Below, piece by piece: positions 1 through 64,000 of a stretch of DNA of 64,000 nucleotides. Where the stretch lies: the UHGV virus genome UHGV-0198106; one strand, written 5' to 3'. Each line of letters opens with the position of its first letter. The first letter of the stretch is position 1. The position numbers and the translations under genes were made by a program. The stretch comes from a virus. The notes beneath the pieces are model-generated. The model saw only the letters and a list, made by a program, of their open reading frames with translations. It did no database searches and was not told the origin of the DNA.

Positions 1-534
1 ATGGCGATGCCAGATTTCAGAGGAGCTTTTACATACGATCCAAATACTGGGCACCTTTTCTGGTCAATGAGTAATATCTACAATAAACAGAAAGGACAAC
101 GTGCTGGGTGTGTTAATAGCAGGGGGTATCGTATACTGACCTTCAAGAAGAAATCATATCTAGAGCATAGAGTCATAGCTGAAATGTTTATACCTAGAAT
201 AGAAGGTAAAGATCAGATTAACCACAAGAATGGGGTTAAAGATGACAACAGACTTGAGAATCTTGAATGGTGCACAGGTAGTGAAAATTGCCAGCATTCT
301 GTAGATACAGGTCTTATGAAAGTTAAAAGTCTTGAAGAAAATCCAAATTCAAAACTTACTAAAGAGCAAGTCCTCTTCTGTATAGAGAACTATAAACCGA
401 GAGATAGTGAATTCGGCGCTAGAGCCTTATCTAGGAAATTTGGTGTTAACAAAAGCACAATATCTCTCATCATTAATGGTACAAACTGGAAAGGAGTTAA
501 ATATGAGCATGCCAGAAGTACAAAACCCGATTAA
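1..534 (+). CDS. HNH homing endonuclease (HNH_3-type)
   Basis: Track ORF; motif INHKNGVKDDNRLENLEW typical of phage HNH endonucleases; ATG sits at window position 1, so the true 5' end may lie upstream. Confidence 0.7.
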   Translation: MAMPDFRGAFTYDPNTGHLFWSMSNIYNKQKGQRAGCVNSRGYRILTFKKKSYLEHRVIAEMFIPRIEGKDQINHKNGVKDDNRLENLEWCTGSENCQHSVDTGLMKVKSLEENPNSKLTKEQVLFCIENYKPRDSEFGARALSRKFGVNKSTISLIINGTNWKGVKYEHARSTKPD

Positions 535-1255
535 CACGTATGGCTGGCTTAAGAAAGCTGTTGCCTTGTGGGCCGATCGAGATGATGACGAATTTGTTAA
601 TCAAATTCCAAACTTTATTAACTTTGCAGAGAAAGAGATTTATCGTAACTTACGTATTCCTCCTCTGGAAAAAGAAGTCTATTTAGATATCAAAGATGGA
701 GTGGCTTATATTCCTCCTGATTACTTAGAAGCTCAATGGATGATGAGAGCCAAAGATGGTACAATCTTCCAAGTAACATCTCCTGAGGAGATTAGCTATC
801 GTAGGCAGCATGGAACAATTAACCCATCTCACTGGAATAACCAACCTGTTAATTTTGCTCGTTTCGGGAGTCGTTTCATTTTCTACCCTAGCATTGAAGC
901 AGATACTCCATACTACCCTGATGATGGAAGCCCTTTGATTCCAGCAGAAAACTCAGTAATTCTTAGTTACTATGCAGACCCACCGGAATTCCATGAAGAC
1001 GCAGACACTAGTGCTATCCTTACTATCGCACCAGAACTTCTTCTGTACTTCACCCTACGTCATGCTTGTCTGTTTGTTCAAGATGATAACGGTGTTCAGA
1101 AATGGTCAGCATTAGGAAAAGCTATCCTTGATGAAATGGTAGAGCAGAATAAGAAACAGGAGTATTCAGGTTCACCTATCGCAATTCCGAACAACATGAC
1201 TCGACTTCAGAGCAGCCTGCCTGACATTTATGGCATTCGTACATCTCGTCCATAA
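503..1255 (+). CDS. hypothetical virion-module protein
   Basis: Track ORF 407..1255 trimmed to first in-frame ATG (503), preceded by AAGGAG at 491-496; overlaps 3' end of the HNH gene; no recognisable motif. Confidence 0.5.
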   Translation: MSMPEVQNPINTYGWLKKAVALWADRDDDEFVNQIPNFINFAEKEIYRNLRIPPLEKEVYLDIKDGVAYIPPDYLEAQWMMRAKDGTIFQVTSPEEISYRRQHGTINPSHWNNQPVNFARFGSRFIFYPSIEADTPYYPDDGSPLIPAENSVILSYYADPPEFHEDADTSAILTIAPELLLYFTLRHACLFVQDDNGVQKWSALGKAILDEMVEQNKKQEYSGSPIAIPNNMTRLQSSLPDIYGIRTSRP

Positions 1256-1264
1256 GGAGAAACC

Positions 1265-3808
1265 ATGATCAGTTATAATAATTCAGCACCCGATGCAATC
1301 AATAACGTAGGCCAATTTGGTGCTACTGAAGGTTCTATCGGAGCCTATAAACAAGCAGCAGAATATGCAGCTGATGCTAAATATTGGGCACTCTTGTCTC
1401 AAACTAAATACAACTCTGTGGAAGACATTCTCTCGGAAGTAGAGCGGCTCTATGCCCAAGGCCGTCTGCTTGAAGAAGATATTAAGCAACTTAAGGCAGA
1501 TTTTGAAGATCAGAATCAAGTCTTATTAGGACTTATTCAGTCTACAGGACAAGCTATTGACAACACAAATGCAGCTACAGAGCTTTCAAAAGAAGCAACA
1601 CAGAAAGTGCTGGATCAGCTTGATATCATATCTAACATGACTGTTCAGGTATCTCTGCTCCCTCCGGGCAGTTTAGCAACCGGTAGTTATGATAATGAGA
1701 CAGGTCAATTCTCTTTTGGTATTCCAGAAGGGACTCCCGGGCGAGACGGCACAGACGGAACTATTTCTGATATAGGATCTGTTGCTATAGGGGTTCCTGA
1801 TTCGGAAGATTATGGGTTCTATGTTGACTCAACAGATGGGGGTTTATACCGCACTTCAATGGATAACATTGCGAATCTTGTACCCTCTATTAGATCTGTT
1901 TCTATCAATGGAGGTCCAGAACAAACAGGAGATATTTCTTTTAATTCAGTATCCAGCTTCAAGAGCCGTACAGGTGATGTTATTCCACAAGCAGGTGATT
2001 ACTCTGTGGACCAGATTACCGGGGCAGCAAAAAGTGGAGCTAACTCTGATATTACCTCTTTGTCTGGGTTGACTTCTGCAATATTGGTTAGTCAGGGTGG
2101 TACGGGGGCAACTACTCCAGAATCGGCTCGTACTAATCTAGGATTAGGTTTAGTTGCTACTGAATCTATTGTACCTATCACGAAAGGTGGTACAGGAGCA
2201 AATACTGTCACGGAAGCAAGGTCTAATCTAGGATTAGGTTTAGTTGCTACTGAATCTATTGTACCTATCACGAAAGGTGGTACAGGTTCCACTAGTGCTG
2301 AGAATGCTCGATTAGCACTTGTAGCAGCAAAAAGTGGAGATAACTCTGATATTACCTCTTTTACTAACAAAGTGAGTTTTACACAACCAGTTAGCATCCC
2401 TGATGCGACAGTTAGTACAGAAGCTGCTTCCTATGGTCAAGTATTCCCAGCTCTAGAAATGTCAAGCAAGGTATCCTCTTACGATGGGTTTAATTCCATA
2501 GGCCGAGTCTTAAACCTCTCCGCACTTCAAACAGTAAACCCTCCTTCCGCTGGGATTACTATCAGAGTTGCATCTGCTTTTGCATCATCAGAAGCTCAGG
2601 CGATGCGAGGCGGTGGGTTGTTCCAAAGCATCCCTAGAGAGGGTCAGGTGAATGACTATGGTATAGTCGTTTTCCCTGTTGAAGAAGGTTTATATTGTTG
2701 GAAACGTTTGAACGTTACTACATATGAAGCAGAATTTTGGGGAGTTGTTCCTGACGGATCTACTGATAACGCTGTTGCTATCCAGAGAGCTATGGATTAT
2801 GCTAAACGAAATAAAGTGATTATTGATTTCCCAGCTGGGAACATCCACACTTCTGTAGCCGTTCCTATTTATGACAATTGTGGAATAAGGGGAAAAGGTA
2901 GGGCTGAGTCTACAGTGTTTTATAAAACATCAAACTCTTACACCCAAGTAGGTCCTAGTTATTCAGTGGATGCTCTCTGTGTGTTTATACCTTCTGTCTG
3001 GGATTTATCAGACCATGAGATGAAATCCTATTGTTCTCATGCCCATGTTAGTAAGTGTATGTTTAGACGTCTTGGCATGTCTGCATCAACAGCGGAGTCT
3101 ATTGCACCACAATATGGTCTCTTCTTAGGGAAGGCAGCTTCTCCTGTAGTAGAGGATTGTATCTTTGAAGGGGGTAAGACCGGGCTTAAGGCATATAATG
3201 CTTTTTCTGGAGGAATCATCCGAACCTCTTTTGTTCAGTTTAACAGGGTTGGTATTACGGGGTTTGACATTTCTTACTATAACTCTGAGACTGGAGTTTT
3301 ATATCAATCTGGCACCAGCATGGATATTAGAAACGTCGGAATCAGAGGGTACCAGACTGGTTTTTCTTTAGGTAGACTTCAGCATAGCACCATGACTGAT
3401 TGCTCTGTTGAAGAGGTATTTCCTCGACCTGAAGGTGGGGAGGCTTGGGCTTTCGAATTCATTGATCCTTATATGATTTCTATGAATGGGTGTGCTACTG
3501 AGTTCATATCAGGAGGTCAGATTAAGGTAAGAGGCTTTACTAATCCGAGCTTTAGTGCTGCCTTAAATGTCACTGGATATGTAGCAATAGACCAACAAAA
3601 CCCTTCTATAAGCACCCCATATTACAACATTGATGGTGGTGGTAATGTACTAAACGTAGTTTTCCAGTCGTGTGAACTAGGTAAGGCATCACTAGCTAAT
3701 CTAACAAACCCGGTAGTAGGTAGTGCAAACACTAAGGTCATCTATATAGGGACTACAGGTGTCGATCCAACCGTATCAGGTGGTGGGTCCTTTGTTAAGC
3801 TGGCATAA
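1265..3808 (+). CDS. tail fibre / tailspike protein
   Basis: 847 aa; ATG preceded by AAGGAGAAACC; two pairs of near-identical internal peptide repeats (NLGLGLVATESIVPITKGGTG x2, AAKSG-NSDITS x2); C-terminal half resembles beta-rich fibre/spike sequence. Confidence 0.6.
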   Translation: MISYNNSAPDAINNVGQFGATEGSIGAYKQAAEYAADAKYWALLSQTKYNSVEDILSEVERLYAQGRLLEEDIKQLKADFEDQNQVLLGLIQSTGQAIDNTNAATELSKEATQKVLDQLDIISNMTVQVSLLPPGSLATGSYDNETGQFSFGIPEGTPGRDGTDGTISDIGSVAIGVPDSEDYGFYVDSTDGGLYRTSMDNIANLVPSIRSVSINGGPEQTGDISFNSVSSFKSRTGDVIPQAGDYSVDQITGAAKSGANSDITSLSGLTSAILVSQGGTGATTPESARTNLGLGLVATESIVPITKGGTGANTVTEARSNLGLGLVATESIVPITKGGTGSTSAENARLALVAAKSGDNSDITSFTNKVSFTQPVSIPDATVSTEAASYGQVFPALEMSSKVSSYDGFNSIGRVLNLSALQTVNPPSAGITIRVASAFASSEAQAMRGGGLFQSIPREGQVNDYGIVVFPVEEGLYCWKRLNVTTYEAEFWGVVPDGSTDNAVAIQRAMDYAKRNKVIIDFPAGNIHTSVAVPIYDNCGIRGKGRAESTVFYKTSNSYTQVGPSYSVDALCVFIPSVWDLSDHEMKSYCSHAHVSKCMFRRLGMSASTAESIAPQYGLFLGKAASPVVEDCIFEGGKTGLKAYNAFSGGIIRTSFVQFNRVGITGFDISYYNSETGVLYQSGTSMDIRNVGIRGYQTGFSLGRLQHSTMTDCSVEEVFPRPEGGEAWAFEFIDPYMISMNGCATEFISGGQIKVRGFTNPSFSAALNVTGYVAIDQQNPSISTPYYNIDGGGNVLNVVFQSCELGKASLANLTNPVVGSANTKVIYIGTTGVDPTVSGGGSFVKLA
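2133..2286 (+). repeat. two identical 64-bp direct repeats (2133-2196 and 2223-2286) inside the tail fibre gene
   Basis: Read directly: ctaatctaggattaggtttagttgctactgaatctattgtacctatcacgaaaggtggtacagg occurs twice with a 90-bp period. Confidence 0.85.
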
Positions 3809-3816
3809 TCTATAGT

Positions 3817-3835
3817 CCCTCCCGTAATGGGAGGG
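3817..3835 (+). terminator. hairpin after tail fibre gene (weak terminator candidate)
   Basis: CCCTCCC-gtaat-GGGAGGG inverted repeat 9 nt after the stop codon; no clear U-tract. Confidence 0.3.
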
Positions 3836-3910
3836 GTTAGTAGCGAGTGTCAATAAGTGGTAATGAAATCATTATACTAATAAGAGGTTAATATATAGGA
3901 GACATTAAAA

Positions 3911-4129
3911 ATGAAAATGATGAAACAAGCTGTATACGGTTTAGTGTGTCTAAGTGCAGGTGTTGTGGTATCTACCGCAGTTCCTGTAGGCGCAGTTCAC
4001 CCATTAGTAACTGTCCCTGCTCAGGTAGAGAAGCTTAGTTCTCAGTGCAAGCAGAGGACAATTCAGAATAATTTAGTCGTTATTTGTCCTGATGCTGAAT
4101 CTAACGCTCTGAGAAAGATACTACCTTAA
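3911..4129 (+). CDS. small secreted/membrane protein (possible lysis accessory)
   Basis: 72 aa with hydrophobic N-terminus (VYGLVCLSAGVVVSTAV); immediately upstream of the lysozyme gene. Confidence 0.4.
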   Translation: MKMMKQAVYGLVCLSAGVVVSTAVPVGAVHPLVTVPAQVEKLSSQCKQRTIQNNLVVICPDAESNALRKILP

Positions 4130-4159
4130 TTTAAAGGGATTACAAAAAGGAGGTTAGAA

Positions 4160-4651
4160 ATGGACAACGCCGCATTGCCACCTGTACAGCTAAACTTAAG
4201 CCCAGCTGGAATGGAATTCATCATGAAGCATGAGGGTATGAGAACCAAAGCTTATAAAGATTCCGCAGGTATCTGGACGATATGTGTAGGGGCTACGCGC
4301 GACATGAATGGGTATCCGGTTAGACAAGGATTAACGTATTCTATAGAGGATTGTCTAGCTCTGCTAGATAGAGACACGCAAGACTCTGTTCGTGCTACTC
4401 AGAAGAACATAAAGGTTCCTTTGTTAGTTCATGAGTTTGATGCGCTCACTTCTTTCAACTTCAATGTTGGTAGTGGGGCTTTGAGCACATCTAAGCTAAG
4501 AAAGGTTATCAATGGAGAAGTGAAAGGTGATGTTTATTCCGAATTTCTTCGTTGGGATAAGATAACGGTCAAGGGAGAGAAGCAGAGAAGTCAGGGTCTT
4601 CATAACAGAAGGGTTGCAGAAGCTGATCTTTATACCGAAGGTAAATATTAA
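4160..4651 (+). CDS. lysozyme, glycoside hydrolase family 24 (phage lysozyme)
   Basis: AAAGGAGG then ATG; sequence FIMKHEGMRTKAYKDSAGIWTICVGATRDMNG... matches the lambda R / P22 gp19 lysozyme family pattern. Confidence 0.85.
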   Translation: MDNAALPPVQLNLSPAGMEFIMKHEGMRTKAYKDSAGIWTICVGATRDMNGYPVRQGLTYSIEDCLALLDRDTQDSVRATQKNIKVPLLVHEFDALTSFNFNVGSGALSTSKLRKVINGEVKGDVYSEFLRWDKITVKGEKQRSQGLHNRRVAEADLYTEGKY

Positions 4652-4663
4652 TGGAGGTGCCTC

Positions 4664-5467
4664 TTGGCTATTGAAACTAATGCGGTAGTAGTTACCGACT
4701 TAAACCCTCTCTATCCTCGTGATAGAGATTATATTTATGAAGGTGCAGCCCAGCTGCGCCTAGTTAAACAAGTATTACAGAACACATTCCCTAATTTAAC
4801 AGAACCTATGACTGTAGATTCTGATACACTAGCCGCTATCTCTGACAAAATTTCTTTTGCTGGGGATTATATGGATGTTGGCGGCCTGATGATTAAAAAT
4901 GGTACAGCAGGCACTGGTAATAATGATTTTACCACTAAAGCTCAAATGGAAGCTTTTATGCTTAACTGGATGCAAAACAAGATTTATAGGGTTGGGTCCT
5001 ACTACATCACTGAGGAGGATATCAATCCGGGGGATTCTACATCTTTAGGGTTTGGTATCTGGACAGCTGTTACTGGTGTTATTATGGGTGCCGGAGTTGT
5101 GAACCCTGACGGAACAGTCCCTAATGCTCAGCGTGTGGAGTTTACTGCTGGTGCTACTGGTGGTCGTGTTTACAACACGATTAAGACAGAGAATCTACCA
5201 TTAACCACAATCTCTGGTTCTAGTTTTTCTCTTTCTAACTATACACACACCCATACAACAACGTTTGGGCGAGGAGATGCTAGTGGTCATAACAGTTCAC
5301 CTAACTGGTACAACCCCGGTAGTGGATATTCTGCTGTAACAAGCTCTGATACCCACACCCACTCTATCACGGGTGATGCAACATTTGGCTATGATGACGT
5401 ATCTCGTCAACCTATAAATACGTTACCACCTTTCCGTGCAGCATATATCTGGAGACGTATTAGCTAA
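4664..5467 (+). CDS. tail fibre-like protein with HxH motifs
   Basis: TTG start 4 nt after GGAGGTG; C-terminal NYTHTHTTTF and SDTHTHSITG HxH motifs, as in phage fibre tip domains. Confidence 0.5.
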   Translation: MAIETNAVVVTDLNPLYPRDRDYIYEGAAQLRLVKQVLQNTFPNLTEPMTVDSDTLAAISDKISFAGDYMDVGGLMIKNGTAGTGNNDFTTKAQMEAFMLNWMQNKIYRVGSYYITEEDINPGDSTSLGFGIWTAVTGVIMGAGVVNPDGTVPNAQRVEFTAGATGGRVYNTIKTENLPLTTISGSSFSLSNYTHTHTTTFGRGDASGHNSSPNWYNPGSGYSAVTSSDTHTHSITGDATFGYDDVSRQPINTLPPFRAAYIWRRIS

Positions 5468-5476
5468 GGAGGAAGT

Positions 5477-8434
5477 ATGGCTCTCTACCCAATAAAATCT
5501 TTGGGTGCGGTTGGTGTTATTGCCGACCAATCTCCTACAGATCTGGCTCCTAATGCATTCACCAATGCAATCAATGCTCGGTTTGTAGAACAACGCGTCT
5601 TTAAAACGGGGGGCTCTGCCCCTCTTTCTTACGTCGAGAGTGATAAAGAAATAAAACCATTATCATTCACTTCAATGCCTTTTGACTACTTCAGTGCTAA
5701 CAAAAGTTTCTTACTAGTAGGTACAGATAAGAGTATTTTTAGGTTAAATAATGAATCTATGGTTGATGTTAGTCGAAGAGTGGCTACAGTTACCAAAAAA
5801 GCTGTGTCTTATATTAAAATCAATCCTGTATTAACAGAGATCATCCCTAAAGAAACATCTGTCATTATGAATTTTAATGAAAGCAAGATTCTCGAGGTAT
5901 CTCTTCTTCCAGAGGGTGTTACTTCTCCATCCCTCGTGTGGGAGGTTAGTAACCCTTCTTATGGCTCAATACTAGTTGACCCTGTCGATAGTAAGAAAGC
6001 TACATTAAGCGTCTTGTCTAATGAGGGAAGCTTCACTGTCACGATCTCTAATGAAGATGAATCTGTGACTACCAGCATTTCCGTAAGGGTTGTCGATTCG
6101 GATTCTGGTATTTTTCTTAACCGAGATTCTGTGCAACTACGAAAAGGTGGAACAACCACTCTTACAGCAACAACAAGTAAGACTCCACTAACATGGACTT
6201 CTTCTAACCCAGCCATTATCTCTGTAGCACCTAACGGTGACACTACTACAGCAGTGTTAACCGCTCAAGGGGTAGGTAATGCGCTGATAACTGTAAGCAA
6301 CGGGTCTAAGACCTCAGAATGCTCTGTTAGTGTTATTAATCAGATTGACAGTATATCTTTAAGTCAAACAGATTTACAGATTAACCGTGGGACGTCTTAT
6401 GTTCTGTATGCTAGCCTAATCCCATCAAATGCTGCAAATCAGAAAATAACTTGGACTTCCTCTAACCCAAACATTGCTACTGTTTCGGGAACAGGTCTTC
6501 AAGGCACTGTCTCTGGACTCACAGCTGGATTTACAGTTATAACAGCAACCACGGAAGAAGGGGGGAGAGCAGCCACTTGTAATGTTAGGGTTGAGTTATC
6601 AAGCAGAACTCTTTTTGCTGCTGCATCAGCTCCTTCTGAAGAATCCAGTTCTATGGATTCAGGTATCGACACCTCATCAATGTCAGAGGGAAACCCTTTT
6701 TATGATTACTCTATGGTTGATGGCGTTGAAGCTTATTCGATAAATGAAGCTATGTCTAGGTCAACTCAGCTTGAATCCTTAACTCTTGACATTGTGGATA
6801 CCGAAATTGATGTTGGGGATGAATTAGTAATAACTGCAACGGCATTCCCTGAAGGGGAGTATCTTTATAATTGGGTGGTAGACCAGCCGGGGTATCTATC
6901 CTCTACCTCCACTACCGACCCTTCTTTTACCTTAACTGCTATTAAGACTGGCAAAGTGAAGATAACCTGCACTGCTAGTCAAGTAGCTCGTAGAGATTAT
7001 GAAGCATTTGAGGAGTATCCCTGGTATAATACGATCATCTCTAACTGCGCAGTATTCACTACTCACTACGAAACCCCTCAAGTAAAAGAGTTTGCCTCTG
7101 AGTATTTCACAGATCTTCCGGGGTGGGGTGAGCAAACAATAGTTGATGCTAACGGAAATCCATCTGTTGTGAAATATAACTGGAAGTGCGAGAGGATTCG
7201 TGCATTTAATAATCGCCTATTTGCTCTTAATATGCGAGAGTCTAATGCATCAGGGGTTACTACTCATTACCCTCTTCGCCTTCGCTGGTCTAACTATGCT
7301 AATGAGAATAAGGCACCTACTCTATGGGATGATTTTGCTTATGATAGATATGTGACTTCAGACTTAGCAGCAAATGTTGTAGGACAGACTGAGGCTCTGG
7401 AAAATGGGTATGCCGGGTATATAGATCTAGCTGACTCAAATGGTAGTTTAGTTGAGATTCTTCCTCTTAAAGATTACCTGTTTATCTATACAGAGTTTGA
7501 GACTTACATTGGATCTCCAACTAACAACACATATCAGCCACTGATGTTCAAGAAACTATTCAATGATTCTGGAATCTTAGCACCTGAGTGTGTAGTTGAA
7601 GTTGAAAGTGGTCACTTTGTTGTTACTCAGAATGATGTTATTCTACACAATGGTGCAACCAAGAAGTCTATTGCATCCAACAGGGTCAAGAATATGCTTA
7701 TCAATGAGGTGTGTTTAGTAAACCCTTTAGCCACTAAGGTTCATCTGCATCAGGATAAGAAGGAAGTGTGGATCCTCTATGTTGGTCCCGGAGAACCTGC
7801 TGGGAGTTTTGCTTGTACAAAAGCTGCTGTATGGAATTATGAGTTTGATACATGGTCTTTTCGTACAATTCCATTCTCTCATTGTATTGGTTTAGTGGAT
7901 CCTCCGACTTTAGAGAAAGGTCCTACTTGGGTTGATTTCCAAGAGTATACTTGGGATGATCCATCAATTAGTGAGCTTGTGTGGAGAAAGGATTCTACTA
8001 ACTTCCGTCAGAGAGTAACTGTAGTAGGTTCTTGGATGAAAGGTTTTTACCAAGTAGACATAGGCCCTTATGACTATTCTTATGATAGGCTGAATGACAT
8101 TGTTGTCAAAAAGCCTTTAGAGATGAGACTGGAAAGAACTGGTATTGATTTTGACAATGTAACTAATGAATGGAATCAGAAGCACATAAATCGATTCCGT
8201 CCACAAGTAACAGGGTCGGGTACCTACATATTCCAAGCTGGCGGTAGTCAGTATTCGGACCAGGAGGATAGGCATATCCACAGTGAAAAGCCTTATATAA
8301 TTGGTGTGGACAGGCATGTAAGCGTCCGACTGAACCATCCGTATCTATTCTATAATGTTATAGATAATGATGTTAACAGTAATGCAGCTATCAATGGGTT
8401 AACTATTGAGTTTGCTGTTGGCGGGCGAAGATAA
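5477..8434 (+). CDS. large virion protein with Ig-like (Big_2-type) repeats
   Basis: 985 aa; AAGGAGG then ATG; repeated ~80-aa segments of the type VTAQGVGNALITVSNGSKTSECSVSV in residues ~200-380. Confidence 0.5.
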   Translation: MALYPIKSLGAVGVIADQSPTDLAPNAFTNAINARFVEQRVFKTGGSAPLSYVESDKEIKPLSFTSMPFDYFSANKSFLLVGTDKSIFRLNNESMVDVSRRVATVTKKAVSYIKINPVLTEIIPKETSVIMNFNESKILEVSLLPEGVTSPSLVWEVSNPSYGSILVDPVDSKKATLSVLSNEGSFTVTISNEDESVTTSISVRVVDSDSGIFLNRDSVQLRKGGTTTLTATTSKTPLTWTSSNPAIISVAPNGDTTTAVLTAQGVGNALITVSNGSKTSECSVSVINQIDSISLSQTDLQINRGTSYVLYASLIPSNAANQKITWTSSNPNIATVSGTGLQGTVSGLTAGFTVITATTEEGGRAATCNVRVELSSRTLFAAASAPSEESSSMDSGIDTSSMSEGNPFYDYSMVDGVEAYSINEAMSRSTQLESLTLDIVDTEIDVGDELVITATAFPEGEYLYNWVVDQPGYLSSTSTTDPSFTLTAIKTGKVKITCTASQVARRDYEAFEEYPWYNTIISNCAVFTTHYETPQVKEFASEYFTDLPGWGEQTIVDANGNPSVVKYNWKCERIRAFNNRLFALNMRESNASGVTTHYPLRLRWSNYANENKAPTLWDDFAYDRYVTSDLAANVVGQTEALENGYAGYIDLADSNGSLVEILPLKDYLFIYTEFETYIGSPTNNTYQPLMFKKLFNDSGILAPECVVEVESGHFVVTQNDVILHNGATKKSIASNRVKNMLINEVCLVNPLATKVHLHQDKKEVWILYVGPGEPAGSFACTKAAVWNYEFDTWSFRTIPFSHCIGLVDPPTLEKGPTWVDFQEYTWDDPSISELVWRKDSTNFRQRVTVVGSWMKGFYQVDIGPYDYSYDRLNDIVVKKPLEMRLERTGIDFDNVTNEWNQKHINRFRPQVTGSGTYIFQAGGSQYSDQEDRHIHSEKPYIIGVDRHVSVRLNHPYLFYNVIDNDVNSNAAINGLTIEFAVGGRR

Positions 8435-8438
8435 TAAC

Positions 8439-8470
8439 AAGGGAGCTTCGTGCTCCCTTTTCTTGTTTAT
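8439..8470 (+). terminator. rho-independent terminator
   Basis: AAGGGAGC-ttcgt-GCTCCCTT stem-loop followed by TTCTTGTTTATTG, directly after the 985-aa gene. Confidence 0.7.
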
Positions 8471-8484
8471 TGTAAGGAGGTTCT

Positions 8485-9453
8485 ATGGGTGCTGGTGGCT
8501 TTCGTAAGAATACCGGAAGAAACAACACAACACAACCTTATAGTGTGGGCTTTCTAAACACCTCTGAGAGTGTAGAAACTAATAACGTTGCAATATATGA
8601 TGAACTCCAGAATATTAGTACTGCAACTAATCAAATGTTCCAAGCTATAGATGAAATCCATGAGGAGATTGATGTTCGTATTAAAGCCCTTCATGCTATG
8701 AATTTGCAATTCGATGAACTAGAGAACCGTGTTACGACAGAGATTGAGACTGCCATTGCAGATATCATAACACAAATGGGTAATCTATCCACCGATGATA
8801 TTTGGGATAATTCGGTTAGCCCTCCTGTCAAATTGGATTCAACTATGTCTGGTATTAAGACTTCAATAGAAGGCAATACGGCATCTATTCAAACTGTTGA
8901 AGGTATCGTCAATGATCAAGGACAAGAGATTGCCCTTATTCAATCTGATTTAACGAATGGGACAGGTAGTGCTTCTCAGTATATGAAACTAACTGAGTAT
9001 GAAGCTACTTGGGGTGTTAATTCCACAGTAAATGGTAAGACAGCAGGGGTAAAGTTAACAAACAATGGATCTATAAGCCAATTCCAAGTAACAGCTGATA
9101 AGTTTGTGGTATCTGATGGCACATCAGGAAGTACACCATTCAAGGTTGAGAACGGTAGGGCTGTTATGGAGTTTGCTGACATTACTAACGTAGTTATCAC
9201 CTCTGCTCAAATTGCAACTGCGACTATTGAGTGGGGACAGATTACTAATGTATCAATAACCAACGCTCAGATCCAAAGTCTATCAGCGGATAAAATAACA
9301 GCCGGTACAATGTCAGGGACTAACTGGAGATTCACCGTTGGTGGTGATTTTGTTATGGGTGGTACAGGTGGGGCACAGTTGTGGATGAATGGAAACAGAA
9401 TAGACTTCTACGATGGAAGTGGTGCTCTGAGAATTAGAATAGGGAGTTGGTAA
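8485..9453 (+). CDS. virion structural protein (fibre-like)
   Basis: TAAGGAGG then ATG; internal short repeats (ITNVVITSAQI / ITNVSITNAQI); Gly-rich C-terminus. Confidence 0.45.
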   Translation: MGAGGFRKNTGRNNTTQPYSVGFLNTSESVETNNVAIYDELQNISTATNQMFQAIDEIHEEIDVRIKALHAMNLQFDELENRVTTEIETAIADIITQMGNLSTDDIWDNSVSPPVKLDSTMSGIKTSIEGNTASIQTVEGIVNDQGQEIALIQSDLTNGTGSASQYMKLTEYEATWGVNSTVNGKTAGVKLTNNGSISQFQVTADKFVVSDGTSGSTPFKVENGRAVMEFADITNVVITSAQIATATIEWGQITNVSITNAQIQSLSADKITAGTMSGTNWRFTVGGDFVMGGTGGAQLWMNGNRIDFYDGSGALRIRIGSW

Positions 9454-9454
9454 T

Positions 9455-10486
9455 ATGGCATATGGAATATGGGCACAACCAGTAGGGCCGGGGCCAGCAA
9501 CCCCTGCTCCCTTATTTATTGATAGCGGAAGTACTTTCCCTCAGTTCAAGAATAGTATAAGAGGGAGTTTTAACTTTAATGGAGCTGGGAGATCTTTCCC
9601 TATTAGTGGATGGGATGGTAGTGGTCAGATAATTATTGTCCCCACTGGTTCTCTGTGCTGGCAATGGGAAGTCCCTCCTAACTTAGTCCCTGATGTTTAT
9701 TGTGTAAATAACATCTATGTAGAAAATGCCTCATCTTTTAGGGTTACTCTGAACCAGAATCCTGGCAGTAACCCCCTGTTTGATTGTGGGTTCAACGTTT
9801 ATCAAATTTGGCCTAGAGCTGATAGGAATTACGGAATCACTTTCTCAAATACAGCAGACTATTTTTCCATATCAGATGCTGGAGTTGTTGGTCAATGTAT
9901 TTGGGCTTGGCAGGGGGTCATAAACAATGCCCTTCAGATACCAAATATCGGTGGGTTCAATATGGCAAACGCTGTTGTGTTCGCTAACTGGTCTGATGGA
10001 GGTCTTGGCCTGTCTTACACATCTGATGACAGAGTTATTCGTGTCTACCAGAACAGACCTTACGTAAACGGCAACACTAATGAGGGTGGTTCAGTGTTTG
10101 CTAGAGTTGCAGTATTCTGCAATGGGGCAGGGGTTCCGGAACATAATGGAGGTTTGAATATCTACTCTCCGGGTACCACACAATGTGTCTTCTCTACTAA
10201 CAGAACACCTTTCACTGTGGATACTTTTATAGGCTCAGGAGGTGGTAACACTGGAATGTCATACCCCATGATACCTCTTACCTCTGGAATAGGTGCAATA
10301 AAAGGCCAAGGCAGTGGATGGAGATATCAGCAAATGAGATCTCACACCATGAGTGGTTCTGCGATAGGAACTGGCTATGGAAGGTATCTGTTTCAGTGGG
10401 ATCAAAATTACGACCTAGGAGCTGACACTGTAGTTAATTTATCGGTTCCTGTAATAAATGCAGCTAAGGTTTTTGCTGGACTATAA
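9455..10486 (+). CDS. virion structural protein
   Basis: ATG 1 nt after the upstream stop (coupled); Gly/Asn/Ser-rich beta-type composition; position in virion module. Confidence 0.45.
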   Translation: MAYGIWAQPVGPGPATPAPLFIDSGSTFPQFKNSIRGSFNFNGAGRSFPISGWDGSGQIIIVPTGSLCWQWEVPPNLVPDVYCVNNIYVENASSFRVTLNQNPGSNPLFDCGFNVYQIWPRADRNYGITFSNTADYFSISDAGVVGQCIWAWQGVINNALQIPNIGGFNMANAVVFANWSDGGLGLSYTSDDRVIRVYQNRPYVNGNTNEGGSVFARVAVFCNGAGVPEHNGGLNIYSPGTTQCVFSTNRTPFTVDTFIGSGGGNTGMSYPMIPLTSGIGAIKGQGSGWRYQQMRSHTMSGSAIGTGYGRYLFQWDQNYDLGADTVVNLSVPVINAAKVFAGL

Positions 10487-10498
10487 CAAGGAGATATT

Positions 10499-11281
10499 AT
10501 GGCAATTAAGATGGGTATTGAAGAACTAGACCCAATGGTTCAACAGGCTTCAAAGAAGTATGGGATTCCTGCTGCTTTGATTCATGCTGTAATCCAAAGA
10601 GAGTCTAGTGGTCGTCCTACGGTGGCTTCTGGAACTGGTCCTGTAGGTTTAATGCAGATTAGTAAGGGGTTGGCTAAAGACTATGGATACAAACTGGAAG
10701 ATAGACTGGACCCAGCAAAGAATATTGACATGGGTGCTCGTTATATCAGAGATAACTTAAAAGCTTTTAATGGCGATGTTAAGAAAGCAATGGTTGGTTA
10801 CTCGGAAGGTATCGGTGGTGCTAAGCAAATGTTCGCTGGTAAAAGAGGGTTTACTCCACAAGCTCTTGACTCTATGAACAATAAACACTTTCTTCCTTTC
10901 TATGGTGATGCAGCTTCTCAGATTGCTAACCCTGTTGGAGCTTTGCAAGCTGTTCAACCAGTTAATCAGTTTAGTCCTGACTTGTTAGATAGAGAGAAGG
11001 CCGCACAAGCTCCGACTCAGGCAGAAATTGCTGCTTCTAAGACTGGTGTTTTAGGTGGCAATCCGGTAGAGTTTTACTCTGATGAAGTGCAAGATGGAGA
11101 AGATCAGAAGCCTCAACAGAACTTTGGTAATGCAGTATTAGGAGTAGCTGCTATGCTTGCAGGTAAACCTCCTACTTCTCAAACAGTTCAGAGGGCAAGT
11201 GCACCACATGCAGCAGGTTCTCAGTACAGTCCACAAACACAGGCAGTGCTCAGACGTTTGGCTAGCATTGGTGTAAAGTAA
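10499..11281 (+). CDS. lytic transglycosylase (SLT domain) virion protein
   Basis: SLT catalytic region ESSGRPTVASGTGPVGLMQISKGLAKDYGYK; AAGGAG upstream. Confidence 0.8.
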   Translation: MAIKMGIEELDPMVQQASKKYGIPAALIHAVIQRESSGRPTVASGTGPVGLMQISKGLAKDYGYKLEDRLDPAKNIDMGARYIRDNLKAFNGDVKKAMVGYSEGIGGAKQMFAGKRGFTPQALDSMNNKHFLPFYGDAASQIANPVGALQAVQPVNQFSPDLLDREKAAQAPTQAEIAASKTGVLGGNPVEFYSDEVQDGEDQKPQQNFGNAVLGVAAMLAGKPPTSQTVQRASAPHAAGSQYSPQTQAVLRRLASIGVK

Positions 11282-11300
11282 TAATCTTTAAGGAGGACTT

Positions 11301-12353
11301 ATGTCTTTATTTGGAAAATCAGCTTCTAGCAAAACCACAGTAGCCCCTTCCTCTCAGGTTGATGCCCTGCTGAAGCAGATTGTTGCTAATGCTCAGAATA
11401 TGCAGAACAACGATCCGGGATTCATCTCCCAACAGCTGGCTGGGTTTAATGGCAACCAACAGGGTGCTCTGAACAACTTAGCAGCTTCTACTACTCAGAA
11501 GCAATTGGCTGATATGTACACACCTCGTACACAGCAAGGGTTGGACCAATTAAACGCTCTTGCTCAACAGTATCAGAATATTGTTAATGGTGGTGGAGTA
11601 ACGGCTGAAGGGGTTAATAACTTTAGTAAAGGTTTGAATAATTCGGCTCTTGCACAAGCTACTAGCAAAGCAGCTTCTAATGTCTCTCTTGGCAATGGCT
11701 CTGACTCCGGCTCCCTCCGTAGGGCTGCGGCTCAAGGGGCTGCTTTGAATGGTGCTAACACTAACCTGTCTCGTACTATCAGTGGCAAGAACATGGGTGT
11801 AAGTGCTCTTCAACAAGATCAGAACTTCCAGAGAGGTTTGCTTGGTGCTCAGTCTGGTTTAGCTGGACAGAACCTCAATCTTGGTGCCCAAGGTGTTCAG
11901 GCAACTCAACAGGCTATTCAGAATCAACTCATGGCTGGTAATCTACAACAGCAACAAGCCCAAGCTCAAGCTGATATTAATTGGCAGAACGCTATTGGTT
12001 CTCAGCAGTATGGGTGGAATCAGCTTAACAACCAGCTTAATGTATTAAACAGTGTAAGCCCAATGGCTGGGTACACGATTAAGAATGCTGCTCCGGGGGT
12101 TAACACTGGACAACAGCTCCTAGGTGCTGGTATCACTGGATTAGGTATTGCAGGGCGTATGGGTGCTTTCTCTCCTAATCAACAGACTCAGAATGCTTGG
12201 AGTTCCTATAACAACTCAGGTGGGCAATCTGGAATGGCTGGTCCTATGATTGGAGGTTCTAATCTTTCTCAACAGAGAGGTCAGTCTAACTGGTTATCCA
12301 CAGCAGGTAGTAATATCTTAGGTGGTGTCTTAGGGGCATTCGGAGCAAACTAA
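11301..12353 (+). CDS. Q/N/G-rich virion protein (paralog A)
   Basis: AAGGAGG then ATG; low-complexity Gln/Asn-rich; N-terminus MSLFGKSASSKTT and Gly-rich hydrophobic C-terminus shared with the next gene. Confidence 0.5.
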   Translation: MSLFGKSASSKTTVAPSSQVDALLKQIVANAQNMQNNDPGFISQQLAGFNGNQQGALNNLAASTTQKQLADMYTPRTQQGLDQLNALAQQYQNIVNGGGVTAEGVNNFSKGLNNSALAQATSKAASNVSLGNGSDSGSLRRAAAQGAALNGANTNLSRTISGKNMGVSALQQDQNFQRGLLGAQSGLAGQNLNLGAQGVQATQQAIQNQLMAGNLQQQQAQAQADINWQNAIGSQQYGWNQLNNQLNVLNSVSPMAGYTIKNAAPGVNTGQQLLGAGITGLGIAGRMGAFSPNQQTQNAWSSYNNSGGQSGMAGPMIGGSNLSQQRGQSNWLSTAGSNILGGVLGAFGAN

Positions 12354-12365
12354 AGGAGATTTGAT

Positions 12366-13334
12366 ATGGGACTTTTCGGAGGCGGGGGTAGTAAAACTAC
12401 TTCCCAAATGATTCGCCCTGAATACATTCAACAGTATATTGACCAGCTTAACCAACAGATTGGTAATACTAGTTCAGGGGATTATGTTTATCGTGACAAT
12501 GTAGGGTTTAATAACAACCAGACAGAAGCTCTTAATAACTTGGCACAATCTGGCGCTCTAGGAACTCTCTCACAGCAATATATGGATGCAGCAGGTCAAG
12601 GGTTAGGATACCTAGATAATGCCTATAAAGGTTATCAGAGCCTCTCTGGACAAGGTGGGATTACTGGAGAACAGATTGGTGCTCTCGCTGGTCAACTGTA
12701 TGATGATGACGCTGTGCAAGCAGCCATTACAGCTAATAATGAACAGGTTCAACAGAATCTAGCACGTAATGCTCTTCCTCAGTTAGCTCAACAGTATGCT
12801 GGTCAGCAAGGCTCAGGTGCTCGTATGGCTAAATCTTTTGCCCAAGGTGATGCTCTGAATCAGATGCAAGGGCAAGCAACAGATATTACCAACAGTGCCT
12901 ATAACTCTGCTATCAATCAGGCTGAAAGTATCCTCTCTGGTAACAGACAGAATCAGGCAGCTGCTCTCTCAGGTCTTTCTACTATCGGTTCTAATCTTTC
13001 TAACTTAGGTCAGCAAGGTGCTAATTTGTCTCAACAGCAAATGATGAATCAATGGAATGCAGGGTTGCAGCAACAACAGCAACAACAGAATGAATATGAT
13101 AATGCCTACCAGAATGCTCAGAACGCAGCTAATTGGGGATGGCAAGATATCAACAACCAACTCGGTGCAGCAGGTGTACTTAACGGTGCTCTCGGACAAA
13201 CTACAACTACTAAAACATCTGGTGGCAAAGGTGGTTTCCTTGGTGGAGCTATGAGTGGTGCAGCAGCAGGTTCTTCCTTTGGACCTTGGGGTGCATTAGC
13301 TGGGGGCGTGATCGGTGGGTTGGCTAGTACTTAA
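12366..13334 (+). CDS. Q/N/G-rich virion protein (paralog B)
   Basis: AAAGGAG then ATG; N-terminus MGLFGGGGSKTTSQ and C-terminal GALAGGVIGGLAST parallel the upstream gene. Confidence 0.5.
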   Translation: MGLFGGGGSKTTSQMIRPEYIQQYIDQLNQQIGNTSSGDYVYRDNVGFNNNQTEALNNLAQSGALGTLSQQYMDAAGQGLGYLDNAYKGYQSLSGQGGITGEQIGALAGQLYDDDAVQAAITANNEQVQQNLARNALPQLAQQYAGQQGSGARMAKSFAQGDALNQMQGQATDITNSAYNSAINQAESILSGNRQNQAAALSGLSTIGSNLSNLGQQGANLSQQQMMNQWNAGLQQQQQQQNEYDNAYQNAQNAANWGWQDINNQLGAAGVLNGALGQTTTTKTSGGKGGFLGGAMSGAAAGSSFGPWGALAGGVIGGLAST

Positions 13335-13347
13335 TTAGGAGACAAAT

Positions 13348-14997
13348 ATGCAACAGACAACTTACGCTCAGGTCAGAAGTCGTGACCCGAGAAATACTTT
13401 CTATGGTGTTAATCCGGGAGCGGCTTCGGCCTCTCCTTATATGGCGAGACCTACTCAGACAGCAGATATTTCTATGTATCAACGACCTGCTATACCTGCT
13501 GGACTTTCTTCTCTTGTAGGTCAGACTTCAGTCGACTATCAGAATATGTTGAATCCTGTTCAGAGTAACGGGCTTCCTTCTGATATTCCGAATGATGTAC
13601 AACCTCAAGCACAACAGGCTGTAACTCTTCCTGAGTTTGAGAACCAAGAAACCATGCAAGCTGCTGGACTTTCTCCTTCTTCTATTCCTCAAGAATCAGA
13701 ACCTCTTCCGGTAACGCCTCCTACTAAACCGCTAGAAGCTGGTCCTATGGAGTTTACTCCTTCTCAGGTGGAACAGGCACAAGGTGTGATTAACACTCTT
13801 GCTCAAGGACAAGACACTGGTGATGGAATGGCTGCTGCTACTCGTGCTAAAGATCAAGAGCGTGTTAACAATGATATCTTGCAAGTTGCGAAAGCTAAAG
13901 ACCCTTCAGAAGCTTGGAACAAGCTACAGAAAGAGCCATTCTATCAGAACTCTAGTTTCTATACAGGTTTGATGGGTGTTGGTCTTTCAATCATGTCAGG
14001 TAAGTCTCCTATCGAAGCTTTCCAGATTGGTCAAGGTATGGCTAACCAAGACGAGACTAAGAAGCAACTGGAAGCTAACCGTGATGCTTTGATTGAACAA
14101 GGCTTCTCTCAAGACTCAATCGCAGCTGCTATTGCTAACGGAGACCCATCACTGCTGAAGATGAAAGCTGTAGACCCTGCTCAGAAAGAAGCATTGTATG
14201 CTGCTCGTGAAGAACGTCAGAATGCTGAATGGGATAGACGTCAACAGATTCAAGAGCAGACTATGCGTGAGCGTGCTGATGAGACTCGTCGTGCCGCTGA
14301 AGAAAGAGCTAACATGAACTTTGAACGTCAGAAAGAGTTGATTGGCTTCCGTGATAAGGTTAAGGCTGAACGTGCTGAACAAGCTGCTCAGAGTTTTAAC
14401 TTTAACCCGAAAGAAGTTCGTCTTGCTCAGAACACAGCTGAGGGTACAGTTGCTAAGCAGTGGGCAGAGAAAGGTGGTCTGTTTAACCAGTCCAACAAAG
14501 ACTTGGATTTGGCTGACAAGGCTGTTAAGGATAAAGACTATCAGACAGCTCGTTCTGCTTACATGCAGGCTATCATGAACTCCGCAAGGGCTGAAATTGG
14601 TGCTACTCGTTCTCTTACCGAAGAAGACTTGGGGCACTTTGCAGAAGACCCATCAATCTTCATTCGTGTTGGCAACAAGTTTGCACTGAAGTCTGGATGG
14701 CGTCCTACTGATGCTGCTCTTTCTTATGCTCGTAAGCAAGCTAACGTTGGTCACACCTCTGCAATGAAAGGTGTTGCTGATGCTAAGAAAGCGACAATTG
14801 AAGCTTACATCGGTTCTGGTATGGATAAGAAGAGAGCTACTGCATTGGTTAACCGTGCAATTCCTTCTGGTGGTTTCTATGACCCTCTAGGTGTTTTCTC
14901 TGAGCAAGCGGAAGAATCTGTTGGGGGTGCAGCAACCAACCCTAAGCTTAATGGTGCTTTATCAGCTGTCGAAGACACTAGCTGGTTCACGCAATAA
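13348..14997 (+). CDS. virion protein, function unknown
   Basis: 549 aa; TTAGGAG upstream; Pro/Gln-rich N-terminal part and charged helical C-terminal part. Confidence 0.5.
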   Translation: MQQTTYAQVRSRDPRNTFYGVNPGAASASPYMARPTQTADISMYQRPAIPAGLSSLVGQTSVDYQNMLNPVQSNGLPSDIPNDVQPQAQQAVTLPEFENQETMQAAGLSPSSIPQESEPLPVTPPTKPLEAGPMEFTPSQVEQAQGVINTLAQGQDTGDGMAAATRAKDQERVNNDILQVAKAKDPSEAWNKLQKEPFYQNSSFYTGLMGVGLSIMSGKSPIEAFQIGQGMANQDETKKQLEANRDALIEQGFSQDSIAAAIANGDPSLLKMKAVDPAQKEALYAAREERQNAEWDRRQQIQEQTMRERADETRRAAEERANMNFERQKELIGFRDKVKAERAEQAAQSFNFNPKEVRLAQNTAEGTVAKQWAEKGGLFNQSNKDLDLADKAVKDKDYQTARSAYMQAIMNSARAEIGATRSLTEEDLGHFAEDPSIFIRVGNKFALKSGWRPTDAALSYARKQANVGHTSAMKGVADAKKATIEAYIGSGMDKKRATALVNRAIPSGGFYDPLGVFSEQAEESVGGAATNPKLNGALSAVEDTSWFTQ

Positions 14998-15017
14998 GAC
15001 CTAAGTCCTGCCTTCTA

Positions 15018-15026
15018 TAATGTATA
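15018..15026 (+). promoter_or_regulatory. TAATGTATA motif upstream of the 1,435-aa gene (candidate phage-specific promoter element)
   Basis: Exact 9-mer ~40 nt upstream of the start codon; the same 9-mer recurs at 23543-23551 and as reverse complement at 23471-23479. Confidence 0.3.
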
Positions 15027-15064
15027 TAGGGGGTAGGACATTTTTATTTATAAAAGGAGACGTT

Positions 15065-18000
15065 ATGGCTAACATTAAACCGTGGGAAGAAGCTTCCAAA
15101 GCTCCTGCGTATCTGAATGCCTCTCCGGAGCGTCAAGCTCAAATGAGAGAACAATATAAGGCAGCAGGTGGCTCTATTCCTGAGGAACAACCAGTAGCAC
15201 AACCACAACAAGAAGAACGTGGTGCTATAGGTGAGTTTGCTCAAGGTGTGTCAAATGCTCTTCAATCTGGTGGTGCAAATATCTCTGCTAATCTTGCTAG
15301 AGGTATTGGAGGCTTAGTTGAGATTGGTGAAGATCTAACTGGAGCACAAACTGGTTACGGGAAGCGTATGCAAGAGAACGCTCAAAACCTCTTGAAAGAA
15401 CGTATGGATAAGATTGAGGATGGGATTGGTAAGTCTGCTGGTCAGTATGCTGGGGTGGTTGCCGACATTGGTCTGACAGTTGCTAACCCATTAGCTGCCG
15501 CTGCTATCATTGCAGGTCGTGAGACCGGTCGTGCATATGCAGACCAAACCCCTAAAGAGGGGGAAGATAAGTCTGTTCTAGATGCAGCCCTAGTTGGTGG
15601 TGCTAACTATGCAGCTCAAAGAATCCTTCCGGGTGCTGTTGGGACAGCTGAATCAGCTCTTGGTCGTATCGGTCAGAACGTTGCTAGTAACGCAGTGGCT
15701 GGTGCTAAAGGTGGTGCTCTTGTTGGTGCTGCTGAGGTTCAGAACAAATATGGTGATGACAATGATCTAGCTAAGACATTGGAAGGTGTTATAGAAGAAG
15801 GGGCTATGGGTGCTGCATTTGGTGGCGCAGTTGGTGGAGTTCATGGTTTGATTAGCCGTCCGGATTCTGCTGTCTTCAAGAACACTCCAGAGTATGCGAA
15901 GACTGATATTGCTGCTGATGACGAACTGATTCGTAGTGCTAAAAATATTGATGAATTGAAAGAAGCTTACTCTAAAGCTGAAACTGCTAACGCTGCTTCT
16001 GCTCTGAATCTTCTGGATGAGAATGGATTCCGTATTACAGATGCTGTTGCTGTAGATTCTCCTGCTGCTCAGCGTATTCTTAATACTGACCAAGCTCGTG
16101 CTGAGAAAGCTGCTTCTGTTCAGAAAGAACATTCCAATATTCCTGGCCTTAATCCTTTAGCTTCTCCTGCTAAGACTCGTGGTAAAGCTTTCGCTGATAA
16201 TGAGCACAACCAGAAACAGGCTGTTGCTATGAAGGATGCGATGGCTGACTACACCAAAGACAACACGAAAGCTCTTACAGATGTTCTAGATAACCTAGAC
16301 CGTGAATTAACTTCTCTCCGAGCTTCTGGTGATTTTACTGGTAGTCCGATTGATATTAAGAATCGTACACAAGCTGACCGTGATTTCATTGATGCTTACA
16401 AGACTTTCTACAATGAAGCAAATCGATTCAAAGCTCGTGAAGGTGAAGATTTTAATAACTTTGTAGAGAAAGCTACTGAACTACAGAAGATGGCTGATAA
16501 TGTTTCTCCAGAGATGAAGAAAGCTATCGGTGGGTTGAAGAAACTGAAAGGTATGCCTGAAGGTTTTAATCCTATCCAAGATGCTTACACTCTGAACAAT
16601 ACGGCTAAGTTCATGAGCAACCAAGATCGTGGCTGGACTTCCCTGACTGATGATGGCTTCCGTGAGGCTTCTTCTCCTAGTCTGGTAATGAATACTCTCG
16701 GTGCTGCTAAATATGCTCTGAATCGCTTCTCTTCTCAGCGTGCTCGCTCTCAACGTGTTAAGCAACAAGAATCTAACAGTGAAGCTATCCGCTCTTTAGC
16801 TCGTGGTGATTTGGAAGTTGCTCGTGCTAAATCTACTGCTGATGAAGCTCGGGCTAAGATGGAAGAAGAACCAGTTGTTGATGACATTAAATTTAAGACT
16901 CAAAATGATGTGGAAACCGAACCGGTTCGGGAGCCTTCTTCTAGTACTGTGACGGAAGAAAATCTTCCTTCCTCTGCTCCTCAAGAAACCCCTCTTACGG
17001 CTCGTGATTTAGTTGCTCAAAGACGCGCAGTTAAACAGGCAGAACAACGTCGTGCTCAAGAAGAGGCCGCACAGGCTCCAGAACCAACTGTAGAGGAACC
17101 AACAGTCAAAGCTGAGCCATTACCTGCCCGTGCTCCTAAAGCTCCTAAGGAAGCTGTACAGGACGTTAAACCGGCAAGTGGTGTAGAACGTTTAGCTGCT
17201 ATGTCTAGTGCTGCTCGTCAGGCTACTAAAGATCGTGCAGAACGTTTTGCTCGTTCTCTGTACTCTAAAGCTGCTAAGGCTAAAGCTACTGCTGAAAACT
17301 TCTTGGCTTATAAAGGTGACCCTAAGGAATTGATGCGTCGCATTCGTCAGGAAGATAATGCTATCAACACTGAACGTCATGAAGAAATGGCTCGTAACCA
17401 GCTAGCTTCTCAGCAAGGTATTGCTACTGCTAAGAACAACACTGTACGAACTAATTTTGCTGAATGGGTTAAGGAACGTGGTCTACCAGAAGACATTGCT
17501 ACTAAGGCATTACGTGCTGAGGAGAAAGGTTTAGGTGGGAACGTGACTAACTTGGATAGTCTGAAACGTCGTGCTGAAAGATTGTATCAGAAGCAGCGTG
17601 AGGATGAGTTTGATAGGTTGTATCAACAAGCTCTAGAAGAGAACAAAGCTTTTGATAGGAAAGATGCTCCTAAACTGGTTGACCAGAAGAAAGAGCTTCA
17701 GTCTGAGATTGATGCTTTGATTGATTCAGAACCTTTACGTCCTGCTCAGAAAGATGCTATGCGTAAGTTGATGAATGACTTTGTAGATGGGAAGTTTAAA
17801 TCTTCAGAGAAGGCTGGTAGGGAGGAGGCTTTGGAAGTTGGTCAGATGAAGGATATTTGGGATGGGTTTATTAACACCTATAACAGAGAAGTGAATGCCT
17901 TCAATAAAGCTAACAAAAACTCTCAGTACGAAGCTTTTGCTAAACACATACAAGCTCGTGAAGAACGTCTTGCTACTCTGAAAAACAAAGCTCAGGCTCG

Positions 18001-19372
18001 TTCAGATGCTAAGGCTGCTGTTGAGAATGAACGTAAAACTCTAGAGGCTATTGCAGCTCAGAAGAGTGAGATTGAGAAGATGATGGAAGGTTTACCTAAA
18101 CCTGTTCGTGAGGCTCAGGAATCTCGTACATTGAAACAGTTGGCTGCTCACCACGATAAGAACTCTCCAGTTCCTCCAGAGAAGTTCCGTAGTTACATTG
18201 AACGTATCCATAACGCCGAGTCAGATTACCTTGATCGTCAGCGTCGTTTAACTGATGCAGAGGAAGATGCTCGTCAGGCTAAGTGGAACAGGATGTATGA
18301 GCAAGCGGAAGAAATGAACCGTAAGTTTGATGTGGACAAGAGAGTTAAGCGCAGTGAAGAGCTTAAAGCGGCCCAAGAGCGTGAGAATGATCTTATGGCA
18401 GTACAACGTCAACGTGATGATATTCATCGCCGCCTGATGCGTACTATGGAAGATAAGGGCATATCTAGAGAGGATGCTGAAGCATTTGCTGGTTCCTATA
18501 TGGATAACCGTTATGCACTTCTTGAGAAGCCTATGACTCCGACTGAGCATCAGAATGCTCGTTCTCGTATCGAGGCTGATGTTGAGAAGTTTGCTAAGAA
18601 GTACGAATCAATGACTCCTATCGAGAAAGAGATTGTTAAGGTTACTGGAGATACTGAAGGTAAGCTTGATAACTTGGATGCGGATACTAGGAAGGCTGTT
18701 GAGGAGGCTCAGAAGGTTGACTCTGATATTAAGAAACTGCAAGAGGAAGAGTTGGAGATGGAGAAGGTTCGTTCTGCTCTGCCTGACGATGAAAGATCTC
18801 AAGCAAGTTCCGATATCTTGGAAAGTATCAAACAACAGGAAGAAGCCTTTGCTGATAAAGCAGAGAAAGCTTTCTTAAATGGGAAGAGCTTAGATGAGTT
18901 AGTCAGTGTGGCTGAAGTTTTAGACAGGGTTCATGGTGCTGACAAGGCTGGTAACAACCGTCGCTTTGTACGTGCATTGCAGACTGCTGCTGAAAACAAG
19001 AAGAAGTATGGTGATAATCCAGTAGCTTGGTTTAGTGCTGATGATTATTCTGCCATTGCTAAACTTGGTGCTTCTTCCGCAGGTGGTAACAAATCCAGAG
19101 CACTGGAGAAGATCTTTGGTTCTACAGCTGAACAGGCTAAGAGTAAGTTGCTTGGCAGGGATGATGTAGCGAAGATGAGACGCGTGATTGAAGAGAACCC
19201 TGATATTAAGATTCCTTCTTACAAGACAACGAATCGTACTGAGTACTTACAGTTCTTGGAGAAGTTTAATGACGAAGGGAAGCCGAAGATTAAACGTGGC
19301 TCATTGTCAGAGAAGCTTGAACGCAGTAAGCGTCAATCGAGACTCCGTGTAAGAGTTCGACCTAAGGAGTGA
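15065..19372 (+). CDS. large alpha-helical virion protein (internal/ejection-type candidate)
   Basis: Track ORF 15020..19372 trimmed to ATG 15065, which follows AAGGAG at 15054-15059; 1,435 aa, highly charged Ala/Glu/Lys/Arg-rich coiled-coil-type sequence. Confidence 0.55.
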   Translation: MANIKPWEEASKAPAYLNASPERQAQMREQYKAAGGSIPEEQPVAQPQQEERGAIGEFAQGVSNALQSGGANISANLARGIGGLVEIGEDLTGAQTGYGKRMQENAQNLLKERMDKIEDGIGKSAGQYAGVVADIGLTVANPLAAAAIIAGRETGRAYADQTPKEGEDKSVLDAALVGGANYAAQRILPGAVGTAESALGRIGQNVASNAVAGAKGGALVGAAEVQNKYGDDNDLAKTLEGVIEEGAMGAAFGGAVGGVHGLISRPDSAVFKNTPEYAKTDIAADDELIRSAKNIDELKEAYSKAETANAASALNLLDENGFRITDAVAVDSPAAQRILNTDQARAEKAASVQKEHSNIPGLNPLASPAKTRGKAFADNEHNQKQAVAMKDAMADYTKDNTKALTDVLDNLDRELTSLRASGDFTGSPIDIKNRTQADRDFIDAYKTFYNEANRFKAREGEDFNNFVEKATELQKMADNVSPEMKKAIGGLKKLKGMPEGFNPIQDAYTLNNTAKFMSNQDRGWTSLTDDGFREASSPSLVMNTLGAAKYALNRFSSQRARSQRVKQQESNSEAIRSLARGDLEVARAKSTADEARAKMEEEPVVDDIKFKTQNDVETEPVREPSSSTVTEENLPSSAPQETPLTARDLVAQRRAVKQAEQRRAQEEAAQAPEPTVEEPTVKAEPLPARAPKAPKEAVQDVKPASGVERLAAMSSAARQATKDRAERFARSLYSKAAKAKATAENFLAYKGDPKELMRRIRQEDNAINTERHEEMARNQLASQQGIATAKNNTVRTNFAEWVKERGLPEDIATKALRAEEKGLGGNVTNLDSLKRRAERLYQKQREDEFDRLYQQALEENKAFDRKDAPKLVDQKKELQSEIDALIDSEPLRPAQKDAMRKLMNDFVDGKFKSSEKAGREEALEVGQMKDIWDGFINTYNREVNAFNKANKNSQYEAFAKHIQAREERLATLKNKAQARSDAKAAVENERKTLEAIAAQKSEIEKMMEGLPKPVREAQESRTLKQLAAHHDKNSPVPPEKFRSYIERIHNAESDYLDRQRRLTDAEEDARQAKWNRMYEQAEEMNRKFDVDKRVKRSEELKAAQERENDLMAVQRQRDDIHRRLMRTMEDKGISREDAEAFAGSYMDNRYALLEKPMTPTEHQNARSRIEADVEKFAKKYESMTPIEKEIVKVTGDTEGKLDNLDADTRKAVEEAQKVDSDIKKLQEEELEMEKVRSALPDDERSQASSDILESIKQQEEAFADKAEKAFLNGKSLDELVSVAEVLDRVHGADKAGNNRRFVRALQTAAENKKKYGDNPVAWFSADDYSAIAKLGASSAGGNKSRALEKIFGSTAEQAKSKLLGRDDVAKMRRVIEENPDIKIPSYKTTNRTEYLQFLEKFNDEGKPKIKRGSLSEKLERSKRQSRLRVRVRPKE

Positions 19373-19380
19373 TAAAAGAA

Positions 19381-19420
19381 AAGCCCTCAAGGAGAAATCC
19401 AAGAGGGCTTTATTTGTTTC
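19381..19420 (+). terminator. rho-independent terminator at end of virion module
   Basis: AAGCCCTC...GAGGGCTT stem followed by TATTTGTTTC; lies between convergent plus and minus blocks. Confidence 0.65.
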
Positions 19421-19445
19421 TAAGTTTTAAAAACCGTCAAATTCA

Positions 19446-19571
19446 TCATACATCCCAATTTTCCTCGGATGCTAAGTAAGACTCTTCTCTGGCTTTTATT
19501 TCTTCAATAATCTCTGTAAGGCGATTTGTCATTTTAAGCAATTCATCCAGAATATCTTGACTATAGATCAT
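19446..19571 (-). CDS. small hypothetical protein (41 aa)
   Basis: Not in track; ATG preceded by AGGAGAAAAT; translates MIYSQDILDELLKMTNRLTEIIEEIKAREESYLASEENWDV. Confidence 0.35.
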   Translation of the reverse strand: MIYSQDILDELLKMTNRLTEIIEEIKAREESYLASEENWDV

Positions 19572-19579
19572 ATTTTCTC

Positions 19580-19804
19580 CTAGATCAAATCATAATATTG
19601 AATAATATCAGAGAGCTTGAACTCTCGAATCTCATCTTTCTCTATATCTATCGCTGTCATAATCCAACAAGGTTTGCCACCGTTATGAAAACGGGAGCTA
19701 GCAACGGAGGTTCGGAGTGGAATAACGGACCGGTCAGCAACCTCGCCTCTCCAGTTGCGATAGCGAAAGCGAAGCACTTGTTGCGTAGATTTTTTGATCA
19801 TCAC
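19580..19804 (-). CDS. hypothetical protein
   Basis: Track ORF, 74 aa; overlaps start/stop of neighbours, consistent with operon packing. Confidence 0.45.
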   Translation of the reverse strand: MMIKKSTQQVLRFRYRNWRGEVADRSVIPLRTSVASSRFHNGGKPCWIMTAIDIEKDEIREFKLSDIIQYYDLI

Positions 19805-20202
19805 TCGTTTCCTTTCTTGAATTGTTTTCTTGCATCGTTTTCCATCTTTGTTTTTAGTTTATGACAAGGGTCTTTACACAGAACCTGAAAACCTTCTTTC
19901 TCACACAGAGCACGAGAGATAATTTCATCCCAGCTAGCCTCATGGTCTAGAGGAACGATAGGATTTATATGATCTAAAGCCATATCCTTTACAGGGTGGT
20001 CAGAACCACACATGGCACACTTAAAGTGCATTGCCAGTCTACCTGTCTTCGGGTTAATCTTCTGCTCTGTCTTGGCGTCTGCTAGTGCATCGAACATGGG
20101 CTTCCACTTTCTAGTCAGAGAACGAATCCCTGACTTGATGAAAGAGTTGTAACGAGCTTCAGTCCACGTTCCGCTACAGCGTGTCTTCTCAGACTTCGCC
20201 AT
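19801..20202 (-). CDS. HNH endonuclease
   Basis: Cys/His HNH core HFKCAMCGSDHPVKDMALDHINPIVP ... CEKEGFQVLCKDPCHKLK. Confidence 0.6.
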   Translation of the reverse strand: MAKSEKTRCSGTWTEARYNSFIKSGIRSLTRKWKPMFDALADAKTEQKINPKTGRLAMHFKCAMCGSDHPVKDMALDHINPIVPLDHEASWDEIISRALCEKEGFQVLCKDPCHKLKTKMENDARKQFKKGNE

Positions 20203-20378
20203 AATCAGCTTCTTCCCAAACTCGTTTGTTTACACGATGACTTACTTTGCCTTCACGAGGAATACGTCCAGTCCGCTGATCAAACAGTTGATGCTTAATC
20301 TTTTGGTCTTTACGAGATTCACGATTGGAGGAGTTTTCATCATATGAACGATAATCAAATTTACCCATTATAACATCC

Positions 20379-21200
20379 TTATTCCCAAGATTTGTTTAAC
20401 CATGACCAATCAAATAGGTCTTCTGGAGTCTGACCAACAAAGAGAAGCCGAGCATTCTCAAGCATTTTCTCTTCATCTTCAGTATCGAACTTCTTATAAT
20501 ATTCCATTCGCACTATATGATACATGGTCCATTTGTCTGTAACACCAGCTAGTAATTTAGCTGCTGCCTTCTTCCCTATTCCTTGACGTCGAAGCTGAAG
20601 CTTACCACCCCACATAACTTCTTTGCGTTCCCCACATCCGGGGATATTATCCGTACCATCTCCAATCAACATTTGATAGAAGAAGTTTTGCCATGAAACT
20701 AAATCGGATACGTAGTGAGGGGGAACCTCTTTCTGCCTTTCTCCACAAGCCCAGCGATAATGCCATCCGGGGGTTATTAATAAATCTTTGTCTCTAGTAC
20801 AGATGATAGTGTTCTTGTCTCTACGCTGCCTTTCAGCTAAAGCGTCATCTGCTTCTCTACCAAAGACGTCAATATACTCATAGTGCTCTTTGATATAATC
20901 TCCGACCGCTTTCCAGTGGAAGGGTTTCTCAGATATTGCTCGATTACCTTTATAATCCTGTTGCTTAGCGATATCGAAACGGAAGTTACCACCTTCGCTG
21001 AAGTAGAATACAACCTTACTACAACCCGAGCGAGCTATAATTGTATCAATCTTGTACTGAAGTCGTTCAATCATGAAATTGTAATCGACTGGAACACGTC
21101 CTGTGTCAAGGAATGGATGCTCCTGAGTAAGGGCACCCACCTCATATCGAAGAACATCCGCGTCCACAATTGCTACTTCAGGGAGCTTAACTTCTTCCAT
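20379..21200 (-). CDS. 5'-3' exonuclease / flap endonuclease
   Basis: Acidic N-terminal segment IVDADVLRYEVG, CTRDKDLL and H3TH-like GDGTDNIPGCG as in FEN-family phage exonucleases. Confidence 0.8.
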   Translation of the reverse strand: MEEVKLPEVAIVDADVLRYEVGALTQEHPFLDTGRVPVDYNFMIERLQYKIDTIIARSGCSKVVFYFSEGGNFRFDIAKQQDYKGNRAISEKPFHWKAVGDYIKEHYEYIDVFGREADDALAERQRRDKNTIICTRDKDLLITPGWHYRWACGERQKEVPPHYVSDLVSWQNFFYQMLIGDGTDNIPGCGERKEVMWGGKLQLRRQGIGKKAAAKLLAGVTDKWTMYHIVRMEYYKKFDTEDEEKMLENARLLFVGQTPEDLFDWSWLNKSWE

Positions 21201-21201
21201 G

Positions 21202-22372
<1,171 letters not shown>

Positions 22373-22615
22373 AATGCATCTCTTTATAAACAGTTTCCGT
22401 GTTCTTCTTCCAGTCGGATAAACCAGTAAGAACCCTCTGAGCAACTTCATCAGCTGCCTTACTTCTTTCAATCTCTAACTCTTGTTGATGCTTCTCTTTA
22501 TCAAGATTGTTACTGTCTGTTCGGTATTCATTGAACTTCATACCTCCAAAGAACACGAGAGCAGAGAAGATGATAAAACCTACATTATCACTTAATGTAC
22601 TTTTCATATTGTCTC

Positions 22616-22643
22616 CAACGAAAAAAGCCACCCGAAGGTGGCT
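22616..22643 (-). terminator. rho-independent terminator
   Basis: On minus strand AGCCACC-uucg-GGUGGCU then UUUUUCG; directly downstream of the SSB-like gene. Confidence 0.8.
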
Positions 22644-22664
22644 AAGCTATAACAAGGAGAGTTA

Positions 22665-23411
22665 TCAGAAAGGCGAATCGTTATCATCTTCATAAGTAGA
22701 AGCAGGCTCTTTATCAATCGTAGGGATTGAAGGAGTAGCTTCTTTCTGTTCTGTTTCAGAAGCACGAGTAATTTCACGACCAGCCAGAGGCATGTTCTTA
22801 GCGTCATTAGCTTGAGTAAGCAGGTTGCGCTGGAACGGGAACATCAGTTGATAGGATGCTACGTTCTCATCGGTTTCAGCATATGGTTCGAAGAATACCA
22901 GAGGACTACGAGCTTCACCAACTGCTGCACGGTATTTGGTTGGGATTGGAGAAATGGTCTTGATGGAGTTTTTAACTTCACCAGCTTTATTAGTGTAAGA
23001 GTTAACCAGAATGTTAACAGGCTGACCTAACAGAACATCCTTGAACCAAGATAGATCACCTTTCAGTGCTTGAATGCTTGGGTCAATCATCTTGCAAAGA
23101 TCAAGAATACCAGAGTTCTTAGCTCGTGGGTTTACATCATAGCTCTTGAACTGGCAAGCCGGACGTGGTTCTAATGCCTTACCATCGGAATCTTTACCAG
23201 TAGCATCAACGCCAATCAGCTCGAAAGCTAAATCCATACGGAATGCTGGATTCTTAGGAGTTACTGCTTTGGTCTTCGGGTCAATCCAAGGGTCACGATT
23301 GTGAACACCCAAACCTACTACACGAACAATACGTGCTTCGTATTCACCATCAGGGATTACATCGTAGTTGGATTTACGGGAAGAAGTTGCGATAGTTGGA
23401 ATCATGCTCAT
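22665..23411 (-). CDS. single-stranded DNA-binding protein (T7 gp2.5-type candidate)
   Basis: 248 aa with acidic C-terminal tail ending DDNDSPF, as in SSB proteins; located in replication block. Confidence 0.55.
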   Translation of the reverse strand: MSMIPTIATSSRKSNYDVIPDGEYEARIVRVVGLGVHNRDPWIDPKTKAVTPKNPAFRMDLAFELIGVDATGKDSDGKALEPRPACQFKSYDVNPRAKNSGILDLCKMIDPSIQALKGDLSWFKDVLLGQPVNILVNSYTNKAGEVKNSIKTISPIPTKYRAAVGEARSPLVFFEPYAETDENVASYQLMFPFQRNLLTQANDAKNMPLAGREITRASETEQKEATPSIPTIDKEPASTYEDDNDSPF

Positions 23412-23839
23412 TATTAAATTTCCTTATTTAGTTTGAAAGATTGTTGCTCTCTTTGAGCGGTTATGTATAGTATACATTACGCTTATACCGATAAGAGTAC
23501 TATATAGTATAAGTATCTTTGGTAGTAGATATAACATACCAGTAATGTATATATTGTATAGCTGATAAAGTTATTGCACGGGACTGACGACGATAAGGCG
23601 CAGACGACAATCTCTCATAAGTTTGTAAGAAATTGAGAGACTACCGGAAGGGCAGGAGCCACCTGCGTGATAAAAATAGAGAATTAAGGAATCCTTGATT
23701 TAGGTTGTAGGGACTCCTAGGGACTTTGATTCTCTATTTAAAAGAATAGATAATTATTACATCTAACACTAAACAAATTGATACAAAAACAAGAAACTTC
23801 TCATAAACACCCATTACTTATTACCTATTATAAAGAAAG

Positions 23840-24028
23840 TTAAATCAAGCATCCATCACAAACATAATCTCCACTAAGAGACTCTTGTAACAAACGATTT
23901 TGTTCCTCTGAATATAAAGAATCTACTAACTCTTTTAACTCTGAAAGAGTAATGAAATCAATAGTATTTCCATTATCTAAAATAGAAGAGTTAAGTAAAT
24001 ATTCATTATCTTTAATTTTATTAATCAT
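23840..24028 (-). CDS. hypothetical protein
   Basis: Track ORF, 62 aa; start overlaps stop of upstream small ORF (ATGA). Confidence 0.4.
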   Translation of the reverse strand: MINKIKDNEYLLNSSILDNGNTIDFITLSELKELVDSLYSEEQNRLLQESLSGDYVCDGCLI

Positions 24029-24165
24029 TCTTCATTTCCTTTTACTTCAGCGTATACTTTAACTTCTCCTTTAAGAACTTCTTTGGAAGCATTAGCACTT
24101 TCTTCAGAGTGATGCACAACGGTGATCTCTTTCTTTCCAATCTTATAGGTGTGAATCCAAATCAT
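24025..24165 (-). CDS. small hypothetical protein (46 aa)
   Basis: Not in track; AAGGAA then ATG; MIWIHTYKIGKKEITVVHHSEESANASKEVLKGEVKVYAEVKGNEE; stop overlaps next start. Confidence 0.4.
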   Translation of the reverse strand: MIWIHTYKIGKKEITVVHHSEESANASKEVLKGEVKVYAEVKGNEE

Positions 24166-24177
24166 TTAATTTCCTTA

Positions 24178-24576
24178 TTAACGTATAACCAGAGGCTCTT
24201 CAGAGTACACAGGAGCGGCTATTTCTACAGGAGGTGCTGCCCTAAGGTCATTAAGTCTTACGCCCTTCAGCATACCGTCTAGGTGGTCCTTTTTGGGGAT
24301 TCCAACAGGGAAGTCGTCAATCCAGATATCTACAAAGAAACCTAACTGTCGACATACCTCATCCTTCTGCACACCATTACAAAAGATGACAGGGATTTGC
24401 AGGGTCTCTGCATCGTACAGGATATCCACGTTATCATAACCATTAGGCTCTGAGAAACGGAAAGTCACGAATCTTACATCATGTCCATACTCTTTCATCA
24501 AGCCTATTACATCTCTCCACAGACGTCTATCTGCTGTGTAAGTGTCGTCATAATCTAAACCAATATTCATATCCAA
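24178..24576 (-). CDS. HAD-superfamily phosphatase-like protein
   Basis: N-terminal DxDxT-type motif (GLDYDDTYT) and later acidic DD motif (VDIWIDDFP). Confidence 0.4.
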   Translation of the reverse strand: MDMNIGLDYDDTYTADRRLWRDVIGLMKEYGHDVRFVTFRFSEPNGYDNVDILYDAETLQIPVIFCNGVQKDEVCRQLGFFVDIWIDDFPVGIPKKDHLDGMLKGVRLNDLRAAPPVEIAAPVYSEEPLVIR

Positions 24577-24591
24577 ATCCTTTAGACAAGA

Positions 24592-24612
24592 AAAGCCGCC
24601 CTAAGGCAGCTT
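24592..24612 (-). terminator. terminator hairpin (possibly bidirectional)
   Basis: AGCCGCC-cuaa-GGCAGCU stem (G-U wobble on minus strand) flanked by T-runs on both sides. Confidence 0.5.
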
Positions 24613-24617
24613 TTTAT

Positions 24618-24794
24618 TTAACTGTTCACTTTAGCTTCAAGTGTTTCATTTTCAATGCTCAAATCAATCACTACACCAGTAAGCTCAACAACTGCTTGGC
24701 GAAGGGCATCTTTACCCATGGAGTGTACTTGAGATAAGAAGAAAGCTTTACCTTCTTCAGTGGATAGGGTTTCTTTCAGTTCAGTTGCAGTCAT
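24618..24794 (-). CDS. small hypothetical protein (58 aa)
   Basis: Not in track; GAGGAAAAGA then ATG; translates MTATELKETLSTEEGKAFFLSQVHSMGKDALRQAVVELTGVVIDLSIENETLEAKVNS. Confidence 0.4.
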   Translation of the reverse strand: MTATELKETLSTEEGKAFFLSQVHSMGKDALRQAVVELTGVVIDLSIENETLEAKVNS

Positions 24795-24986
24795 TCTTTT
24801 CCTCTCTCTCTTTCCATAATTCAGCTAATTCCAAATAGTATTGCGCTTCATCAGCACGTCCTTGTTCATTACAGATGGTGCTTTGACGATAGCACCAATC
24901 CGATGGCATCTCTTCCACTTCAATCTCCTTGTTATGAACCAATCAATAAGACTAGTTCATTAGTGTTCCAGTTTTTCAGTTCTGAA

Positions 24987-26831
24987 TCAATGGGTGTGCA
25001 TCCAATTTAATCCAATCTGACAATCAGATGCTAATTCACAGTGCATGTTTAGATATTCTCCTGCTTTTTTAACACAAGTCTCAGCTATCTCTTTCATTTT
25101 ATCAATGTCGTTACGGTTGACAGACCACTGTGCTTCATCATGATAGTCAATCACCTTATTTCCTCTAATACCCTGCTGCTCTACCCATTTATTTGTGAAC
25201 AAAATGGAGTATTTCATGACAATGGCACCTGCACTCTGGAGTAGGGTATTCAGGGCTTTATGCACCATAACCTTACCAGTAGCATCCCGTCTCATGGTCA
25301 ACTTACGACCATCCACACCTTCAAGAGTACCTGTTTCTGCACGAGCTTGTACTCTCTCCAAGACAATTGGGATACAAGGGCATTCTGCTAAGAAACGTTC
25401 TCTGAGAATTTCACCCTCTTGAGCACCTCCTCCAACAATCTCTCCAATCTTAGCTGCGCCTGCCCCATATAGAAATCCATAGATAAAAGTTTTTGCATTA
25501 TCTCTAGTTGGTAGGCCAGCTAGTTTCTGATTGTGGGAATGGATATCACCTGAGAGAAGAACCTCTCGATAAGTATAAGCAGCCTCTAAGCCTTTCTCAG
25601 CCCTAAGATACTTAATTTTATCGTTCTCTGCTTTGGCTTCTTCCATCATGTCAAGGCACTCTTTCACAAGATAGTGCACTAACATACGCAACTCTAACCC
25701 AGAACCATCATACCCTAAGAATACTTCTTTACCAGCGGGTATGTAATATTTGTAAGCACCTACAGGTTTGTCTTTCTTCCCCGGCTTACCTTTCTCGTAA
25801 ATTACGTTAGTACCTTTTCGTATATAACAACCATCAGGAACAACGTTAGTAATAACGAAAGGACGAGAGTGATCACTGTCTGAGTTATAGTCAGACTCAA
25901 ACAAACTGCGACACTCGTGACCAAACAGACCACGGGAGGGAATATTAACCACGATACGATGTTTGAATCGAAAAGTCGGCGTAGCGCAGCTGTTAGCTTC
26001 TGCTGAAAGTTTACCATCTTCGCGTTCCTTTGCTATAAGTCCACTGATAAGACCTAGCCTGTGAGCCGCTACAACGCGTCTCTTAAGCAAACTCCCAACA
26101 CTCCCTAGCTCACCCCCTAGCCCTTCTTCAAGAGTCTCCTCGAGGTTTGTAGGAGCTGTAGGCCACTTGTTTGATGTGGCTAGTGCTTTCTTAATCTCAT
26201 CAAACGTTACAGGATTACGGCGATTCGGGTTTAATCCCAAACCAAATACGTAAGCCTTCATGTAATTCTTAGTCTTAAATCTAAAATGCTTTTCTAAGAA
26301 TTTCTTTATATCAGCGTCAACCATCTCGGCTGTCTGCTTTTGCTTAGCATTGCCTCGCATCCAAGCAGTATACCATGCTTGGTATGTTCCATACTTTCTC
26401 ATATCTTTCTTAATTTCGAAAGTATTCCAAGGCTTTTTAGATACGTTAAACTCTGGAGGAAGAAAGCCCTCATCCATAAGAGCTTCTTTAACTCGTGCAT
26501 CCTTCGATGGGTCAAAGTCTACGTATTCGACACAGGTGAAAGCTCCACCAATGTCCTCCCTCTTCAGCCCAACCCTATCACAATAGGCTTGAGGCCACTT
26601 CTGCAAAGCTCCAGACTTCTTAAACGGCTTCATATAAGTAGAGCCGTCTAATCTCATCTTAGGTAAGAGAGGAATTAGTTCTTTATCAATATTAACAATA
26701 ATCTCTTTAAGGAGGTGAACATACCACCGAGCATTTCTTCGGTTGAAACTCACTCCGTGCTTTGCTTGCTTAGAGATTATATCAGCGACAGTCATCTCTG
26801 TCAAAAATGGAAGAGCGTCCGGGTTGCTCAC
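24987..26831 (-). CDS. DNA polymerase, family A, polymerase domain
   Basis: Motif A DGSGLELR, motif B RDNAKTFIYGFLYG, motif C VIDYHDEAQW; GTG start; no exonuclease motifs in this ORF. Confidence 0.9.
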   Translation of the reverse strand: MSNPDALPFLTEMTVADIISKQAKHGVSFNRRNARWYVHLLKEIIVNIDKELIPLLPKMRLDGSTYMKPFKKSGALQKWPQAYCDRVGLKREDIGGAFTCVEYVDFDPSKDARVKEALMDEGFLPPEFNVSKKPWNTFEIKKDMRKYGTYQAWYTAWMRGNAKQKQTAEMVDADIKKFLEKHFRFKTKNYMKAYVFGLGLNPNRRNPVTFDEIKKALATSNKWPTAPTNLEETLEEGLGGELGSVGSLLKRRVVAAHRLGLISGLIAKEREDGKLSAEANSCATPTFRFKHRIVVNIPSRGLFGHECRSLFESDYNSDSDHSRPFVITNVVPDGCYIRKGTNVIYEKGKPGKKDKPVGAYKYYIPAGKEVFLGYDGSGLELRMLVHYLVKECLDMMEEAKAENDKIKYLRAEKGLEAAYTYREVLLSGDIHSHNQKLAGLPTRDNAKTFIYGFLYGAGAAKIGEIVGGGAQEGEILRERFLAECPCIPIVLERVQARAETGTLEGVDGRKLTMRRDATGKVMVHKALNTLLQSAGAIVMKYSILFTNKWVEQQGIRGNKVIDYHDEAQWSVNRNDIDKMKEIAETCVKKAGEYLNMHCELASDCQIGLNWMHTH

Positions 26832-26847
26832 TTTATACTCCTTTAAA

Positions 26848-27252
26848 TTATTGGTAAAGTAAATCTGTAAATGCTTGATTGTCAGCTATTGCATCTAGGT
26901 CATTAGGGGATACTCGGATAATGTTACCTTCAACTCTCCACGGAGATGACGTAGGTGAAGACCTAACTTCAAGAGGCTGCTCTCTGACTAGATGGGCCAT
27001 GACCCTCTGATTAGCAACTTCTTCTCTTTCTCGAATAGCTCTTTGGATGTAAGCCAGCTTCATACCCCAAGCTTCTTCAAACTCTTGAGGGTGCTTATCA
27101 CTGATAACTACATACTGACGTTCAGGTATACCAGAGCGAATCTCTGATAATAATTCATGAAACAAATCTAGTTCATGTTCAGTGAGATTCATTTCGATAT
27201 CATCCCACTTGAGGACTAAGAATCTGTTTTGATGTCTAGTTGGTAATGACAT
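26848..27252 (-). CDS. hypothetical protein
   Basis: Track ORF, 134 aa. Confidence 0.45.
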   Translation of the reverse strand: MSLPTRHQNRFLVLKWDDIEMNLTEHELDLFHELLSEIRSGIPERQYVVISDKHPQEFEEAWGMKLAYIQRAIREREEVANQRVMAHLVREQPLEVRSSPTSSPWRVEGNIIRVSPNDLDAIADNQAFTDLLYQ

Positions 27253-27255
27253 AAC

Positions 27256-27504
27256 TCAACCTTTTGGGAATGGGATCAGGTTTTCTACTGCAACGCGAAT
27301 TCCTTTGTTTACTTTTTTATTCTTATAAGAGATAAACTTCCCGTCAGCTCCACGAAGGATTACATTAGTACGAGCTGTAGAAGGGACCTGCTTGATAGCT
27401 GATACACATTGCTGGGAAGTCAATTTGGTTGCAGCGTAAAAGGTAGTTGTAATGGAGCCAAATTTAGTGTTATCAGTAATGGTTACAGTTTTTACAATAG
27501 ACAT
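27256..27504 (-). CDS. hypothetical protein
   Basis: Track ORF, 82 aa. Confidence 0.45.
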   Translation of the reverse strand: MSIVKTVTITDNTKFGSITTTFYAATKLTSQQCVSAIKQVPSTARTNVILRGADGKFISYKNKKVNKGIRVAVENLIPFPKG

Positions 27505-27541
27505 ATTTTATTTACCTAATAAGATTAATTTTAGTTTATAT

Positions 27542-27570
27542 AAAAGAAAAGGCCACCCGATTGGGTAGCC
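27542..27570 (-). terminator. rho-independent terminator
   Basis: On minus strand GGCUACCC-aauc-GGGUGGCC followed by UUUUCUUUU; just downstream of gene ending at 27576. Confidence 0.75.
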
Positions 27571-27575
27571 TCATA

Positions 27576-27893
27576 TTATGATGAGCTTAAAGCTCCTTTG
27601 CGAGATCCAGCTGCTTTTCCAGCTCGATCACCACTTTTGCCGCCGTTTGAACGGTTTGAGCTGACTGATTCAACACGTAAGTTGCTTGACGCATTAGAGC
27701 CTCCAGACTTGACAGCTCGTTTGTGTCCAACGTCTTTACCTCTGACAGCAGCTTTTCCATCGCGCTTTTCAACGATGCGACGTGCACGGTGGCGCTGAGC
27801 ATCTCCGCTCTTGCTCCCAACGCCTGTTTCACCACGGGCAATTGCGGTACGTCTTTCTTGTGCATAATCTCTCTTTCCTACATGGTCTGCCAT
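27576..27893 (-). CDS. basic Gly/Lys/Arg-rich small protein
   Basis: AAGGAG then ATG; an alternative fully overlapping frame (27587..27865) also has a plausible RBS. Confidence 0.45.
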   Translation of the reverse strand: MADHVGKRDYAQERRTAIARGETGVGSKSGDAQRHRARRIVEKRDGKAAVRGKDVGHKRAVKSGGSNASSNLRVESVSSNRSNGGKSGDRAGKAAGSRKGALSSS

Positions 27894-27949
27894 TTAGAAC
27901 TCCTTAATATATCAGTGTACACTAAGGAGTATACATTATAAGTTACTAT

Positions 27950-28687
27950 TTAAGCTTTCTTTTCCATTGCTTTAACAATCGCCTTACAGAAACCAGAACG
28001 AACAATGTCATCCGATTCACCATCTACAATCTCAGCATACTCATACAGATCGTGTTCATCAATAAAATTAGTAGCCCAAGTTAGGCCACTCTCACGACCA
28101 CGCATATCATGCTGGTTTGTATCACCCATGCAGAACAGTTGAGAGGTTTCTCCCAATCGAGTCATGATGGAGAAGGCTTCATCCTTAGTTGTGTTCTGGA
28201 ACTCGTCTACGATAACAATAGCATCATTGAAAGAACGACCACGGAGATATTCCAGAGGTACAAATTCAATGTTACCATTTCCGATTTGGCATTCATAGAA
28301 TCCCTTACCATATCGCTGAGTAATAACATCAATAATAGGCATCAGGTACGGTTCAAACTTCTCACGCATCCCTCCAGGAAGTAACCCAAGAGAGTTACCC
28401 ATGCCAACTGAAGGTCGACTTAGGATGATCTTCTGAATCTTACCACTCTTCAGTGCATCAATAACCGTGGAAGTGATTACAAAGGTCTTACCACAGCCCG
28501 CAGGAGCGTCTGTGAACACAACTTGTTTAGTCTTAATAGCATTGAGTAGCTCAGACTGAAACTGGTTCTGAGGGACTACAGGCTTTGCTAAAACCACCTC
28601 TTCATACTCTCGCTTACCCTTACGAGTAACAAGTGCTTCCCGACGAAGATCTTTCCGTGATTCTTTCCGTGATTGACGACGACTCAT
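27950..28687 (-). CDS. phoH: PhoH-like P-loop ATPase
   Basis: Walker A APAGCGKT and overall PhoH-family layout. Confidence 0.85.
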   Translation of the reverse strand: MSRRQSRKESRKDLRREALVTRKGKREYEEVVLAKPVVPQNQFQSELLNAIKTKQVVFTDAPAGCGKTFVITSTVIDALKSGKIQKIILSRPSVGMGNSLGLLPGGMREKFEPYLMPIIDVITQRYGKGFYECQIGNGNIEFVPLEYLRGRSFNDAIVIVDEFQNTTKDEAFSIMTRLGETSQLFCMGDTNQHDMRGRESGLTWATNFIDEHDLYEYAEIVDGESDDIVRSGFCKAIVKAMEKKA

Positions 28688-28869
28688 TTACGCTCTCCAA
28701 TTTCTTCGTAATGACACTCAGTGGTTAAACAGTCTTTACAGATTGCTGTATAAACCCTGACGTTAGTAAATCGTTTGTTCTTCCCTTTGGTTGGAGAGCC
28801 TTTGGCAAGCTCTCTGATAACCTTGTTACTTAAATGAAGGTTTGTTCCTTCGCATTTAGAGCACTTCAT
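28684..28869 (-). CDS. small zinc-ribbon protein
   Basis: 61 aa with paired CxxC motifs (CSKCEG ... CKDCLTTEC). Confidence 0.45.
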   Translation of the reverse strand: MKCSKCEGTNLHLSNKVIRELAKGSPTKGKNKRFTNVRVYTAICKDCLTTECHYEEIGERK

Positions 28870-29185
28870 GGTTCATATCTTTATGAATCCTGTAAACAGC
28901 TGTAGCCATACAAGCAACAGCCTCATTATGTGGGAGGTGCATCCCTGTAGAACCATCCCAATCCCTGAACTCATTGTCAAAGACTCCGGTAGGATCTGGA
29001 TACAAAGCTTGCAACTCAACCAAATCATTAGCAACTTGTTGCCATTTATCATCAGACCAGATAGGGTCATCCAACCAGTAATACAAATAGGAATGGATGA
29101 TCAATTGCCTTCTGTGCCGATTGATTACTTCAGCGGGACTTATCTCACTTCCATTTGAAGTCTTAAATGTATTACTGTCAATCAT
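28856..29185 (-). CDS. standalone NAD-dependent DNA ligase domain-Ia-like protein
   Basis: RRQLIIHSYLYYWLDDPIWSDDKWQQVANDLVELQALYPD resembles the LigA N-terminal Ia segment; only 109 aa, no ligase catalytic domain. Confidence 0.4.
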   Translation of the reverse strand: MIDSNTFKTSNGSEISPAEVINRHRRQLIIHSYLYYWLDDPIWSDDKWQQVANDLVELQALYPDPTGVFDNEFRDWDGSTGMHLPHNEAVACMATAVYRIHKDMNHEVL

Positions 29186-29388
29186 TATGAAAATTTCCGT
29201 TCTGTTAAAAAGTACTGAACTTCATTATCCGGAGACCAAACCTTTTCTCCATTTACTAATTTCTTAGCATCTTTGTATGAAACACAATCCAAAGCAGGAG
29301 TATCAGGTGTTGGTTTCCCTAGGAAATATTTCCAAGTCCAACGTTCTCCATCATCATCTTGGCAGTCAAAAGTCCACAATGTTTTCAT
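29185..29388 (-). CDS. hypothetical protein
   Basis: Track ORF, 67 aa. Confidence 0.4.
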   Translation of the reverse strand: MKTLWTFDCQDDDGERWTWKYFLGKPTPDTPALDCVSYKDAKKLVNGEKVWSPDNEVQYFLTERKFS

Positions 29389-29403
29389 TTCACAACCTTA
29401 AAT

Positions 29404-29646
29404 TTAAATGTTGTTGGGTGAGAATAATTCCACACTGTCAAGCATGTAGTAGGAGTAACCAAAGGGTTTGGCTGTTAAGTTGGAAACCCTTTTATCAAAA
29501 AGAGATTGAGAAACATCCTCTTCTACTCCAACATCCTCAAGCTGCTGCTTTGTAGGATAGTCAGTGAAAGAGCAAAGAATTTCTGTATCCTCTCCTCTGT
29601 CTGTATCCTCAACACGACTCAGAATCCAAATATTCTTCCTAACCAT
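29404..29646 (-). CDS. hypothetical protein
   Basis: Track ORF, 80 aa. Confidence 0.4.
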   Translation of the reverse strand: MVRKNIWILSRVEDTDRGEDTEILCSFTDYPTKQQLEDVGVEEDVSQSLFDKRVSNLTAKPFGYSYYMLDSVELFSPNNI

Positions 29647-29647
29647 T

Positions 29648-30304
29648 TTAATTCTCCAAAGTTTTCTTCAAAGCTGCCCATGAGACTGGGTAGAGCTTAG
29701 CCATTTCTTCATCTAGAGATTGGGCAAACACTCGAACTTCATACTGAGCATGAGAGGAGAGTCGCTGACGACACAACTCAAACCAGCCATATAAAGAACC
29801 AGTCCACACCCACTCAGTGATCATCCCCTGAGGAAGAACAAATCGGGCTTGCTCTGGTGCAACGAATTCAATCAACTTGTCATATGCTGCTAGAGAAGCT
29901 TCATATGCATCGTTAATCAGCATTAATGCTTCAGCTCGTTCTCCGTTGAGGAGTTGAATCCCTGAACCTGCATGGAGGTCCGAAGGTCTCGCAAAAATCT
30001 CTTTAGGGATGAAGACTTCAACTGCTCCATCTTTATACCGCCGGGACATTTCGTTCCACGAGAATCCAACCTGATGCTTGCCCAACTGTCTCGCAATTGC
30101 GATAGGTGCTTTGCATCGGAAACTGACTTGCGGGTGTCGGAATGGAGTACAGTGTTTTTCCCGTGCAAGGAAGTTGATAAGTTTTGTGTCTCTCTCATTT
30201 AAGTCACCTTCTCGAACAACACCGAAAGATACTCTAGCTGCATTGACTACAGATTTGTCACTTCCCATTGCTTCAATCAGTGTTGCTTGTAGTTGTTCGT
30301 TCAA
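29648..30304 (-). CDS. ThyX-like (flavin-dependent thymidylate synthase family) candidate
   Basis: Weak match to ThyX signature region (FRH...S...SRRY); sits among nucleotide-metabolism genes. Confidence 0.4.
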   Translation of the reverse strand: MNEQLQATLIEAMGSDKSVVNAARVSFGVVREGDLNERDTKLINFLAREKHCTPFRHPQVSFRCKAPIAIARQLGKHQVGFSWNEMSRRYKDGAVEVFIPKEIFARPSDLHAGSGIQLLNGERAEALMLINDAYEASLAAYDKLIEFVAPEQARFVLPQGMITEWVWTGSLYGWFELCRQRLSSHAQYEVRVFAQSLDEEMAKLYPVSWAALKKTLEN

Positions 30305-30743
30305 TTAAAAGTTCCTTTTTTCGATTCATGTAAACTTGATGAGCTTCTTCGGCAGTTCCATACATACCTAGATGTATATCTACTTTATCAATACAAATAA
30401 CAGCCCTATATCTGATAGTGCCTGATCTGTATTTGACAACCTTAACACCTTGAAGCCCTGTTTCCTTGTTTGATACTCTAGCCCCGAACTGGTTGTGGCA
30501 GTTTGTCGAGGTGTCCACCAACCTCAAGTTCTGTATTGAGTTGTTCTTCTTATTTCTATCGATATGGTCTATCTGAGAAGAAGGCCATTCTCCATAGTAA
30601 AAGAACCATGCCACTTTATGAGCTTTGTGTACTTTCCCTTTAAACCGCAGGGTTATGTACTTACTTCGAGTTCCTCCTAATTTCTTACCTTTTCGAAAGA
30701 ACTCTCCAGTTTCAGGGATATACTCTAAATCATCGATTACCAT
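30273..30743 (-). CDS. HNH homing endonuclease (HNH_3 + AP2-like)
   Basis: IDHIDRNKKNNSIQNLRLV HNH motif; overlaps both neighbours, typical of free-standing homing endonuclease insertions. Confidence 0.7.
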   Translation of the reverse strand: MVIDDLEYIPETGEFFRKGKKLGGTRSKYITLRFKGKVHKAHKVAWFFYYGEWPSSQIDHIDRNKKNNSIQNLRLVDTSTNCHNQFGARVSNKETGLQGVKVVKYRSGTIRYRAVICIDKVDIHLGMYGTAEEAHQVYMNRKKELLIERTTTSNTD

Positions 30744-31008
30744 TCAGAGCTGTATCCAAAAATGCTTTCAGGTTTGCTTCAGTCTGCATACCAGAGAGGC
30801 TGTAGTGTGCACCACTGTTACGGTCAGGCACAACGAAAGCAGGGATACTTCGTACACCATACTTAACAGCTTGTTCACGACCATCACCTTCAAGGATGTT
30901 AATCTCTTCCACTTCTACATCAAACTCCTTAACAACCTTCTCAAAGGTAGGAGCCATTGCTTTACATGGAGCACACTGATCACTATAAAACTTAATTACT
31001 TTAGACAT
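30730..31008 (-). CDS. thioredoxin-like protein
   Basis: CxxC redox motif QCAPCK in a 92-aa thioredoxin-fold-sized ORF. Confidence 0.7.
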   Translation of the reverse strand: MSKVIKFYSDQCAPCKAMAPTFEKVVKEFDVEVEEINILEGDGREQAVKYGVRSIPAFVVPDRNSGAHYSLSGMQTEANLKAFLDTALNGNR

Positions 31009-31016
31009 GTAAATCC

Positions 31017-31196
31017 TTATGCAGTCAGGAGGTGAAGCAGGAACGGGATAACAACAGCTACGATAACCATGATGGTTGATGCTGTTTGAATCTCACCTTT
31101 CTTATCAGGAGTTTCTTCAATAAGCTTACCAGAAGCCCAATAAATACCACCACCGATAAAGATAGCCCAAATACCCCATACGATTGCTGATAACAT
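31017..31196 (-). CDS. small two-TM membrane protein (59 aa)
   Basis: Not in track; AAGGATAT upstream of ATG; MLSAIVWGIWAIFIGGGIYWASGKLIEETPDKKGEIQTASTIMVIVAVVIPFLLHLLTA. Confidence 0.4.
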   Translation of the reverse strand: MLSAIVWGIWAIFIGGGIYWASGKLIEETPDKKGEIQTASTIMVIVAVVIPFLLHLLTA

Positions 31197-31256
31197 ATAT
31201 CTATATCCTTATAAATAAGTTCGCCCCACCTCGGGTTAGGAGGCAGGGCTTGAGTT

Positions 31257-31820
31257 TTAGTAAGACACATCACCACTGGAATGGGACATGTTACTCTTGA
31301 CGAAGTAACAATACTTGCCAAGACCTTCATTAATTTCTTGAAGCATACTCTGGTCGACAGGATAGGAGGCTAAATCGCCATCAAACTCATCCATCTTCTC
31401 GATAATACACATCAAGGTCATGCACATATCAGAGAGCATACCGTCCATATCTAGGTCAGCATTACCCTCTGAGAACCAAGCGTGAGAAAGATAATTAGCT
31501 GCTGTAGCATCCACCTTAACACAGTGGTATCGCATACGTTCAGCAATACGATCTCCTACTTGTCGTGCGTAATCTTCCAGCTCATCAAACATACCATGAA
31601 CACCCTGAAATCCTGCACCAGAGACGTTCCAGTGGTAGTTTTTAGCTTTGATATGCAAGAGTTCCATGTTAGCTTGTAAGCAGCTCAGGATGTGTTCTAG
31701 GCTGTTTCCACTAATCATACCCTGCATTGTTTCAAGGCGAGAGATTGAAAGCTCAGACCGGTCTAACACACTATAGCTGTCACGACCAATCTCAGGTAAA
31801 TCAAAGACATTCTTATGCAT
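31257..31820 (-). CDS. Dps-like ferritin-fold protein
   Basis: Dps signature NYHWNVSGAGFQGVHGMFDELED; start placed at ATG 31820 after GGAGAAAA (track ORF begins at 31868). Confidence 0.65.
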   Translation of the reverse strand: MHKNVFDLPEIGRDSYSVLDRSELSISRLETMQGMISGNSLEHILSCLQANMELLHIKAKNYHWNVSGAGFQGVHGMFDELEDYARQVGDRIAERMRYHCVKVDATAANYLSHAWFSEGNADLDMDGMLSDMCMTLMCIIEKMDEFDGDLASYPVDQSMLQEINEGLGKYCYFVKSNMSHSSGDVSY

Positions 31821-32142
31821 TTGGGTTTTCTCCATCAAGTTCAACTGAGTTAGCAACGTTACGTGCAATATTATCCATTACCTGCTGGGTAATTACGATG
31901 CAGTTCTGTGGGTCTACTGACTTAGAACGCCCCATTTCAGGGTCATACACCTTAACTCGCTTAGCAGTTGAACCTGTAACCTGAAGAACCTTCAACAGAT
32001 ATCCCTGATTACCGATAGACCAAGCAACAACATCACGATTCTTGATAAAGCGACCAAGCATATCACGATGATAAAACTGTTGCATCACCTTGGATTTTGT
32101 AATCTCTTCAGTGGGCGGGGCCACTTTACTCAAATCTAACAT
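31813..32142 (-). CDS. hypothetical protein
   Basis: Track ORF, 109 aa; 8-nt overlap with the Dps-like start. Confidence 0.45.
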   Translation of the reverse strand: MLDLSKVAPPTEEITKSKVMQQFYHRDMLGRFIKNRDVVAWSIGNQGYLLKVLQVTGSTAKRVKVYDPEMGRSKSVDPQNCIVITQQVMDNIARNVANSVELDGENPNA

Positions 32143-32214
32143 AACTCTCTCCTGTAAAATACAAATTCTTATTGTACTCTATATACATTTGAGAGTTATC
32201 ATATCTACTACCAA

Positions 32215-32409
32215 TTAGTAGTGCACTTTTCCACTGATATAAACACGACCAGAGGAGTACTCCTTGGCCTTATGAATACTAACGCTCTTAGTTAAGTCCC
32301 CATGGAACATAGACTTTTTAAAATCTCGAGCCTGTTGACGAGTAGGTAATGCGGTCATAGTCATACTTCCTGATGCCCACTTAATCTTTGCTAACCAGAA
32401 TTTTTTCAT
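32215..32409 (-). CDS. hypothetical protein
   Basis: Track ORF, 64 aa. Confidence 0.4.
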   Translation of the reverse strand: MKKFWLAKIKWASGSMTMTALPTRQQARDFKKSMFHGDLTKSVSIHKAKEYSSGRVYISGKVHY

Positions 32410-32451
32410 TTATCTTTCATCCACATTAAAAGAGAGATGAAGTAGACTTCA

Positions 32452-33006
32452 TCATACCATATCAGCATGATTTGTTCCACCAAAAGCTTTTGTTGGCCCT
32501 TGTTGATTATTATAGGAACCTTTCGTTGCGTAGCTATCCTCTTCCGAGGAGGAATGTTTAAAGAACTCCATTTGACCTATACGCATCCCCGGTTTAATTA
32601 GCAAAGAGTGGTGCTGTAGGACATTCTTGAATTCCATAGTTAACTGACTGCCATGCCAACCGCCATCAGCATGACCAGCGTGCATGTGCTCTAAGAAGCA
32701 ACGACCGACAGTAGACCGTAGCATGAAGTCACAGCTAATGTTGTCTGGAAGGTTGAATGTCTCCACTGTATGAGCTAAGAAACACTCACCCGGTTTGATC
32801 ACCAACCCCTCCTCTGGAATCATAACCTCATTGAAGTTAGGGGACTCTTTAGCAGAGATATCAACAACCCCATTAGCTGCACCTTCCATCAGAACGCGAT
32901 CTCCAATACGAACATCAATGCTGGAGGAATTAACAGCTGAGTGTGGTGCATCAATAACACCATCGTCAATTAATTTATGTAACTCTGGGCTTCCTAGTAA
33001 ACTCAT
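32452..33006 (-). CDS. dcd: dCTP deaminase family protein
   Basis: Collinear with the Dcd/dUTPase fold: IDVRIGD, IKPGECFLAHTVETFNLPDN, GWHGSQLTMEFKN, IKPGMRIGQMEF. Confidence 0.85.
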   Translation of the reverse strand: MSLLGSPELHKLIDDGVIDAPHSAVNSSSIDVRIGDRVLMEGAANGVVDISAKESPNFNEVMIPEEGLVIKPGECFLAHTVETFNLPDNISCDFMLRSTVGRCFLEHMHAGHADGGWHGSQLTMEFKNVLQHHSLLIKPGMRIGQMEFFKHSSSEEDSYATKGSYNNQQGPTKAFGGTNHADMV

Positions 33007-33027
33007 TCTTATTCCTTAGTTATTTGT

Positions 33028-34314
33028 TCACATTTCAAAAGAGAAACCGCGACCCGATTCATCGGCAAACCGAACTGTACGGGTTTGAGGTTCTAATACT
33101 TCAGGATTATTTGAAACAAATTGATCAGCGCGACTCTCTACCATATCTTCATCAGTCCACACAGCCCTAACAGGTGCGTTGATATCACCAACAGCAAAAC
33201 CCTGACCAGAGAACTGACGTGCGCCGACAGTAAAGCCATTTGATCGACCACGAGAAGGTCTAGCCATCCATTGCTCCATAGAATCGCTTGTAATACCAAG
33301 ATCTTCAAAAGATATTCTACGAGTAGGGCTTACTCTTCGTGACTCTTGTGCTCGACGCATTGTAGGGGATACAAAAACCCCTTCAATTGCATTGTGTCGG
33401 TTAGAGTCTTCTTCTCGACCAAGCAGATCACCACCCGTGTTAGTTGTTAAATTTGTCAACCCTTCAGACCAATACGCATGAATCTGGCTAGAGCTATGAA
33501 TGCTTGACATTAACTGAATCTCTTCATAAGGGATCCCAAAGAATCGACTCATGTCACGATTAACACAATAATGAGCACTTGTTGTATCCTCAATAAGAGC
33601 AACCTGACCTCGTTCGTTGACCAGATGACTAACTGGTTGAGGTGTAGGAAGGTATCGAGTTTGTGCCATATATTGATATGCAACAGATGGATCGGAGAAT
33701 CTTAATACCTGTGAATTAGGCCACTTCTTGTGAACATACTTGATTTCACGACTAGAGACAACCACTGGACAAGGAGAGGTCATAGCCAAATATCCCTGGG
33801 GGGTCATGAACAGCTTGTCAAGAGTCATCGCACCACGGCACATCATAGGAAAATTATCCAATACCTCTTCAATAGAAGTAGGATAATTAAACATGAATTG
33901 GATACGAACCCCATTCCACTGAAACTCAATAATATCAGTGAATGTTAGTTGAGAAGTCCCAGTATACGGCTCATCTGTAGATTCAGCAAGAAGGGATGCA
34001 TATTCAATATCTTGTGATTCTAGCCATTCCTTCACATTACTTTCAACCTCTCGTCCGAGATCTTGCCACTGGTCATGGTGGATAAAGGTATTTCGAGTTC
34101 TTGGGGCCTGTCCTCTGACAATAAAGATATCAATGTCATGAGGTGCTCTGTTATTAAGAACAGCATCACGAACAGCCCCACCAGTGATGATGGGACAAAT
34201 ACAGTCTGGAATCAAGTTGTTGTTAATCAACTGTTCAATGAAGTGACGACCAACAGTGATATCAGGTTGTTGAGCAACCTTATCTGCAATTCGGTTAATC
34301 GGGATAACAATCAT
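33028..34314 (-). CDS. class-II (CCA-type) nucleotidyltransferase with Arg/Ser/Gly-rich tail
   Basis: Head-domain motif IITGGAVRDAVLNNRAPHDIDIF; C-terminal ~150 aa low-complexity RS/RG-rich; start trimmed to ATG 34314. Confidence 0.55.
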   Translation of the reverse strand: MIVIPINRIADKVAQQPDITVGRHFIEQLINNNLIPDCICPIITGGAVRDAVLNNRAPHDIDIFIVRGQAPRTRNTFIHHDQWQDLGREVESNVKEWLESQDIEYASLLAESTDEPYTGTSQLTFTDIIEFQWNGVRIQFMFNYPTSIEEVLDNFPMMCRGAMTLDKLFMTPQGYLAMTSPCPVVVSSREIKYVHKKWPNSQVLRFSDPSVAYQYMAQTRYLPTPQPVSHLVNERGQVALIEDTTSAHYCVNRDMSRFFGIPYEEIQLMSSIHSSSQIHAYWSEGLTNLTTNTGGDLLGREEDSNRHNAIEGVFVSPTMRRAQESRRVSPTRRISFEDLGITSDSMEQWMARPSRGRSNGFTVGARQFSGQGFAVGDINAPVRAVWTDEDMVESRADQFVSNNPEVLEPQTRTVRFADESGRGFSFEM

Positions 34315-34315
34315 T

Positions 34316-34873
34316 TTACATTTTCCAATATAATGAAGGTGGGTCGTAAGGGTCAAATCCTGTGAGTTCACACAAGTATTTATAAACCTTAACAGTTAAG
34401 TTAACGTCCTGTTCACAATAAGTAAACATATCCTCAGTGAAAGCATCCCATGCTTCCTCTTGCTCACCGTAATCACCTTTAAGTTCCCCTAAGAACTCAC
34501 CCCATTGCTTCAAGCCATGACCTCTTGGGCCATGTCTAGGGTCGCCTTTCGGATACTCAGGACTGTCACCAATACGGTCAGGTTTAAGATATCGACTAAG
34601 ACATAAAGTGTCGAAGACGTTAAAACGATAGTCGATCAGATTGGGATACATTTTCTTCAGAGCACAAAGGTCGAAGTCAATAATGTTATGACCTAAGATC
34701 ACATCAGCTTCTGTAAGCTTACGAATCCCATCTTCAATTTGGTGAGGCCGATAGCCCCACCTTTCATCAGTTTCAACATCGAAAATATAAATACACCACA
34801 CTTTGGTTATATCATCGTATAGTGCATTACTCTCGATATCGAATGCAAACACTTTCTTCTTTTTCTTTACCAC
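34316..34873 (-). CDS. 3'-5' proofreading exonuclease (DEDDy), separate gene
   Basis: Exo I FAFDIES, Exo [11 protein letters not shown], Exo III YCEQD; GTG start. Confidence 0.8.
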
Positions 34874-35121
34874 GGTGAAGCTCCATCTGCTTGACTGACG
34901 AGAGAAGCTGCATCCTCTCCGTTAGTTAAAACGAATGGATTATCTTCGTCAACTTCAAAGTCTTCCCTTTCTACAAGTCTGCCGGTCTCACTGATATACT
35001 TAGTATAACAGACACCTGTCTGACCGTAGTTACGTTCTTTCAGTAATCGAATGACTGAGAGGTTCTTAGCTAAGCCATCAGCTTGCTTGTCACGCTCAAA
35101 GCCAATGATACACTGACACCA
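34867..35121 (-). CDS. primase-helicase, 3' exon (C-terminal segment)
   Basis: Encodes [36 protein letters not shown]..., collinear with the C-terminus of T7 gp4-type helicases; no own canonical start; exact splice junction uncertain by ~20 nt. Confidence 0.55.
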
Positions 35122-35747
35122 CAAAAGTTCAGATATGATCGCTACTCATACCCCGCACCACTACATGCTGCTTACAGTTTCCTGCAAGATCGGACTATCT
35201 CACCACACAAAAGTGTGCCTACTGCTTCCATTTAAGTCAATGTTAATGACACCACTTGGCTGTACTTCGGTCTTATGACCACCCTAGTCTCTGCACTTTC
35301 TAAACAGTCTTCCGTTTATAATTAAAGAAATTGTAACCTCTCTGAACATTCTCAGCGTTGGTTACCCACTCCAAATTAGTTGCCACGTTATTATCTCTTG
35401 TATGGTCCAAGTGATCAATAAATGGATAATTGTGAGGGTTAGGAACAAAGGCAATAGCTACTAGTCGGTGCATGTAGAATTTCTTTCTTTGTCCCGTATC
35501 CATTCTTAAGTAAACAGTTAAATATCCGTTGCCATGTCTGGCCCCTAAGATAACATTGCCTGTTTTACTATTATAAATCGTACCATCAGGCCGCACCCAA
35601 TAATTAGATGCACCTTCTATTTGTTTCTCTTCCATAAAGCCTCCTTGCTCTTGGAAGACTGTCTAGCTTAGCTCAGGATTGGCATATCTTTCGACTTAGC
35701 TTTCCCTGAGTTCAATAGGTTTTACATGCGCAGGTTTGTTTACGCAT
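35122..35747 (-). mobile_element. group I intron candidate carrying an HNH homing endonuclease ORF
   Basis: About 620 nt insertion between helicase motif H3/H4 region and the C-terminal exon; contains a complete HNH ORF; boundaries approximate. Confidence 0.5.
35300..35635 (-). CDS. intron-encoded HNH homing endonuclease
   Basis: HNH_3 motif IDHLDHTRDNNVATNLEWVTNAEN with N-terminal YWVRPDGTIYN module. Confidence 0.7.
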   Translation of the reverse strand: MEEKQIEGASNYWVRPDGTIYNSKTGNVILGARHGNGYLTVYLRMDTGQRKKFYMHRLVAIAFVPNPHNYPFIDHLDHTRDNNVATNLEWVTNAENVQRGYNFFNYKRKTV

Positions 35748-37277
35748 AAGGGAACGAGAACCAGTGAACTGCACTTCACGTACCTGTCCACCTTCTTCGT
35801 GAGGAGCACCACCTGCCGGAGCATTGAGGTGAGATAGAACGAAAGCGGTAAAGTCTAATTCTTTACACATACCAGCAAGCTCGGAAGCAATCTTACTGAT
35901 TTCAGTGTTAATCTCTGAAGGTGTTAAATGAGATACCAGAGCGGTAATGTTATCAAGGATGATAAACTTACACTGGTTTTCAACTACCCAGAAACGGATA
36001 CACTGTTTAATGTCTTCCCATTCGTTCTGTCCGAAGTTGTCATACAAGAAGAATTTGTCTGCATAACGAAGTGCTTCATTACGCAAATCCTCCTCATCAT
36101 ATTCAACATCTGGTCGGTGGAAAGGAATAGATGCTGACTTACCAGCAATGTTCTTAACAGACATGCCTACCTTCTCTTCCAAGAAGAAGCCACCTCCATT
36201 AAAACCATGCTCTAAGCACAGATGAGCAACCAGCTCGTGAGCAATGAGTGTTTTACCACTCCCTACTCCACCACCAATTGCTACCACCTCTCCCCATCGA
36301 ATACCGAAGGTCATTTCATTCAGAGTCTTCCACGGATAGGGGATACCCCATTCTGCTTTCTTCAGAGCATCATCAAGACAATCAAAGATTGTTACAGCAC
36401 CAGCAGGAGATTCCCGCTTTGCTGAATACTTGAGAATGTTGAATAACTCTTGACCACGACCAGACAGAAGCATGTCATTCGCATCCTTAATCTCTTTCTC
36501 CACACCGTTGTATGGGAAAGTTCCTTTAGGAATACGAGCAAACTTGACATGAGGGAATAAAGAACGACCTTTTGTTAAAGCTATCTCACCTGCATCATCG
36601 TTGTCCATGCAGAGCACAACCTCCTCAAAACCATTTACGAAGTCTCGATTACGAGACAACACAGAAGAGATTGAACCTGCACCGAACGGTAAAGAAACAC
36701 ATGCTGGCTTAATGTTTGTTGCATTTGTAAAAGCTGTAAGGACATGGAAACCAGACATACAAGATAGCGGGTCTTCAAAAATGAATAGCTTCTTGTTGTA
36801 CACATCACCACGCTGAGCCTGTGCCATACCAAATAAATCTGCTTCTTTCACACTGCCAACGTAATAAAACTTCTTACTATCTAGCAGTTTAACCTCGTAA
36901 CCAACGATGTTTCCATCACGTTCACGAGGAAAGAAGTAACTGTCTGGTGTCTGACCATCAGTTTGGCTGAGGCCAATGCGACACTCAAAACGCTCTGATA
37001 CGGCTTTAGGGATTAAACGTCGAGTAAGTTCACCCTGAGGAAGCTCTAAGCAATCATCTAAGACTTCTCTCAACTCTTCAGGGGATAACTCTTTCTTCTC
37101 GTTTGGAGTAGGTGTAGTGCCCTTTTCGAACACTTCGTAATTCCCACAACGGTTACAACTTCCCCACTCCTCACCGGTCTCTTCGTTACGGAAGAGAATC
37201 ATGTGGTTGTGGGTTTTATCACGACCATGAGAGATACATTCCTTACAGCCTGTGTCTCCCAAAATGATCTTTGACAT
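35742..37277 (-). CDS. primase-helicase (T7 gp4-like), 5' exon
   Basis: Zn-ribbon (CKEC...CNRCG), TOPRIM CMDNDDAG, helicase Walker A GGGVGSGKT and Walker B FIILDN; collinear with T7 gp4 through QFTGSRSL; track ORF runs on into the intron to a stop at 35712. Confidence 0.8.
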
Positions 37278-37303
37278 GCTCTTCCTCCTTGGAATCCTTG
37301 AGC

Positions 37304-37516
37304 TTAGTAGAACGAACGGATTTCATCCCACACTTGTTCCTGTTCTTTCCTATAAAAAGAAAGTTGGGTCTTGAACATCTCCACTGATGATTCAAAGTTT
37401 TTGGTTTGTGCAGCTTCAACGAAACGCTCGTGTCGGTTGATTTTGCACCGTAACATTAAATACTTGGCTTCAAGCCTCCGAAGAGCCTGCCTTTTCTCAA
37501 AATTCATTTTAGTCAT
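37304..37516 (-). CDS. hypothetical protein
   Basis: Track ORF, 70 aa. Confidence 0.4.
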   Translation of the reverse strand: MTKMNFEKRQALRRLEAKYLMLRCKINRHERFVEAAQTKNFESSVEMFKTQLSFYRKEQEQVWDEIRSFY

Positions 37517-37742
37517 ACTCTACTTCTATATCATAGTCAATATAGGGTAGAAGCTCTAGGAGCTCAGGCGGGAAATCATCTTGAGTGATACGGTCAGTTC
37601 TTGTATTATAGGCTACATCACCTCCCTCAGAGATGGCCCAATCTCCATTCTCTATCTGGGGGATTGTGGAGAAGTTATAAAAAACAATATCAGTATCCTC
37701 ATCATAGAATGCGGATACACATTTTATCTTTTCGAACTCCAT
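37509..37742 (-). CDS. hypothetical protein
   Basis: Track ORF, 77 aa, acidic. Confidence 0.4.
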   Translation of the reverse strand: MEFEKIKCVSAFYDEDTDIVFYNFSTIPQIENGDWAISEGGDVAYNTRTDRITQDDFPPELLELLPYIDYDIEVEYD

Positions 37743-37743
37743 A

Positions 37744-38163
37744 TTAACCCTCGTTTTTTAGATACTCTGACCAGTCTCCTGACTCAACCAGAACATCTTG
37801 TTCTTCGTCGATATGATAAATCCAAGCGATAACAGTTTCACCTGAGTCCATCTTAACAGCAATCTGGGTACGCTGATAGAAGCTATCTTCAGGGCTATGT
37901 TTGTTGTAGCCTTCCAGACGGTCATATGGACCTTCCAGACCTGCTTTGTCAGTAGCAAACACTTCTACACGAACAGGCTTATTGTTATTGCTGTGTGCGA
38001 GAGAGATGCTCGGGAAGTAGGAACCACCGTAACGGAACAGATCGAAGTTATCTTCAGTCCAACCTTCACCAATAGATTTAGCACCAGCTCGGTCATTAAT
38101 TAAATAGTTAGCTTGACCGCTTCTCAAACTTCCATAAGTTGCTACGTAAATTACTTCTGACAT
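37744..38163 (-). CDS. gamma-glutamyl cyclotransferase-like (AIG2/GGCT fold) protein
   Basis: N-terminal YVATYGSLRSG (YGxL) typical of AIG2/GGCT-like proteins; 139 aa. Confidence 0.5.
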   Translation of the reverse strand: MSEVIYVATYGSLRSGQANYLINDRAGAKSIGEGWTEDNFDLFRYGGSYFPSISLAHSNNNKPVRVEVFATDKAGLEGPYDRLEGYNKHSPEDSFYQRTQIAVKMDSGETVIAWIYHIDEEQDVLVESGDWSEYLKNEG

Positions 38164-38232
38164 TATCTATACCTTTGTTGGTTTGTTTAGTTTATCCGAA
38201 CTAGCCCCCTCTTTCGAAGAGGCTAAAGCAGA

Positions 38233-38418
38233 TTACTCTGTAATAAAGATTTTGATTACACCACAGATTGCTGCACTCTCAAACATTGCAACAGCTTCAC
38301 TTCCCTGAAAGAAGGTCACTTTGCCATCAGAGAAGTTAAACATATCAGCATCTAGGTCCATAGCTCGCATTTCACCAGCGGCATTGGTATCTTTAAACAG
38401 AACTTTATACTTATTCAC
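38233..38418 (-). CDS. hypothetical protein
   Basis: Track ORF, 61 aa; 4-nt overlap with upstream gene. Confidence 0.35.
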   Translation of the reverse strand: MNKYKVLFKDTNAAGEMRAMDLDADMFNFSDGKVTFFQGSEAVAMFESAAICGVIKIFITE

Positions 38419-38663
38419 AGATAGGTCACTCCTTTGTCTTGTTGTGCTTCAGCGATGATACGTTCTACACATTCCATAGAATACTTATCACCACGTTTCA
38501 GGAAAGTTACAATTGCAGAGAATTGATTACCAATCATTCGCTGATTAGTAATACCCCATTCCTCACACAACTTACGCAACTCTTTACGAGAGCCTACAAT
38601 CAGAGGCTCTTTTTGTTCCATCATTCCATTTTGTACTAGATCTTCCAATGAAAACATATCCAT
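38415..38663 (-). CDS. hypothetical protein
   Basis: Track ORF, 82 aa. Confidence 0.4.
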   Translation of the reverse strand: MDMFSLEDLVQNGMMEQKEPLIVGSRKELRKLCEEWGITNQRMIGNQFSAIVTFLKRGDKYSMECVERIIAEAQQDKGVTYL

Positions 38664-38669
38664 ATATCC

Positions 38670-39866
38670 TTAGTAGTTTACAACAGTGCCATCATTCAGG
38701 GTAAGGCTATTAATCTGCAACACACGACCAAGCTGACGATCACTAATTGGTGCGTTCCAACCAGAGCGGTAGAAGTTACGACCGCAGAAGAAAACAATTA
38801 CATTACTTGCTACAGTTGAGCCGTTTTCAGGATGCTTGATGTTCGCGATATAATAACCACGACGCAGGGTACGACGGGTGATTGGGTTGATCTCTAACCC
38901 TTGTTCTTCCACTTGCATTGTTTCAGGAACAGGTTCAGATGACTCTTCAGCAACTGGCTCAGCTGTCAATGCAAAGTTCTCATCATCCGCTGAGTCAGCA
39001 AACTCAACTTCCGACTCTTCAACAGGCAGTTCGTAAGCAACGCGGTAGTCAGGCTCAACACCAGAGAAGCTCTTAACAAACTCAACAATGTTGTGAGTGT
39101 AAGTTTCCAGAGTTGTACCAGTCAGACCCGGAGCAGTGTTTACTTCCAGAACCCAAGCGTTAGAGCCTTTACTAATCAGGTCAACAGCGCCGAAGTTTAA
39201 ACCCAGAGCAGACACAGCTTTGTGGGCTTGAATCAGAACTTGATCAGGAGGAGCTTCAGTGAAAGAGTTAGAGTAAACCCAGCCAGTGTGATGGTTGCGA
39301 ATATTTTCACGATAGCTTTCCAGTTCACGATATCCATTACGACGAATCTTCTTCTGAACGTAAGTGATAACACCTTCGAACACATGAACACGCCATTCAC
39401 GACGCGGACCTTGAATACCTTTCGTATACAGAGGAGCACTTGCAGTACCTTCTCCCGGAAGACGTACGGTGATGCCTTCACCAGAATGTCCAGTTAAGGT
39501 TGCACGCTCATAAACGATTTCGTTTTGGTTCCAGCTCTGAGCTACTTCACGATCAACGGTATATTCAACAGTCTTAACTCCAGCCAACCGTAATGCGTTA
39601 AATGCTGCAACTTTATTAGCTGCTCGGTTCAGGGCTTCAACAGGGTTCAGTACGGTTGCACCACCAAAGAAAGAAGCATCATAACGACGGTTGCCATAGT
39701 TTACAACAATATCACCGGCTCGAGAACGATAACGAGAGTTTTCTGATACCAGAGACATTACGTTAGCATTCAGTCGAAGTTCCTGAATCTTAGCATTAAT
39801 AGCAGAAGTAAGTTCACGAACTGAATCAGAAGGGCCATAAGGGAGAACACGGATACGAGTAGTCAT
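38670..39866 (-). CDS. ATP-grasp family ligase
   Basis: ATP-grasp C-terminal motif GAVDLISKGSNAWVLEVNTAPGL; acidic linker plus extra C-terminal domain. Confidence 0.75.
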   Translation of the reverse strand: MTTRIRVLPYGPSDSVRELTSAINAKIQELRLNANVMSLVSENSRYRSRAGDIVVNYGNRRYDASFFGGATVLNPVEALNRAANKVAAFNALRLAGVKTVEYTVDREVAQSWNQNEIVYERATLTGHSGEGITVRLPGEGTASAPLYTKGIQGPRREWRVHVFEGVITYVQKKIRRNGYRELESYRENIRNHHTGWVYSNSFTEAPPDQVLIQAHKAVSALGLNFGAVDLISKGSNAWVLEVNTAPGLTGTTLETYTHNIVEFVKSFSGVEPDYRVAYELPVEESEVEFADSADDENFALTAEPVAEESSEPVPETMQVEEQGLEINPITRRTLRRGYYIANIKHPENGSTVASNVIVFFCGRNFYRSGWNAPISDRQLGRVLQINSLTLNDGTVVNY

Positions 39867-39868
39867 TG

Positions 39869-40093
39869 TTAGATACCTTTAAGTTTAAGAATTTCGTTAC
39901 GAGTTTTTTGAATCTGAGCTTCAATTTCGAAGTAGTCATTGAACGCATCGTTCTCTACTTCATCGGATGGTGCATCAATCAGACCGAAAGCGAACGGATA
40001 CAGCTTTCGCTGCTCCGTTACTAATTCGATATGAACTCCTATGTAATACTGTAGGAGAGTAATCTTCGGTTTCTTAGGAACCAGATTTGACAT
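39869..40093 (-). CDS. hypothetical protein
   Basis: Track ORF, 74 aa. Confidence 0.35.
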   Translation of the reverse strand: MSNLVPKKPKITLLQYYIGVHIELVTEQRKLYPFAFGLIDAPSDEVENDAFNDYFEIEAQIQKTRNEILKLKGI

Positions 40094-40307
40094 GAGGTTC
40101 TACCTTAATGCCTTTGATTTTTACATAATCAGCAAGTACGTTATTGATCACCGTTGGGAACGGAACCTCAACCTGTGTCTCAAGTACTTGACCAATACCA
40201 GCTTGCATCCACTTCTGGATTGCACGAAGGTTGTCACATCCTGTGCTCGTCATCGGGATACGTCGAGTAGTTACAACATTATCCAACATCATCTTACGAA
40301 TTTCCAT
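40074..40307 (-). CDS. hypothetical protein
   Basis: Track ORF, 77 aa; overlaps neighbour. Confidence 0.35.
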   Translation of the reverse strand: MEIRKMMLDNVVTTRRIPMTSTGCDNLRAIQKWMQAGIGQVLETQVEVPFPTVINNVLADYVKIKGIKVEPHVKSGS

Positions 40308-40312
40308 CTGAT

Positions 40313-42343
40313 TTAACCTCTATTCAATGAACATTTAGGAGAATTACAATAAACTTGATTCATAGAACCAAGCGTACAACTTTCAGCATCGCGCCACGGA
40401 ATCTGCTTAAAACACTCTGAGCAGTATCCGAGGGTTGACCACATGGCTTTGGTGAAGTCAGTGCTTCGATTTCCGTCGAAGCTGACAACAGTTTTGCGGA
40501 GAGCTGTTCGTGATTCAGGAAACACACCTGCTTTCTCAGCAGGTTCCTCCTTTTTTGGCTTAGTCGAGATTGCAAAAATACTGTTGCCACGTTTCTCAAC
40601 ATAAGCATCAACAACATCTTCCAGAGTGATACCTGTTTGTTTCGCTGAGGAGGGTAATACGGTCATACGACCAATCATTTCCTCAGTTACACGTACAGCA
40701 ATTTCAGGACGACGGGTGTTTGTTGTATCTGTTGCTTTAATCCAGACATAACCATCTTTGATCGTAGCATTAGACACTTTCTTCTTTACTTCTACAGCAC
40801 AGTCTTTACAGATATCTTCACCACGGAGGCGGCTAAGTTCTTCATCGAACTCATTCTCTGTTTTAACCTCACCACAGATTTCACAAACACCGATAGGAGT
40901 CTCCTCCTCTTCTTCCTCTTTAGGTTTAGTCAACCTTTCCAGACACTCGGGATGCCAGTAGCACTGATATGCGAAGACTGCTTTAGGTGCATCCTTCCAA
41001 TCAATGTGCTTGTCACAACCACCACAATCACCATGAGAGTGTGCTTCCCAGAATTTACGAGTGATAGTAACGCCATTCTTGTTGACGAAACTATCATTCA
41101 TGTCAAAAGGGATATCATCATCGAAGTCAGCAGTAGTTGACTCAGGCTCCTTTTTCTCCAGAGATGGGTCAACAAAACGACCTGCTGTGATTACTAAACG
41201 AACCATAGCATCGACTTCGGAGATGCAGGATACTGTCCCACGGTAAACAATTTTAGGGTCTTTCAGGGCATCCTGATAAGCCTTAATGTCTACGTTATGA
41301 ACATCACCTTCAATGTACTCTTGAGATTTCTCATCGTAGATATAACCAATCATCTTACCACGAGAAGGAACAGCACCAGCAGTTGCATAGGGAACAAATT
41401 CATGTGGTGTGATTTCCACAGTCATGTCGCGGCGAATATCAATGTTTCGATCGCTTGCGATTTTGTTTTGACTTACCACTGCGTTTCTTCGACGAACGTC
41501 TGCCGCTGTCACTCCCGGCTTCGTGTCGTAAGGATTGCTTGTACTGCTTTTTGAGGAGCTTTGATAATTGCTTTGGCTGTAGTTGTTCGAGTAGTAACTG
41601 GCCCAACGATTGACTACCGTAAAAACCGGAAGCTCATGGGCGACCTCTTCAACCAGAGTCATGCTGTTGTTTGACATATCAAAGATATATTCTGTACCAA
41701 CTTTACATTCAAAGTGCTCATCAATTCGGTTTTTGTGAGACTTAGAACGCTTCAGAATCCACATCAGCATATCTTCTTCAGAAGCACCAAACCAATCTCT
41801 ATTACAACGTGCGAGATGGAAAGGACGCTCTTCGTTACGAATAATATGAAGACGGTTATCAGAAGCATCATGCCAGATTAAGGTGAAAGCACCATCCAGC
41901 TTTTGAATAGTCTCTGCTGCACCAATAGTGTTAATAGAGTAGCAGATGTTCTCACTGTCTACCTCGAAGTTTTTACTGTCAGGTAACAGATCTTGGTCCA
42001 TCAAGGTTCCGTTATGAACCAGAGTGATGTTACCGTGTTGGAAAGGATGGGCGTTCTTGGCGTTAACTGCACCTTTCGTTGCATGACGACTGTGACCAAC
42101 AATCCATGAAGGTGCTACAGTATAAGATGTTTCACCAGTGGTGTGCTTCTTATACTCATCTTGTAGGATGAATGCGAAAGAGGGAAGAGCTTCCTTATAA
42201 GTGAAGACTTCCTTAGTACTTTTACGCTGACCAAAGATACCAGAGGAATGTTGTCCTCGGAATACCCCAGCATAAAAGAGTTGGTTGAATACGTCTAAAT
42301 CGGTGCTTGACAGATTACCGCCAGCTAATACGATGCCGCAAAT
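40313..42343 (-). CDS. class-II (Ntn) glutamine amidotransferase domain protein with Cys-rich C-terminal region
   Basis: GATase motifs CGIVLAGG, GHSRHATKG, NAHPF, HNGTL are encoded upstream of the first ATG/TTG (track start 42004); frame is open to a TAG at 42347-42349; only start placing Cys at position 2 is ATT 42341-42343, 8 nt after AGGTGGA. Confidence 0.6.
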   Translation of the reverse strand: MCGIVLAGGNLSSTDLDVFNQLFYAGVFRGQHSSGIFGQRKSTKEVFTYKEALPSFAFILQDEYKKHTTGETSYTVAPSWIVGHSRHATKGAVNAKNAHPFQHGNITLVHNGTLMDQDLLPDSKNFEVDSENICYSINTIGAAETIQKLDGAFTLIWHDASDNRLHIIRNEERPFHLARCNRDWFGASEEDMLMWILKRSKSHKNRIDEHFECKVGTEYIFDMSNNSMTLVEEVAHELPVFTVVNRWASYYSNNYSQSNYQSSSKSSTSNPYDTKPGVTAADVRRRNAVVSQNKIASDRNIDIRRDMTVEITPHEFVPYATAGAVPSRGKMIGYIYDEKSQEYIEGDVHNVDIKAYQDALKDPKIVYRGTVSCISEVDAMVRLVITAGRFVDPSLEKKEPESTTADFDDDIPFDMNDSFVNKNGVTITRKFWEAHSHGDCGGCDKHIDWKDAPKAVFAYQCYWHPECLERLTKPKEEEEEETPIGVCEICGEVKTENEFDEELSRLRGEDICKDCAVEVKKKVSNATIKDGYVWIKATDTTNTRRPEIAVRVTEEMIGRMTVLPSSAKQTGITLEDVVDAYVEKRGNSIFAISTKPKKEEPAEKAGVFPESRTALRKTVVSFDGNRSTDFTKAMWSTLGYCSECFKQIPWRDAESCTLGSMNQVYCNSPKCSLNRG

Positions 42344-42422
42344 TTTCTAATCCACCTGAAGGGTAAACCCTTTCATCTAATTAACCTTTAAATTGTGCCC
42401 CTTTATCAGAGGCACCCATTGA

Positions 42423-43526
42423 TTACAGCGCTTGCTCTAACTGATACTCCAGATGATCTGGAATGTACCCTGTGATATTATTATCAATATGGCCTGACTC
42501 ACGAAGTAAGTCAAAGATCTCACGGATACATTGCTCTGGTGCAGATCGTACAGTAGATAGATCTGTTGTATTAAGCATGACCAAAATCTCTTGGTACAAG
42601 TTGTTAGCATTCCCTCGGACATATCCAAGGTATCCATAGAAGTCTGAGATAAGACGTAAGTCAACAAGAACTTCTCCACTTGGGTTGGTTCGACGTAAAC
42701 GAATACGACCAGACTGCTCTACTTCATGAGAACGGCAGTACAAAACATCACGGGCCATACAATACCCTGAATGCAAATCCAATTCATCCAGACTGTAATC
42801 TAGTGGAAGATAAGGAAGCATTGGGGCAAATCGTACAGTATTTAAATGCTCGATAAACTGATCATTGCTCATCTCTGCGTTATCTAAAGCCAGCTTCTTC
42901 AACATTAAGAAGCGGTTAACCAGATTGAGAAGTTGACCACGTTTCCACTTAGGCTCACTGATACGGAACTCGATCGAACCATATTGGGCAAGTGGCAGAA
43001 GGTTCAGAGATGTATATTTATCCCATGAACGAACCAGACGGTTGAAGAACTCTTCATCGTCGTAGTTAAATGCGTCAGAGGCATTCATTACCTGTGCTTG
43101 TACCACTGCGAAAGCAGGGCAGAAGTTGCTACGGTAACGATGGTAGCCTGAACACTTGAACAACATCTTTTCATAGAAGGTCCAAGCTAGAATGGTCTTC
43201 TTGAGGATATTACTATCAGCATCCCTCATATCCATATGAACGTGAGTAGAGCAACGCCAAGTCCCCTCGGCGTGCGATTCAGCTACTGCTTCACTCAGGT
43301 TGTTGATAGCGTCTAACAACTCCTGTCCGTTGTAAGGTCGTGAACATACCATTTCACAACCGTTACGCAGGGAACCATCCTCTGTGCAATCCCACATATC
43401 TGCTTCGATATGTTCAGAACCTTCGAGTTCAAGTTCAATACCGACACCGCACTGAAGTGCAATTGAACTATGCGCCTCAGTTAAACGACCTTCTCGATAT
43501 CCAAAAGTTTGCGCTACAGTTGTCAT
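42423..43526 (-). CDS. glutamine-synthetase-fold carboxylate-amine ligase-like protein (amidoligase candidate)
   Basis: N-terminal GVGIELELEG resembling the G-I-E-x-E motif of GCS2/YbdK-type ligases. Confidence 0.45.
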   Translation of the reverse strand: MTTVAQTFGYREGRLTEAHSSIALQCGVGIELELEGSEHIEADMWDCTEDGSLRNGCEMVCSRPYNGQELLDAINNLSEAVAESHAEGTWRCSTHVHMDMRDADSNILKKTILAWTFYEKMLFKCSGYHRYRSNFCPAFAVVQAQVMNASDAFNYDDEEFFNRLVRSWDKYTSLNLLPLAQYGSIEFRISEPKWKRGQLLNLVNRFLMLKKLALDNAEMSNDQFIEHLNTVRFAPMLPYLPLDYSLDELDLHSGYCMARDVLYCRSHEVEQSGRIRLRRTNPSGEVLVDLRLISDFYGYLGYVRGNANNLYQEILVMLNTTDLSTVRSAPEQCIREIFDLLRESGHIDNNITGYIPDHLEYQLEQAL

Positions 43527-44140
43527 AACGAATCCACCAACGTAATATTATAATTGCTAAGGTTTTCAGAGATGTGATGAAAATGTTCCAGAAGTCGCAT
43601 CGGTTGCTGACCGTAAGAGTCACGAGGTGCTTCCAGATCTACCTGACCTACCCGTGCACCTTTATAATGCACTTTACCATCTGTAGGGTTGATGTAAATG
43701 TAACGAGTAACCAATCCATCAAATTCAGGATTGAATAGACTGTAAACCATTTCCCCAGAGATAGAACGACCAACCCCCGGAGCATTTCGAATCTTGTTAC
43801 CCACCAAACCCTTCGCTCTCTGACGAACAGGGTTGATATGAGTCCAGCTTACAGTGTTACCATTATGGAACAGATAGCCAACATCAGGTGATTCAAGAAT
43901 CAAGGTTGGGTCAAACACTGGAATATTCATCGTAGTGTTTCGGAGAATCCCGTTCTCATTCTTGTACCATTGCTCTACAACAAAGTACAGAGCTTGTTCT
44001 GCTTCATGTGAGAAGTCGTCGCTGCGGAAGTTACCTCTCTGCTCAACACCAATCACAAAACAGGGAAGGTTGATGTTGCCTGCTCGTTTAGCAATCCATG
44101 TGCCACTATAGTAATGAGAAAAATCAGCTACTAAGCTCAC
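43523..44140 (-). CDS. hypothetical protein (amidoligase-operon member)
   Basis: Track ORF, 205 aa; 4-nt overlap with upstream gene. Confidence 0.45.
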   Translation of the reverse strand: MSLVADFSHYYSGTWIAKRAGNINLPCFVIGVEQRGNFRSDDFSHEAEQALYFVVEQWYKNENGILRNTTMNIPVFDPTLILESPDVGYLFHNGNTVSWTHINPVRQRAKGLVGNKIRNAPGVGRSISGEMVYSLFNPEFDGLVTRYIYINPTDGKVHYKGARVGQVDLEAPRDSYGQQPMRLLEHFHHISENLSNYNITLVDSL

Positions 44141-44149
44141 GATAACCTC

Positions 44150-44956
44150 TTATGCTACCTGAAGGAGTTTGATCTGCTGGTCCGCTTCTTTAACGTTATT
44201 ACCGTTAATAATTTCGTGAAGCTTCTCAATCGGAAGACGAGAGTGCAATGCCATCAGAGTGGACATATCACACTGCTGAACAACCTTGTCAACCTGATCG
44301 TAAACAAACTTACGATTTTCACGATCGTTAATCCAGAAGTTGGACAGTGAACGGTATTCAATACCGTAGTCCTTATAACGGATTGCAGATGCTTTGCCAT
44401 AAAGTTCTTTACGGCGAGTATCTTTATCCATGATAACTGCTGGGAGTGATAGGAAGTAGTCACACAGCACACCCAGCATCATCTGAGTTTGCAGAGTGAT
44501 ATCCAAAGAACCAACTACGCCAAGATGTACGTGACCACCGGCAGTACGAAGCCCCTTGTTCTGAGAAGTCGGGGATGGATTCTTCTGACCAGTGAAAGCG
44601 TTGAAATCAGGAGTACATCCGAAGATGAACGCTGATTCATTGAAAGTCTTCATCTCCTCTTCAGTGAAGATGTGAGAGCTAACACCCGGAGCTGTTTCCA
44701 TGTCCAGTTTGTTCAGGACTCTATTGGTGAGATCAATACCACGTTGCATGTTATCATTAAACGCTTCAAAACCGCTCTGTGGGTCAATATCAAACTCAGC
44801 CAATACGTTGTCCTCTTGAAGACGAACATCCTTAGCCAGAGCGATCTTATCGTCCTTAGAGCAGCCTAGAAGACCGGCTACAGAGGTGATGATTCCGTTG
44901 CTAGTACGAACGAAGAGCTCAGGGTCGCTGCCTATTAAGAATTTGCGCTTAGTCAT
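44150..44956 (-). CDS. second GS-fold amidoligase-like candidate
   Basis: N-terminal FLIGSDPELFV resembling the G-x-[DE]-x-E-[LF]-F motif of GS-fold ligases; weak. Confidence 0.35.
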   Translation of the reverse strand: MTKRKFLIGSDPELFVRTSNGIITSVAGLLGCSKDDKIALAKDVRLQEDNVLAEFDIDPQSGFEAFNDNMQRGIDLTNRVLNKLDMETAPGVSSHIFTEEEMKTFNESAFIFGCTPDFNAFTGQKNPSPTSQNKGLRTAGGHVHLGVVGSLDITLQTQMMLGVLCDYFLSLPAVIMDKDTRRKELYGKASAIRYKDYGIEYRSLSNFWINDRENRKFVYDQVDKVVQQCDMSTLMALHSRLPIEKLHEIINGNNVKEADQQIKLLQVA

Positions 44957-45920
44957 TGTAATACTCCACTAGTTCAGAAAAGAGAGATGAGATTGTGTTA
45001 CCAACTTCTTCAGTCGTAAGGCCAGAAGTTGGACCAGTACGCTGAATCAATCGGGCTGTAAAGTTTTGTACTGTAATGTTTTCCAACTTATTGTCTATTG
45101 TTTCACGTTTGTGACCATGACAGCTGGACCAGAGTCTTAACCACTCTGACATTGTTTCATACTCGTCCGGGTCTTGATCTTTAGCACGAGCAAATCTTCG
45201 TAAGGCATCTTGGTTATGGTTGCGAACATAACCGTCCTTGTTGTCACCAACACCGAAGGGGTTTTGAACCCACACTTGTTTCGTGTATTCATCAGAGTCT
45301 ACAACCAAAGGAAGGAATGCTGCTGCTGACATATTGTTGTTAATAACAATGGATGTGTTCTCTCCACTCCCATTGGAGGTTCCTCGTTGAGACCATCCAC
45401 CGAAGAAGTCTCGACCTAACCCAGCTAACACTAGAGCAATTCCGATGCGTTTACGCTTCAGCCACTCTTCCCTGTCTTCAATTCCTTCTGATAGGAAATC
45501 CATTCCACGATACTGCCCTTCCAGAATACTACGGAAGAGCATAAGTCCTGTGAAGATTTGATCTGCTGGATGCTCACGGAGGTTGACAGCAACACTATTC
45601 GCTGAAGTGATCGTAAATACATCACGATAGCAAGACATAGAGTTCATAATGTCTGCTGTTTCAACCAAGTTCTTTTCAATGTCAGATGCAGCGAGACCAT
45701 GAAAAGAGTGAGTCCAGTAATTCAACATCTCCAATTGCAAGTTGATATCACGGTTGAAGCGTTTATGAATCCCTTCTTCCATTACAGAGTCGCCATTAAT
45801 GTCATTTATGACTTGGCCTTGCATGTAGTTGTGAATACCGAAGCACCCACGACCTAAGAACTTCTGTTCCCCTAAATCTTGTTGAAGATTCAGAGGTACG
45901 ATCGTTGTGGAGATTGACAT
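44949..45920 (-). CDS. hypothetical protein (amidoligase-operon member)
   Basis: Track ORF, 323 aa; overlaps downstream gene by 8 nt. Confidence 0.45.
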   Translation of the reverse strand: MSISTTIVPLNLQQDLGEQKFLGRGCFGIHNYMQGQVINDINGDSVMEEGIHKRFNRDINLQLEMLNYWTHSFHGLAASDIEKNLVETADIMNSMSCYRDVFTITSANSVAVNLREHPADQIFTGLMLFRSILEGQYRGMDFLSEGIEDREEWLKRKRIGIALVLAGLGRDFFGGWSQRGTSNGSGENTSIVINNNMSAAAFLPLVVDSDEYTKQVWVQNPFGVGDNKDGYVRNHNQDALRRFARAKDQDPDEYETMSEWLRLWSSCHGHKRETIDNKLENITVQNFTARLIQRTGPTSGLTTEEVGNTISSLFSELVEYYND

Positions 45921-45930
45921 AACTAACCTT

Positions 45931-47130
45931 TTATTTTCCTAAAAATAATCCGCTCATAATACCATCCCATTCAGAGGATGGAACCACTGAATACTCCGAA
46001 CTTTGGTCCAGAGTTCCACTACTAAATCGCTGAATAATGTTATAGATGTTGAACATATCCTTAGTCTCGATACGATTACCGTAGAGTAATTTGTCAGCTG
46101 TTCTTTCACCTTTAGATACCCGACGAACAAAGTTAACCAGAAGGTTGTCACATTCAAGTGTTTCTGATCCACTCTTTACTAAATCGGGGTGCATCACCGG
46201 CAAGAACATTGAGTTATTAACTCGTAAATCTGATGTTTCGTTATTTTCATAACTAATCCATTTAAAATCTTCATCACGGAAGTGACCACAACCATGATTG
46301 TACGACTGCTGACGCCAAGGCACTTTAAATGCTTCAGTATACTTATCAGCCATACCAACTGTAAACAGTGATGCTGGGAAGATACAAGCATCCCAATCAT
46401 TACCAACCAGAGTTGTTTTTGTTTCTCCTAAGAGGTTAGTGTAAGTGCTAACCATTCGTGAGTAAACATAGGCCTGAAGGATTGTCCAGCCTTCAACCAA
46501 CCATTTATGAAGGAAGGTTTCAACCTGACTCTCTTCATCTTCACAATAGAAGGTTCGGTCTAACATCAAATAGAACAGACAACGGTCAGCATGGACATTC
46601 TCAGTTGCTACACCCATAAAACCTTTTTCGTGCCAGCGTAAACAGGAGGGACGGTCTTTGTCCACAAATGCTTCCATAGCTTCCAGTACAGCACGAGGTG
46701 TGGTTTGATACTCAGGGTTTTTGTCATTCCAACGTTCAATGTTATTTTTAAGCTCACCTTCCTGATCAATATTACCCCAACCCAACCCTTTGGTTACAGG
46801 CTTTTTGTCACGATAACTCAGAAAACCTAACATATCTAAGTGGGTTCCAGAGTTCCAGATATGTTTAATATCGCACATATCCATCTCGTCACTTAACAGG
46901 CAGTCTTGCCCATCTGCACTACGAATATTAGATGCTTCGCTCCAAACCTTAACGTGCATATTCCACCCACGAGTTGCCTCATAGGTGTTAGGTTCAAAAT
47001 ATTCATCGTATTTGCCATCATCACCTTCATCAGCACCACCGTTATAGTTGCGGAGCTGAAGGAATCCATAGCAAGGAGGATAAACCGTTAAAACATTACC
47101 TTCAGTATCTTCTAATGTTACTGGAAACAT
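45931..47130 (-). CDS. hypothetical protein (amidoligase-operon member)
   Basis: Track ORF, 399 aa; Cys/His/Trp-rich. Confidence 0.45.
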   Translation of the reverse strand: MFPVTLEDTEGNVLTVYPPCYGFLQLRNYNGGADEGDDGKYDEYFEPNTYEATRGWNMHVKVWSEASNIRSADGQDCLLSDEMDMCDIKHIWNSGTHLDMLGFLSYRDKKPVTKGLGWGNIDQEGELKNNIERWNDKNPEYQTTPRAVLEAMEAFVDKDRPSCLRWHEKGFMGVATENVHADRCLFYLMLDRTFYCEDEESQVETFLHKWLVEGWTILQAYVYSRMVSTYTNLLGETKTTLVGNDWDACIFPASLFTVGMADKYTEAFKVPWRQQSYNHGCGHFRDEDFKWISYENNETSDLRVNNSMFLPVMHPDLVKSGSETLECDNLLVNFVRRVSKGERTADKLLYGNRIETKDMFNIYNIIQRFSSGTLDQSSEYSVVPSSEWDGIMSGLFLGK

Positions 47131-47141
47131 TGTACCAACCT

Positions 47142-47504
47142 CTATTGGTTTTTAATCAACTCAATTGACTTACGGATATAAAGAATATCTCGGAAGTTTC
47201 TGTAGTTGTTCATAAATTGGTGCTTCTGAAACTCAGCTTCAAGCAGAGCTTCTTTAGCACTTTCGTAGTTCTGGCGGGCAAGATGTACAACCCGCTCTGG
47301 TAACGTGTTTGCGCGACGTATAACATACTTGTGAGCTTTCATATTACTTTGCTCACGAGCAATCTTACTTTTCGCTACCGTAATACCATTTGCAATCCAA
47401 GCAAGCTCTTGCTCAAGTTCTTCGTTGGACATACCACCGAGGTTTGATGCAACCTTGTTCAGAGTTTCAATATTAACGTTGCCCTTAATGGGACGTGTAT
47501 TCAT
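47142..47504 (-). CDS. hypothetical protein
   Basis: Track ORF, 120 aa, helical. Confidence 0.45.
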   Translation of the reverse strand: MNTRPIKGNVNIETLNKVASNLGGMSNEELEQELAWIANGITVAKSKIAREQSNMKAHKYVIRRANTLPERVVHLARQNYESAKEALLEAEFQKHQFMNNYRNFRDILYIRKSIELIKNQ

Positions 47505-47506
47505 GC

Positions 47507-47659
47507 TTACTCCTGTTGTTTACACTCGTCAATAATCCACTGATAAGTGGATTGCCCAGAAAAGAAACACTGAATAAATCCAGATGTTCTCTGCGTTACC
47601 AGTGCTAGTGCACAAATCACTACCGCTGCTGCTAGCAGTTTTAAATCTAATTTAGACAT
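47507..47659 (-). CDS. small membrane protein (50 aa)
   Basis: Not in track; AGAGAGGAAAT then ATG; MSKLDLKLLAAAVVICALALV... hydrophobic helix. Confidence 0.35.
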   Translation of the reverse strand: MSKLDLKLLAAAVVICALALVTQRTSGFIQCFFSGQSTYQWIIDECKQQE

Positions 47660-47678
47660 ATTTCCTCTCTTTGAATTT

Positions 47679-47703
47679 AAAAAAGGACTCTCCGAAAAGA
47701 GTC
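47679..47703 (-). terminator. rho-independent terminator
   Basis: On minus strand GACUCU-uuucgg-AGAGUC followed by UUUUUU. Confidence 0.7.
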
Positions 47704-47885
47704 AAGCTTTAAACACAAAAAGATATTACCCAATATCTGTGGATAACCTGCTCTTAAAATATCTATCCGACGGATGTTTGAGGAATACTCCTCGCCCTAG
47801 CATCGGCCCCATACGGGAAATATATTAAGATTAGGTTAGTTGAGTCAGAATAACTCACATAGCCCTCCGAAGAAGGCTATAGGTG

Positions 47886-48119
47886 TTACTCACCTTTCTT
47901 GGTACGGTCTTTGGCAGTTTTGCCAGTGCGGATGCGATGAGAAACGTTAACCAGAGTGCCACCATCAACTACGGTAACGCTCTTGTTTTTAGCCAGATCG
48001 AACACAGTTTTCTCTGTGCCACCCAAGCGAATTTGCTTAGATTCGCTGAAGGTTTGGGTTGATTTGGATTGGAACTGGAACGGTTGACGGATTGCATCAA
48101 TTGCACTTACTTTAGACAT
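47886..48119 (-). CDS. hypothetical protein
   Basis: Track ORF, 77 aa; AAGGAA upstream of ATG. Confidence 0.4.
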   Translation of the reverse strand: MSKVSAIDAIRQPFQFQSKSTQTFSESKQIRLGGTEKTVFDLAKNKSVTVVDGGTLVNVSHRIRTGKTAKDRTKKGE

Positions 48120-48270
48120 AGGGGAAATTCCTTAAAAATTATGGCTGCGTAGAGGGAATTCCCTACGCAAATTGGGCCGCCTAAAAAGAGGCGTCATAGT
48201 ACTAAAAGGAGGAGAGAAGAGGGCTTATTTAGCTACCTTTTTCTGTCCGTTTACGAACCGAATAATTACG

Positions 48271-48516
48271 CTACTCCTGAACCACTGACATGCGAATCAT
48301 TTCCACCTGAGTATCAGCACCTTTAGCACATAAGACCCCTGTGAGAAGATTTACCACAGTAATCCAACCGTTAACTACACTAATATTGCTAGAAGTGTTT
48401 TCAACTCTCATGTAATATTGAGGAGATGCTGAGCCACGTTGAATTACGAATGGGTTTCCGGGAATGATAGTAGACAAGGAAACAGTATTATCTTTAATCT
48501 TGGGAATGATCTTCAC
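48271..48516 (-). CDS. hypothetical protein
   Basis: Track ORF, 81 aa. Confidence 0.4.
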   Translation of the reverse strand: MKIIPKIKDNTVSLSTIIPGNPFVIQRGSASPQYYMRVENTSSNISVVNGWITVVNLLTGVLCAKGADTQVEMIRMSVVQE

Positions 48517-48524
48517 ATTGATTC

Positions 48525-48836
48525 CTATTTAAGTTTGAGGCTAATATTAAGGTGCATACATGCCCTGTTCTGTACAGCAGCATAACTTCTACCGAGCATG
48601 TCAGCCATTCTCTGAATAGACATGAACCCGGCATTACGGATAACAAACTGATCTTCTTCTTCAGACCACTTCAATCGAGCTTTAGCACGAGAGATTTTAA
48701 AACGAGAACACGCAGCATTAATAATCTGTGCTGTTGTTCCCATCATGACAGCCGTTTCTTCAACAGAATGTTCACTGATAAGCTTCTTCAGCAAATCAAT
48801 CTGCCAAGGAGTCCATTGGATTTGTGCGGGTTTCAT
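48525..48836 (-). CDS. Myb/SANT-like two-repeat DNA-binding protein candidate
   Basis: Trimmed to ATG 48836 after TAGGAGG; two W-x-x-[EQ]-x-D-x-L...G-x-[ST]...A...R repeats (WTPWQIDLL..., WSEEEDQFV...GRSYAAVQNR). Confidence 0.45.
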   Translation of the reverse strand: MKPAQIQWTPWQIDLLKKLISEHSVEETAVMMGTTAQIINAACSRFKISRAKARLKWSEEEDQFVIRNAGFMSIQRMADMLGRSYAAVQNRACMHLNISLKLK

Positions 48837-48857
48837 ATAACCTCCTATTAAACATTT

Positions 48858-48886
48858 ATATAAGACTTGCTTAGATAAAGATTCAA
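48858..48886 (-). promoter_or_regulatory. sigma70-like promoter for the Myb-like gene
   Basis: On minus strand TTGAAT-17 nt-TTATAT about 20 nt upstream of the RBS. Confidence 0.4.
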
Positions 48887-49153
48887 TAAAATAGGGGGAG
48901 GGGACGAATCCTCCCATATCCTATTAATTAAGTTTGCATGTAAGATCTAACAATCGGTTGCCTTTGTAGGAATAAGCGTTATGCTAATCCAGCACTAAAC
49001 TCCCGCCCCCCTTAGTGGGCTGGGTTATTAAAGGGTAACGCCCCTTATGGGCTAGTTACGTGAATGTTAGTTTGATAGGAGATCTGAAGTCCTATCTCAA
49101 AGGACTCTCGTAAGAATCCTTCACGATAGTCACGATTTGATCATGGTAACTCT

Positions 49154-49375
49154 CTAATAAACTAAACCTACAACCTTTGCATCAGCTTGAGGAGTGACTT
49201 CAGCGGCTGGACGAAAACCATCAACAACACCGTTGCCAATGTTGATGCAGGTGATATACCCTCCAACCACTTGATTACCCTTAATCCAAAAAACCTCCCC
49301 ATGTCTAAAAGCACTTCCGATAGGAAGTGAGGACAGAGGGACTACTGGCAATGATTGCTCAGCTTCTAACAACAT
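49154..49375 (-). CDS. hypothetical protein
   Basis: Track ORF, 73 aa; AAGGAG then ATG. Confidence 0.45.
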   Translation of the reverse strand: MLLEAEQSLPVVPLSSLPIGSAFRHGEVFWIKGNQVVGGYITCINIGNGVVDGFRPAAEVTPQADAKVVGLVY

Positions 49376-49384
49376 AATAACTCC

Positions 49385-49627
49385 TTAATCGTAGTCAGTA
49401 TTCCAAAAGTCATAAGTAAAATCGCCCTTAGGGCAACCATATATAATGAAGTATGTCTTCTTAATCCTTTCCTTCAATGTGTAATAAAGACCATCACTGA
49501 AGTTACCAATCTTTACTTGGAAGCGTAAAGAGCGAGCATCCCTTCGAAGCATAGATATTAGCTGTACTCTGCTACTTCCAGCCATCTCTTCAAGAAGCTT
49601 CTTTGTGTTCCAATAATGAGCTGTCAT
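49385..49627 (-). CDS. hypothetical protein
   Basis: Track ORF, 80 aa; AAGGAG then ATG. Confidence 0.45.
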   Translation of the reverse strand: MTAHYWNTKKLLEEMAGSSRVQLISMLRRDARSLRFQVKIGNFSDGLYYTLKERIKKTYFIIYGCPKGDFTYDFWNTDYD

Positions 49628-49631
49628 ATTA

Positions 49632-49928
49632 TCACTCCTTACCGGTTGTTTTTACTGAGCCACCACACCACAACGCTGTGTCAATCACAACATTGTCTGG
49701 CGTAGATTTCTCTTCGTTGATAGACGGGTTAGCATTAGAGCAGGTTGCTCCGTTCCAGCGCATATCAATTTCACCAGAAGGAACCTTCTCACCCTTATGC
49801 CAGCGAGAAACACAAACACCTTCCACTGCTACTGCACACCATCCATCAGGACGGCTCTGTACGCAGCCTGTAAGGACCACACAGACAAGGAAGATACAGA
49901 TTAAGGATATTACACCACCCCAACTCAT
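49632..49928 (-). CDS. Cys-rich lipoprotein (paralog 1)
   Basis: Signal peptide with lipobox LTGC; RPDGWCAVAVEGVCVSRWHKGEKVPSGEIDM... paralogous to the 57573..57902 product. Confidence 0.55.
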   Translation of the reverse strand: MSWGGVISLICIFLVCVVLTGCVQSRPDGWCAVAVEGVCVSRWHKGEKVPSGEIDMRWNGATCSNANPSINEEKSTPDNVVIDTALWCGGSVKTTGKE

Positions 49929-49940
49929 AACTACCTCATT

Positions 49941-50456
49941 CTATTTAGTTAACCAAAAACCTTTCGGCTTTTTAACAACACCAAGAATCCTACATCTCTT
50001 ATGGACAGCCGAATCACTAACACTCAGTAACCTCCCTACTACATACACGGGGTAAATGTCTATTAAAGACTGAAGAGATTCTTTTGTTATTTCAAACCGT
50101 CTGCTATCTAATTTGGCACAAAGCTGTGAGCAAAACCTTTGGTTGCTATTCTCTGAAACAAGGTAAATCTCTCCACAAAAAGAACATAACCTTTCTTCCA
50201 TGACAGCCCCATGATGGTGCCTGCTATGCTCCTCATAAGTCATGATTTCTAAATTAGATGGTTCGTTGTTTAACTTATTCTCATCCTTGTGATGAACCAC
50301 TAGGTCAGAGTTCAGTTCGACACCGTAGAAATTTTGAGCAACATATCTATGAACATACACCTTTCCAGCTTTATTGGCCATAGGGTGTGTTGGTTGGTAC
50401 ACATACAAATAACCAACACCTTTATCAACAACTGCTTTACTTAGATCTAGCTTCAT
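49941..50456 (-). CDS. HNH homing endonuclease
   Basis: HNH_3 motif VHHKDENKLNNEPSNLEIMTYEEH plus C-terminal Cys cluster. Confidence 0.7.
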   Translation of the reverse strand: MKLDLSKAVVDKGVGYLYVYQPTHPMANKAGKVYVHRYVAQNFYGVELNSDLVVHHKDENKLNNEPSNLEIMTYEEHSRHHHGAVMEERLCSFCGEIYLVSENSNQRFCSQLCAKLDSRRFEITKESLQSLIDIYPVYVVGRLLSVSDSAVHKRCRILGVVKKPKGFWLTK

Positions 50457-50464
50457 AATACCTC

Positions 50465-50568
50465 AAGAGCTCTTAGCGAGGGTGACAGGACTCGAACCTG
50501 CATACTCCATTTACTTCTTTAACGACCGCTTAGAAGGCGGGGAAGATACACCCTCACTAAGAGCTCTC
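50465..50568 (-). other. structured element: 20-bp inverted repeat enclosing tRNA-like T-arm and anticodon-like hairpin
   Basis: Arms aagagctcttagcgagggtg / caccctcactaagagctctc; on the minus strand GCAGGTTCGAGTCCTGT (T-arm-like) and CCGC-CTTCTAA-GCGG (UCU anticodon-like loop); no canonical D-arm, so not called as tRNA. Confidence 0.3.
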
Positions 50569-50576
50569 GTTAATCC

Positions 50577-50828
50577 TCAAGCACAAGCAGGGAGAGTGAT
50601 GATTTTATACTGACCTTCAAACTCTCCAAACAAACCCAAGAACGTAGGGCTATATGTGCCAGTACAAACAAACTCATCAAAGAGTTCATTGTACGAGGGC
50701 TTAATCTTCCAAGCCCACACATAGCCCATCTTATCAATCGCAATGTGACGAGTGTTCAGAGGAACAGTCATCATCACATCATTAACTGCGATCACTTTAG
50801 TTATTGGTGCAGCTTGGAAGTTTTTCAT
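50577..50828 (-). CDS. hypothetical protein
   Basis: Track ORF 50577..50861 trimmed to ATG 50828 (MKNFQ...) with GGAAAA upstream. Confidence 0.4.
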   Translation of the reverse strand: MKNFQAAPITKVIAVNDVMMTVPLNTRHIAIDKMGYVWAWKIKPSYNELFDEFVCTGTYSPTFLGLFGEFEGQYKIITLPACA

Positions 50829-50830
50829 GA

Positions 50831-51103
50831 TTAGTTTTCCCATTTTCCTAGATATAGACAATATATTCTACCACCGTCCGGATATGTTTTGGTATGAGCT
50901 TCAGCTAAAGAGGCACATGCATAGTAAGAAAGTTCTTGTGAGCTTCTTTTTACGGAGAATAGCATATTATCTGCTGTATGTGGCTCTGACCTGAAACCTC
51001 CGTACCAAAACCCAGAACTTTCATAGTCACTTTTGTAGATACTCTCCCTTTCCTTACAGCCAAATGCAGAGATAAGACACACTAGGATTATAAGCTTTTT
51101 CAT
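50831..51103 (-). CDS. secreted protein / lipoprotein candidate
   Basis: N-terminal MKKLIILVCLISAFGC signal; start overlaps the stop of the upstream small ORF (ATGA). Confidence 0.45.
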   Translation of the reverse strand: MKKLIILVCLISAFGCKERESIYKSDYESSGFWYGGFRSEPHTADNMLFSVKRSSQELSYYACASLAEAHTKTYPDGGRIYCLYLGKWEN

Positions 51104-51276
51104 ACTTTACCTTTGATAAAAATGTCATTACCACAGACACAGCATGAACGAACAACAGTAGCGCCACGCTGAATGATATGAACCTCTTCCTTAACCAGAT
51201 TAACACGAGCACCACAGCAAGGAGAGTTAACATAAGAGTAACCAGCTTGCGTATTCTTGATTGTTTGCTTAGACAT
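51100..51276 (-). CDS. small Cys-rich zinc-ribbon-like protein (58 aa)
   Basis: Not in track; GAGGAAG then ATG; MSKQTIKNTQAGYSYVNSPCCGARVNLVKEEVHIIQRGATVVRSCCVCGNDIFIKGKV. Confidence 0.4.
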   Translation of the reverse strand: MSKQTIKNTQAGYSYVNSPCCGARVNLVKEEVHIIQRGATVVRSCCVCGNDIFIKGKV

Positions 51277-51320
51277 TTTAGCTTCCTCTTGTTAGTTTAA
51301 GTAAGAGCTGTCCCTTAATT

Positions 51321-51349
51321 AAAACAACAAAGGCCACCCGAAGGCAGCC
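51321..51349 (-). terminator. rho-independent terminator
   Basis: On minus strand GGCUGCC-uucg-GGUGGCC (two G-U pairs) followed by UUUGUUGUUUU. Confidence 0.65.
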
Positions 51350-51810
51350 TTTTATTTATTAACTGTTATAGGTCCAATTGCCTTGCTTGTTACGGATGGC
51401 TGACATTGCATGAAGCCAGAAGCCTTCCAGTTTCAGAGCACCATTAGCTACTGCATCCATACGTTCAGGGCGGTTCATACGTTTGGTTGATACTTTCATA
51501 CCTATCTCTCTCTATTAGTGGAGGCATTATTGCCAGTTGATATAGCGGATGACTCTCACTATAGAGCCAATTACTCTACAAACTAGTGAAGACTCCCTAC
51601 CCCTAGAGAGTCTCCTAAATCCCAAACCAATATGTACCCCTACATATCAGAAAGTATATCGAAAATTAACAGGTTTTAGTCTAGCACCGGATGTTTGAGC
51701 AAGCTCTCCCTAGCGGTGTGGCATATGCCTGAATTAATAAGTTAATGAGGAACACCCTCACATAGCCCTCTGATAAACACAAGGGCTATAGGTTGATGTT
51801 ACTTAGTTTT

Positions 51811-52113
51811 TTATACTTTAAGCTCGTCAGAGAGCTCCTGCTGCTTAGCAATAGCTACTCGCAAGTCTTCATTAGCACGAGCAAGGCGTAATACTTCATG
51901 GTTAAGATTCTGAAGACGCTTGTTTCTGTCCTCTACTTGCATAATAAGATCGTTGAGTGTTACTTTAACTTTCTCATTATACATCTCATCTACTTGAATC
52001 AAAGATTTATACTTTCTCTCCCAGCTTGCTGCTTTGTTTCTTAGAACAATAAATCCTATAACGCTGATAGTTAAACAGCTTACAAAAAGGAATTTATATA
52101 TCTCTAAAGTCAT
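51811..52113 (-). CDS. membrane protein with coiled coil
   Basis: N-terminal TM FLFVSCLTISVIGFIVL followed by charged helical region (100 aa). Confidence 0.4.
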   Translation of the reverse strand: MTLEIYKFLFVSCLTISVIGFIVLRNKAASWERKYKSLIQVDEMYNEKVKVTLNDLIMQVEDRNKRLQNLNHEVLRLARANEDLRVAIAKQQELSDELKV

Positions 52114-52311
52114 ATTATTTACCCTTTATCAGAGATTAAAAGTAATATTATTTAAGTAAGTTATATTTAGTAAACTTATTTTCTAAGAAATTTTCAAAGG
52201 GTCTATATACAGAGCATTACCATAGTCCCAGAATACTACCATCTTTTTCAATAAATTTACTAAGTGGTTGGTTTATAAAGGAATTTAGTTTGTCAAATCT
52301 GGCACCAGTGA

Positions 52312-52701
52312 TTATTCCCTAGAGCTGTTATCGAACACTAAATCACCACAATACATAGGATTGGCATACCATTTTGGCACCCCTTCGCTCTTACTCTGAA
52401 AGTAAGTCCCACTGTACAGCGGAACATAATTCTTCTTAAGGGCACGTTTAGCTAGCCGCTCGCTTTCTCCAATGGCTTGCTTAGTCATCGGATTTTTATC
52501 ACGAATCAGCTTTACATAACGTTTATAAGGTTTCTCCTGTTTTAATAGTACCGGAATCCACTCAAACTGGTTCTTTTGTCTTATCACCTGTTCAGCGGTC
52601 AGTTTTCGTTGGGCCATTCTATTTATCACGGTATCCGCAACCATAGCTTTACATGCGGTTGGCTGATTCCCTGCCTCATAATAAATAGTCAATGTCAACA
52701 T
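52312..52701 (-). CDS. SleB-type cell wall hydrolase (Hydrolase_2 family)
   Basis: TIYYEAGNQPTACKAMVADTVINRMAQ ... QFEWIP matches the SleB-family conserved core. Confidence 0.6.
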   Translation of the reverse strand: MLTLTIYYEAGNQPTACKAMVADTVINRMAQRKLTAEQVIRQKNQFEWIPVLLKQEKPYKRYVKLIRDKNPMTKQAIGESERLAKRALKKNYVPLYSGTYFQSKSEGVPKWYANPMYCGDLVFDNSSRE

Positions 52702-52941
52702 TAGCTGGGCCGTTGTTATCAGAACTTGCTACCTCCTATTCTACGGGTACAAAAAAGCCCCAGCCGTAGCCGGGGCAAACCTGAAAGCAACACATGACCG
52801 TTGCTATAAATACACTCGCAAATGCACTTACAGCAACGCAAAAAGCCGCTCAAAGGCGGCTATGCGGAAGCTTCAAATGGGGAGAGGGCACTACGCGACA
52901 GAGAGAGCGTCATAGTACTAAAAGAGGGGGCTATAGTCCTA

Positions 52942-53385
52942 CTATTTAACCCTTGCCTCTTTGATGGGGTCAATGTATTTTTCAACTCCCCACTTGTGTT
53001 TACTATCTGCGTAGAAAACATCAGGTGCGCACTGGCTTGTCTTAGGGAATGCTTGAGGGTCTTTCGTGCTACCCTTAAACTTCTGCTTACCACGGGTGCG
53101 ACCATTACAGAAGATTTCTAACTTCTTCTCCTCTTCTGTTTTAGCTCCCCCGCTCTGTAATAAAGAACGTTTATGATCGGCTAACAATAACGCATCAGCA
53201 CGATGAACACGATGGCCTACACGTTTTGCCACACTGGAAGGAGTATGGGATTCAGCCTCAGCCTTTGCAGCACGACGTTTTAAACTACGCTTACTGACGT
53301 GATTGGTTGCCTTTGGTTTCTCTTTCTCTAATTCAGAGATAGCAAAACAACGACCGCCCTTCATGCTGATTTTTGATTTAGCCAC
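52942..53385 (-). CDS. basic protein, possible nucleic-acid binding
   Basis: GTG start after AAGGAA; 147 aa, Lys/Arg-rich. Confidence 0.4.
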   Translation of the reverse strand: MAKSKISMKGGRCFAISELEKEKPKATNHVSKRSLKRRAAKAEAESHTPSSVAKRVGHRVHRADALLLADHKRSLLQSGGAKTEEEKKLEIFCNGRTRGKQKFKGSTKDPQAFPKTSQCAPDVFYADSKHKWGVEKYIDPIKEARVK

Positions 53386-53454
53386 AATCTTATTCCTTTC
53401 AGTGATAAGTTATATCGGGCAAGCCCATCAAGGCGATAGGCTTGAACAAACAAC

Positions 53455-53661
53455 TTAATTGAGTAAACCGAACGACTTCCAACTACGTGTTAAAACTGTA
53501 CCATCATCCATCTTAACGGACATGTTGAGAAATTTCTTTCCTTGTGTACTAATCGTTGCAACTACTCCTGTCATTGCCTTACCTTTATTTAAGTATCGGT
53601 ATGAAACACGACGGCCAAGAAGGGCGATAGGGGTCTTGCTAAGAGGTTTAATGTTAATCAT
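53455..53661 (-). CDS. hypothetical protein
   Basis: Track ORF, 68 aa. Confidence 0.4.
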   Translation of the reverse strand: MINIKPLSKTPIALLGRRVSYRYLNKGKAMTGVVATISTQGKKFLNMSVKMDDGTVLTRSWKSFGLLN

Positions 53662-53882
53662 GATGCTTGATACCTTTTCATATATTCAATGCGGTGGGAG
53701 TGTTTGTATGATGCTTTAATTGCCATTGCTCTAACCTCTTCTAAGCGTTGGTTTTCGTAAACCTTCTTTGCTTCTTCATGGTTATGGCGTTTCTGGAGAA
53801 TCCTACTACATTTGCGATGGTTTCCGGTGCTGCGATGTTTCTTACAAATAGGACATTTACCAAAGCCTTCACTAATGATCAT
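53658..53882 (-). CDS. small Cys/His-containing protein
   Basis: Track ORF, 74 aa, GKCPICKKH motif. Confidence 0.4.
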   Translation of the reverse strand: MIISEGFGKCPICKKHRSTGNHRKCSRILQKRHNHEEAKKVYENQRLEEVRAMAIKASYKHSHRIEYMKRYQAS

Positions 53883-54106
53883 TTTCTCAATCCTAACTTA
53901 CGTAGCACACGGCCTAACGTTGTTTCTTGCGTGATGGTATAACTAATCGCTTCATGTTCTAACGTCTCAATCTTCATTGGAGACGGATACCATTCACCAG
54001 TAAGTATACATTTACATTCAACGCCATACTTTTTAGATAGGCGGTAATGCTGACCGTTGCGAAGGTTTCTGTAGATCGTGGTATGCGTAGTTAACATAAT
54101 CGTCAC
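53879..54106 (-). CDS. hypothetical protein
   Basis: Track ORF, 75 aa. Confidence 0.4.
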   Translation of the reverse strand: MTIMLTTHTTIYRNLRNGQHYRLSKKYGVECKCILTGEWYPSPMKIETLEHEAISYTITQETTLGRVLRKLGLRK

Positions 54107-54208
54107 CTTTGATTAGATTCTTTTATTAGCACACTGAATCAATGCACTGATAAAAGAAAAGGCGCTACCCGTTAAGATAGCGCCTCATGTTTATTCAAAT
54201 TGTCTTAC

Positions 54209-55108
54209 TTATGCTGCCTGACGTGCTGCCATAATTTCAGCCGCTTTACGCAATACTTCTTCCTCTTCTTCTTTCGCAGCTTGTTCGGTACGGGTAGCAA
54301 CCGTTGAAGAGATACGACCGCGCAGACTTTCTAACTTCTCCTGCATAGCTGCAACAGCCTTTTCCATTTCATCAGCATATGAATCAAGTGATTCCAGTTC
54401 CTTGCTTGATGCGTTCATCAGATAGTCATCAGAGATCGCTACAGTTGAGGCCGTTACTTTCTTGATGAGTGAGTCGAAAGACTTCTTAACCTTCCCAACT
54501 TCTTCACTTAAGGCAATAGTGTTATCACTAGTTGCGCCGTTGCGTTCATCAGCCAGCAACTTGGCTTCAATGCGGATTGCGTTCAAGCGTTCAACCAAAG
54601 CGTAAATATCTTGGTTAAAATCTTCCTTGTTTTTCGCCGGGATTTGCAGGTGTGCCGCCACGTTGTCGTTACAGCCTTTGTAGAAGTTAGGATTATCAAC
54701 TTCAATTGCACGACCTAAAGCAAAGTTTTCGAAAGCGTTTGACCAGCGAGCGCGGTTTTGCTCCATTTTGGTTTTAATCTGCGCTTCTTTCGCATCTTCT
54801 TTAGCTTTCGCTTCACCTTCCAGATTAATCCACTTTTTACGACCATTTGCCGCATCGGTGTTAAACTTGATAGGGGTTAAGAAAGTGATTGCGGTAGCAA
54901 TAACATCCATATCGCGGAAGCGTTCAGTTAACAGGAAATCAACCGCCGCTTGTAATACGTCCAGTTTCTTACCGTTGCTGCGGAAGTGCTGTAAGTGCCC
55001 TAACAGGAAGTTAGATACGTCTTGCTTAATCGCTGCGTTGTTGCTGCGGATGTTGTTAGCCAGAGCGTTAAAACCAGATTCGTTAACCAGAGTAAAGATT
55101 TTAGCCAT
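54209..55108 (-). CDS. first early gene product, function unknown
   Basis: Trimmed to ATG 55108 after AAAGGTGA; first ORF downstream of the three tandem early promoters; helical, Ala/Glu/Lys-rich C-terminus. Confidence 0.5.
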   Translation of the reverse strand: MAKIFTLVNESGFNALANNIRSNNAAIKQDVSNFLLGHLQHFRSNGKKLDVLQAAVDFLLTERFRDMDVIATAITFLTPIKFNTDAANGRKKWINLEGEAKAKEDAKEAQIKTKMEQNRARWSNAFENFALGRAIEVDNPNFYKGCNDNVAAHLQIPAKNKEDFNQDIYALVERLNAIRIEAKLLADERNGATSDNTIALSEEVGKVKKSFDSLIKKVTASTVAISDDYLMNASSKELESLDSYADEMEKAVAAMQEKLESLRGRISSTVATRTEQAAKEEEEEVLRKAAEIMAARQAA

Positions 55109-56031
55109 GATATTCACCTTTCAATTGTAAGGGCACTATGCCCCGCTCTCTATGAGCTTGCTTAAGTCACTATTAACTTAACTCTAACCACTCACTTTTT
55201 AAGTAGTTACAGGTAAGTGAGGCGGTCTTATCAGGAGTTAACCTTTCCGCCTCCTTATCCGTGATGTTTCATCTGGTATCTTTAATTAGTCGCTATAAAC
55301 TAAGCCGACCTGATAGCGATGATCAATCATCACAATAAGGCAGTGCGTCCGACTCTAATTAGTTACATTTATTGTAACCGTCGGCAATATCGTCTACTTT
55401 GTTTTCGCTCTCGCCTATCCTTTTGTATCAACTCTCAATCGCTAGTCATCGCCCACTACGGGATACTATTGCGAAAGAGTCATTGACCGTCTAATGTTCC
55501 GACGTTTTATATCTTTCGGCAAGTTTACTACATAAACCGACTATGTACTTTCATCATAAGATGAATCTCAAGCCGTTCACATCGTAAACGTTCACACTAA
55601 GCCTTATTGTTAAATAGCAATTTGCCACTTTTTAACCGCTCCCCGCCGCTCGCAATTGAGCTTGTATTCGTCGGACTTGTCTACCCTGATTAACTTCTTT
55701 CACTGTAGCGCCTTGTTAGCGATGACCGCCGCTACCCTTAACCGTGGGCGATTAGCTTAAGTCTCTGCGTGCACTCAGTGAATCCGTTTGTCAGTGGTGA
55801 CGTTTCCAGTAAGGGATTGCAAGATTGTTTCCTCTGATAGTTTAGAGAATCTTACACCGTTTTATCTGGCATACTTTCCGATGGTTATTATCTTCAAGCA
55901 TGTTCAACCGATATAGAAGAACGTTTAAATTGTTAAAGAGCGGTAAATCTATCAGCATGTTTACTCACGCTATGCAACTGTTAGCCGTTGTCTCGCTTCG
56001 CTTCGGAATGTTTCCCTTAGCTAATGTGCTC

Positions 56032-56060
56032 ATTATGACCTATCTCTCAGCGCCTGTCAA
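56032..56060 (-). promoter_or_regulatory. early promoter P1 (sigma70-type)
   Basis: On minus strand TTGACA (56055-56060), 17 nt, CATAAT (56032-56037); A-rich tract upstream of -35. Confidence 0.55.
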
Positions 56061-56208
56061 CCATCTTTTTAATCTTTTTCGTCGTTCCCTTTATTGGGAG
56101 GATATATCAATCAGCTATATTTGATTGAGGATTACTAAGCGGCTCGGCTAGTGAATCAGGTCATATTGTTAAAGAACTTGTTAGCGGTGTATCTGCTAAC
56201 TGGTAATC

Positions 56209-56236
56209 ATTATAACTTATTAGATTACCTTGTCAA
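56209..56236 (-). promoter_or_regulatory. early promoter P2 (sigma70-type, consensus hexamers)
   Basis: On minus strand TTGACA (56231-56236), 16 nt, TATAAT (56209-56214); A-tracts upstream of -35. Confidence 0.6.
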
Positions 56237-56355
56237 CTCTTTTTATCGTCCTCTTTTTATTCTTTTCCCTTATCTCGCGCGAATCTTTGCGAAAGGGCAG
56301 GACGATAAGTTTTTAAAGAGCATTTGCAAGTTTCCTTGCTTTGTTTCTGATACCC

Positions 56356-56383
56356 ATCTTACTACGTTTGAGCATCTTGTCAA
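56356..56383 (-). promoter_or_regulatory. early promoter P3 (sigma70-type)
   Basis: On minus strand TTGACA (56378-56383), 16 nt, TAAGAT; A-tract upstream. Confidence 0.45.
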
Positions 56384-56640
56384 TCTTTTTTATTTCTTAT
56401 CGATTACCTGTTTTTCGTACGACTTATCAGGTTGTCTACTTGGTACTGCTTAACCGATGAATAGATAATAGAGGAAGTGAGGAAGGAAAGCAACCTTTAT
56501 TTTGATTATTTTCAGGGAGGAGAGATATAAAGGAACGCGCACGCGAATAACACACTAGAACAGGCTTGTAAAGCAATATTTGACGCTCTCAGACGCATCA
56601 CAACGAGCTAAAAGAGGGTAAGGCATACAATCGCCTTAGA

Positions 56641-56666
56641 AATGAGAAAAGCCTCACTAGGAGGCT
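56641..56666 (-). terminator. rho-independent terminator upstream of the early promoters
   Basis: On minus strand AGCCUC-cuagu-GAGGCU followed by UUUCUCAUUUCU; downstream of gene ending 56743. Confidence 0.65.
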
Positions 56667-56742
56667 CACAGGAAGGATTAGAGAATCAGATAAATTATGA
56701 CCATAGGCATGACCACGGCACAATACAGCAGAAAGATTAAGC

Positions 56743-57120
56743 CTATGGATTTACACACTGACCATTACCGGATTTTATTTCGTTCATAGATTCATCAAAG
56801 AGCGTCAACGACGAGCGCAGCAAGTGATCGACCGTAATTTGCTTACCAGTGGTTTCGTTAGTCATGTGGATAGACTTGTCGTAGGTTATGACACTCTCAA
56901 AATCTTCTACATGTAAAATAATAACCTTAGGTGACTTTTTACCAGTTTCATAATCTTCTATAAGATAGGTGCATTGCAAGCCTTCGATAGTATCAGGCGT
57001 GAACGTTGCAGCCTTTACACTACCAATAGACGACAGCAGGACACCTAACAGAAGAACAACCAGAAAGAAGCCTACAATCACTTTCACTACAAACTTGATA
57101 ACACCCATGATAATAGTCAC
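56743..57120 (-). CDS. membrane-anchored/secreted protein
   Basis: N-terminal hydrophobic segment VIVGFFLVVLLLGVLLSSIGSVKA; 125 aa. Confidence 0.45.
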   Translation of the reverse strand: MTIIMGVIKFVVKVIVGFFLVVLLLGVLLSSIGSVKAATFTPDTIEGLQCTYLIEDYETGKKSPKVIILHVEDFESVITYDKSIHMTNETTGKQITVDHLLRSSLTLFDESMNEIKSGNGQCVNP

Positions 57121-57202
57121 CTATAGTTATAAAACGTAAGAATAAAGCATATCAGAGACAAATAACGCCACTGTAACAACGAATAAGCACCGCCAAAAAT
57201 AA

Positions 57203-57475
57203 TCACTCTTCTTCATTACTACCCTCGACAAAAAATGCTATACTGATCTGTTCCACTTCTTCCAGCGATAGAAGAATCCCACGTTGAGCTAAATACTTCC
57301 CAATAGTGAGATAATCTTGCACTAAATAGACCGCAGGAAAGCTAATGGTTTTTATCTCACCTTTCGTAAGAAAAGACAAATAAGCATAGTCGATTGACTC
57401 ATCAAAGGAGAGCGTAACGCCACCGTAATTATGCGTATCAATCAGCGCAATAGTTTCATTACCCATTGGTATCAC
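57203..57475 (-). CDS. hypothetical protein
   Basis: Track ORF, 90 aa. Confidence 0.4.
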   Translation of the reverse strand: MIPMGNETIALIDTHNYGGVTLSFDESIDYAYLSFLTKGEIKTISFPAVYLVQDYLTIGKYLAQRGILLSLEEVEQISIAFFVEGSNEEE

Positions 57476-57572
57476 ACTCCCAAAACAATTAAGAAATAGT
57501 AAGCAATTGCAGTAGCAATCACCGTGAAAATCAAAGATAACAAAGTAGAACTGGTATTACAAACCCTTCTTT

Positions 57573-57902
57573 TTAAATGTCCCATTCTTTACCCTTAGTG
57601 GAAGTGTTGCCACCGCAATGAGTTGCTCGGGAAATAAAGTCTGACTTCTTCCAATCAGCTTGTGTTTTCATATCACGCTCACGATAGGCCTTCTCATCAA
57701 CAGATCCACCATTAGAGCAACTAGCACCTTCGTACTTCATATCAATCTCACCAGCAGGAACCTTAACACCATCTTTCCAACGCATCACACAAGTGCCCTC
57801 AACTTCCAGAGCACACCAACCATTGGGACGCGGAGAAGAAGAGCATCCTACAGTTGAGAGAACAGCTACAGATAAAAGAGCAGATGCAATCAGAGTTTTC
57901 AT
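57573..57902 (-). CDS. Cys-rich lipoprotein (paralog 2)
   Basis: Signal with lipobox-like TVGC; RPNGWCALEVEGTCVMRWKDGVKVPAGEIDM... parallels the 49632..49928 product. Confidence 0.55.
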   Translation of the reverse strand: MKTLIASALLSVAVLSTVGCSSSPRPNGWCALEVEGTCVMRWKDGVKVPAGEIDMKYEGASCSNGGSVDEKAYRERDMKTQADWKKSDFISRATHCGGNTSTKGKEWDI

Positions 57903-57969
57903 TGTCTTGATTCCTTTAGTGTTGTCTTAATGAGGTAACAATACTGCCAATCTATAACCGTGTCAACTA

Positions 57970-58449
57970 TTATTTTGCTTTAACACAATCACCCATCTGA
58001 AAGCGGAAAGTCCAAATACTGTTATCTTCCCCACTGTAGACAGAGGTGGCTAACATGGTTTCTTGCATTGTGCCATATGTTACCAGATTAGTCACAACTT
58101 TAGAACCTTTAATAGTCTGCACATCGCCAAAAGTAATCAACTCTGGGTCATTGTCTTTACGGGAAAGCAGAATATCCTCATTATTCTGGTTGTCAAGTGT
58201 ACGAGTAGACAATACCATGCCACGATTGGTTACGTTAGATAATTTAACTTTCATCAACGTAGTGACATTATCTGAATCCAATCCTTTACAAACCAGCCAA
58301 CCTTTAGGGGCGTTGCTAACGAAGGTGTCAGCAGCATCACTCATGACTACAGCAGCTTGAGCAACTGGAGCACTAGCAATCTTGTCAGCGATAGCCATGC
58401 TACCGAAGGTTAATACCAGAGCACCGATTACAAAGTTTGCCTTATTCAT
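57970..58449 (-). CDS. secreted (periplasmic) protein
   Basis: N-terminal signal peptide MNKANFVIGALVLTFGSMAIA; 159 aa. Confidence 0.5.
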   Translation of the reverse strand: MNKANFVIGALVLTFGSMAIADKIASAPVAQAAVVMSDAADTFVSNAPKGWLVCKGLDSDNVTTLMKVKLSNVTNRGMVLSTRTLDNQNNEDILLSRKDNDPELITFGDVQTIKGSKVVTNLVTYGTMQETMLATSVYSGEDNSIWTFRFQMGDCVKAK

Positions 58450-58515
58450 GATTGATTCCTTTAGTTGGTATGCTTCGTTTCAATGAGATAAATATATTTC
58501 TTACTACCTAACATG

Positions 58516-58701
58516 TCAACAATTAATTTCAACTTTCTTACTACTAAACTGAGCACCATCAAACTTGCTTGGTTTATCAACTACTTCTAATCTTTTGTCA
58601 GTGAACAACTCAACCACTTCACTAACAATCAGAGCAAGTAAAGGAAGCACTACAGCTATTACCATCATTACTAAGATTATCATCTCTACTACTCCAACCA
58701 C
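58516..58701 (-). CDS. small single-TM protein
   Basis: 61 aa; hydrophobic stretch MIILVMMVIAVVLPLLALIV. Confidence 0.4.
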   Translation of the reverse strand: MVGVVEMIILVMMVIAVVLPLLALIVSEVVELFTDKRLEVVDKPSKFDGAQFSSKKVEINC

Positions 58702-59356
58702 TCAATCGATAGATTCAATTTACCACTACCTGATAAGGAAAGCAAGCCCACGGGTAAACTATTTCTACTATCTATATAGGACGGGGACATACAACCGCAG
58801 GACAGACCACGGGGAAAGGTAGCTAGATAGTGCGGTAGTAATATACCACTTAAATAATCATCAACTCATAAAAGAAAAAGACCAACAGAACGCTGAAAAA
58901 AGAAAGGAATAAAAGAAATTATTAAAAGAAATACAATCATCCACTTAATTAATACATACATCATTATTGCACTCATAATCATTACATTTAGAATCATTTA
59001 CATTCAAACTATGGGGGCTTGTGACTATTACTCATGGGCATTATATCGCCTCAATCTATTGGTACAGTGGAAGACTAGCCTCTCATCCACTCTTTAAAGG
59101 GGAACTAAATAAACGGGTAGGTAATGTATTGGGTAGTATACACGGGGAAAGAATAACGGGGAGTAGGCACGGGGAAAGGTTGGAACGTGGAAGGAGGTGT
59201 AAAGGCATTGCCAATAACCCTTTTTTAAATGAGGACTCCCCCTTTTTAGGAAACGCGCGGGAAGCGGCTAGCCCCACTCGGTCAAATCAGGATTTTAAAC
59301 TCTTATATATAACTATGGAGGGTTTAATTACGGGATTGGATACTGCACATGAAGTA

Positions 59357-59402
59357 GCCTTAACGTGACATGGCCTTAATGTGATAGTGCCTTAACATGA
59401 CG
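59357..59402. repeat. three tandem 14-bp iterons GCCTTAAYRTGAYR (16-bp period)
   Basis: gccttaacgtgaca (59357-59370), gccttaatgtgata (59373-59386), gccttaacatgacg (59389-59402); ~50 nt upstream of the first packaging-block ORFs. Confidence 0.6.
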
Positions 59403-59582
59403 TCCCCTTTATGTTTTAACTTTTATCAGAGGGATGTATGACTGAAGATGAATATGGTAGCTTCTCTGAAGAAGACTACGAAAAGGAATACAGGTATACT
59501 CACGGGTGTTAATGTGAGGTGGCCTTTACGGGTAGGTCTTATGATGTGCCCTTTATATTTTTTTTACTCAGAGGACAAAAGT

Positions 59583-59693
59583 ATGGGATGGTTACTGTTG
59601 GGTTTAATTCTTTTTGTCACTGTTCCTATTGTTGTTGTGTTTGGTTACATAGCCGCTGACTTATTAGGAATAAAGAAGGGAGATGAATTATGA
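59583..59693 (+). CDS. small TM protein (36 aa)
   Basis: Track ORF 59448..59693 trimmed to ATG 59583 after GAGGA; MGWLLLGLILFVTVPIVVVFGYIAADLLGIKKGDEL; stop overlaps next start. Confidence 0.35.
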   Translation: MGWLLLGLILFVTVPIVVVFGYIAADLLGIKKGDEL

Positions 59694-60046
59694 GATTGGA
59701 TTTAAGAGGTTGTACTAGGTCAGTTATATTGTTCAGAGGTTATGCTATCAAGATTCCTACTTTTAAATCTTGGAAGCTTTTCTTAAAAGGGATTCTTGCT
59801 AACCTACAAGAGAGACATTTCTCTGAGATGAAAGACCCCAACCTTTGTCCTGTAGTCTTCTCTGATAAGTTTGGTTTCTTAGTAATAATGAAGAGGTGTA
59901 AGGTGGTTAAGCACAGAGGATTGTGGATGGCAGAGCTTCACACCTTGAAAGGCTCCCTTCCTAAAGAATTTTACCTGTCAGACCTTAAGCCAGAAAATTA
60001 TGGATACCTAGGCGGACGGTTGGTTAAATTAGATTATGGAGATTGA
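59690..60046 (+). CDS. hypothetical protein
   Basis: Track ORF, 118 aa. Confidence 0.45.
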   Translation: MRLDLRGCTRSVILFRGYAIKIPTFKSWKLFLKGILANLQERHFSEMKDPNLCPVVFSDKFGFLVIMKRCKVVKHRGLWMAELHTLKGSLPKEFYLSDLKPENYGYLGGRLVKLDYGD

Positions 60047-60270
60047 TCATGAATTTAATATTAGACTTTTTATCAGAGGTGATTCCACGGTTCAGAACAG
60101 AGACTTGTGCCTTTGTTAAGATATCCCCTGAAGAATTAGAATGCATTGGTCGTCTGGTTGACTTAGATGACGATGAAGAATTTGATGCAACGATGGAAGT
60201 TAGTAGCCTAGGATGGTTATTTTTCCGAGCGTTCACCACTATCAAACCACACACTTATAAGGAATATTAA
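60043..60270 (+). CDS. hypothetical protein
   Basis: Track ORF, 75 aa, acidic. Confidence 0.4.
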   Translation: MIMNLILDFLSEVIPRFRTETCAFVKISPEELECIGRLVDLDDDEEFDATMEVSSLGWLFFRAFTTIKPHTYKEY

Positions 60271-60273
60271 TTT

Positions 60274-60675
60274 ATGTTAGATTTAATCCACACTACTCGC
60301 CCTGATTCTAAAACTAAAACACAACCATCTACTCTGGAAGTAGTTGAATACGAATCTACTAAATATGATCACCTCCCTGACTATGCTCGTGCAATGATTG
60401 AGATGATTGAAGAAGCTGAATATGAAATGCTCCATGATTACATTACCTCCAAAGATGAATGGCATCGTGATGTTCGCATCGAAGAAGATGGTACAGAAAC
60501 AATTACGTGGATTCACAAGAGTGAATTAGTAGACGACGCACTGCGAGACTACGAAAAATTTTTGGTCGACGGCTCTATTCTTTTAGAGGAAGGAAAGGGT
60601 GCAGAACTTCCGTGGGAAGGTGAGACGATTGCTCTAGGTAAGATGTTTAATCTGTCCGTTGGTGATTGTAAGTAA
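60274..60675 (+). CDS. hypothetical protein
   Basis: Track ORF, 133 aa, acidic. Confidence 0.45.
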   Translation: MLDLIHTTRPDSKTKTQPSTLEVVEYESTKYDHLPDYARAMIEMIEEAEYEMLHDYITSKDEWHRDVRIEEDGTETITWIHKSELVDDALRDYEKFLVDGSILLEEGKGAELPWEGETIALGKMFNLSVGDCK

Positions 60676-60680
60676 TGTTT

Positions 60681-60705
60681 GCCTCCGTTGGGAGGCTTTT
60701 TGTGT
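60681..60705 (+). terminator. rho-independent terminator
   Basis: GCCTCC-gttg-GGAGGC followed by TTTTTGTGTTG. Confidence 0.8.
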
Positions 60706-60731
60706 TGTTGATAATGTAGAAGGAGTATAAA

Positions 60732-61205
60732 ATGTTTGGAGAAAACGGAGAACTCACGCCTGCACAGGTAGCTGAGATTACAGGAAGATTACCCGGAGTA
60801 ACGGAAGAACTTGAAGGCCGTGGTATGAACCCAAGCAATGGGAAGTTTCAAAAGGGAAATAAATTCGGACGACCCAAAGGTAGTAGAGGTAAGCTGACAC
60901 AATTAATGTTGGACCGTGTTGCTGCAAGTCATTTGTCTCCTGATGAAGTGTTAATTCAAATTTACGAAGATCCCAATATTCCACCTGATCTTAGATTCAA
61001 GGCTGCATCAAAAGTTGCAGATCTGGTATATCCTAAGGCGGCCTCTGTTGAAGTTAAGATTGAGGAAGAGAATGTAATCAACGAAGATTCACTGAATGCA
61101 CAAATCAAGGACTTCTTGACTGGAGCACTTGGTATCGACGTTATGCCTCCAGAAGAAGACAACTCTGAGGACGCTGAAAAGGGGGAGGAAGCGGACGAGA
61201 GTTAA
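60732..61205 (+). CDS. possible terminase small subunit / DNA-binding protein
   Basis: 157 aa immediately upstream of terminase large subunit; basic segment GNKFGRPKGSRGK and acidic C-terminus; assignment by position only. Confidence 0.35.
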   Translation: MFGENGELTPAQVAEITGRLPGVTEELEGRGMNPSNGKFQKGNKFGRPKGSRGKLTQLMLDRVAASHLSPDEVLIQIYEDPNIPPDLRFKAASKVADLVYPKAASVEVKIEEENVINEDSLNAQIKDFLTGALGIDVMPPEEDNSEDAEKGEEADES

Positions 61206-61235
61206 GTAAAGGAAAGAAGGGGAGGTTCTTTGACG

Positions 61236-61260
61236 AAGGGACTTTCCCTTTTCTATTTTT
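61236..61260 (+). terminator. rho-independent terminator
   Basis: AAGGGA-ctt-TCCCTT followed by TTCTATTTTT. Confidence 0.75.
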
Positions 61261-61274
61261 AAACTGGAGGAAGT

Positions 61275-62816
61275 ATGTCATTAGATAAACAAATTTATGA
61301 AGCTCTAACTGGTAACAACCTTAGTGTAGATGAAAAGAAAGCACTATTGAATATGTTGAAAGAGCGTGACCAATGGAGGAAGTATAATAGGATTTTGTCT
61401 TTCAAGGCGTATGACTTCCAAAAGAAATTTTATGCAGCAGGATTGAAGCATCGCTTTAGATTCTTGTGTGCAGCGAACCGTGTTGGTAAATCTTATAGCG
61501 AGGCATACGAGTTTGCTTGTCATGTCACAGGTCGCTACCCAACTTGGTGGACAGGATATAAATTTAAAAGACCTATCTTAGCATGGGCAGTTGGTATTAC
61601 AGGGGATTCCACAAGGAAAGTATTGCAAAAGGAATTGTTTGGTACACCTATCGGAAAGGATACAAATTTATTAGGGACAGGTGTCATTCCTCGTGATGCT
61701 ATCGTCATTGATACGATAGAACGAGATGGTAACAAACTTCAAATCGTACAAATCAAACATCAAAATGAGAGAGGAGAGTTTGACGGTTTAAGTACATTAG
61801 AATTCCGTTCAACCCAACAGGGTGAACACACATTGATGGGTGCAACAGTTGATTACATTTGGTTAGACGAAGAAGATCCATACGAGTCTATGGCTATATT
61901 CGCACAGTGCGTCACACGTACACTCACAACTAAAGGTCTAGTTACAATTACAGCTACACCAGAGAACGGTTTAACTGAACTGGTAGATAAATTTATGAAA
62001 GGTGAAGGAGATGAGAACACAGGTTCTCTATATTTCCAGAATGCTTCTTGGTGGGATGCTCATGCAGACCTAGGTGGACATATCACTGACCAAGATATAA
62101 AAGATATGACTGAAGGTATTCCAGCGTGGCAATTAGAGATGCGTTCAAAAGGTATGCCATTGTTAGGAAGTGGTTTGATTTACGATGTATCGGATGACAC
62201 AATTAAATGTGAACCATTCGAAATTCCTGATACGTGGAAACGTGTCTGTGCAATTGATATTGGTATTGATCACCCAACTGCTGCTGTTTGGACAGCTTAC
62301 GACGCAAACACGGATACTATCTATGTTTACGACTCATATAAAGAAGGTGGCTTTACTCCAGTGTATCATGCTCCAGCTATTAATGGTCGTGGTCAGTGGA
62401 TTCCTGTCATCCTACCGCATGATGCGGACAATATTGAGAAAGGTAGTGGTTCATCTGTTGCTCAATTCTATAAGAATGCAGGAGTTAACGTACAGAGTGA
62501 TACCTTCTACAACAAAATTGGAATGGATGGTAAAAAGAACTTCTTTGTAGAACCGGGAATCACAGATATCCGTGAAAGAATGATGAGTGGACGCTTTAAA
62601 ATCTTTAACACAGCCGCTAACGCTAAGCTATTCGAAGAGAAAGCTAGATATCACCGTAAGGTTGGTAAGATTATTAAAGAACATGATGACTTAATGGATG
62701 CAATGCGCTATTCAGCGTGCTCTGTTACACATCGTGGTCGCTCTAAGCATGATGTTAGCTACGGAAGCGCTTCTTTGTATGAGGCAAACGTAAGCAGATG
62801 GAATCAGAGCTACTAA
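61275..62816 (+). CDS. terL: terminase large subunit
   Basis: 513 aa; N-terminal ATPase region (AANRVGKSYSEAYEF), C-terminal nuclease-type region (VCAIDIGIDHPTAAVWTAYD); followed by portal gene. Confidence 0.8.
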   Translation: MSLDKQIYEALTGNNLSVDEKKALLNMLKERDQWRKYNRILSFKAYDFQKKFYAAGLKHRFRFLCAANRVGKSYSEAYEFACHVTGRYPTWWTGYKFKRPILAWAVGITGDSTRKVLQKELFGTPIGKDTNLLGTGVIPRDAIVIDTIERDGNKLQIVQIKHQNERGEFDGLSTLEFRSTQQGEHTLMGATVDYIWLDEEDPYESMAIFAQCVTRTLTTKGLVTITATPENGLTELVDKFMKGEGDENTGSLYFQNASWWDAHADLGGHITDQDIKDMTEGIPAWQLEMRSKGMPLLGSGLIYDVSDDTIKCEPFEIPDTWKRVCAIDIGIDHPTAAVWTAYDANTDTIYVYDSYKEGGFTPVYHAPAINGRGQWIPVILPHDADNIEKGSGSSVAQFYKNAGVNVQSDTFYNKIGMDGKKNFFVEPGITDIRERMMSGRFKIFNTAANAKLFEEKARYHRKVGKIIKEHDDLMDAMRYSACSVTHRGRSKHDVSYGSASLYEANVSRWNQSY

Positions 62817-62820
62817 AGTA

Positions 62821-62850
62821 AGGGGAGGTTTGTCCTCCCTTCTTTTATTT
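62821..62850 (+). terminator. rho-independent terminator / attenuator
   Basis: AGGGGAGG-tttgt-CCTCCCT followed by TCTTTTATTT. Confidence 0.75.
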
Positions 62851-62876
62851 AAGCTATCAACCGAGGGAGAGAATAG

Positions 62877-64000
62877 ATGGCTAAGCAAAAATATAGTGAA
62901 GAGGTGTTGGACGAGTTACGTGTTGACCTTCAACGTCGTTTTAATTACGCTCAAGGTTACGTTGACACGGCTGTTAAGGGCTATGCTCGTGAAGCTTGGG
63001 AATATTTCTATGGTAACTTACCTGCACCAGTAACTGCTGGCAGCTCTAGTTGGGTAGATCGTACTGTTTGGGAATCTGTTAACGGTACACTGCAAGATAT
63101 TATTAACGTATTCTGTTCTGGTGATGAAGCGGTTACTTTCGTAGCTGACAACCAACAGGATTCTGATGCTGCTGATGTAGCAACTAAATTAGTTAACCAA
63201 ATTCTTCTGCGTGACAATCCGGGATACAATATTATCTCTTCTGCTGCACAAGAATGCCTGGTTACTCGTAACTCTTTTATCAAATACTATTGGGATGAGC
63301 ACACTTCTACTCAAACTGAAGAAGCTGAAGGTGTACCACCGGAAGCATTGGCTGCATATGTTCAGGGACTAGAAGCTGGTGGACTTAAGAATCTGGAAAT
63401 CTTCACTGAAGAGAATGAAGATGGTACAGTAGATGTTAAAGTTACTTATGAACAAACTGTTAAACGTGTGAAAGTTGAATATGTTCCTTCAGAGCAAATC
63501 TTTGTTGATGAACATGCTACCTCTTTTGCAGATGCACAATACTTCTGTCATCGTGTACGTCGTTCTAAAGAAGATCTGGTTGCTATGGGCTTCCCTAAAG
63601 ATGAGATTGAAGCATTCAACGACTGGACAGACACGATGGATACCACTCAATCTACAGTTGCTTGGTCTCGTACTGACTGGCGTCAGGATATTGATGCTGA
63701 TATTGGCACAGATACCGAAGATATTGCTTCTATGGTTTGGGTTTATGAGCACTACATTCGTACAGGTGTTCTAGATAAGAATAAAGAGTCTAAACTCTAT
63801 CAGGTTATTCAAGCTGGTGAGCATATCCTTCACACTGAAGAAGTAACTCACATTCCGTTTGTAACCTTCTGCCCGTATCCGATTCCGGGTTCCTTCTATG
63901 GTCAATCAGTCTATGACATTACGAAAGATATTCAGGATTTACGTACCGCGTTAGTTCGTGGTTATATTGATAACGTCAACAATGCTAACTATGGTCGATA
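62877..64000 (+). CDS. portal protein (3' end beyond window)
   Basis: ATG 62877 after GAGGGAGAG; open frame to window end (not in track for lack of a stop); MAKQKYSEEVLDELRVDLQRRFNYAQGYVDTAVKGYAREAWEYFYGN...; position after terminase. Confidence 0.65.
   Translation, partial: MAKQKYSEEVLDELRVDLQRRFNYAQGYVDTAVKGYAREAWEYFYGNLPAPVTAGSSSWVDRTVWESVNGTLQDIINVFCSGDEAVTFVADNQQDSDAADVATKLVNQILLRDNPGYNIISSAAQECLVTRNSFIKYYWDEHTSTQTEEAEGVPPEALAAYVQGLEAGGLKNLEIFTEENEDGTVDVKVTYEQTVKRVKVEYVPSEQIFVDEHATSFADAQYFCHRVRRSKEDLVAMGFPKDEIEAFNDWTDTMDTTQSTVAWSRTDWRQDIDADIGTDTEDIASMVWVYEHYIRTGVLDKNKESKLYQVIQAGEHILHTEEVTHIPFVTFCPYPIPGSFYGQSVYDITKDIQDLRTALVRGYIDNVNNANYGR

Follow-up and report, generated by a model that had tools for sequence, protein, structure and literature searches.

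An HNH-encoding insertion in the primase-helicase gene of a phiEco32-like coliphage, read as a probable IA2-like group I intron

The question raised by this locus is what interrupts the primase-helicase gene of a coliphage, and whether a complete enzyme can still be encoded by the interrupted gene. The 64 kb stretch of DNA analysed in this study (the window) is from a Kuravirus (phiEco32-like) phage of E. coli, and the T7 gp4-like gene lies on its minus strand. A first-pass annotation had described collinearity with T7 gp4, then an unrelated tail to a stop at 35712, and further on a resumed C-terminal frame with no canonical start. All of these were recovered by phmmer and in the open reading frames. 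The 521-aa ORF (37277..35712, minus strand) had ...HEEGGQVREVQFTGSRSLMR as its last matching residues, followed by the unrelated 9-codon tail KQTCACKTY and the stop. The frame-shifted ORF (35124..34867, minus strand) opened with TTG, which was built from the last three bases of the insertion. Neither an ATG or GTG start nor a Shine-Dalgarno sequence was found upstream of exon 2.

Comparison with an intron-less homologue, which had been proposed as a check, was decisive for the boundaries. Relative to phiEco32 gp75, to which it was 96-97% identical, the gene contained a single exact insertion of 620 bp (35741..35122). No bases were shared at either junction, so the insertion boundaries were unambiguous. 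In-silico excision restored the frame as an uninterrupted 596-aa ORF, and its differences from phiEco32 gp75 were confined near the C-terminus. The junctions had earlier been given with an uncertainty of about 20 nt; the 3′ side (W513) proved exact, whereas the 5′ side was two codons off, the true end being ...SRSLMR. The coordinates of all features are given in Table 1.

In the spliced protein, primase (TOPRIM) and DnaB-family helicase domains were collinear, as in T7 gp4-like bifunctional enzymes. Residues 117-571 of the joined protein matched the T7 gp4 structures 5IKN, 6N7I, and 1Q57 with an E-value of 1.5e-32 (phmmer, T7 gp4 chains). A DnaB_C domain was annotated on the 521-aa product, and the annotation of the phiEco32 homologue reads DNA primase/helicase. 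The insertion point between R512 and W513 lay inside helicase motif H4, equivalent to Q494/L495 in the T7 alignment. Exon 2 encoded the rest of motif H4 and R542, which aligned with T7 gp4 R522, presumably the arginine finger. The unspliced 521-aa product would thus be without the R522 equivalent and without half of motif H4.

Table 1. Coordinates in the window of the exons, the putative intron, and its predicted elements, in order along the transcript.
Feature	Position	Strand	Description
Exon 1	35742..37277	(-)	Codons 1-512, end ...AUGCGU, U at -1; 96.9% identity to phiEco32 gp75
P1 exon strand AUGCGU	35742..35747	(-)	5′ splice site after U35742; invariant in 11 copies
Group I intron (putative)	35122..35741	(-)	620 nt, IA2-like: P2 absent, P7.1/P7.2 present, ORF within P6a loop
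Internal guide GCGCAU (P1 3′ strand)	35726..35731	(-)	Intron positions 11-16; read from sequence
P3 5′ strand CCUAUUG	35713..35719	(-)	Pairs with CAGUAGG; 6/7 pairs compensatory among related introns
P4-P5-P5a(GAAA loop)-P4′	35673..35709	(-)	Rfam alignment, model positions 60-100; folding
P6 (GC) and P6a 5′ strand CUAGACAGUCUUCC	35653..35672	(-)	14-bp helix with 35313..35300; closes ORF loop
Shine-Dalgarno AAGGAGG of HNH ORF	35640..35646	(-)	Predicted pairing with distal P6a 5′ strand (local folding)
HNH homing-endonuclease ORF (candidate)	35300..35635	(-)	111 aa, I-HmuI-like N-terminal region and HNH_3 core
P6a 3′ strand and P6 3′ strand	35295..35313	(-)	Overlaps last 5 codons and stop of ORF
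J6/7 and P7 5′ strand (GCAGA-GACUA)	35285..35294	(-)	Rfam consensus ...aAGACUA matched
P7.1 (UGGUC AUAA GACCG) and P7.2	35225..35284	(-)	60 nt, folds as two hairpins
P3 3′ strand CAGUAGG	35218..35224	(-)	Partner of CCUAUUG
P8 hairpin CACAC-UUUU-GUGUG	35204..35217	(-)	Same-site copies: variation in loop only; relatives: compensatory changes
J8/7 and P7 3′ strand (GUGAGA-UAGUC)	35193..35203	(-)	Rfam consensus GAUAUAGUC matched
P9 (GAAA tetraloop), P9.1 and P9.2	35131..35188	(-)	Folding
Terminal (omega) G	35122	(-)	Intron end ...CUUUUG, 3′ splice site after G, junction unambiguous
Exon 2	34867..35121	(-)	Codons 513-596 and stop; 95.7% identity to phiEco32 from first base

The elements of a group I ribozyme (P1, P3-P9, and terminal G) were sought in the insertion, as the first-pass annotation had suggested, and were found. 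P1 comprised 6 bp with a U(-1).G wobble at the splice site, and 6/6 pairs were kept in 11 same-site copies. A candidate P10, a weak 3 bp pairing spotted by eye, would join ACC (35733..35735) next to the guide with GGU of exon 2. Related introns end in a homologous ...CUGAAC-N4-5-G. The Michel-Westhof classification reportedly defines subgroup IA2 by two additional helices, P7.1 and P7.2, located between P7 and P3′; both were present in the insertion, which was called IA2-like on the basis of its architecture.

RF00028 was the only Rfam family matched in the region. Two partial matches were obtained, with E-values of 6.6e-5 and 1e-3 (28.7 and 24.8 bits), covering P4-P6 and P6′-P9; for the whole window the E-values were 0.0024 and 0.037. 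These matches appear at E-value thresholds, the Rfam gathering threshold for RF00028 being 50 bits. With the whole window at the gathering threshold, a weak tRNA alone was reported and the intron was below the cut-off, probably because the model is broken up by an ORF loop of 333 nt. In other phages, four homologous introns devoid of an ORF passed the RF00028 gathering score with 75-90 bits. The insertion shared BLAST-detectable ribozyme segments with introns in the DNA polymerase, terminase, and capsid genes of other phages.

Covariation supported the predicted core from P3 to P9 and its P3/P7 pseudoknot. Among 7 related introns, 86.9% of cells were paired versus 32-42% in slid controls. Compensatory change was found in 27/49 pairs, and an equal or higher score was reached in 0/500 shuffles. 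P6a and P7.1/P7.2, which MAFFT misaligned in distant relatives, were left out of this pair count; they were checked by eye in those relatives and counted in the same-site set. In the 11 same-site copies, all 620 nt long, 99.9% of cells were paired and one cell was unpaired. Stem substitutions occurred there at 8 pair positions, either compensatory (P7.1, with a U-A to G-C exchange; P9.2, with two double compensatory pairs) or to wobble. Across all related introns P7 was 100% paired; P4 was also 100% paired, with 3 compensatory pairs, and 6/7 pairs of P9 were compensatory. The P6a strands of the O18-011 and VTCCBPA_211 elements were wholly different in sequence and still complementary.

The complete HNH ORF noted earlier inside the intervening DNA was present and scored 34.2 bits with Pfam HNH_3 (PF13392; cut-off 24.8). 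It aligned with residues 1-99 of the 174 of I-HmuI (PDB 1U3E) at an E-value of 1e-12. D74, H75, and N96, which we take to be the catalytic Asp, His, and Asn positions of I-HmuI, were conserved in it, and all 15 listed members of a 24-member HNH cluster had them unchanged. The 111-aa length was kept in 13 of these 15 listed members. The ORF matched PHROG 59 and PHROG 959; the latter match (138-position profile) was nearly full-length and suggested that short HNH proteins are a recurring phage family. Comparison with a copy chosen without regard to HNH identity gave 37 synonymous and 4 nonsynonymous differences (pN/pS about 0.03, p about 1e-21). These counts show strong purifying selection on the HNH ORF. 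A C-terminal DNA-binding module (helices and a helix-turn-helix, or NUMOD1/IENR1) was absent, since the ORF stops at residue 111, inside P6a′. The site-specific activity of the HNH protein is therefore uncertain. A Shine-Dalgarno-sequestering hairpin similar to that of the window was predicted in 5/6 related introns.

At least 11 independent metagenome contigs carried the same 620-nt insertion at the identical site, which ruled out a chance pattern. More than 50 blocks of the collection, drawn from unrelated samples and from unrelated assemblers, had the same gene architecture. The intron allele was located on near-complete phage contigs of 68-80 kb from many samples, implying that the helicase gene is functional. 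Among 99 matching Kuravirus-type isolate records, 0/99 carried the intron, so its spread is not universal. Between close relatives, nucleotide identity of the intron (96-98%) was similar to that of the exons, which fits long residence equally well as recent homing. A phage with about 17% divergence in exon 1 and unusually similar (mosaic) flanks also had the same intron in the identical position, suggesting horizontal exchange. A search of the literature on introns in phiEco32/Kuravirus, or on group I introns in primase-helicase genes, found nothing relevant.

The 620-nt insertion is very probably a mobile phage IA2-like group I intron between R512 and W513 of the essential primase-helicase, as read from sequence comparison. 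The candidate group I intron with an HNH ORF proposed in the first-pass annotation thus gained support from the precise insertion, the U.G pair of P1, the terminal G, the covarying core, and the I-HmuI alignment. For splicing, nuclease activity and its target, homing, and translational masking, we infer the following course. Transcription of the helicase gene would run through the intron, and the RNA would fold as a P1-P9 ribozyme in which exon AUGCGU pairs with the guide GCGCAU. An external guanosine would attack after U(-1). The 3′-OH thus freed on exon 1 would then attack behind the terminal G, and ligation of ...AUGCGU with UGGUGU... would create the junction CUUAUGCGU|UGGUGUCAG. The ligated mRNA would encode the restored 596-aa helicase. 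The HNH nuclease, encoded in the P6a loop, would likely nick or cut intron-less helicase alleles of co-infecting Kuraviruses, and repair would copy the intron in (homing). Base pairing with the P6a strand probably masks the ribosome-binding site of the HNH ORF.

Other explanations were weighed against the mobile intron. The intron may splice while the 111-aa HNH protein lacks, or has lost, homing-endonuclease function; the protein could, for example, be a truncated remnant kept for another role, such as a splicing helper or a nickase in phage competition or exclusion, with the intron now inherited mostly vertically. The missing equivalent of the C-terminal DNA-binding part of I-HmuI, the similar divergence of intron and exons among close relatives, and the intron-free isolate records agree with such a remnant. 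It is nevertheless considered unlikely in view of the strong purifying selection on the HNH ORF, the invariant catalytic residues in the listed cluster members, the recurrence of short HNH proteins suggested by PHROG 959, and the horizontal exchange suggested by the diverged phage with similar flanks.

It is much less probable that no RNA-level intron exists and that a free-standing HNH cassette splits the helicase, its two pieces (521 aa and about 85 aa) being translated separately and then reassembling. Gene callers do give three separate ORFs, and split replication genes are established elsewhere in phages, as are homing-endonuclease-split genes in some T4-like phages. However, exon 2 has the lone TTG for a start, exon 1 reads into an unrelated tail, the break falls inside motif H4, and the HNH flanks form a covarying group I core that a simple cassette does not need. 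A dead gene (defective phage or assembly artefact) or a protein-level bypass (intein or translational hop) is scarcely credible: the interrupted reading frame and nothing more speaks for it, whereas the architecture recurs across unrelated samples and assemblers and selection acts on the RNA helices as well as on the HNH ORF. An intein was rejected because the insertion contains in-frame stops and lacks a continuous intein-like ORF. Translational bypass was rejected because 620 nt is far too long; the known bypass of T4 gene 60 spans about 50 nt. A group II intron was also rejected, as no reverse-transcriptase ORF was seen and no Rfam group II family was matched.

The proposed intron was compared with known systems. 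The SPO1 DNA polymerase intron with I-HmuI (relatives: SP82 I-HmuII and Bastille I-BasI) is likewise a group I intron with an HNH ORF in an essential replication gene. In contrast to SPO1, the host gene in the window is a primase-helicase and not a polymerase, the phage is a podovirus of a Gram-negative host, nucleotide similarity to the SPO1 intron was undetectable, and the ORF is without the C-terminal part of I-HmuI of about 75 aa (helices and helix-turn-helix, DNA binding). In the IA2 introns of T4 td, nrdB, and nrdD (sunY), P7.1/P7.2 are present, the endonuclease ORF loops out from a peripheral helix, which is P6a for td and nrdB, and RNA structure masks the ribosome-binding site of this ORF. 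The window's intron is similar in its P7.1/P7.2, its ORF in P6a, and its predicted Shine-Dalgarno-sequestering hairpin, but differs in its endonuclease family (GIY-YIG I-TevI/II in td and nrdD), its target gene, and the absence of P2. HNH-bearing group I introns in the DNA polymerase genes of T7-like phages were reportedly described by Bonocora and Shub. As with the polymerase introns of T7-like, rV5-like, and Aeromonas phages, a replication gene of a podovirus or coliphage is split at a conserved motif. The 3′ domain (P7′-P9-P9.2-end) was 77% identical to the DNA polymerase introns of Vequintavirus and Aeromonas phages, whereas the gene and site are different and the 5′ halves and ORFs are unrelated.

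Closer relatives were found within the Kuraviruses. Sister introns in the primase-helicase gene of VTCCBPA_211 and of a metagenome contig (L015) occupy sites after codons 311 and 416, and O18-011 carries a related, intergenic element with 43 bp resembling a former 3′ exon. These sister elements belong to the same ribozyme family and have an HNH ORF in P6a; the 5′ core was 90% identical, and P7.1/P7.2 of the window's intron was 96% identical to that of the O18-011 element. The sequences of P1, P3, P6a, and P8 differ from those of the window's intron, with complementarity retained. Each encodes a different, longer HNH protein (164-176 aa), and among these ORFs HTH_23 was detected in that of VTCCBPA_211 alone. 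The O18-011 relic possibly came from a fourth helicase site, after the HEEG codon (...GAAGAAGGU|CAUAGAAGCCC...). Searching IMG/VR with the intron/exon junction of O18-011 yielded no match, and megablast with the element returned O18-011 itself only. Annotations of deposited phage genomes break the sister introns up into individual genes labelled 'DNA polymerase', 'hypothetical', and 'helicase'.

Group I introns that carry HNH ORFs within phage replication genes have been familiar from the T4 and SPO1 work onwards. On this reading, the insertion is a selfish element of this well-known phage type, at a site for which no description was found in the literature searched, and existing concepts are unchanged by it. 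The gene models can be corrected, since public calls break the essential helicase into a version cut short at 521 aa, an HNH gene, and an orphan ORF (about 85 aa). With this intron, the gp4-type primase-helicase of coliphages related to phiEco32 joins the replication genes colonised by group I introns, again at a catalytic motif. At least three helicase sites (after codons 311, 416, and 512) are occupied by this ribozyme family. We tentatively suggest, as a possibility that is more doubtful than probable, that the Kuravirus primase-helicase is entered again and again at new sites by a single ribozyme family, with HNH ORFs perhaps swapped on a conserved scaffold and a minimal 111-aa HNH retained under strong selection even though it has no DNA-binding domain. 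If true, DNA-level ectopic intron transposition and modular exchange between ORF and ribozyme would be documented in a tractable coliphage. With an E. coli host and many intron-less relatives, the system is convenient for experimental studies of homing, co-conversion, and site-switching.

Listing ORFs in the raw sequence gave a 521-aa ORF that ended ...HEEGGQVREVQFTGSRSLMR and then read nine unrelated codons (KQTCACKTY) to its stop, the short tail described in the first-pass annotation. A 111-aa ORF followed, and then an ORF in another frame opening with TTG. Exon 2 contained neither an ATG/GTG start nor a Shine-Dalgarno sequence in this listing, in agreement with the claim of a downstream frame lacking a canonical start. 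Megablast against 50,697 phage records grouped the window with phiEco32-like coliphages (genus Kuravirus) at 96–97% identity, and 96 of the 99 matching records were aligned in two pieces with ~620 query bases skipped. The intron-less phiEco32 gene gp75 (L001; "DNA primase/helicase", 596 aa) was used as the reference; it provided the uninterrupted allele and unambiguous boundaries. The insertion was exactly 620 bp, and no shared bases could shift either junction. The first-pass annotation had placed the 3' junction exactly and the 5' junction two codons early. The exons joined in silico encode a protein of 596 aa, virtually identical with phiEco32 gp75, that matched T7 gp4 structures over residues 117–571 (E about 1e-32), bearing out the proposed likeness to gp4. 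The exact boundaries and the restored protein confirmed that the helicase gene is interrupted.

In the T7 alignment, the insertion site was equivalent to gp4 Q494/L495, within helicase motif H4; R487, G488, and S496 are positions reported from mutant studies. The counterpart of T7 R522, the arginine finger, was R542 in exon 2. Since the 521-aa product would be without the rest of motif H4 and without R542, and exon 2 has no start, yet the allele is carried on near-complete phage genomes from many samples, RNA splicing is the simplest reading of the split gene.

Exon 1 ended ...AUGCGU; the intron started AAACAAACCUGCGCAU... and ended ...CUGAACUUUUG, with G as the last base. The last six bases of exon 1 paired with intron positions 11–16 (GCGCAU) to form P1, and the final pair was a U.G wobble, which marks group I 5' splice sites. 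A weak P10 of 3 bp was possible between exon 2 GGU and ACC just 5' of the guide. The covariance-model search suggested at first pass matched RF00028 in two parts, 28.7 bits (model positions 60–141, P4–P6) and 24.8 bits (P6'–P9), both under the gathering score of 50, with the ORF loop splitting the model. These were the only non-tRNA Rfam matches in the whole window; the sole match at gathering score was a marginal tRNA (30.2 bits vs. 29). P1, P3–P9, and the terminal G could be assigned by Rfam alignments and direct inspection, which revealed no P2 in the window intron. An ORF in P6a alongside P7.1/P7.2 is the arrangement of the phage IA2 subgroup (T4 td, nrdB).

Features of the split helicase gene, its intron, and related loci
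Feature	Position	Strand	Description	Basis
521-aa ORF	37277..35712	minus	helicase fragment	ORF listing, raw sequence
Exon 1	last base 35742	minus		comparison with phiEco32
Insertion	35741..35122	minus	exactly 620 bp	comparison with phiEco32
Exon 2	first base 35121	minus		comparison with phiEco32
HNH ORF	35635..35300	minus	111 aa	ORF listing, raw sequence
Shine-Dalgarno region	35640-35662	minus		
Downstream ORF	35124..34867	minus	another frame, opens with TTG	ORF listing, raw sequence
Gene after exonuclease subunit	33028-34371	minus	447 aa	
tRNA match	50477-50555	minus		RF00005
P3			window CCUAUUG/CAGUAGG; O18-011 CUCUGUG/CGCAGAG; VTCCBPA_211 CUAGGUG/CGCCUAG; C72C1 CUGUGUG/CGCACAG	Rfam alignment and inspection (window)
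P4			UCAGGG/UCCUGA	Rfam alignment and inspection
P5/P5a			GAAA loop	Rfam alignment and inspection
P6			GC/GU	Rfam alignment and inspection
P6a			14 bp, CUAGACAGUCUUCC/GGAAGACUGUUUAG; closes ORF-containing loop; 3' strand overlaps last five ORF codons and stop	
J6/7-P7			GCAGA-GACUA	Rfam alignment and inspection
P7.1, P7.2			one hairpin each, between P7 and P3'	
P8			CACAC-UUUU-GUGUG	Rfam alignment and inspection
J8/7-P7'			GUGAGA-UAGUC	Rfam alignment and inspection
P9			GAAA loop	Rfam alignment and inspection
P9.1, P9.2			two 3'-terminal hairpins	
VTCCBPA_211 (L003, PP989838.1)	1671-2410		sister intron, 739-740 nt	
L015 (Logan SRR36216634 contig)	1507-2291		second intron, 785 nt	
O18-011 (L002, NC_070985.1)	2215-3051		837-bp element	
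Vibrio phage 1.187.O._10N.286.49.F1 (L009)	429-1794		three ORF-less introns within 1.4 kb	RF00028, 75-90 bits
Proteus phage vB_PMG_YP1 (L005)	1000-1790		interrupted DNA-polymerase-like ORF	

Sensitive BLAST with the window intron alone as query found the whole element in no phage record; parts matched two Kuravirus phages, O18-011 (intron positions 442–518, 96%) and VTCCBPA_211 (positions 17–76, 90%). Ribozyme segments also lay between the fragments of split genes in other phages, including the DNA polymerase gene of Vequintavirus and Aeromonas phages, the terminase gene of Vibrio phages, and the gene for the major head protein of C72C1; four ORF-less examples from this set passed RF00028 at 75–90 bits. 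An alignment was built from ORF-deleted versions of three Kuravirus elements, C72C1, and three Vibrio introns, and pairs were counted in P1, P3–P6, P7 (as a pseudoknot), P8, P9, and P9.2. Paired cells made up 86.9%, against 32–42% with partners slid by 1–3 columns; both sides had changed in 27 of 49 pairs, and none of 500 shuffles was as high on every measure. P6a was entirely different in sequence among the three Kuravirus elements and complementary within each. Covariation thus supports the group I fold.

In Vibrio phage 1.187.O, the introns split a terminase gene whose pieces are annotated as several "terminase-like" fragments, and one intron was 92% identical to the P3–P6 segment of the window intron. 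In Proteus phage vB_PMG_YP1, an ORF resembling family A DNA polymerases, deposited as "hypothetical protein", was interrupted at ...AKTFIYAFL (motif B), and the 3' ribozyme half was 84% similar to the window's P6'–P7.2. The HNH ORF there begins only ~20 nt past the exon, so the 5' ribozyme half is not visible where expected.

The exact 111-aa protein was present in 53 blocks of public assemblies, mostly on contigs of 68–80 kb, and every contig read carried a 521-aa helicase fragment, then the HNH gene, then an 85–89-aa ORF. ENA ERZ1034739 NODE_23 was 100% identical to the window across 6.3 kb. In NCBI nr, the exact protein occurred only as a metagenome-derived "homing endonuclease", and none of the 99 isolate records matched by megablast among the 50,697 phage records had the intron. 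Further copies were obtained from one IMG/VR contig by DNA pattern and from others by the exon-2 ORF. All same-site copies were exactly 620 nt. In an alignment of 11 copies, the full 84-pair structure was 99.9% paired. Compensated changes were U-A to G-C in P7.1 and U-A to C-G and G-C to A-U in P9.2; five further stem substitutions gave wobble pairs, and P8 changed in its loop only. Such a pattern is expected under selection for a functional ribozyme.

The claim of a complete HNH ORF within the insertion also held. The 111-aa ORF passed Pfam HNH_3, matched PHROG 59/959 "HNH endonuclease", and aligned from residue 1 to 99 with I-HmuI (1U3E; E 1e-12), a nicking enzyme encoded in the intron of the SPO1 DNA polymerase gene. 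D74, H75, and N96, the catalytic positions, were conserved. Because it ends at residue 111, the ORF has no counterpart of the DNA-binding C-terminal half of I-HmuI. Its closest phage homologues were <47% identical. Compared with L031 and L033, metagenome contigs retrieved independently of the HNH sequence, it had 4 nonsynonymous differences against 37 synonymous ones (pS 0.545, pN 0.015; binomial probability of so few replacements about 1e-21). Among the 15 members listed of a 24-member 90% cluster, 13 kept 111 aa and all had invariant catalytic residues. The synonymous excess, kept length, and invariant residues indicate that this putative nuclease is maintained by selection. Two cluster variants differed in length: P0010 (120 aa) had lost the stop codon and read on into the P6'/J6/7/P7 region, and P0009 (98 aa) had a later start.

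In 5/6 related introns, the predicted local fold placed the Shine-Dalgarno of the intron ORF in a hairpin, base-paired to the distal part of the P6a 5' strand or to its neighbours; the regions concerned are that of the window and its equivalents in O18-011, VTCCBPA_211, locus L008, and L015. In the window, the same UCUUCC could also pair with HNH codons 1–3 (GGAAGA). The predictions suggest that HNH translation is structurally masked, reminiscent of translational control of T4 intron ORFs.

Judged from sequence, sister introns occupy other sites of the same helicase gene, unrecognised in the deposited annotations. The VTCCBPA_211 intron lies after codon 416 (F-G|Q-N); exon ...CUUCGGU pairs with IGS GCCGAAG, the last base is G, and P6a holds a 176-aa NUMOD4-HNH_3-HTH ORF. 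Three codons flanking the site show silent changes vs. phiEco32, and the pieces are annotated "DNA directed DNA polymerase", "hypothetical protein", and "helicase". Contig L015 carries two introns in one Kuravirus helicase gene, the window-type intron and another of the same ribozyme family after codon G311 (exon ...GAGUGGGGU|AAGUAAAACUGCCCAUC...) with a 166-aa HNH ORF. The O18-011 element immediately follows the stop codon of the primase-helicase and deletes the initial 7 nt of the polymerase-exonuclease gene. Its group-I-like core is complete, with P7.1/7.2 96% identical to those of the window intron; it carries a 164-aa HNH ORF, and its ends are non-canonical (A at −1, U at the final position). 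The expected omega G (...GAACACAACG) is followed by 43 bp that repeat helicase codons GQVREVQFTGSRSL. The element may be an intron from a site after the HEEG codon that transposed ectopically and took a piece of the 3' exon along; an IMG/VR junction search and megablast of the element gave no further copy.

Among close relatives, the intron was 96–98% identical and no more conserved than the exons, so recent intron sweeps are not evident. L031 (Logan ERR3503306) has the same-site intron in a phage whose exon 1 differs from the window's by about 17%. L031 and L033 (ENA ERZ27239221) were both mosaic against the window: exon 1 differed by about 17%, the 5' ribozyme at 0/106 positions, the ORF interior by 12% (HNH ORF 41/336, nearly all synonymous), the 3' ribozyme at 3/178, and exon 2 by about 3.5%. 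Such a pattern points to recombination in tracts around the intron. The mosaic is compatible with homing and co-conversion, or with different ORF alleles having been swapped into a conserved ribozyme scaffold; it proves neither.

Among relatives that carry the intron, the gene downstream of the exonuclease subunit varied most in this neighbourhood (345–454 aa). Nucleotide identity to the window fell to 88.6–92.9% over the interval that spans the exonuclease gene and enters this one, and to 63.5–76% in the next interval. Precomputed Pfam Gad2 matches to it were only weak or faint.

On sequence features, the window element resembles the classical phage group I introns, namely SPO1/I-HmuI and the T7-like DNA polymerase introns, both with HNH genes, and the T4 IA2 introns. 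It has the sequence-level defining features tested, save the C-terminal DNA-binding module of I-HmuI, with the Rfam matches at 28.7 and 24.8 bits vs. 50 on an ORF-split model. A literature search yielded no publication describing introns of Kuravirus or of gp4-type primase-helicase genes. Group I introns that carry HNH genes are already known from phages; the Kuravirus primase-helicase case is newly found.

Follow-up and report, generated by a model that had tools for sequence, protein, structure and literature searches.

A phiEco32-type amidoligase cassette in a Kuravirus genome, with a candidate role in gamma-glutamyl adduct formation

Gene content and organization of the locus

The window, a 64,000-nt stretch of phage DNA, derives from a Kuravirus, a phiEco32-like coliphage related to phages NJ01, Paul and ES17 (~93% identity). 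It carries a genuine, tight set of genes for phage enzymes that make and cut amide bonds of the gamma-glutamyl type (Table 1). The cassette genes are all on the minus strand, co-oriented and abutting or overlapping, and the coordinates and junctions confirm the dense packing described in the initial annotation for 37.7–47.1 kb. Gaps measure 10 nt (X1/X2), 9 nt (ligase-2/X3), 5 nt (amidotransferase/77-aa gene), 2 nt (74-aa gene/ATP-grasp) and 6 nt (ATP-grasp/gp79 homologue), and overlaps 8 nt (X2/ligase-2), 4 nt (X3/Amidoligase_2) and 20 nt (77-aa/74-aa genes). The only longer spacers precede the amidotransferase gene (79 nt) and the cyclotransferase gene (69 nt). The genes thus laid out are a single, translationally coupled module that closes the early region, immediately before the replication genes. 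The primase/helicase gene of the window carries a group I intron.

Table 1. Features of the cassette and its flanks in the window
Feature	Position	Strand	Basis or remarks
120-aa ORF	47142..47504	-	PHROG 11370; adjoins X1 directly
X1, 399 aa	45931..47130	-	N-terminal C[FY]G motif; lineage-specific accessory protein
X2, 323 aa	44949..45920	-	Distant paralogue of X1; lineage-specific
Ligase-2, GS/GCS-fold carboxylate-amine ligase type 2	44150..44956	-	COOH-NH2_lig, Pfam PF14395, E 3e-8
X3, 205 aa	43523..44140	-	Universal core protein of ~200 aa
Amidoligase_2, GS/GCS-fold ATP-dependent carboxylate-amine ligase	42423..43526	-	Pfam PF12224, E 4e-8
Amidotransferase leader	42344..42422	-	Two hairpins, 9-codon upstream ORF, Shine-Dalgarno AGGTGGA, then ATT start
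Class-II (Ntn, Cys1) glutamine amidotransferase-like	40313..42343	-	676 codons, ATT start; GATase_6, E 2e-14
77-aa protein	40074..40307	-	Pfam DUF7195, E 5e-17
74-aa protein	39869..40093	-	PHROG 13464
ATP-grasp ligase, RimK/MptN/Ddl type	38670..39866	-	C-terminal extension of ~110 aa
gp79 homologue	38415..38663	-	Annotation of phage Paul orthologue
61-aa ORF	38233..38418	-	One of the four small ORFs
GGACT/AIG2-like gamma-glutamyl cyclotransferase	37744..38163	-	Pfam PF06094, E 8e-17

The first gene of the unit is probably the 120-aa ORF, which had no Pfam match. A terminator-like hairpin lies upstream of it (47686..47703), and phage SU7 has the same arrangement with an annotated terminator. 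The homologue of gp79, an RNA-polymerase-binding transcription regulator in phiEco32 (PMC8948821), is embedded in the cluster but stands outside its chemistry; phages of the 7-11/GAP52 type lack it and retain the cassette. The 77-aa DUF7195 gene was found in 16 of 80 viral loci, and its orthologues (in SU7, BUCT695, A24 and, as gp20, LUZ24) follow the amidotransferase gene in several lineages.

The initial annotation had counted six unknown proteins of 205–399 aa as a possible source of substrate specificity. There are in fact three (205, 323 and 399 aa), accompanied by four small ORFs of 61–82 aa, and X3 alone is universal, X1 and X2 being lineage-specific. X1 had no match in Pfam, NCBIfam or PADLOC, and tblastn recovered it from Kuravirus-like phages alone (98 records). 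Motifs in colinear order are common to X1, X2 and positional analogues in BUCT695, A24 and LUZ24, and X1 is missing from most environmental cassettes. X3 is probably non-catalytic.

Enzyme families and the amidotransferase start

All five folds first called from short motifs proved correct: Pfam recovered GGACT, GATase_6, Amidoligase_2 and PF14395, and NCBIfam and PHROG recovered the ATP-grasp. Profile searches assigned the five enzymes to families; for X2 and X3, structure prediction yielded only low-confidence models, from which no fold could be assigned. Matches to PHROG were strong for ligase-2 (PHROG 3815, E 1e-117), Amidoligase_2 (PHROG 7469, E 4e-155) and the ATP-grasp ligase (PHROG 2599, E 9e-185). 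The last matched Pfam Dala_Dala_lig_C/RimK weakly, under the cut-off, and NCBIfam MptN (E 4e-8) and the RimK family (E 1e-7) both far below the cut-off; its closest PDB sequences are Ddl and alpha-L-glutamate ligase. The catalytic residues are unchanged in all five enzymes across lineages with only 20–50% identity. These comprise E13, E54, H142, H144, E200 and R202 in ligase-2 (across 8 lineages), E31, E33, E35, H95, H97, E186 and R188 in Amidoligase_2, K85, E157, R159, D229, E241 and N243 in the ATP-grasp ligase, H83, R85, N110, G111 and D128 in the amidotransferase (47 sequences), and Y10, G11 and the catalytic-position E84 in the GGACT/AIG2-like protein.

The amidotransferase starts at an ATT codon immediately 5' of the catalytic Cys codon, and its relatives begin MCGIVLAGG; the ORF listing and most GenBank records give only a truncated ORF of 563 aa. 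The 40 nt 5' of the Cys codon are identical at 38 positions between Kuravirus and Aeromonas phage BUCT695, whose amidotransferase proteins are ~31% identical, and the leader's short upstream ORF occupies 42347..42376. An AUU start codon is recurrent for this gene. The protein lacks a synthase domain and has a C-terminal extension, consisting of a small beta domain and three zinc-finger-like Cys clusters, which had no match in Pfam or PDB. None of the genes is an ordinary housekeeping orthologue: against the GlmS, PurF, AsnB and EgtC models the amidotransferase scored 18–39 bits, with cut-offs of 219–418 bits.

A published cassette and its distribution

The gene set at 37744–47130 is the phiEco32-type amidoligase cassette, an already known system, and its composition is not new. 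The literature credits it to Iyer et al. 2009 (comparative genomics) and Hardies et al. 2013, and Duhaime et al. 2017 is a further paper tied to the phiEco32-type cassette of podoviruses. Conservation has been reported in phiEco32, 7-11, LUZ24, PaP3, tf, PA11, RIO-1 and CW02, and the name of PF14395 itself refers to phiEco32 ("Phage phiEco32-like COOH.NH2 ligase-type 2"). The window matches this cassette in its families, in the order of its genes and in its location ahead of the primase/helicase gene, with no structural difference. The initial annotation, which knew of no characterized phage system of this composition, was therefore right as to characterization but not as to composition: our literature searches found no experimental work on its substrate, product, phenotype or modified target, while the composition itself had been published.

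Five genes (ligase-2, X3, Amidoligase_2, amidotransferase and ATP-grasp) form the universal core, and a GGCT-like gene is frequent outside it (36 of 80 viral loci). The cassette occurs in hundreds of short-tailed phages, namely in 307 GenBank phage records (ligase-2 in 307) and at least 561 IMG/VR contigs; viral contig L035 encodes ligase-2 with 98% identity. Its gene order is common to Gordonclarkvirinae, Grimontviridae, LUZ24-like phages, Zobellviridae and phiM6. A synteny search found the order identical in eight GenBank phages from at least five taxa and kept in 74–78 of 80 independent IMG/VR viral loci, which is far beyond chance. Among Gordonclarkvirinae records, the cassette was found in 99 and the DNA polymerase gene in 93. 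In a search of 100,044 species genomes, ligase-2 turned up at no more than 20 loci, each on a MAG contig of at most 50 kb or a tiny scaffold. The cassette is restricted to phages and essentially absent from cellular genomes. Phage phiM6 has three further genes, for a Peptidase_C26 gamma-glutamyl hydrolase, another amidotransferase and another GGCT, which reinforces the case for gamma-glutamyl chemistry.

Proposed function and alternative explanations

The reading that we find most likely, at roughly even credence, is that the core and the frequent GGCT-like protein form an ATP-dependent pathway, expressed early, in which a gamma-glutamyl or peptide adduct is built on a substrate other than DNA and afterwards converted or trimmed. 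The analysis shows the enzyme families, their intact catalytic residues, the make-up of the core, the synteny and the restriction to phages; from these we infer a substrate, a biological role and a reaction order, which would be as follows. In the host cytoplasm, the three ligases would convert carboxylates into acyl-phosphates and join these to amines, using ATP, to build a short amide-linked adduct. The amidotransferase, which has no acceptor domain, may pass glutamine-derived ammonia to a ligase or hydrolyse a gamma-glutamyl amide, and the cyclotransferase would release the gamma-glutamyl group as 5-oxoproline. X3 would be a non-catalytic partner, acting as scaffold, specificity subunit or substrate.

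Comparable enzyme sets are known. The gamma-glutamyl cycle of glutathione metabolism likewise draws on four kinds of enzyme: a ligase of the GCS fold, an ATP-grasp glutathione synthetase, an Ntn hydrolase that attacks a gamma-glutamyl amide, and a GGCT. However, the phage proteins are not orthologues of GshA, GshB, Ggt or ChaC, their Ntn enzyme is a Cys-type class-II amidotransferase whereas GGT of the cycle is of the Thr type, and the cassette has two GS-fold ligases and the obligatory extra protein X3. In butirosin biosynthesis the ATP-grasp BtrJ is paired with the cyclotransferase BtrG, and in ergothioneine biosynthesis the partner of EgtA is the class-II amidotransferase EgtC; in both, an ATP-dependent ligase adds a gamma-glutamyl protecting group that a GGCT-like enzyme or class-II amidotransferase takes off. 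The cassette departs from these pathways in lacking a carrier protein, a PLP enzyme, an oxygenase and a methyltransferase, and its amidotransferase is only marginally similar to EgtC in sequence (20 bits, with the cut-off at 219 bits).

In the literature the set is labelled a "peptidoglycan modification cassette", and its target has been guessed to be a murein-peptide precursor, the altered cell wall blocking superinfection. [quoted passage not shown] No peptidoglycan-binding or Mur-ligase domain was recognizable in any cassette protein. The substrates of class-II amidotransferases and of GGCT enzymes are L-glutamyl groups and murein contains D-isoglutamate, which counts against a murein target. 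A macromolecule as target would agree no less well than a small molecule with the zinc-finger-like modules of the amidotransferase and with a non-catalytic X3.

Such a macromolecule could be a host or phage protein, possibly X3, that receives glutamate or a gamma-glutamyl-linked group from the ligases, with the amidotransferase and cyclotransferase as deamidase and eraser; we consider this unlikely. It would be analogous to RimK acting on ribosomal protein S6, or to PafA/Dop acting on Pup. RimK-type alpha-L-glutamate ligases are closest to the ATP-grasp protein, the two GS-fold ligases are paralogous like PafA and Dop, and pupylation also includes deamidation of a glutamine/glutamate side chain. 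The canonical GGACT substrate, epsilon-(gamma-glutamyl)-lysine, the zinc-finger-like modules, suited to macromolecule binding, and the universal X3, with a conserved loop predicted to be disordered, also point this way. On the other hand, no Lys or Glu of X3 is invariant over the whole family, none of the small cassette proteins ends in a conserved Glu, Gln or Gly usable as a tag, and the literature yielded no proteomic record of an adduct of this kind. The cassette differs from pupylation in lacking a Pup-like small protein with conserved C-terminal Gln/Glu and a proteasome link, and no sequence relationship is detectable beyond the fold class.

It is rather improbable that the cassette supplies phage replication by diverting nitrogen, glutamine or glutathione-type metabolism of the host, for example through synthesis or recycling of gamma-glutamyl peptides, glutathione-like thiols, gamma-glutamyl-polyamines or the polyglutamyl tails of folate-type cofactors. 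The parallel with the gamma-glutamyl cycle, the capping of cofactor glutamyl tails by RimK/MptN/CofF-type ATP-grasps and the hydrolase of phiM6 are consistent with it, and several genome papers class the genes as auxiliary metabolic genes. However, no close host metabolic orthologue exists, every score being far under curated cut-offs; the family is phage-restricted, in contrast to typical host-derived auxiliary genes; and a universal non-enzymatic X3 and zinc-finger modules would be odd for simple metabolic enzymes.

An amino-acid-derived amide group on a phage DNA base is disfavoured as rather improbable, since virion DNA of the cassette-bearing Pseudomonas phage tf is cut by the type II enzymes RsaI, HpaI, EcoRV, SmaI and HaeIII and has been cloned, and since neither a hydroxymethylase (for dUMP or otherwise), 5-HMUDK kinase, aGPT-Pplase, TGT/DpdA nor another DNA-handling domain was detected in or beside the cassette. 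Of the initial proposal of an amide-moiety operon, the folds and the one-module organization stand; as targets, a small molecule or a protein may still apply, and the evidence speaks against the DNA base. ThyX and dCTP deaminase of the phage are normal, and GATC and CCWGG are strongly avoided in the window (z about -9.4), suggesting that pressures linked to host Dam/Dcm act on exposed, ordinary A and C. Phage thymidine hypermodification clusters (5-HMUDK, aGPT-Pplase, PLP and radical-SAM enzymes; Lee et al. NAR 2021) do resemble the cassette as multi-enzyme sets appending amino-acid-derived groups, and amidoligase and amidotransferase Pfam matches co-occur with such genes on some metagenomic contigs (PMC8989533). 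Replication genes always adjoin the cassette, but this reflects shared ancestry of genome layout and is not independent evidence. DNA hypermodification, if true, would explain the restriction-modification resistance of Gordonclarkvirinae, which are reported to be remarkably restriction-resistant with no known modification pathway (BASEL 2025); the window retains 30 EcoRV, 8 EcoKI, 93 EcoP1 and 9 EcoRI sites, and resistance is therefore not due to site avoidance.

To the published picture of the cassette, our analysis adds X3 as a universal fifth core gene, the confinement of X1 and X2 to particular lineages, and the ATT start of the amidotransferase gene as the cause of its usual mis-annotation.

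A described amidoligase cassette in a Kuravirus-like genome

The minus-strand genes between 37744 and 47130 form an amidoligase cassette of the phiEco32 type, recognizable by its PF14395 gene, the neighbours of this gene, their order and their location. The region aligns over its full length at 93% identity with Escherichia phages NJ01, Paul, ES17, SGF2 and about 65 others, and on sequence its closest relatives are members of the genus Kuravirus (Gordonclarkvirinae, phiEco32-like C3 podoviruses). The expected neighbours were also found in the window, namely family-A DNA polymerase, sigma factor, PhoH, ThyX, dCTP deaminase, a PolyA_pol-like nucleotidyltransferase and primase/helicase. The genome is that of a virulent podovirus, with primase/helicase and the replication genes lying downstream of the cassette.

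All open reading frames (ORFs) of the initial annotation were present, on the minus strand and closely packed, and its five motif-based assignments were each borne out by profile searches against Pfam, NCBIfam and PHROG (see the table). The six unknown proteins of 205–399 aa that it listed have to be revised: only three are large, namely X3 (205 aa), X2 (323 aa) and X1 (399 aa). The four remaining ORFs are small, and include a homologue of the RNA-polymerase regulator gp79 of phiEco32 and a member of Pfam DUF7195. Phages of the 7-11 type lack gp79 and retain the cassette. No exact copy of the phiEco32 gp36 promoter consensus TAATGTATA was found within 37.7–47.5 kb.

Its further implication that this composition is new does not hold, as the cassette has already been described by comparative genomics, and Pfam PF14395 carries phiEco32 in its name. 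Iyer et al. 2009, as cited in PMC10580990, suggested that the phiEco32 amidoligase and amidotransferase alter the cell wall, preventing superinfection. Duhaime et al. 2017 described a "peptidoglycan modification cassette" consisting of gamma-glutamyl amidoligase, second amidoligase, ATP-grasp, gamma-glutamyl cyclotransferase and glutamine amidotransferase (PMC5498523). As relayed there from Hardies et al. 2013, it is conserved in RIO-1, phiEco32, 7-11, PA11, tf, MR299-2, LUZ24, PaP3 and CW02, and the gene table of the LUZ24-like phage UFV-P2 has the identical order (PMC3890496). Full-text literature searches, in which Iyer 2009, Hardies 2013 and Savalia 2008 were reached second-hand, retrieved no study in which the cassette was examined experimentally. 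At the level of enzyme families the finding stands and was read correctly, but it is a rediscovery of a described cassette; added here are its five-gene core, the corrected start of the amidotransferase and the status of each unmatched protein.

Coordinates of the cassette, its surroundings and comparable features in other loci (L002–L008, cassette loci retrieved for comparison)
Feature	Sequence	Position	Strand	Match or remark
Primase/helicase gene	window	34867–37277		directly downstream of cassette
Insertion in primase/helicase gene	window	35122–35741	minus	620 nt
HNH_3 endonuclease ORF	window	35300–35635		inside the 620-nt insertion
GGACT/AIG2 (GGCT)	window	37744–38163	minus	E 8e-17; Pfam 62 bits vs 22.8-bit cut-off
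gp79 homologue	window	38415–38663		
ATP-grasp	window	38670–39866	minus	Pfam weak; NCBIfam MptN/RimK alpha-L-glutamate-ligase E 4e-8 to 1e-7; PHROG 2599 E 9e-185
Class-II amidotransferase	window	40313–42343	minus	GATase_6 E 2e-14
Amidotransferase Cys1 codon	window	42340–42338	minus	
Amidotransferase leader	window	42341–42422	minus	two hairpins
Upstream ORF MKGFTLQVD	window	42347–42376	minus	9 codons
Amidoligase_2	window	42423–43526	minus	E 4e-8; Pfam 34 bits vs 22-bit cut-off
X3	window	43523–44140	minus	no family match
Ligase-2 (PF14395, "Phage phiEco32-like COOH.NH2 ligase-type 2")	window	44150–44956	minus	E 2.7e-8; 33.8 bits vs 25-bit gathering cut-off; PHROG 3815 E 1e-117
X1/X2-type pair	window	44949–47130	minus	X2 44949–45920; X1 45931–47130
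X1/X2-type pair	L002	6428–8178		
X1/X2-type pair	L003	6354–8191		
X1/X2-type pair	L004	5049–6986		
HNH insertion in cassette	L006	12202–12672		
HNH insertions in cassette	L007	6209–6643, 10916–11383		
HNH insertion in cassette	L008	7546–7989		
HNH insertion in cassette	UFV-P2	ORF24		

The predicted catalytic residues are invariant in all five enzymes among lineages with only 20–50% identity. In ligase-2 these are E13, E54, H142, H144, E200 and R202, and in Amidoligase_2 the ExExE metal-binding strand (E31, E33, E35), the His pair (H95, H97) and the Glu-x-Arg (E186, R188). The ATP-grasp protein keeps K85, E157, R159, D229, E241 and N243 across 8 lineages, including the ATP/Mg-binding Lys and the Asp ... 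Glu-x-Asn. Since it scored below the cut-off of all curated ATP-grasp family models, we regard it as a member of the superfamily and not as RimK or Ddl proper. The predicted gamma-glutamyl cyclotransferase (GGCT) of the GGACT/AIG2 family retains Y10 and G11 of the YGS/TL substrate-binding motif and E84, the Glu at the catalytic position.

Compared with phage Paul, the primase/helicase gene of the window has a precise insertion, to which the Rfam model of group I introns (RF00028) gave a match at E 1.2e-5 and 30 bits, short of its gathering score of 50. The insertion, probably a mobile group I intron, splits the gene into ORFs of 521 and 85 aa.

Architecture and translation start of the amidotransferase

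Besides Cys1, invariant residues of the amidotransferase are H83, R85, N110, G111 and D128 (47-sequence alignment), by which the glutamine-binding set is kept: the Arg of HxRxAT (R85), the Asn-Gly oxyanion pair (N110/G111) and the Asp binding the alpha-amino group (D128). Behind the Ntn domain, a low-complexity linker leads into a small beta-rich segment, and an acidic linker separates this segment from three Cys-rich modules resembling Zn fingers; neither Pfam nor PDB has a match for the C-terminal 390 aa. Profile scans detected no synthase (ammonia-acceptor) domain of the kind fused in GlmS, PurF, AsnB and GltB, and the whole protein scored 18–39 bits against cut-offs of 267–418 bits for GlmS, PurF and AsnB-type models. 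Because of the missing synthase domain and scores far below the GlmS, PurF, AsnB and EgtC cut-offs, it is not an ordinary biosynthetic orthologue, the outcome that the initial annotation had named as speaking against its proposal. GlmS, PurF, AsnB, EgtC, RimK and Ddl were rejected as identities of the cassette enzymes on the same grounds, with scores far below curated cut-offs and partner domains absent. The lack of an acceptor domain implies that the amidotransferase is a stand-alone glutaminase/amidohydrolase or requires a separate partner.

The Cys1 codon immediately follows an ATT start codon, and relatives open with MCGIV or MCGIVLAGG, so that removal of the initiator Met would expose the predicted catalytic Cys at the N-terminus. 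The reading frame is closed by a TAG two codons ahead of the ATT, and the Shine-Dalgarno sequence AGGTGGA precedes the ATT by 7 nt. The leader contains two hairpins and a 9-codon upstream ORF that stops 3 nt short of the ATT. Its 40 nt ahead of the Cys codon are identical at 38 positions between Kuravirus and Aeromonas phage BUCT695, while the proteins are only about 31% identical. Among 72 cassettes, the codon before Cys1 was ATG in 62 and ATT in 10, the latter in at least five lineages and always as AAAATT; Klyazma has ATC and PA11 has TTG. The non-ATG start or the leader was recorded for the window and for the comparison loci L001, L002, L006, L034–L037, L042, L049, L071, L103, L110 and L111. 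An Rfam search with the leader gave chance-level matches only. The leader and the ATT start suggest that synthesis of the amidotransferase may be under translational control, by analogy with the AUU start of infC and its discrimination by IF3. Because of the non-canonical start codon, the protein is misannotated in public records, including those of NJ01, Paul, SU7 and BUCT695 in GenBank and cluster P0020 (211 members): most are shortened to 563 aa from an internal TTG, or start with MTSTD or MVSRD, and Cys1 is lost.

Conserved core and proteins without family match

The cassette was recovered from at least five taxa, represented by Paul and SU7 (Gordonclarkvirinae), BUCT695 and A24 (Grimontviridae), LUZ24 (Bruynoghevirus), PA11 and Klyazma (Zobellviridae) and phiM6. 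Gene order is the same in the annotated genomes of Paul, SU7, BUCT695, A24 and LUZ24, and in every annotated genome compared the cassette terminates just upstream of primase/helicase. With ligase-2 as the query, tblastn yielded 307 phage records in GenBank (Pseudomonas 121, Escherichia 94, Vibrio 22, Aeromonas 11, and others) and an IMG/VR scan at least 561 contigs. In 80 IMG/VR loci retrieved, Amidoligase_2 and the amidotransferase were each present in 78, ATP-grasp in 74 and GGCT in 36, always co-oriented. Nearly all have the order ligase-2, X3, Amidoligase_2, amidotransferase, ATP-grasp, (GGCT), and in 6/80 the amidotransferase or ATP-grasp gene precedes ligase-2. The order seen in the window is kept in 74–78 of the 80 loci and in the reference phages. 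Gordonclarkvirinae carry the cassette as universally as the DNA polymerase gene (99 vs 93 records), and at the nucleotide level it is the better conserved of the two. HNH homing-endonuclease genes occur at varying junctions, between X2 and ligase-2 in SU7, beside the amidotransferase and beside the amidoligase.

An ORF of 190–240 aa sits between ligase-2 and Amidoligase_2 nearly everywhere, and 72 of 77 such ORFs belonged to the X3 family after profile iteration; because X3 occurs in nearly all loci, the universal core comprises five genes. No relatives of X3 were found in Pfam, NCBIfam, PADLOC or PDB, and a profile search of 1.84 billion representatives gave 64 clusters, every one stand-alone. 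Only seven positions are conserved family-wide, none of them catalysis-like, and X3 appears to be either a substrate or a partner protein that is not itself catalytic. Profiles of X3, ligase-2, Amidoligase_2, GGCT and the C-terminal extension of the amidotransferase returned nothing useful when run against PDB sequences.

X1 and X2 were found only in enterobacterial C3 phages and LUZ24-like phages, as two paralogous proteins of about 300–400 aa. With their positional counterparts in BUCT695, A24 and LUZ24 they share three motifs in the same linear order (C[FY]G at the N-terminus, then 'AD(Q)...R(N/S)' and 'G[YH]xR[ND]'), and together they appear to form one very divergent family of paralogous pairs, at hhalign probabilities of only 25–47%. 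For X2 the structural model is poor (pLDDT 58), its only matches being generic ferredoxin-like folds. As for a cryptic Ntn hydrolase built on C[FY]G, the model has low confidence around the motif, and a second motif of the RGxxSxG type is absent. A Pup- or ubiquitin-like tag among the small ORFs was rejected: the C-termini of the 61–82-aa ORFs and of X3 are not conserved, and there is no C-terminal Gln/Glu tag.

Among 100,044 bacterial and archaeal species genomes, ligase-2 occurred at only 20 loci, all on contigs of metagenome-assembled genomes of at most 50 kb or on tiny scaffolds, and therefore represents phage DNA; with so few, phage-like loci, cellular neighbourhoods offer no clue to function. 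PADLOC gave no match to anti-phage defence or candidate systems.

Predicted chemistry and possible targets

The cassette has the fold set of gamma-glutamyl chemistry, with ligases of GS/GCS type and of ATP-grasp type, an Ntn amidohydrolase binding L-glutamyl and a gamma-glutamyl cyclotransferase. In phiM6 it is extended by a Peptidase_C26 gamma-glutamyl hydrolase, another amidotransferase and another GGCT. This class of chemistry is likely, and in the best-supported reading the cassette would encode an ATP-dependent pathway that builds and then trims an amide-linked adduct and is expressed no later than the start of replication. A target other than DNA is moderately likely. Peptidoglycan is only one candidate; the published target, a murein-peptide precursor, is an analogy and not a result. 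A 2025–2026 paper on post-translational modification of Klebsiella pneumoniae fimbriae names an amidoligase five times (PMC13419641 / PMC12632600), and a protein as the target of an amidoligase may have a precedent there.

Modification of the phage DNA by the cassette is, in our estimation, improbable. It would fit the report that Gordonclarkvirinae are remarkably resistant to restriction systems in vivo and have no known modification pathway (BASEL 2025), as the window keeps sites for EcoRV (30), EcoKI (8), EcoP1 (93) and EcoRI (9); these sites not being eliminated, their avoidance does not explain the resistance. Against it, RsaI, HpaI, EcoRV, SmaI and HaeIII all cut the virion DNA of phage tf, a carrier of the same cassette, the normal dTTP supply is covered by ThyX and dCTP deaminase, and GATC and CCWGG are strongly avoided in the window (positions 1–64000; observed vs expected: GATC 134 vs 287, CCWGG 7 vs 97). 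CTGCAG is strongly avoided, too (0 vs 19). In addition, no DNA-handling domain was detected within the cassette, and Pfam, NCBIfam and PHROG searches of the cassette and 10 neighbouring middle genes found no base-creating or base-handling enzyme (hydroxymethylase, 5-HMUDK, aGPT-Pplase, TGT/DpdA, glycosyltransferase); X1, X2 and X3 matched no family and might have a novel DNA-handling fold. Equally improbable is a broader proposal, in which the five-gene core would place an unknown covalent mark, e.g. an amino-acid or gamma-glutamyl adduct, on a macromolecule, either at sequence-specific sites of the phage DNA or on a key host or phage protein; targeting would fall to X3 and to the Zn-finger tail of the amidotransferase, and the mark would explain the restriction resistance of Gordonclarkvirinae despite abundant sites.

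Few multi-enzyme cassettes of virulent podoviruses that lack an assigned function are as widespread as this one, and its function has been a computational prediction only for more than 15 years. Gordonclarkvirinae, which are in therapeutic use, carry it in essentially every record counted. If its substrate were identified, an early and conserved step by which phages of E. coli, Pseudomonas, Vibrio, Aeromonas, Klebsiella and marine bacteria take over their hosts would be explained, and ligase chemistry or an anti-defence strategy of a new kind could come to light.

Follow-up and report, generated by a model that had tools for sequence, protein, structure and literature searches.

In the Ntn amidotransferases GlmS, PurF and AsnB, the initiator methionine is removed and the N-terminal cysteine is exposed as the catalytic nucleophile; propeptide-type Ntn amidotransferases also exist. 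Among phages, translational operators such as the T4 gene 43/regA targets and that of the MS2 replicase control initiation by means of a conserved hairpin at the Shine-Dalgarno (SD) sequence or the start codon. With regard to rare start codons, the confirmed AUU starts of Escherichia coli are those of infC and pcnB, and near-cognate starts initiate in E. coli reporters at about 1-2% of the level of AUG (bioRxiv 10.1101/063800). In infC and pcnB, discrimination by initiation factor IF3 makes translation from AUU low or regulated (bioRxiv 10.1101/063800, PMC5499595), and mRNAs with this start are affected by temperature, nutrients and ppGpp (PMC5499595). An ATT start was also predicted in silico for ebpA of Enterococcus faecalis and shown to lower expression (PMC4447247).

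In the present study, we analysed the start of a class-II glutamine amidotransferase (GATase) gene in a stretch of 64,000 nucleotides of viral DNA (the window), which belongs to a phiEco32-like Kuravirus. The ATT start discussed below is already known, the phiEco32 reference record having carried it from 2008 on, and it is of a known kind, that is, AUU initiation as in infC and pcnB. The same ATT opens the annotated CDS in the phiEco32 records EU330206 and NC_010324 (phi32_83) and in SU10, LAMP and Bas91.

The amidotransferase frame and its start codon

The features of the gene, all on the minus strand, are as follows.

40313-42343, minus: CDS of the glutamine amidotransferase with ATT taken as its first codon; 676 aa when the initiator Met is counted, 76.2 kDa
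42341-42343, minus: putative initiation codon ATT, the CDS start in the phiEco32, Bas91, SU10 and LAMP annotations
42338-42340, minus: TGC, the predicted nucleophile Cys1 after Met removal; C1-G2-I3-V4 is invariant in the alignment
42347-42349, minus: in-frame TAG, also the stop of a mini-ORF, closing the frame two codons 5' of ATT
42351-42357, minus: SD sequence AGGTGGA, with a 7-nt spacer to ATT
42002-42004, minus: TTG at codon 113, the first canonical in-frame start in the ORF listing, giving a product of 563 aa that lacks the catalytic Cys
42315-42341, minus: out-of-frame ORF TTG CGG CAT CGT ATT AGC TGG CGG TAA, from reading the sequence
42423-43526, minus: upstream gene of 367 aa, an amidoligase by annotation in relatives

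Direct reading of the minus strand around the start gives CTTCAGGTGGATTAGAAAATTTGCGGCATCGTATTAGCTGG, which bears out the order of TAG, AAA (42346-42344), ATT and Cys given in the preliminary description, together with its count of 114 open codons between the TAG and the TTG at 42004 (AAA, ATT and 112 codons from the Cys). The SD that it named is also present, at 7 nt from the ATT and not at the 8 nt it gave; other ATT lineages carry AGGAGGA or AGGCGGA at this position. Counted from the Cys, the frame runs for 675 codons to a TAA at 40315-40313, the CDS having the 2031 nt of phi32_83 of phiEco32, and its layout consists of an N-terminal class-II (Ntn) domain and, after it, a long C-terminal part in which several CxxC pairs occur. 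With a stop in the same frame two codons before the ATT, a longer product is ruled out. In another frame, a canonical TTG (42341-42339), 9 nt from the SD, overlaps the ATT and begins an ORF of 8 codons; this out-of-frame UUG should compete for initiation.

Evidence that the segment preceding the first canonical start codes for protein comes from comparison with phage EP335, in which codons 1-112 have accumulated 58.5 synonymous and 34.5 non-synonymous differences (pS 0.74, dN/dS 0.04), as expected under strong purifying selection with saturated synonymous sites. The Ntn motifs C1-G-I-V, R28-G29-x-H-S-x-G and H109-N-G all lie within this segment, of which CGIVLAGGNLSSTDLDVFNQLFYAGVFR is an example peptide; C1, G2, I3, V4, R28, G29, H31, S32, G34, H109, N110 and G111 are invariant among the aligned homologues, and the R28-G34 and H109-G111 motifs align to those of PurF and GlmS. 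Pfam GATase_6 is matched at 54.1 bits (cutoff 27; 2.2e-14) and GATase_7 at 25.3 (cutoff 25), GATase_4 being matched as well, and a profile search of the PDB returned GlmS, PurF and AsnB. A profile score above threshold, a Cys placed first after the start and both glutamine-binding/oxyanion motifs are what characterises a class-II GATase. In all of the homologues read (50 or more), the Cys codon comes immediately after the start, which is mostly ATG and otherwise ATT, ATC, TTG or GTG. Beyond residue 192 of 675, the Pfam search detected no SIS or other domain, and the record name 'L-glutamine-D-fructose-6-phosphate aminotransferase' (GlmS) is, on the predicted protein, unsupported beyond the GATase domain. 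By these sequence comparisons, the gene is an intact GATase gene of a phiEco32-like coliphage.

The leader and ATT are shared with 99 phage records recovered by sequence search, and inspection of the individual bases shows the ATT in phiEco32, Bas91, EP335, ECBP2, BUCT695 and in IMG/VR and metagenomic copies. A sequencing error is thereby excluded, and a pseudogene was likewise rejected given the recurrence of the leader in these records and the dN/dS of 0.04. Within genome contigs, a scan for the SD-ATT module (AGGAGGATTAGAAA-ATT) found one phiEco32-like contig binned into a MAG and one chance match. Annotation reaches the ATT in only about 10 of the 60 leader-bearing relatives listed (99 found), while the remaining listed ones have annotated starts at varying positions downstream; those of Aeromonas phage BUCT695 and Pseudomonas phage O4 also fall downstream of the Cys codon. 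The practical point at this locus is therefore one of annotation: because gene callers ignore ATT, the annotated protein of most relatives lacks its catalytic cysteine.

No canonical start intervenes between the stop and the Cys, the SD stands at functional spacing and the AUU is conserved. As the preliminary description had proposed, translation almost certainly starts at the ATT (42343-42341), a reading backed by selection, the motifs, the placement of the Cys, the upstream stop, the SD and the curated records. Initiator fMet-tRNA would be placed at this AUU by the AGGUGGA 7 nt upstream, and deformylase and methionine aminopeptidase would then strip the Met so that Cys1 can act as catalytic nucleophile. 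Where the 30S subunit lands would be fixed by the strong, optimally spaced SD together with a hairpin abutting it. As AUU is a weak codon that IF3 discriminates against and that is sensitive to the state of the cell, its most likely role would be to keep GATase synthesis low and to make it depend on the host's translational state. It is very probable, in our judgement, that this explanation holds as a whole, namely an intact class-II GATase, started at AUU via AGGUGGA and relieved of its Met, with the AUU holding synthesis low or host-dependent. Its use of AUU, expression level, IF3 dependence and hairpin function are what we infer from the nucleotide record.

The leader and competing accounts of the start

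Upstream of the ATT, the leader contains the following elements.

42359-42372, minus: predicted hairpin AAGGG-TTTA-CCCTT, separated from the SD by 1 nt
42339-42393, minus: 55-nt block ATTTAAAGGTTAATTAGATGAAAGGGTTTACCCTTCAGGTGGATTAGAAAATTTG, identical to phage ECBP2, with saturated synonymous sites in its flanks
42347-42376, minus: mini-ORF ATG AAA GGG TTT ACC CTT CAG GTG GAT TAG (MKGFTLQVD*), 9 codons in the GATase frame
42395-42415, minus: predicted hairpin GTGCCTCT-GATAA-AGGGGCAC, just 3' of the amidoligase stop codon

The 55-nt block is the eighth longest exact match to ECBP2 genome-wide, and the codons adjoining it have a pS of 0.74 between the window and EP335. The hairpin at 42395-42415 shows compensatory changes in relatives (GCGCTCT...AGGGCGC in ECBP2) and accounts for most of the folding z of -3.1 obtained for the 106-nt region; the leader folded alone is predicted to be no more stable than shuffled sequence (z -0.5 to -0.75). 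A known riboswitch or RNA family was rejected, as Rfam 15 gave for 42200-42500 only two sub-threshold chance matches (16.7 and 14.2 bits against gathering values of 44 and 70). A motif scan of the leader detected no convincing sigma-70 promoter. In the phiEco32 group, TTTAAAGGTTAAT is a degenerate version of an AATGTA motif that BUCT695, A24, 7-11 and Privateer have ahead of the GATase gene; the promoter motif has been given as tAATGTATAtA (PMC4281155), and the window-wide scan for the gp36-type motif returned no enrichment. A programmed frameshift from an upstream frame was rejected too, each of the three frames having stops within the 80-nt intergenic region, and the AAAAUUU sequence offers no classical X XXY YYZ heptamer feeding the GATase frame.

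The mini-ORF gives rise to the thought, a variant of the main explanation, that the AUU is reached mainly by termination-reinitiation, with ribosomes ending the mini-ORF (ATG at 42376 to TAG at 42347) 3 nt before the AUU, helped by the SD embedded in it, so that GATase synthesis would be coupled to a leader peptide. The geometry is suitable, in that the mini-ORF shares the GATase frame and has its own AAGGT 7 nt before its ATG; EP335, ECBP2 and BUCT695 have it too, and in other ATT lineages the same TAG ends 4-codon ORFs (L070, L053, L087) or full-length upstream genes (L064, L071, L079, L091). A short intercistronic distance combined with an SD is known to favour reinitiation (PMC2268962). 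The mini-ORF is, however, not universal among ATT lineages: an in-frame upstream ORF is absent in seven of them (L066, L072, L073, L074, L095, L096, L101) and is not implied for ATT lineages with other spacers. Moreover, its ATG sits in a predicted extended stem, and the two substitutions in BUCT695 are both non-synonymous while the copies in E. coli phages display no synonymous drift, which argues that the constraint is on nucleotides and not on the peptide. We consider this route unlikely as the main one.

It is more doubtful still that the AGGAGGATTAGAAA-ATT module, identical before highly divergent GATases, owes its distribution to horizontal spread with free-standing homing endonuclease genes instead of to selection on translation. 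Such genes do end exactly at the module TAG, namely an HNH_3 endonuclease (3e-13) in L071 and L079 and an Endonuclease VII gene (1e-25) in L091; in L070, a variant of L079, the endonuclease gene is missing except for 55 nt of its 3' end, and short remnants ending in QED*, KED* or QVD* are found in L069, L070, L053, L087 and phiEco32. As the endonucleases belong to different families, they more likely read into a pre-existing module up to its first in-frame stop, and spread by homing would need flanking homology, which GATases 22-42% identical cannot supply. Most module-bearing loci, furthermore, have no endonuclease, and ATT lineages with other spacers share the same architecture.

We find it highly improbable that the gene yields nothing but a truncated 563-aa protein, translated from the TTG at 42004 and starting at Met113 (MMDQDLL...), with the N-terminal GATase part left as an untranslated relic. 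This TTG is the first canonical start and most listed relatives are annotated downstream of the ATT, a fact explained by the gene callers, which do not consider ATT. SU10 gp85 was detected during infection with 9 peptides and is listed in the proteomics table at 63.8 kDa (PMC4281155), a mass that matches the 563-aa product (63.9 kDa computed) and not 76.2 kDa; the table probably reflects the database entry used, though the listed mass does not speak for the long form. A relic is hard to reconcile with a dN/dS of 0.04, saturated synonymous sites and intact catalytic motifs over codons 1-112, and the shorter product would be without Cys1 and would have lost half of the Ntn fold. A second, internal product may nevertheless accompany the long form.

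UAG is not efficiently suppressed in ordinary E. coli hosts. A start at the mini-ORF ATG with readthrough of the TAG, yielding a 12-residue propeptide removed autocatalytically in the style of Bacillus subtilis PurF, has the shared frame of the mini-ORF in its favour and is scarcely credible: the TAG interrupts any in-frame extension of the propeptide type, L037 has a TAA directly before its ATT, other ATT lineages have no upstream start whatsoever, and the tRNA search found no tRNA gene within the 64-kb window (the related ECBP2 record has only tRNA-Arg), on which ground suppressor tRNAs and stop-codon recoding were rejected.

Recurrence of ATT and ATC starts among phage amidotransferases

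Direct initiation at the AUU, the preferred reading, gains a wider setting from the homologues. ATT or ATC starts occur in 4 of the 24 start-blind GATase clusters, in about 12 further IMG/VR lineages and in at least 8 metagenomic lineages whose GATases are 22-42% identical to one another, amounting to at least 20 divergent phage lineages overall. Nearly always, these starts are preceded by a perfect SD, AGGAGGA, with a spacer of exactly 7 nt, the 7-nt spacing as such being common to all of the ATT/ATC lineages. A hairpin of 5-7 bp abuts the SD in 15 of the 24 AUU/AUC lineages, as compared with 1 of the 27 canonical-start GATase homologues (p 7e-6) and 3 of 68 generic strong-SD ATG genes (p 1e-7), both p-values being optimistic in that the lineages compared are phylogenetically related. 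The hairpins of the other AUU/AUC lineages are equivalent in position and differ in stem sequence; in some lineages the cassette is conserved at the nucleotide level (AGGAGGAUUAGAAA-AUU) despite diverged proteins.

The SD module is not a special element by itself, a possibility that was rejected, as AGGAGGATTAGAAA followed by ATG is a generic ribosome-binding site preceding many unrelated genes (at least 120 matches). Joined to ATT-TGYGG, the same module is GATase-specific, accounting for 16 of 17 metagenome matches, and a search for AGGAGGATTAGAAA with ATG before TGYGG returned 0 matches.

The preliminary description had also raised the idea that the ATT may regulate the level of expression. 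This is reasonable as a reading of the sequence, and it is strengthened by the fact that ATT/ATC starts in the family come with a perfect, fixed-spacing SD and an abutting hairpin. Taken across divergent phage GATases, the hairpin-SD-AUU arrangement suggests deliberate translation control, and as a family-wide cassette it appears to be unreported; its function, we infer, is low translation gated by IF3. More tentatively, and with the odds in our view somewhat against it, the whole series of hairpin, perfect SD, 7-nt spacer, AUU/AUC and Cys1 might represent an ancient, selected translational control device which ties the synthesis of phage Ntn amidotransferases to IF3 activity or the physiological state of the host and would thus be more than a weak start.

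Comparison with known systems

The closest described gene is the ortholog phiEco32 gp83 (phi32_83; ABY52884.1 / YP_001671828.1), with about 96% nucleotide identity, the same 2031-nt CDS and an identical leader and ATT; the window differs by its Cys1 codon (TGC, against TGT in phiEco32) and by scattered substitutions. As for the cellular enzymes, GlmS, PurF and AsnB share with the phage GATase the N-terminal Cys, the R-G-x-x-S-x-G and H-N-G motifs and comparable spacing, whereas in the phage protein neither a synthase nor an acceptor domain is recognisable, and its partners are an amidoligase and an ATP-grasp enzyme, both encoded nearby. In contrast to the T4 and MS2 operators, the GATase leader has no known or predicted binding protein, and its stem and loop sequences change from one lineage to another, which speaks against a single sequence-specific binder.

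Similarly to the phage gene, ebpA has an ATT upstream of an annotated, downstream canonical start (PMC4447247). It differs in being a bacterial pilus gene, for which neither family-wide recurrence nor a hairpin-SD cassette is reported. E. coli infC, which encodes IF3, and pcnB resemble the phage GATase in having an SD before the AUU and in conserving the rare codon. Since infC thus encodes the very factor that discriminates against its start codon, its AUU completes a loop of autoregulation, and no such loop is evident for the phage gene. To our knowledge, the combination of a perfect AGGAGGA at exactly 7 nt with an SD-abutting hairpin is not known from infC or pcnB. Set against the two confirmed AUU starts in E. 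coli, AUU/AUC starts are found in about one-sixth of phage GATase lineages; if the device proposed above is real, this would be the first known enzyme family having a non-canonical start codon as a family trait and not as a single-gene curiosity, and would offer a natural comparative system for learning why weak starts are selected and how IF3 discrimination serves infection.

Sequence of the proposed start site and the N-terminal domain

The minus strand of the window reads TTAGATGAAAGGGTTTACCCTTCAGGTGGATTAGAAAATTTGCGGCATCGTATTAGCTGG at the start of the glutamine amidotransferase (GATase) gene, with the following elements identified by direct reading:

42357-42351, minus strand: AGGTGGA, Shine-Dalgarno (SD)-like sequence
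42349-42347, minus strand: in-frame TAG
42346-42344, minus strand: AAA
42343-42341, minus strand: ATT
42340-42338, minus strand: TGC (Cys)

The frame stays open until TAA at 40315-40313 (minus strand), and a mechanical ORF list begins it only at TTG 42004-42002 (563 aa), so that the 112 codons from Cys to TTG hold no canonical start. The preliminary description had reported this absence, with TAG, AAA and ATT preceding Cys, and both the sequence and the ORF list confirmed it; the SD-like AGGTGGA is likewise present, but lies 7 nt from the ATT rather than the 8 nt given there. No frame runs stop-free across the 80-nt gap 3' of the upstream amidoligase gene's stop codon, stops occurring in all three. 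Overlapping the ATT out of frame is also a canonical TTG (A-TTG-C), which lies 9 nt from the SD and begins an ORF of 8 codons closed by TAA (42341-42315, minus strand); since every ATT-TGY start necessarily includes such a TTG, it could vie with AUU for initiating ribosomes.

Over codons 1-112, the window and phage EP335 show 58.5 synonymous and 34.5 non-synonymous differences (pS 0.74, saturated; pN 0.13; dN/dS 0.04). An alignment of seven sequences is invariant at C1 G2 I3 V4, R28 G29 x H31 S32 x G34, N96-F100, H109 N110 G111 and D128 S129 E130, the protein matches the Pfam families GATase_6, GATase_7 and GATase_4, and a PDB profile search returned GlmS, PurF and AsnB with the R-G-x-x-S-x-G and H-N-G motifs aligned. 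The N-terminal region is an intact Ntn amidotransferase domain, of a family in which the nucleophile must be residue 1 once Met is removed. Pfam recognises nothing past residue 192 and no synthase domain was found, so the 'GlmS' names in records are unsupported. The C-terminal two thirds (40316-41590, minus strand; about 480 residues without a Pfam match) carry an acidic KPKEEEEEE linker and several CxxC...CxxC pairs (e.g., HGDCGGCDKH...CYWHPEC, GVCEICGE...CKDC and GYCSECFKQ...CNSPKC), which look like zinc-ribbon-like modules.

Annotation and start codons among relatives

Across the GATase region, identity to phiEco32-like coliphages (Kuravirus, Gordonclarkvirinae) is about 96%, with 98 matching records, 69 of them spanning most of the query. 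In phiEco32 the 'glutamine amidotransferase' phi32_83 is a 2031-nt CDS opening at the same ATT (GenBank EU330206, RefSeq NC_010324), as do the annotated CDSs of Bas91, SU10 and LAMP; for the type phage, records thus already carry the ATT start, though its propagation is inconsistent. The annotated start lies 3' of the Cys codon by 171 nt in EP335, 27 nt in ECBP2, 30 nt in Aeromonas phage BUCT695 (NC_070977.1) and 108 nt in Pseudomonas phage O4 (KU535860.1), and of the 99 records found to bear the leader, 60 were listed, with a gene annotated over the leader in only about 10 of these 60. The sequence indicates ATT-TGT as the real start in BUCT695 and ATC-TGT in O4, where hairpin AACCTC-GTT-GAGGTT, GGAGGA and 7 nt precede the ATC. 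The SU10 amidotransferase was detected by mass spectrometry (9 peptides) and tabulated at 63.8 kDa (PMC4281155), the size of a TTG-start product (computed, 63.9 kDa) and not of the 76.2-kDa ATT product, whereas the deposited record KM044272.1 annotates the 2031-nt ATT-start CDS (76.2 kDa). Among the publications examined, none discusses the ATT start of this gene.

In every homologue read, the Cys codon immediately follows the start codon. ATG is the commonest start (e.g., Privateer, A24, 7-11, LUZ24, LAh_9), while ATT is used by the entire phiEco32, EP335 and ECBP2 group, by BUCT695, whose protein is nearer the ATG-type A24 and 7-11, and by two unrelated IMG/VR lineages (L037 and L048/L049); ATC occurs in O4, GTG in APT65, and TTG in CVT22 and L035. 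Because the census sequences were gathered by protein similarity alone (clustered at 60% identity), the sample is blind to start codon, and it gave ATT in 3/24 clusters and ATC in 1/24. Annotated bacterial starts are ATG (81.8%), GTG (13.8%) and TTG (4.35%), with ATT/ATC far below 1% (bioRxiv 10.1101/063800). The ATT lineages are scattered over a neighbour-joining tree.

Several non-GATase phage ORFs from IMG/VR (L087/L098, L095, L096, L101, L091) also appear to be ATT-started after AGGAGGATTAGAAA, among them one with a tail-fibre-like N-terminus (PRDASGNYQLPPQNPVAAG...) and another, of 274 codons, with its first canonical in-frame start only at codon 84. Phage annotations in general may be missing ATT starts that follow a strong SD.

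Conserved leader and the hairpin-SD-N7-AUU pattern

The 55-nt block 42393-42339 is identical between the window and ECBP2 despite saturation of the synonymous sites next to it. Ranked by length, it is eighth among exact matches to ECBP2 across the 64 kb, and no other long one falls in this part of the genome. The block includes:

Within 42393-42339, minus strand: in-frame mini-ORF MKGFTLQVD*
Within 42393-42339, minus strand: hairpin AAGGG-TTTA-CCCTT, 1 nt from the SD
Within 42393-42339, minus strand: SD and ATT

Synonymous differences set in at codons 1-2, so the conserved block stops at the start codon. BUCT695, with a protein 53% identical, retains ATTAGATGAAAGGGTTaACCCTTCAGGcGGATTAGAAAATT except at two positions, one of them in the hairpin loop and the other being the SD's central base. 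The mini-ORF shows zero synonymous drift and both BUCT695 changes are non-synonymous, which points to constraint at the nucleotide level, not to a conserved peptide. The leader had no Rfam match.

A metagenome scan for GGNGGATTAGAAAATTTGYGG found 17 loci, 16 of them directly 5' of a Cys-Gly GATase ORF and representing at least 8 lineages, 22-42% identical mutually and to phiEco32. As a control, this SD-spacer pair with ATG after it proved a common generic ribosome-binding site before many unrelated genes (at least 120 matches), and the 14-mer by itself is thus unremarkable; followed by ATG and TGYGG, it gave 0 matches in IMG/VR versus 6 for the ATT version. With the spacer left free (AGGAGGA-N7-ATT-TGYGG), 19 of 76 matches were bona fide GATases with varied spacers, from about 12 further lineages, and 50 were noise without an ORF. 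Scans and controls together show that ATT before Cys1, with a perfect SD spaced exactly 7 nt away, recurs as a trait of phage Ntn GATases. A perfect stem of at least 5 bp ending 14-17 nt 5' of the start codon, i.e., abutting the SD, occurs in 15/24 AUU/AUC lineages versus 1/27 canonical-start GATases (Fisher p 7e-6) and 3/68 generic strong-SD ATG genes (p 1e-7), p-values that are optimistic because the lineages are related. Stem sequences vary by lineage (AAGGG/CCCTT, GCATGT/ACATGC, CCTGA/TCAGG, GACGT/ACGTC, AAAGC/GCTTT, AACCTC/GAGGTT and others), as would be expected if it is the structure that is conserved. Both this family-wide cassette and the nucleotide-perfect leader conservation appear to be unreported, and their function is putative.

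In L053, a metagenomic phage bearing the module, the gene preceding the ATT-start GATase (266-886) is a Peptidase C26/class-I GATase-like gamma-glutamyl hydrolase (8.6e-24), so gene neighbourhood varies among lineages. In the window, a second hairpin (42395-42415, minus strand) immediately 3' of the amidoligase stop codon shows compensatory substitutions (phiEco32-type GTGCCTCT/AGGGGCAC versus ECBP2 GCGCTCT/AGGGCGC), and A24, 7-11 and Privateer have GC-rich hairpins at the equivalent position; it is probably a terminator or a processing/stability element between the two genes. Just 5' of the GATase SD, relatives L006-L009, L020, L022 and L023-L025 carry TTTAAATGTAA-like sequences resembling tAATGTATAtA, given in PMC4281155 as the motif of gp36-dependent middle/late promoters; in the phiEco32 group the sequence is degenerate (TTTAAAGGTTAAT), consistent with the gene's early-class assignment there. 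Other long exact matches to the divergent ECBP2 (27898-27939, 48889-48931, 49072-49128 and a dense cluster at 53.0-55.8 kb) seem to mark strongly conserved non-coding or regulatory segments, and 27898-27939 (minus strand) contains TAATGTATAC, matching the phage-sigma promoter motif.

Probable initiation at AUU and comparison with known systems

Translation from the ATT, the main interpretation of the preliminary description, is upheld by purifying selection, the intact Ntn motifs, the homologue starts and the phiEco32 annotation. The best-supported mechanism, which we consider highly probable, is that fMet-tRNA initiates de novo at AUU and that Met is then removed, which would expose Cys1. In this phage, the AUU could possibly be reached by termination-reinitiation from the mini-ORF, but many lineages have no upstream ORF stopping at the TAG. 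Spread of the module together with homing endonuclease genes could be suggested by free-standing genes of this kind directly 5' of ATT-start genes, whose own stop codon is the very TAG within the SD-spacer module (...QED*/KED*) in L071 and L079 (HNH_3, 3e-13) and L091 (Endonuclease VII, 1e-25); however, the families differ and most loci have none, and more probably these genes read into a module that already existed. The ORF stopping at this TAG in L064 has no Pfam match; endonuclease-gene remnants occur in L069, L070, L053 and L087, L070 being an endonuclease-less variant of L079 that retains 55 nt of the gene's 3' end. Read-through of the TAG, yielding a propeptide, is opposed by the failure to find a suppressor tRNA in the window and by an arrangement that is not general across lineages. 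A truncated protein from the TTG is contradicted by purifying selection upstream of it.

For de novo initiation, AUU yields about 1-2% of AUG in E. coli reporters (bioRxiv 10.1101/063800) and is notably sensitive to IF3, low temperature, nutrient limitation and ppGpp (PMC5499595). ATG-type homologues mostly have short SDs (AAGGA, GAGG, AAAGG) and ATT types AGGAGGA or AGGTGGA; GATase expression may thus be subject to stabilising selection that can be satisfied in two ways, by pairing AUG with a weak SD or by pairing AUU with a perfect one, and the second way would also make it depend on the initiation-fidelity machinery. For the hairpin, possible roles are insulating the SD, presenting it, or stabilising a processed 5' end. 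The cassette and the leader conservation raise the locus above a routine annotation note, while the ATT feature at these coordinates, annotated in the reference phage already, is of a known kind, the same AUU initiation as in infC and pcnB.
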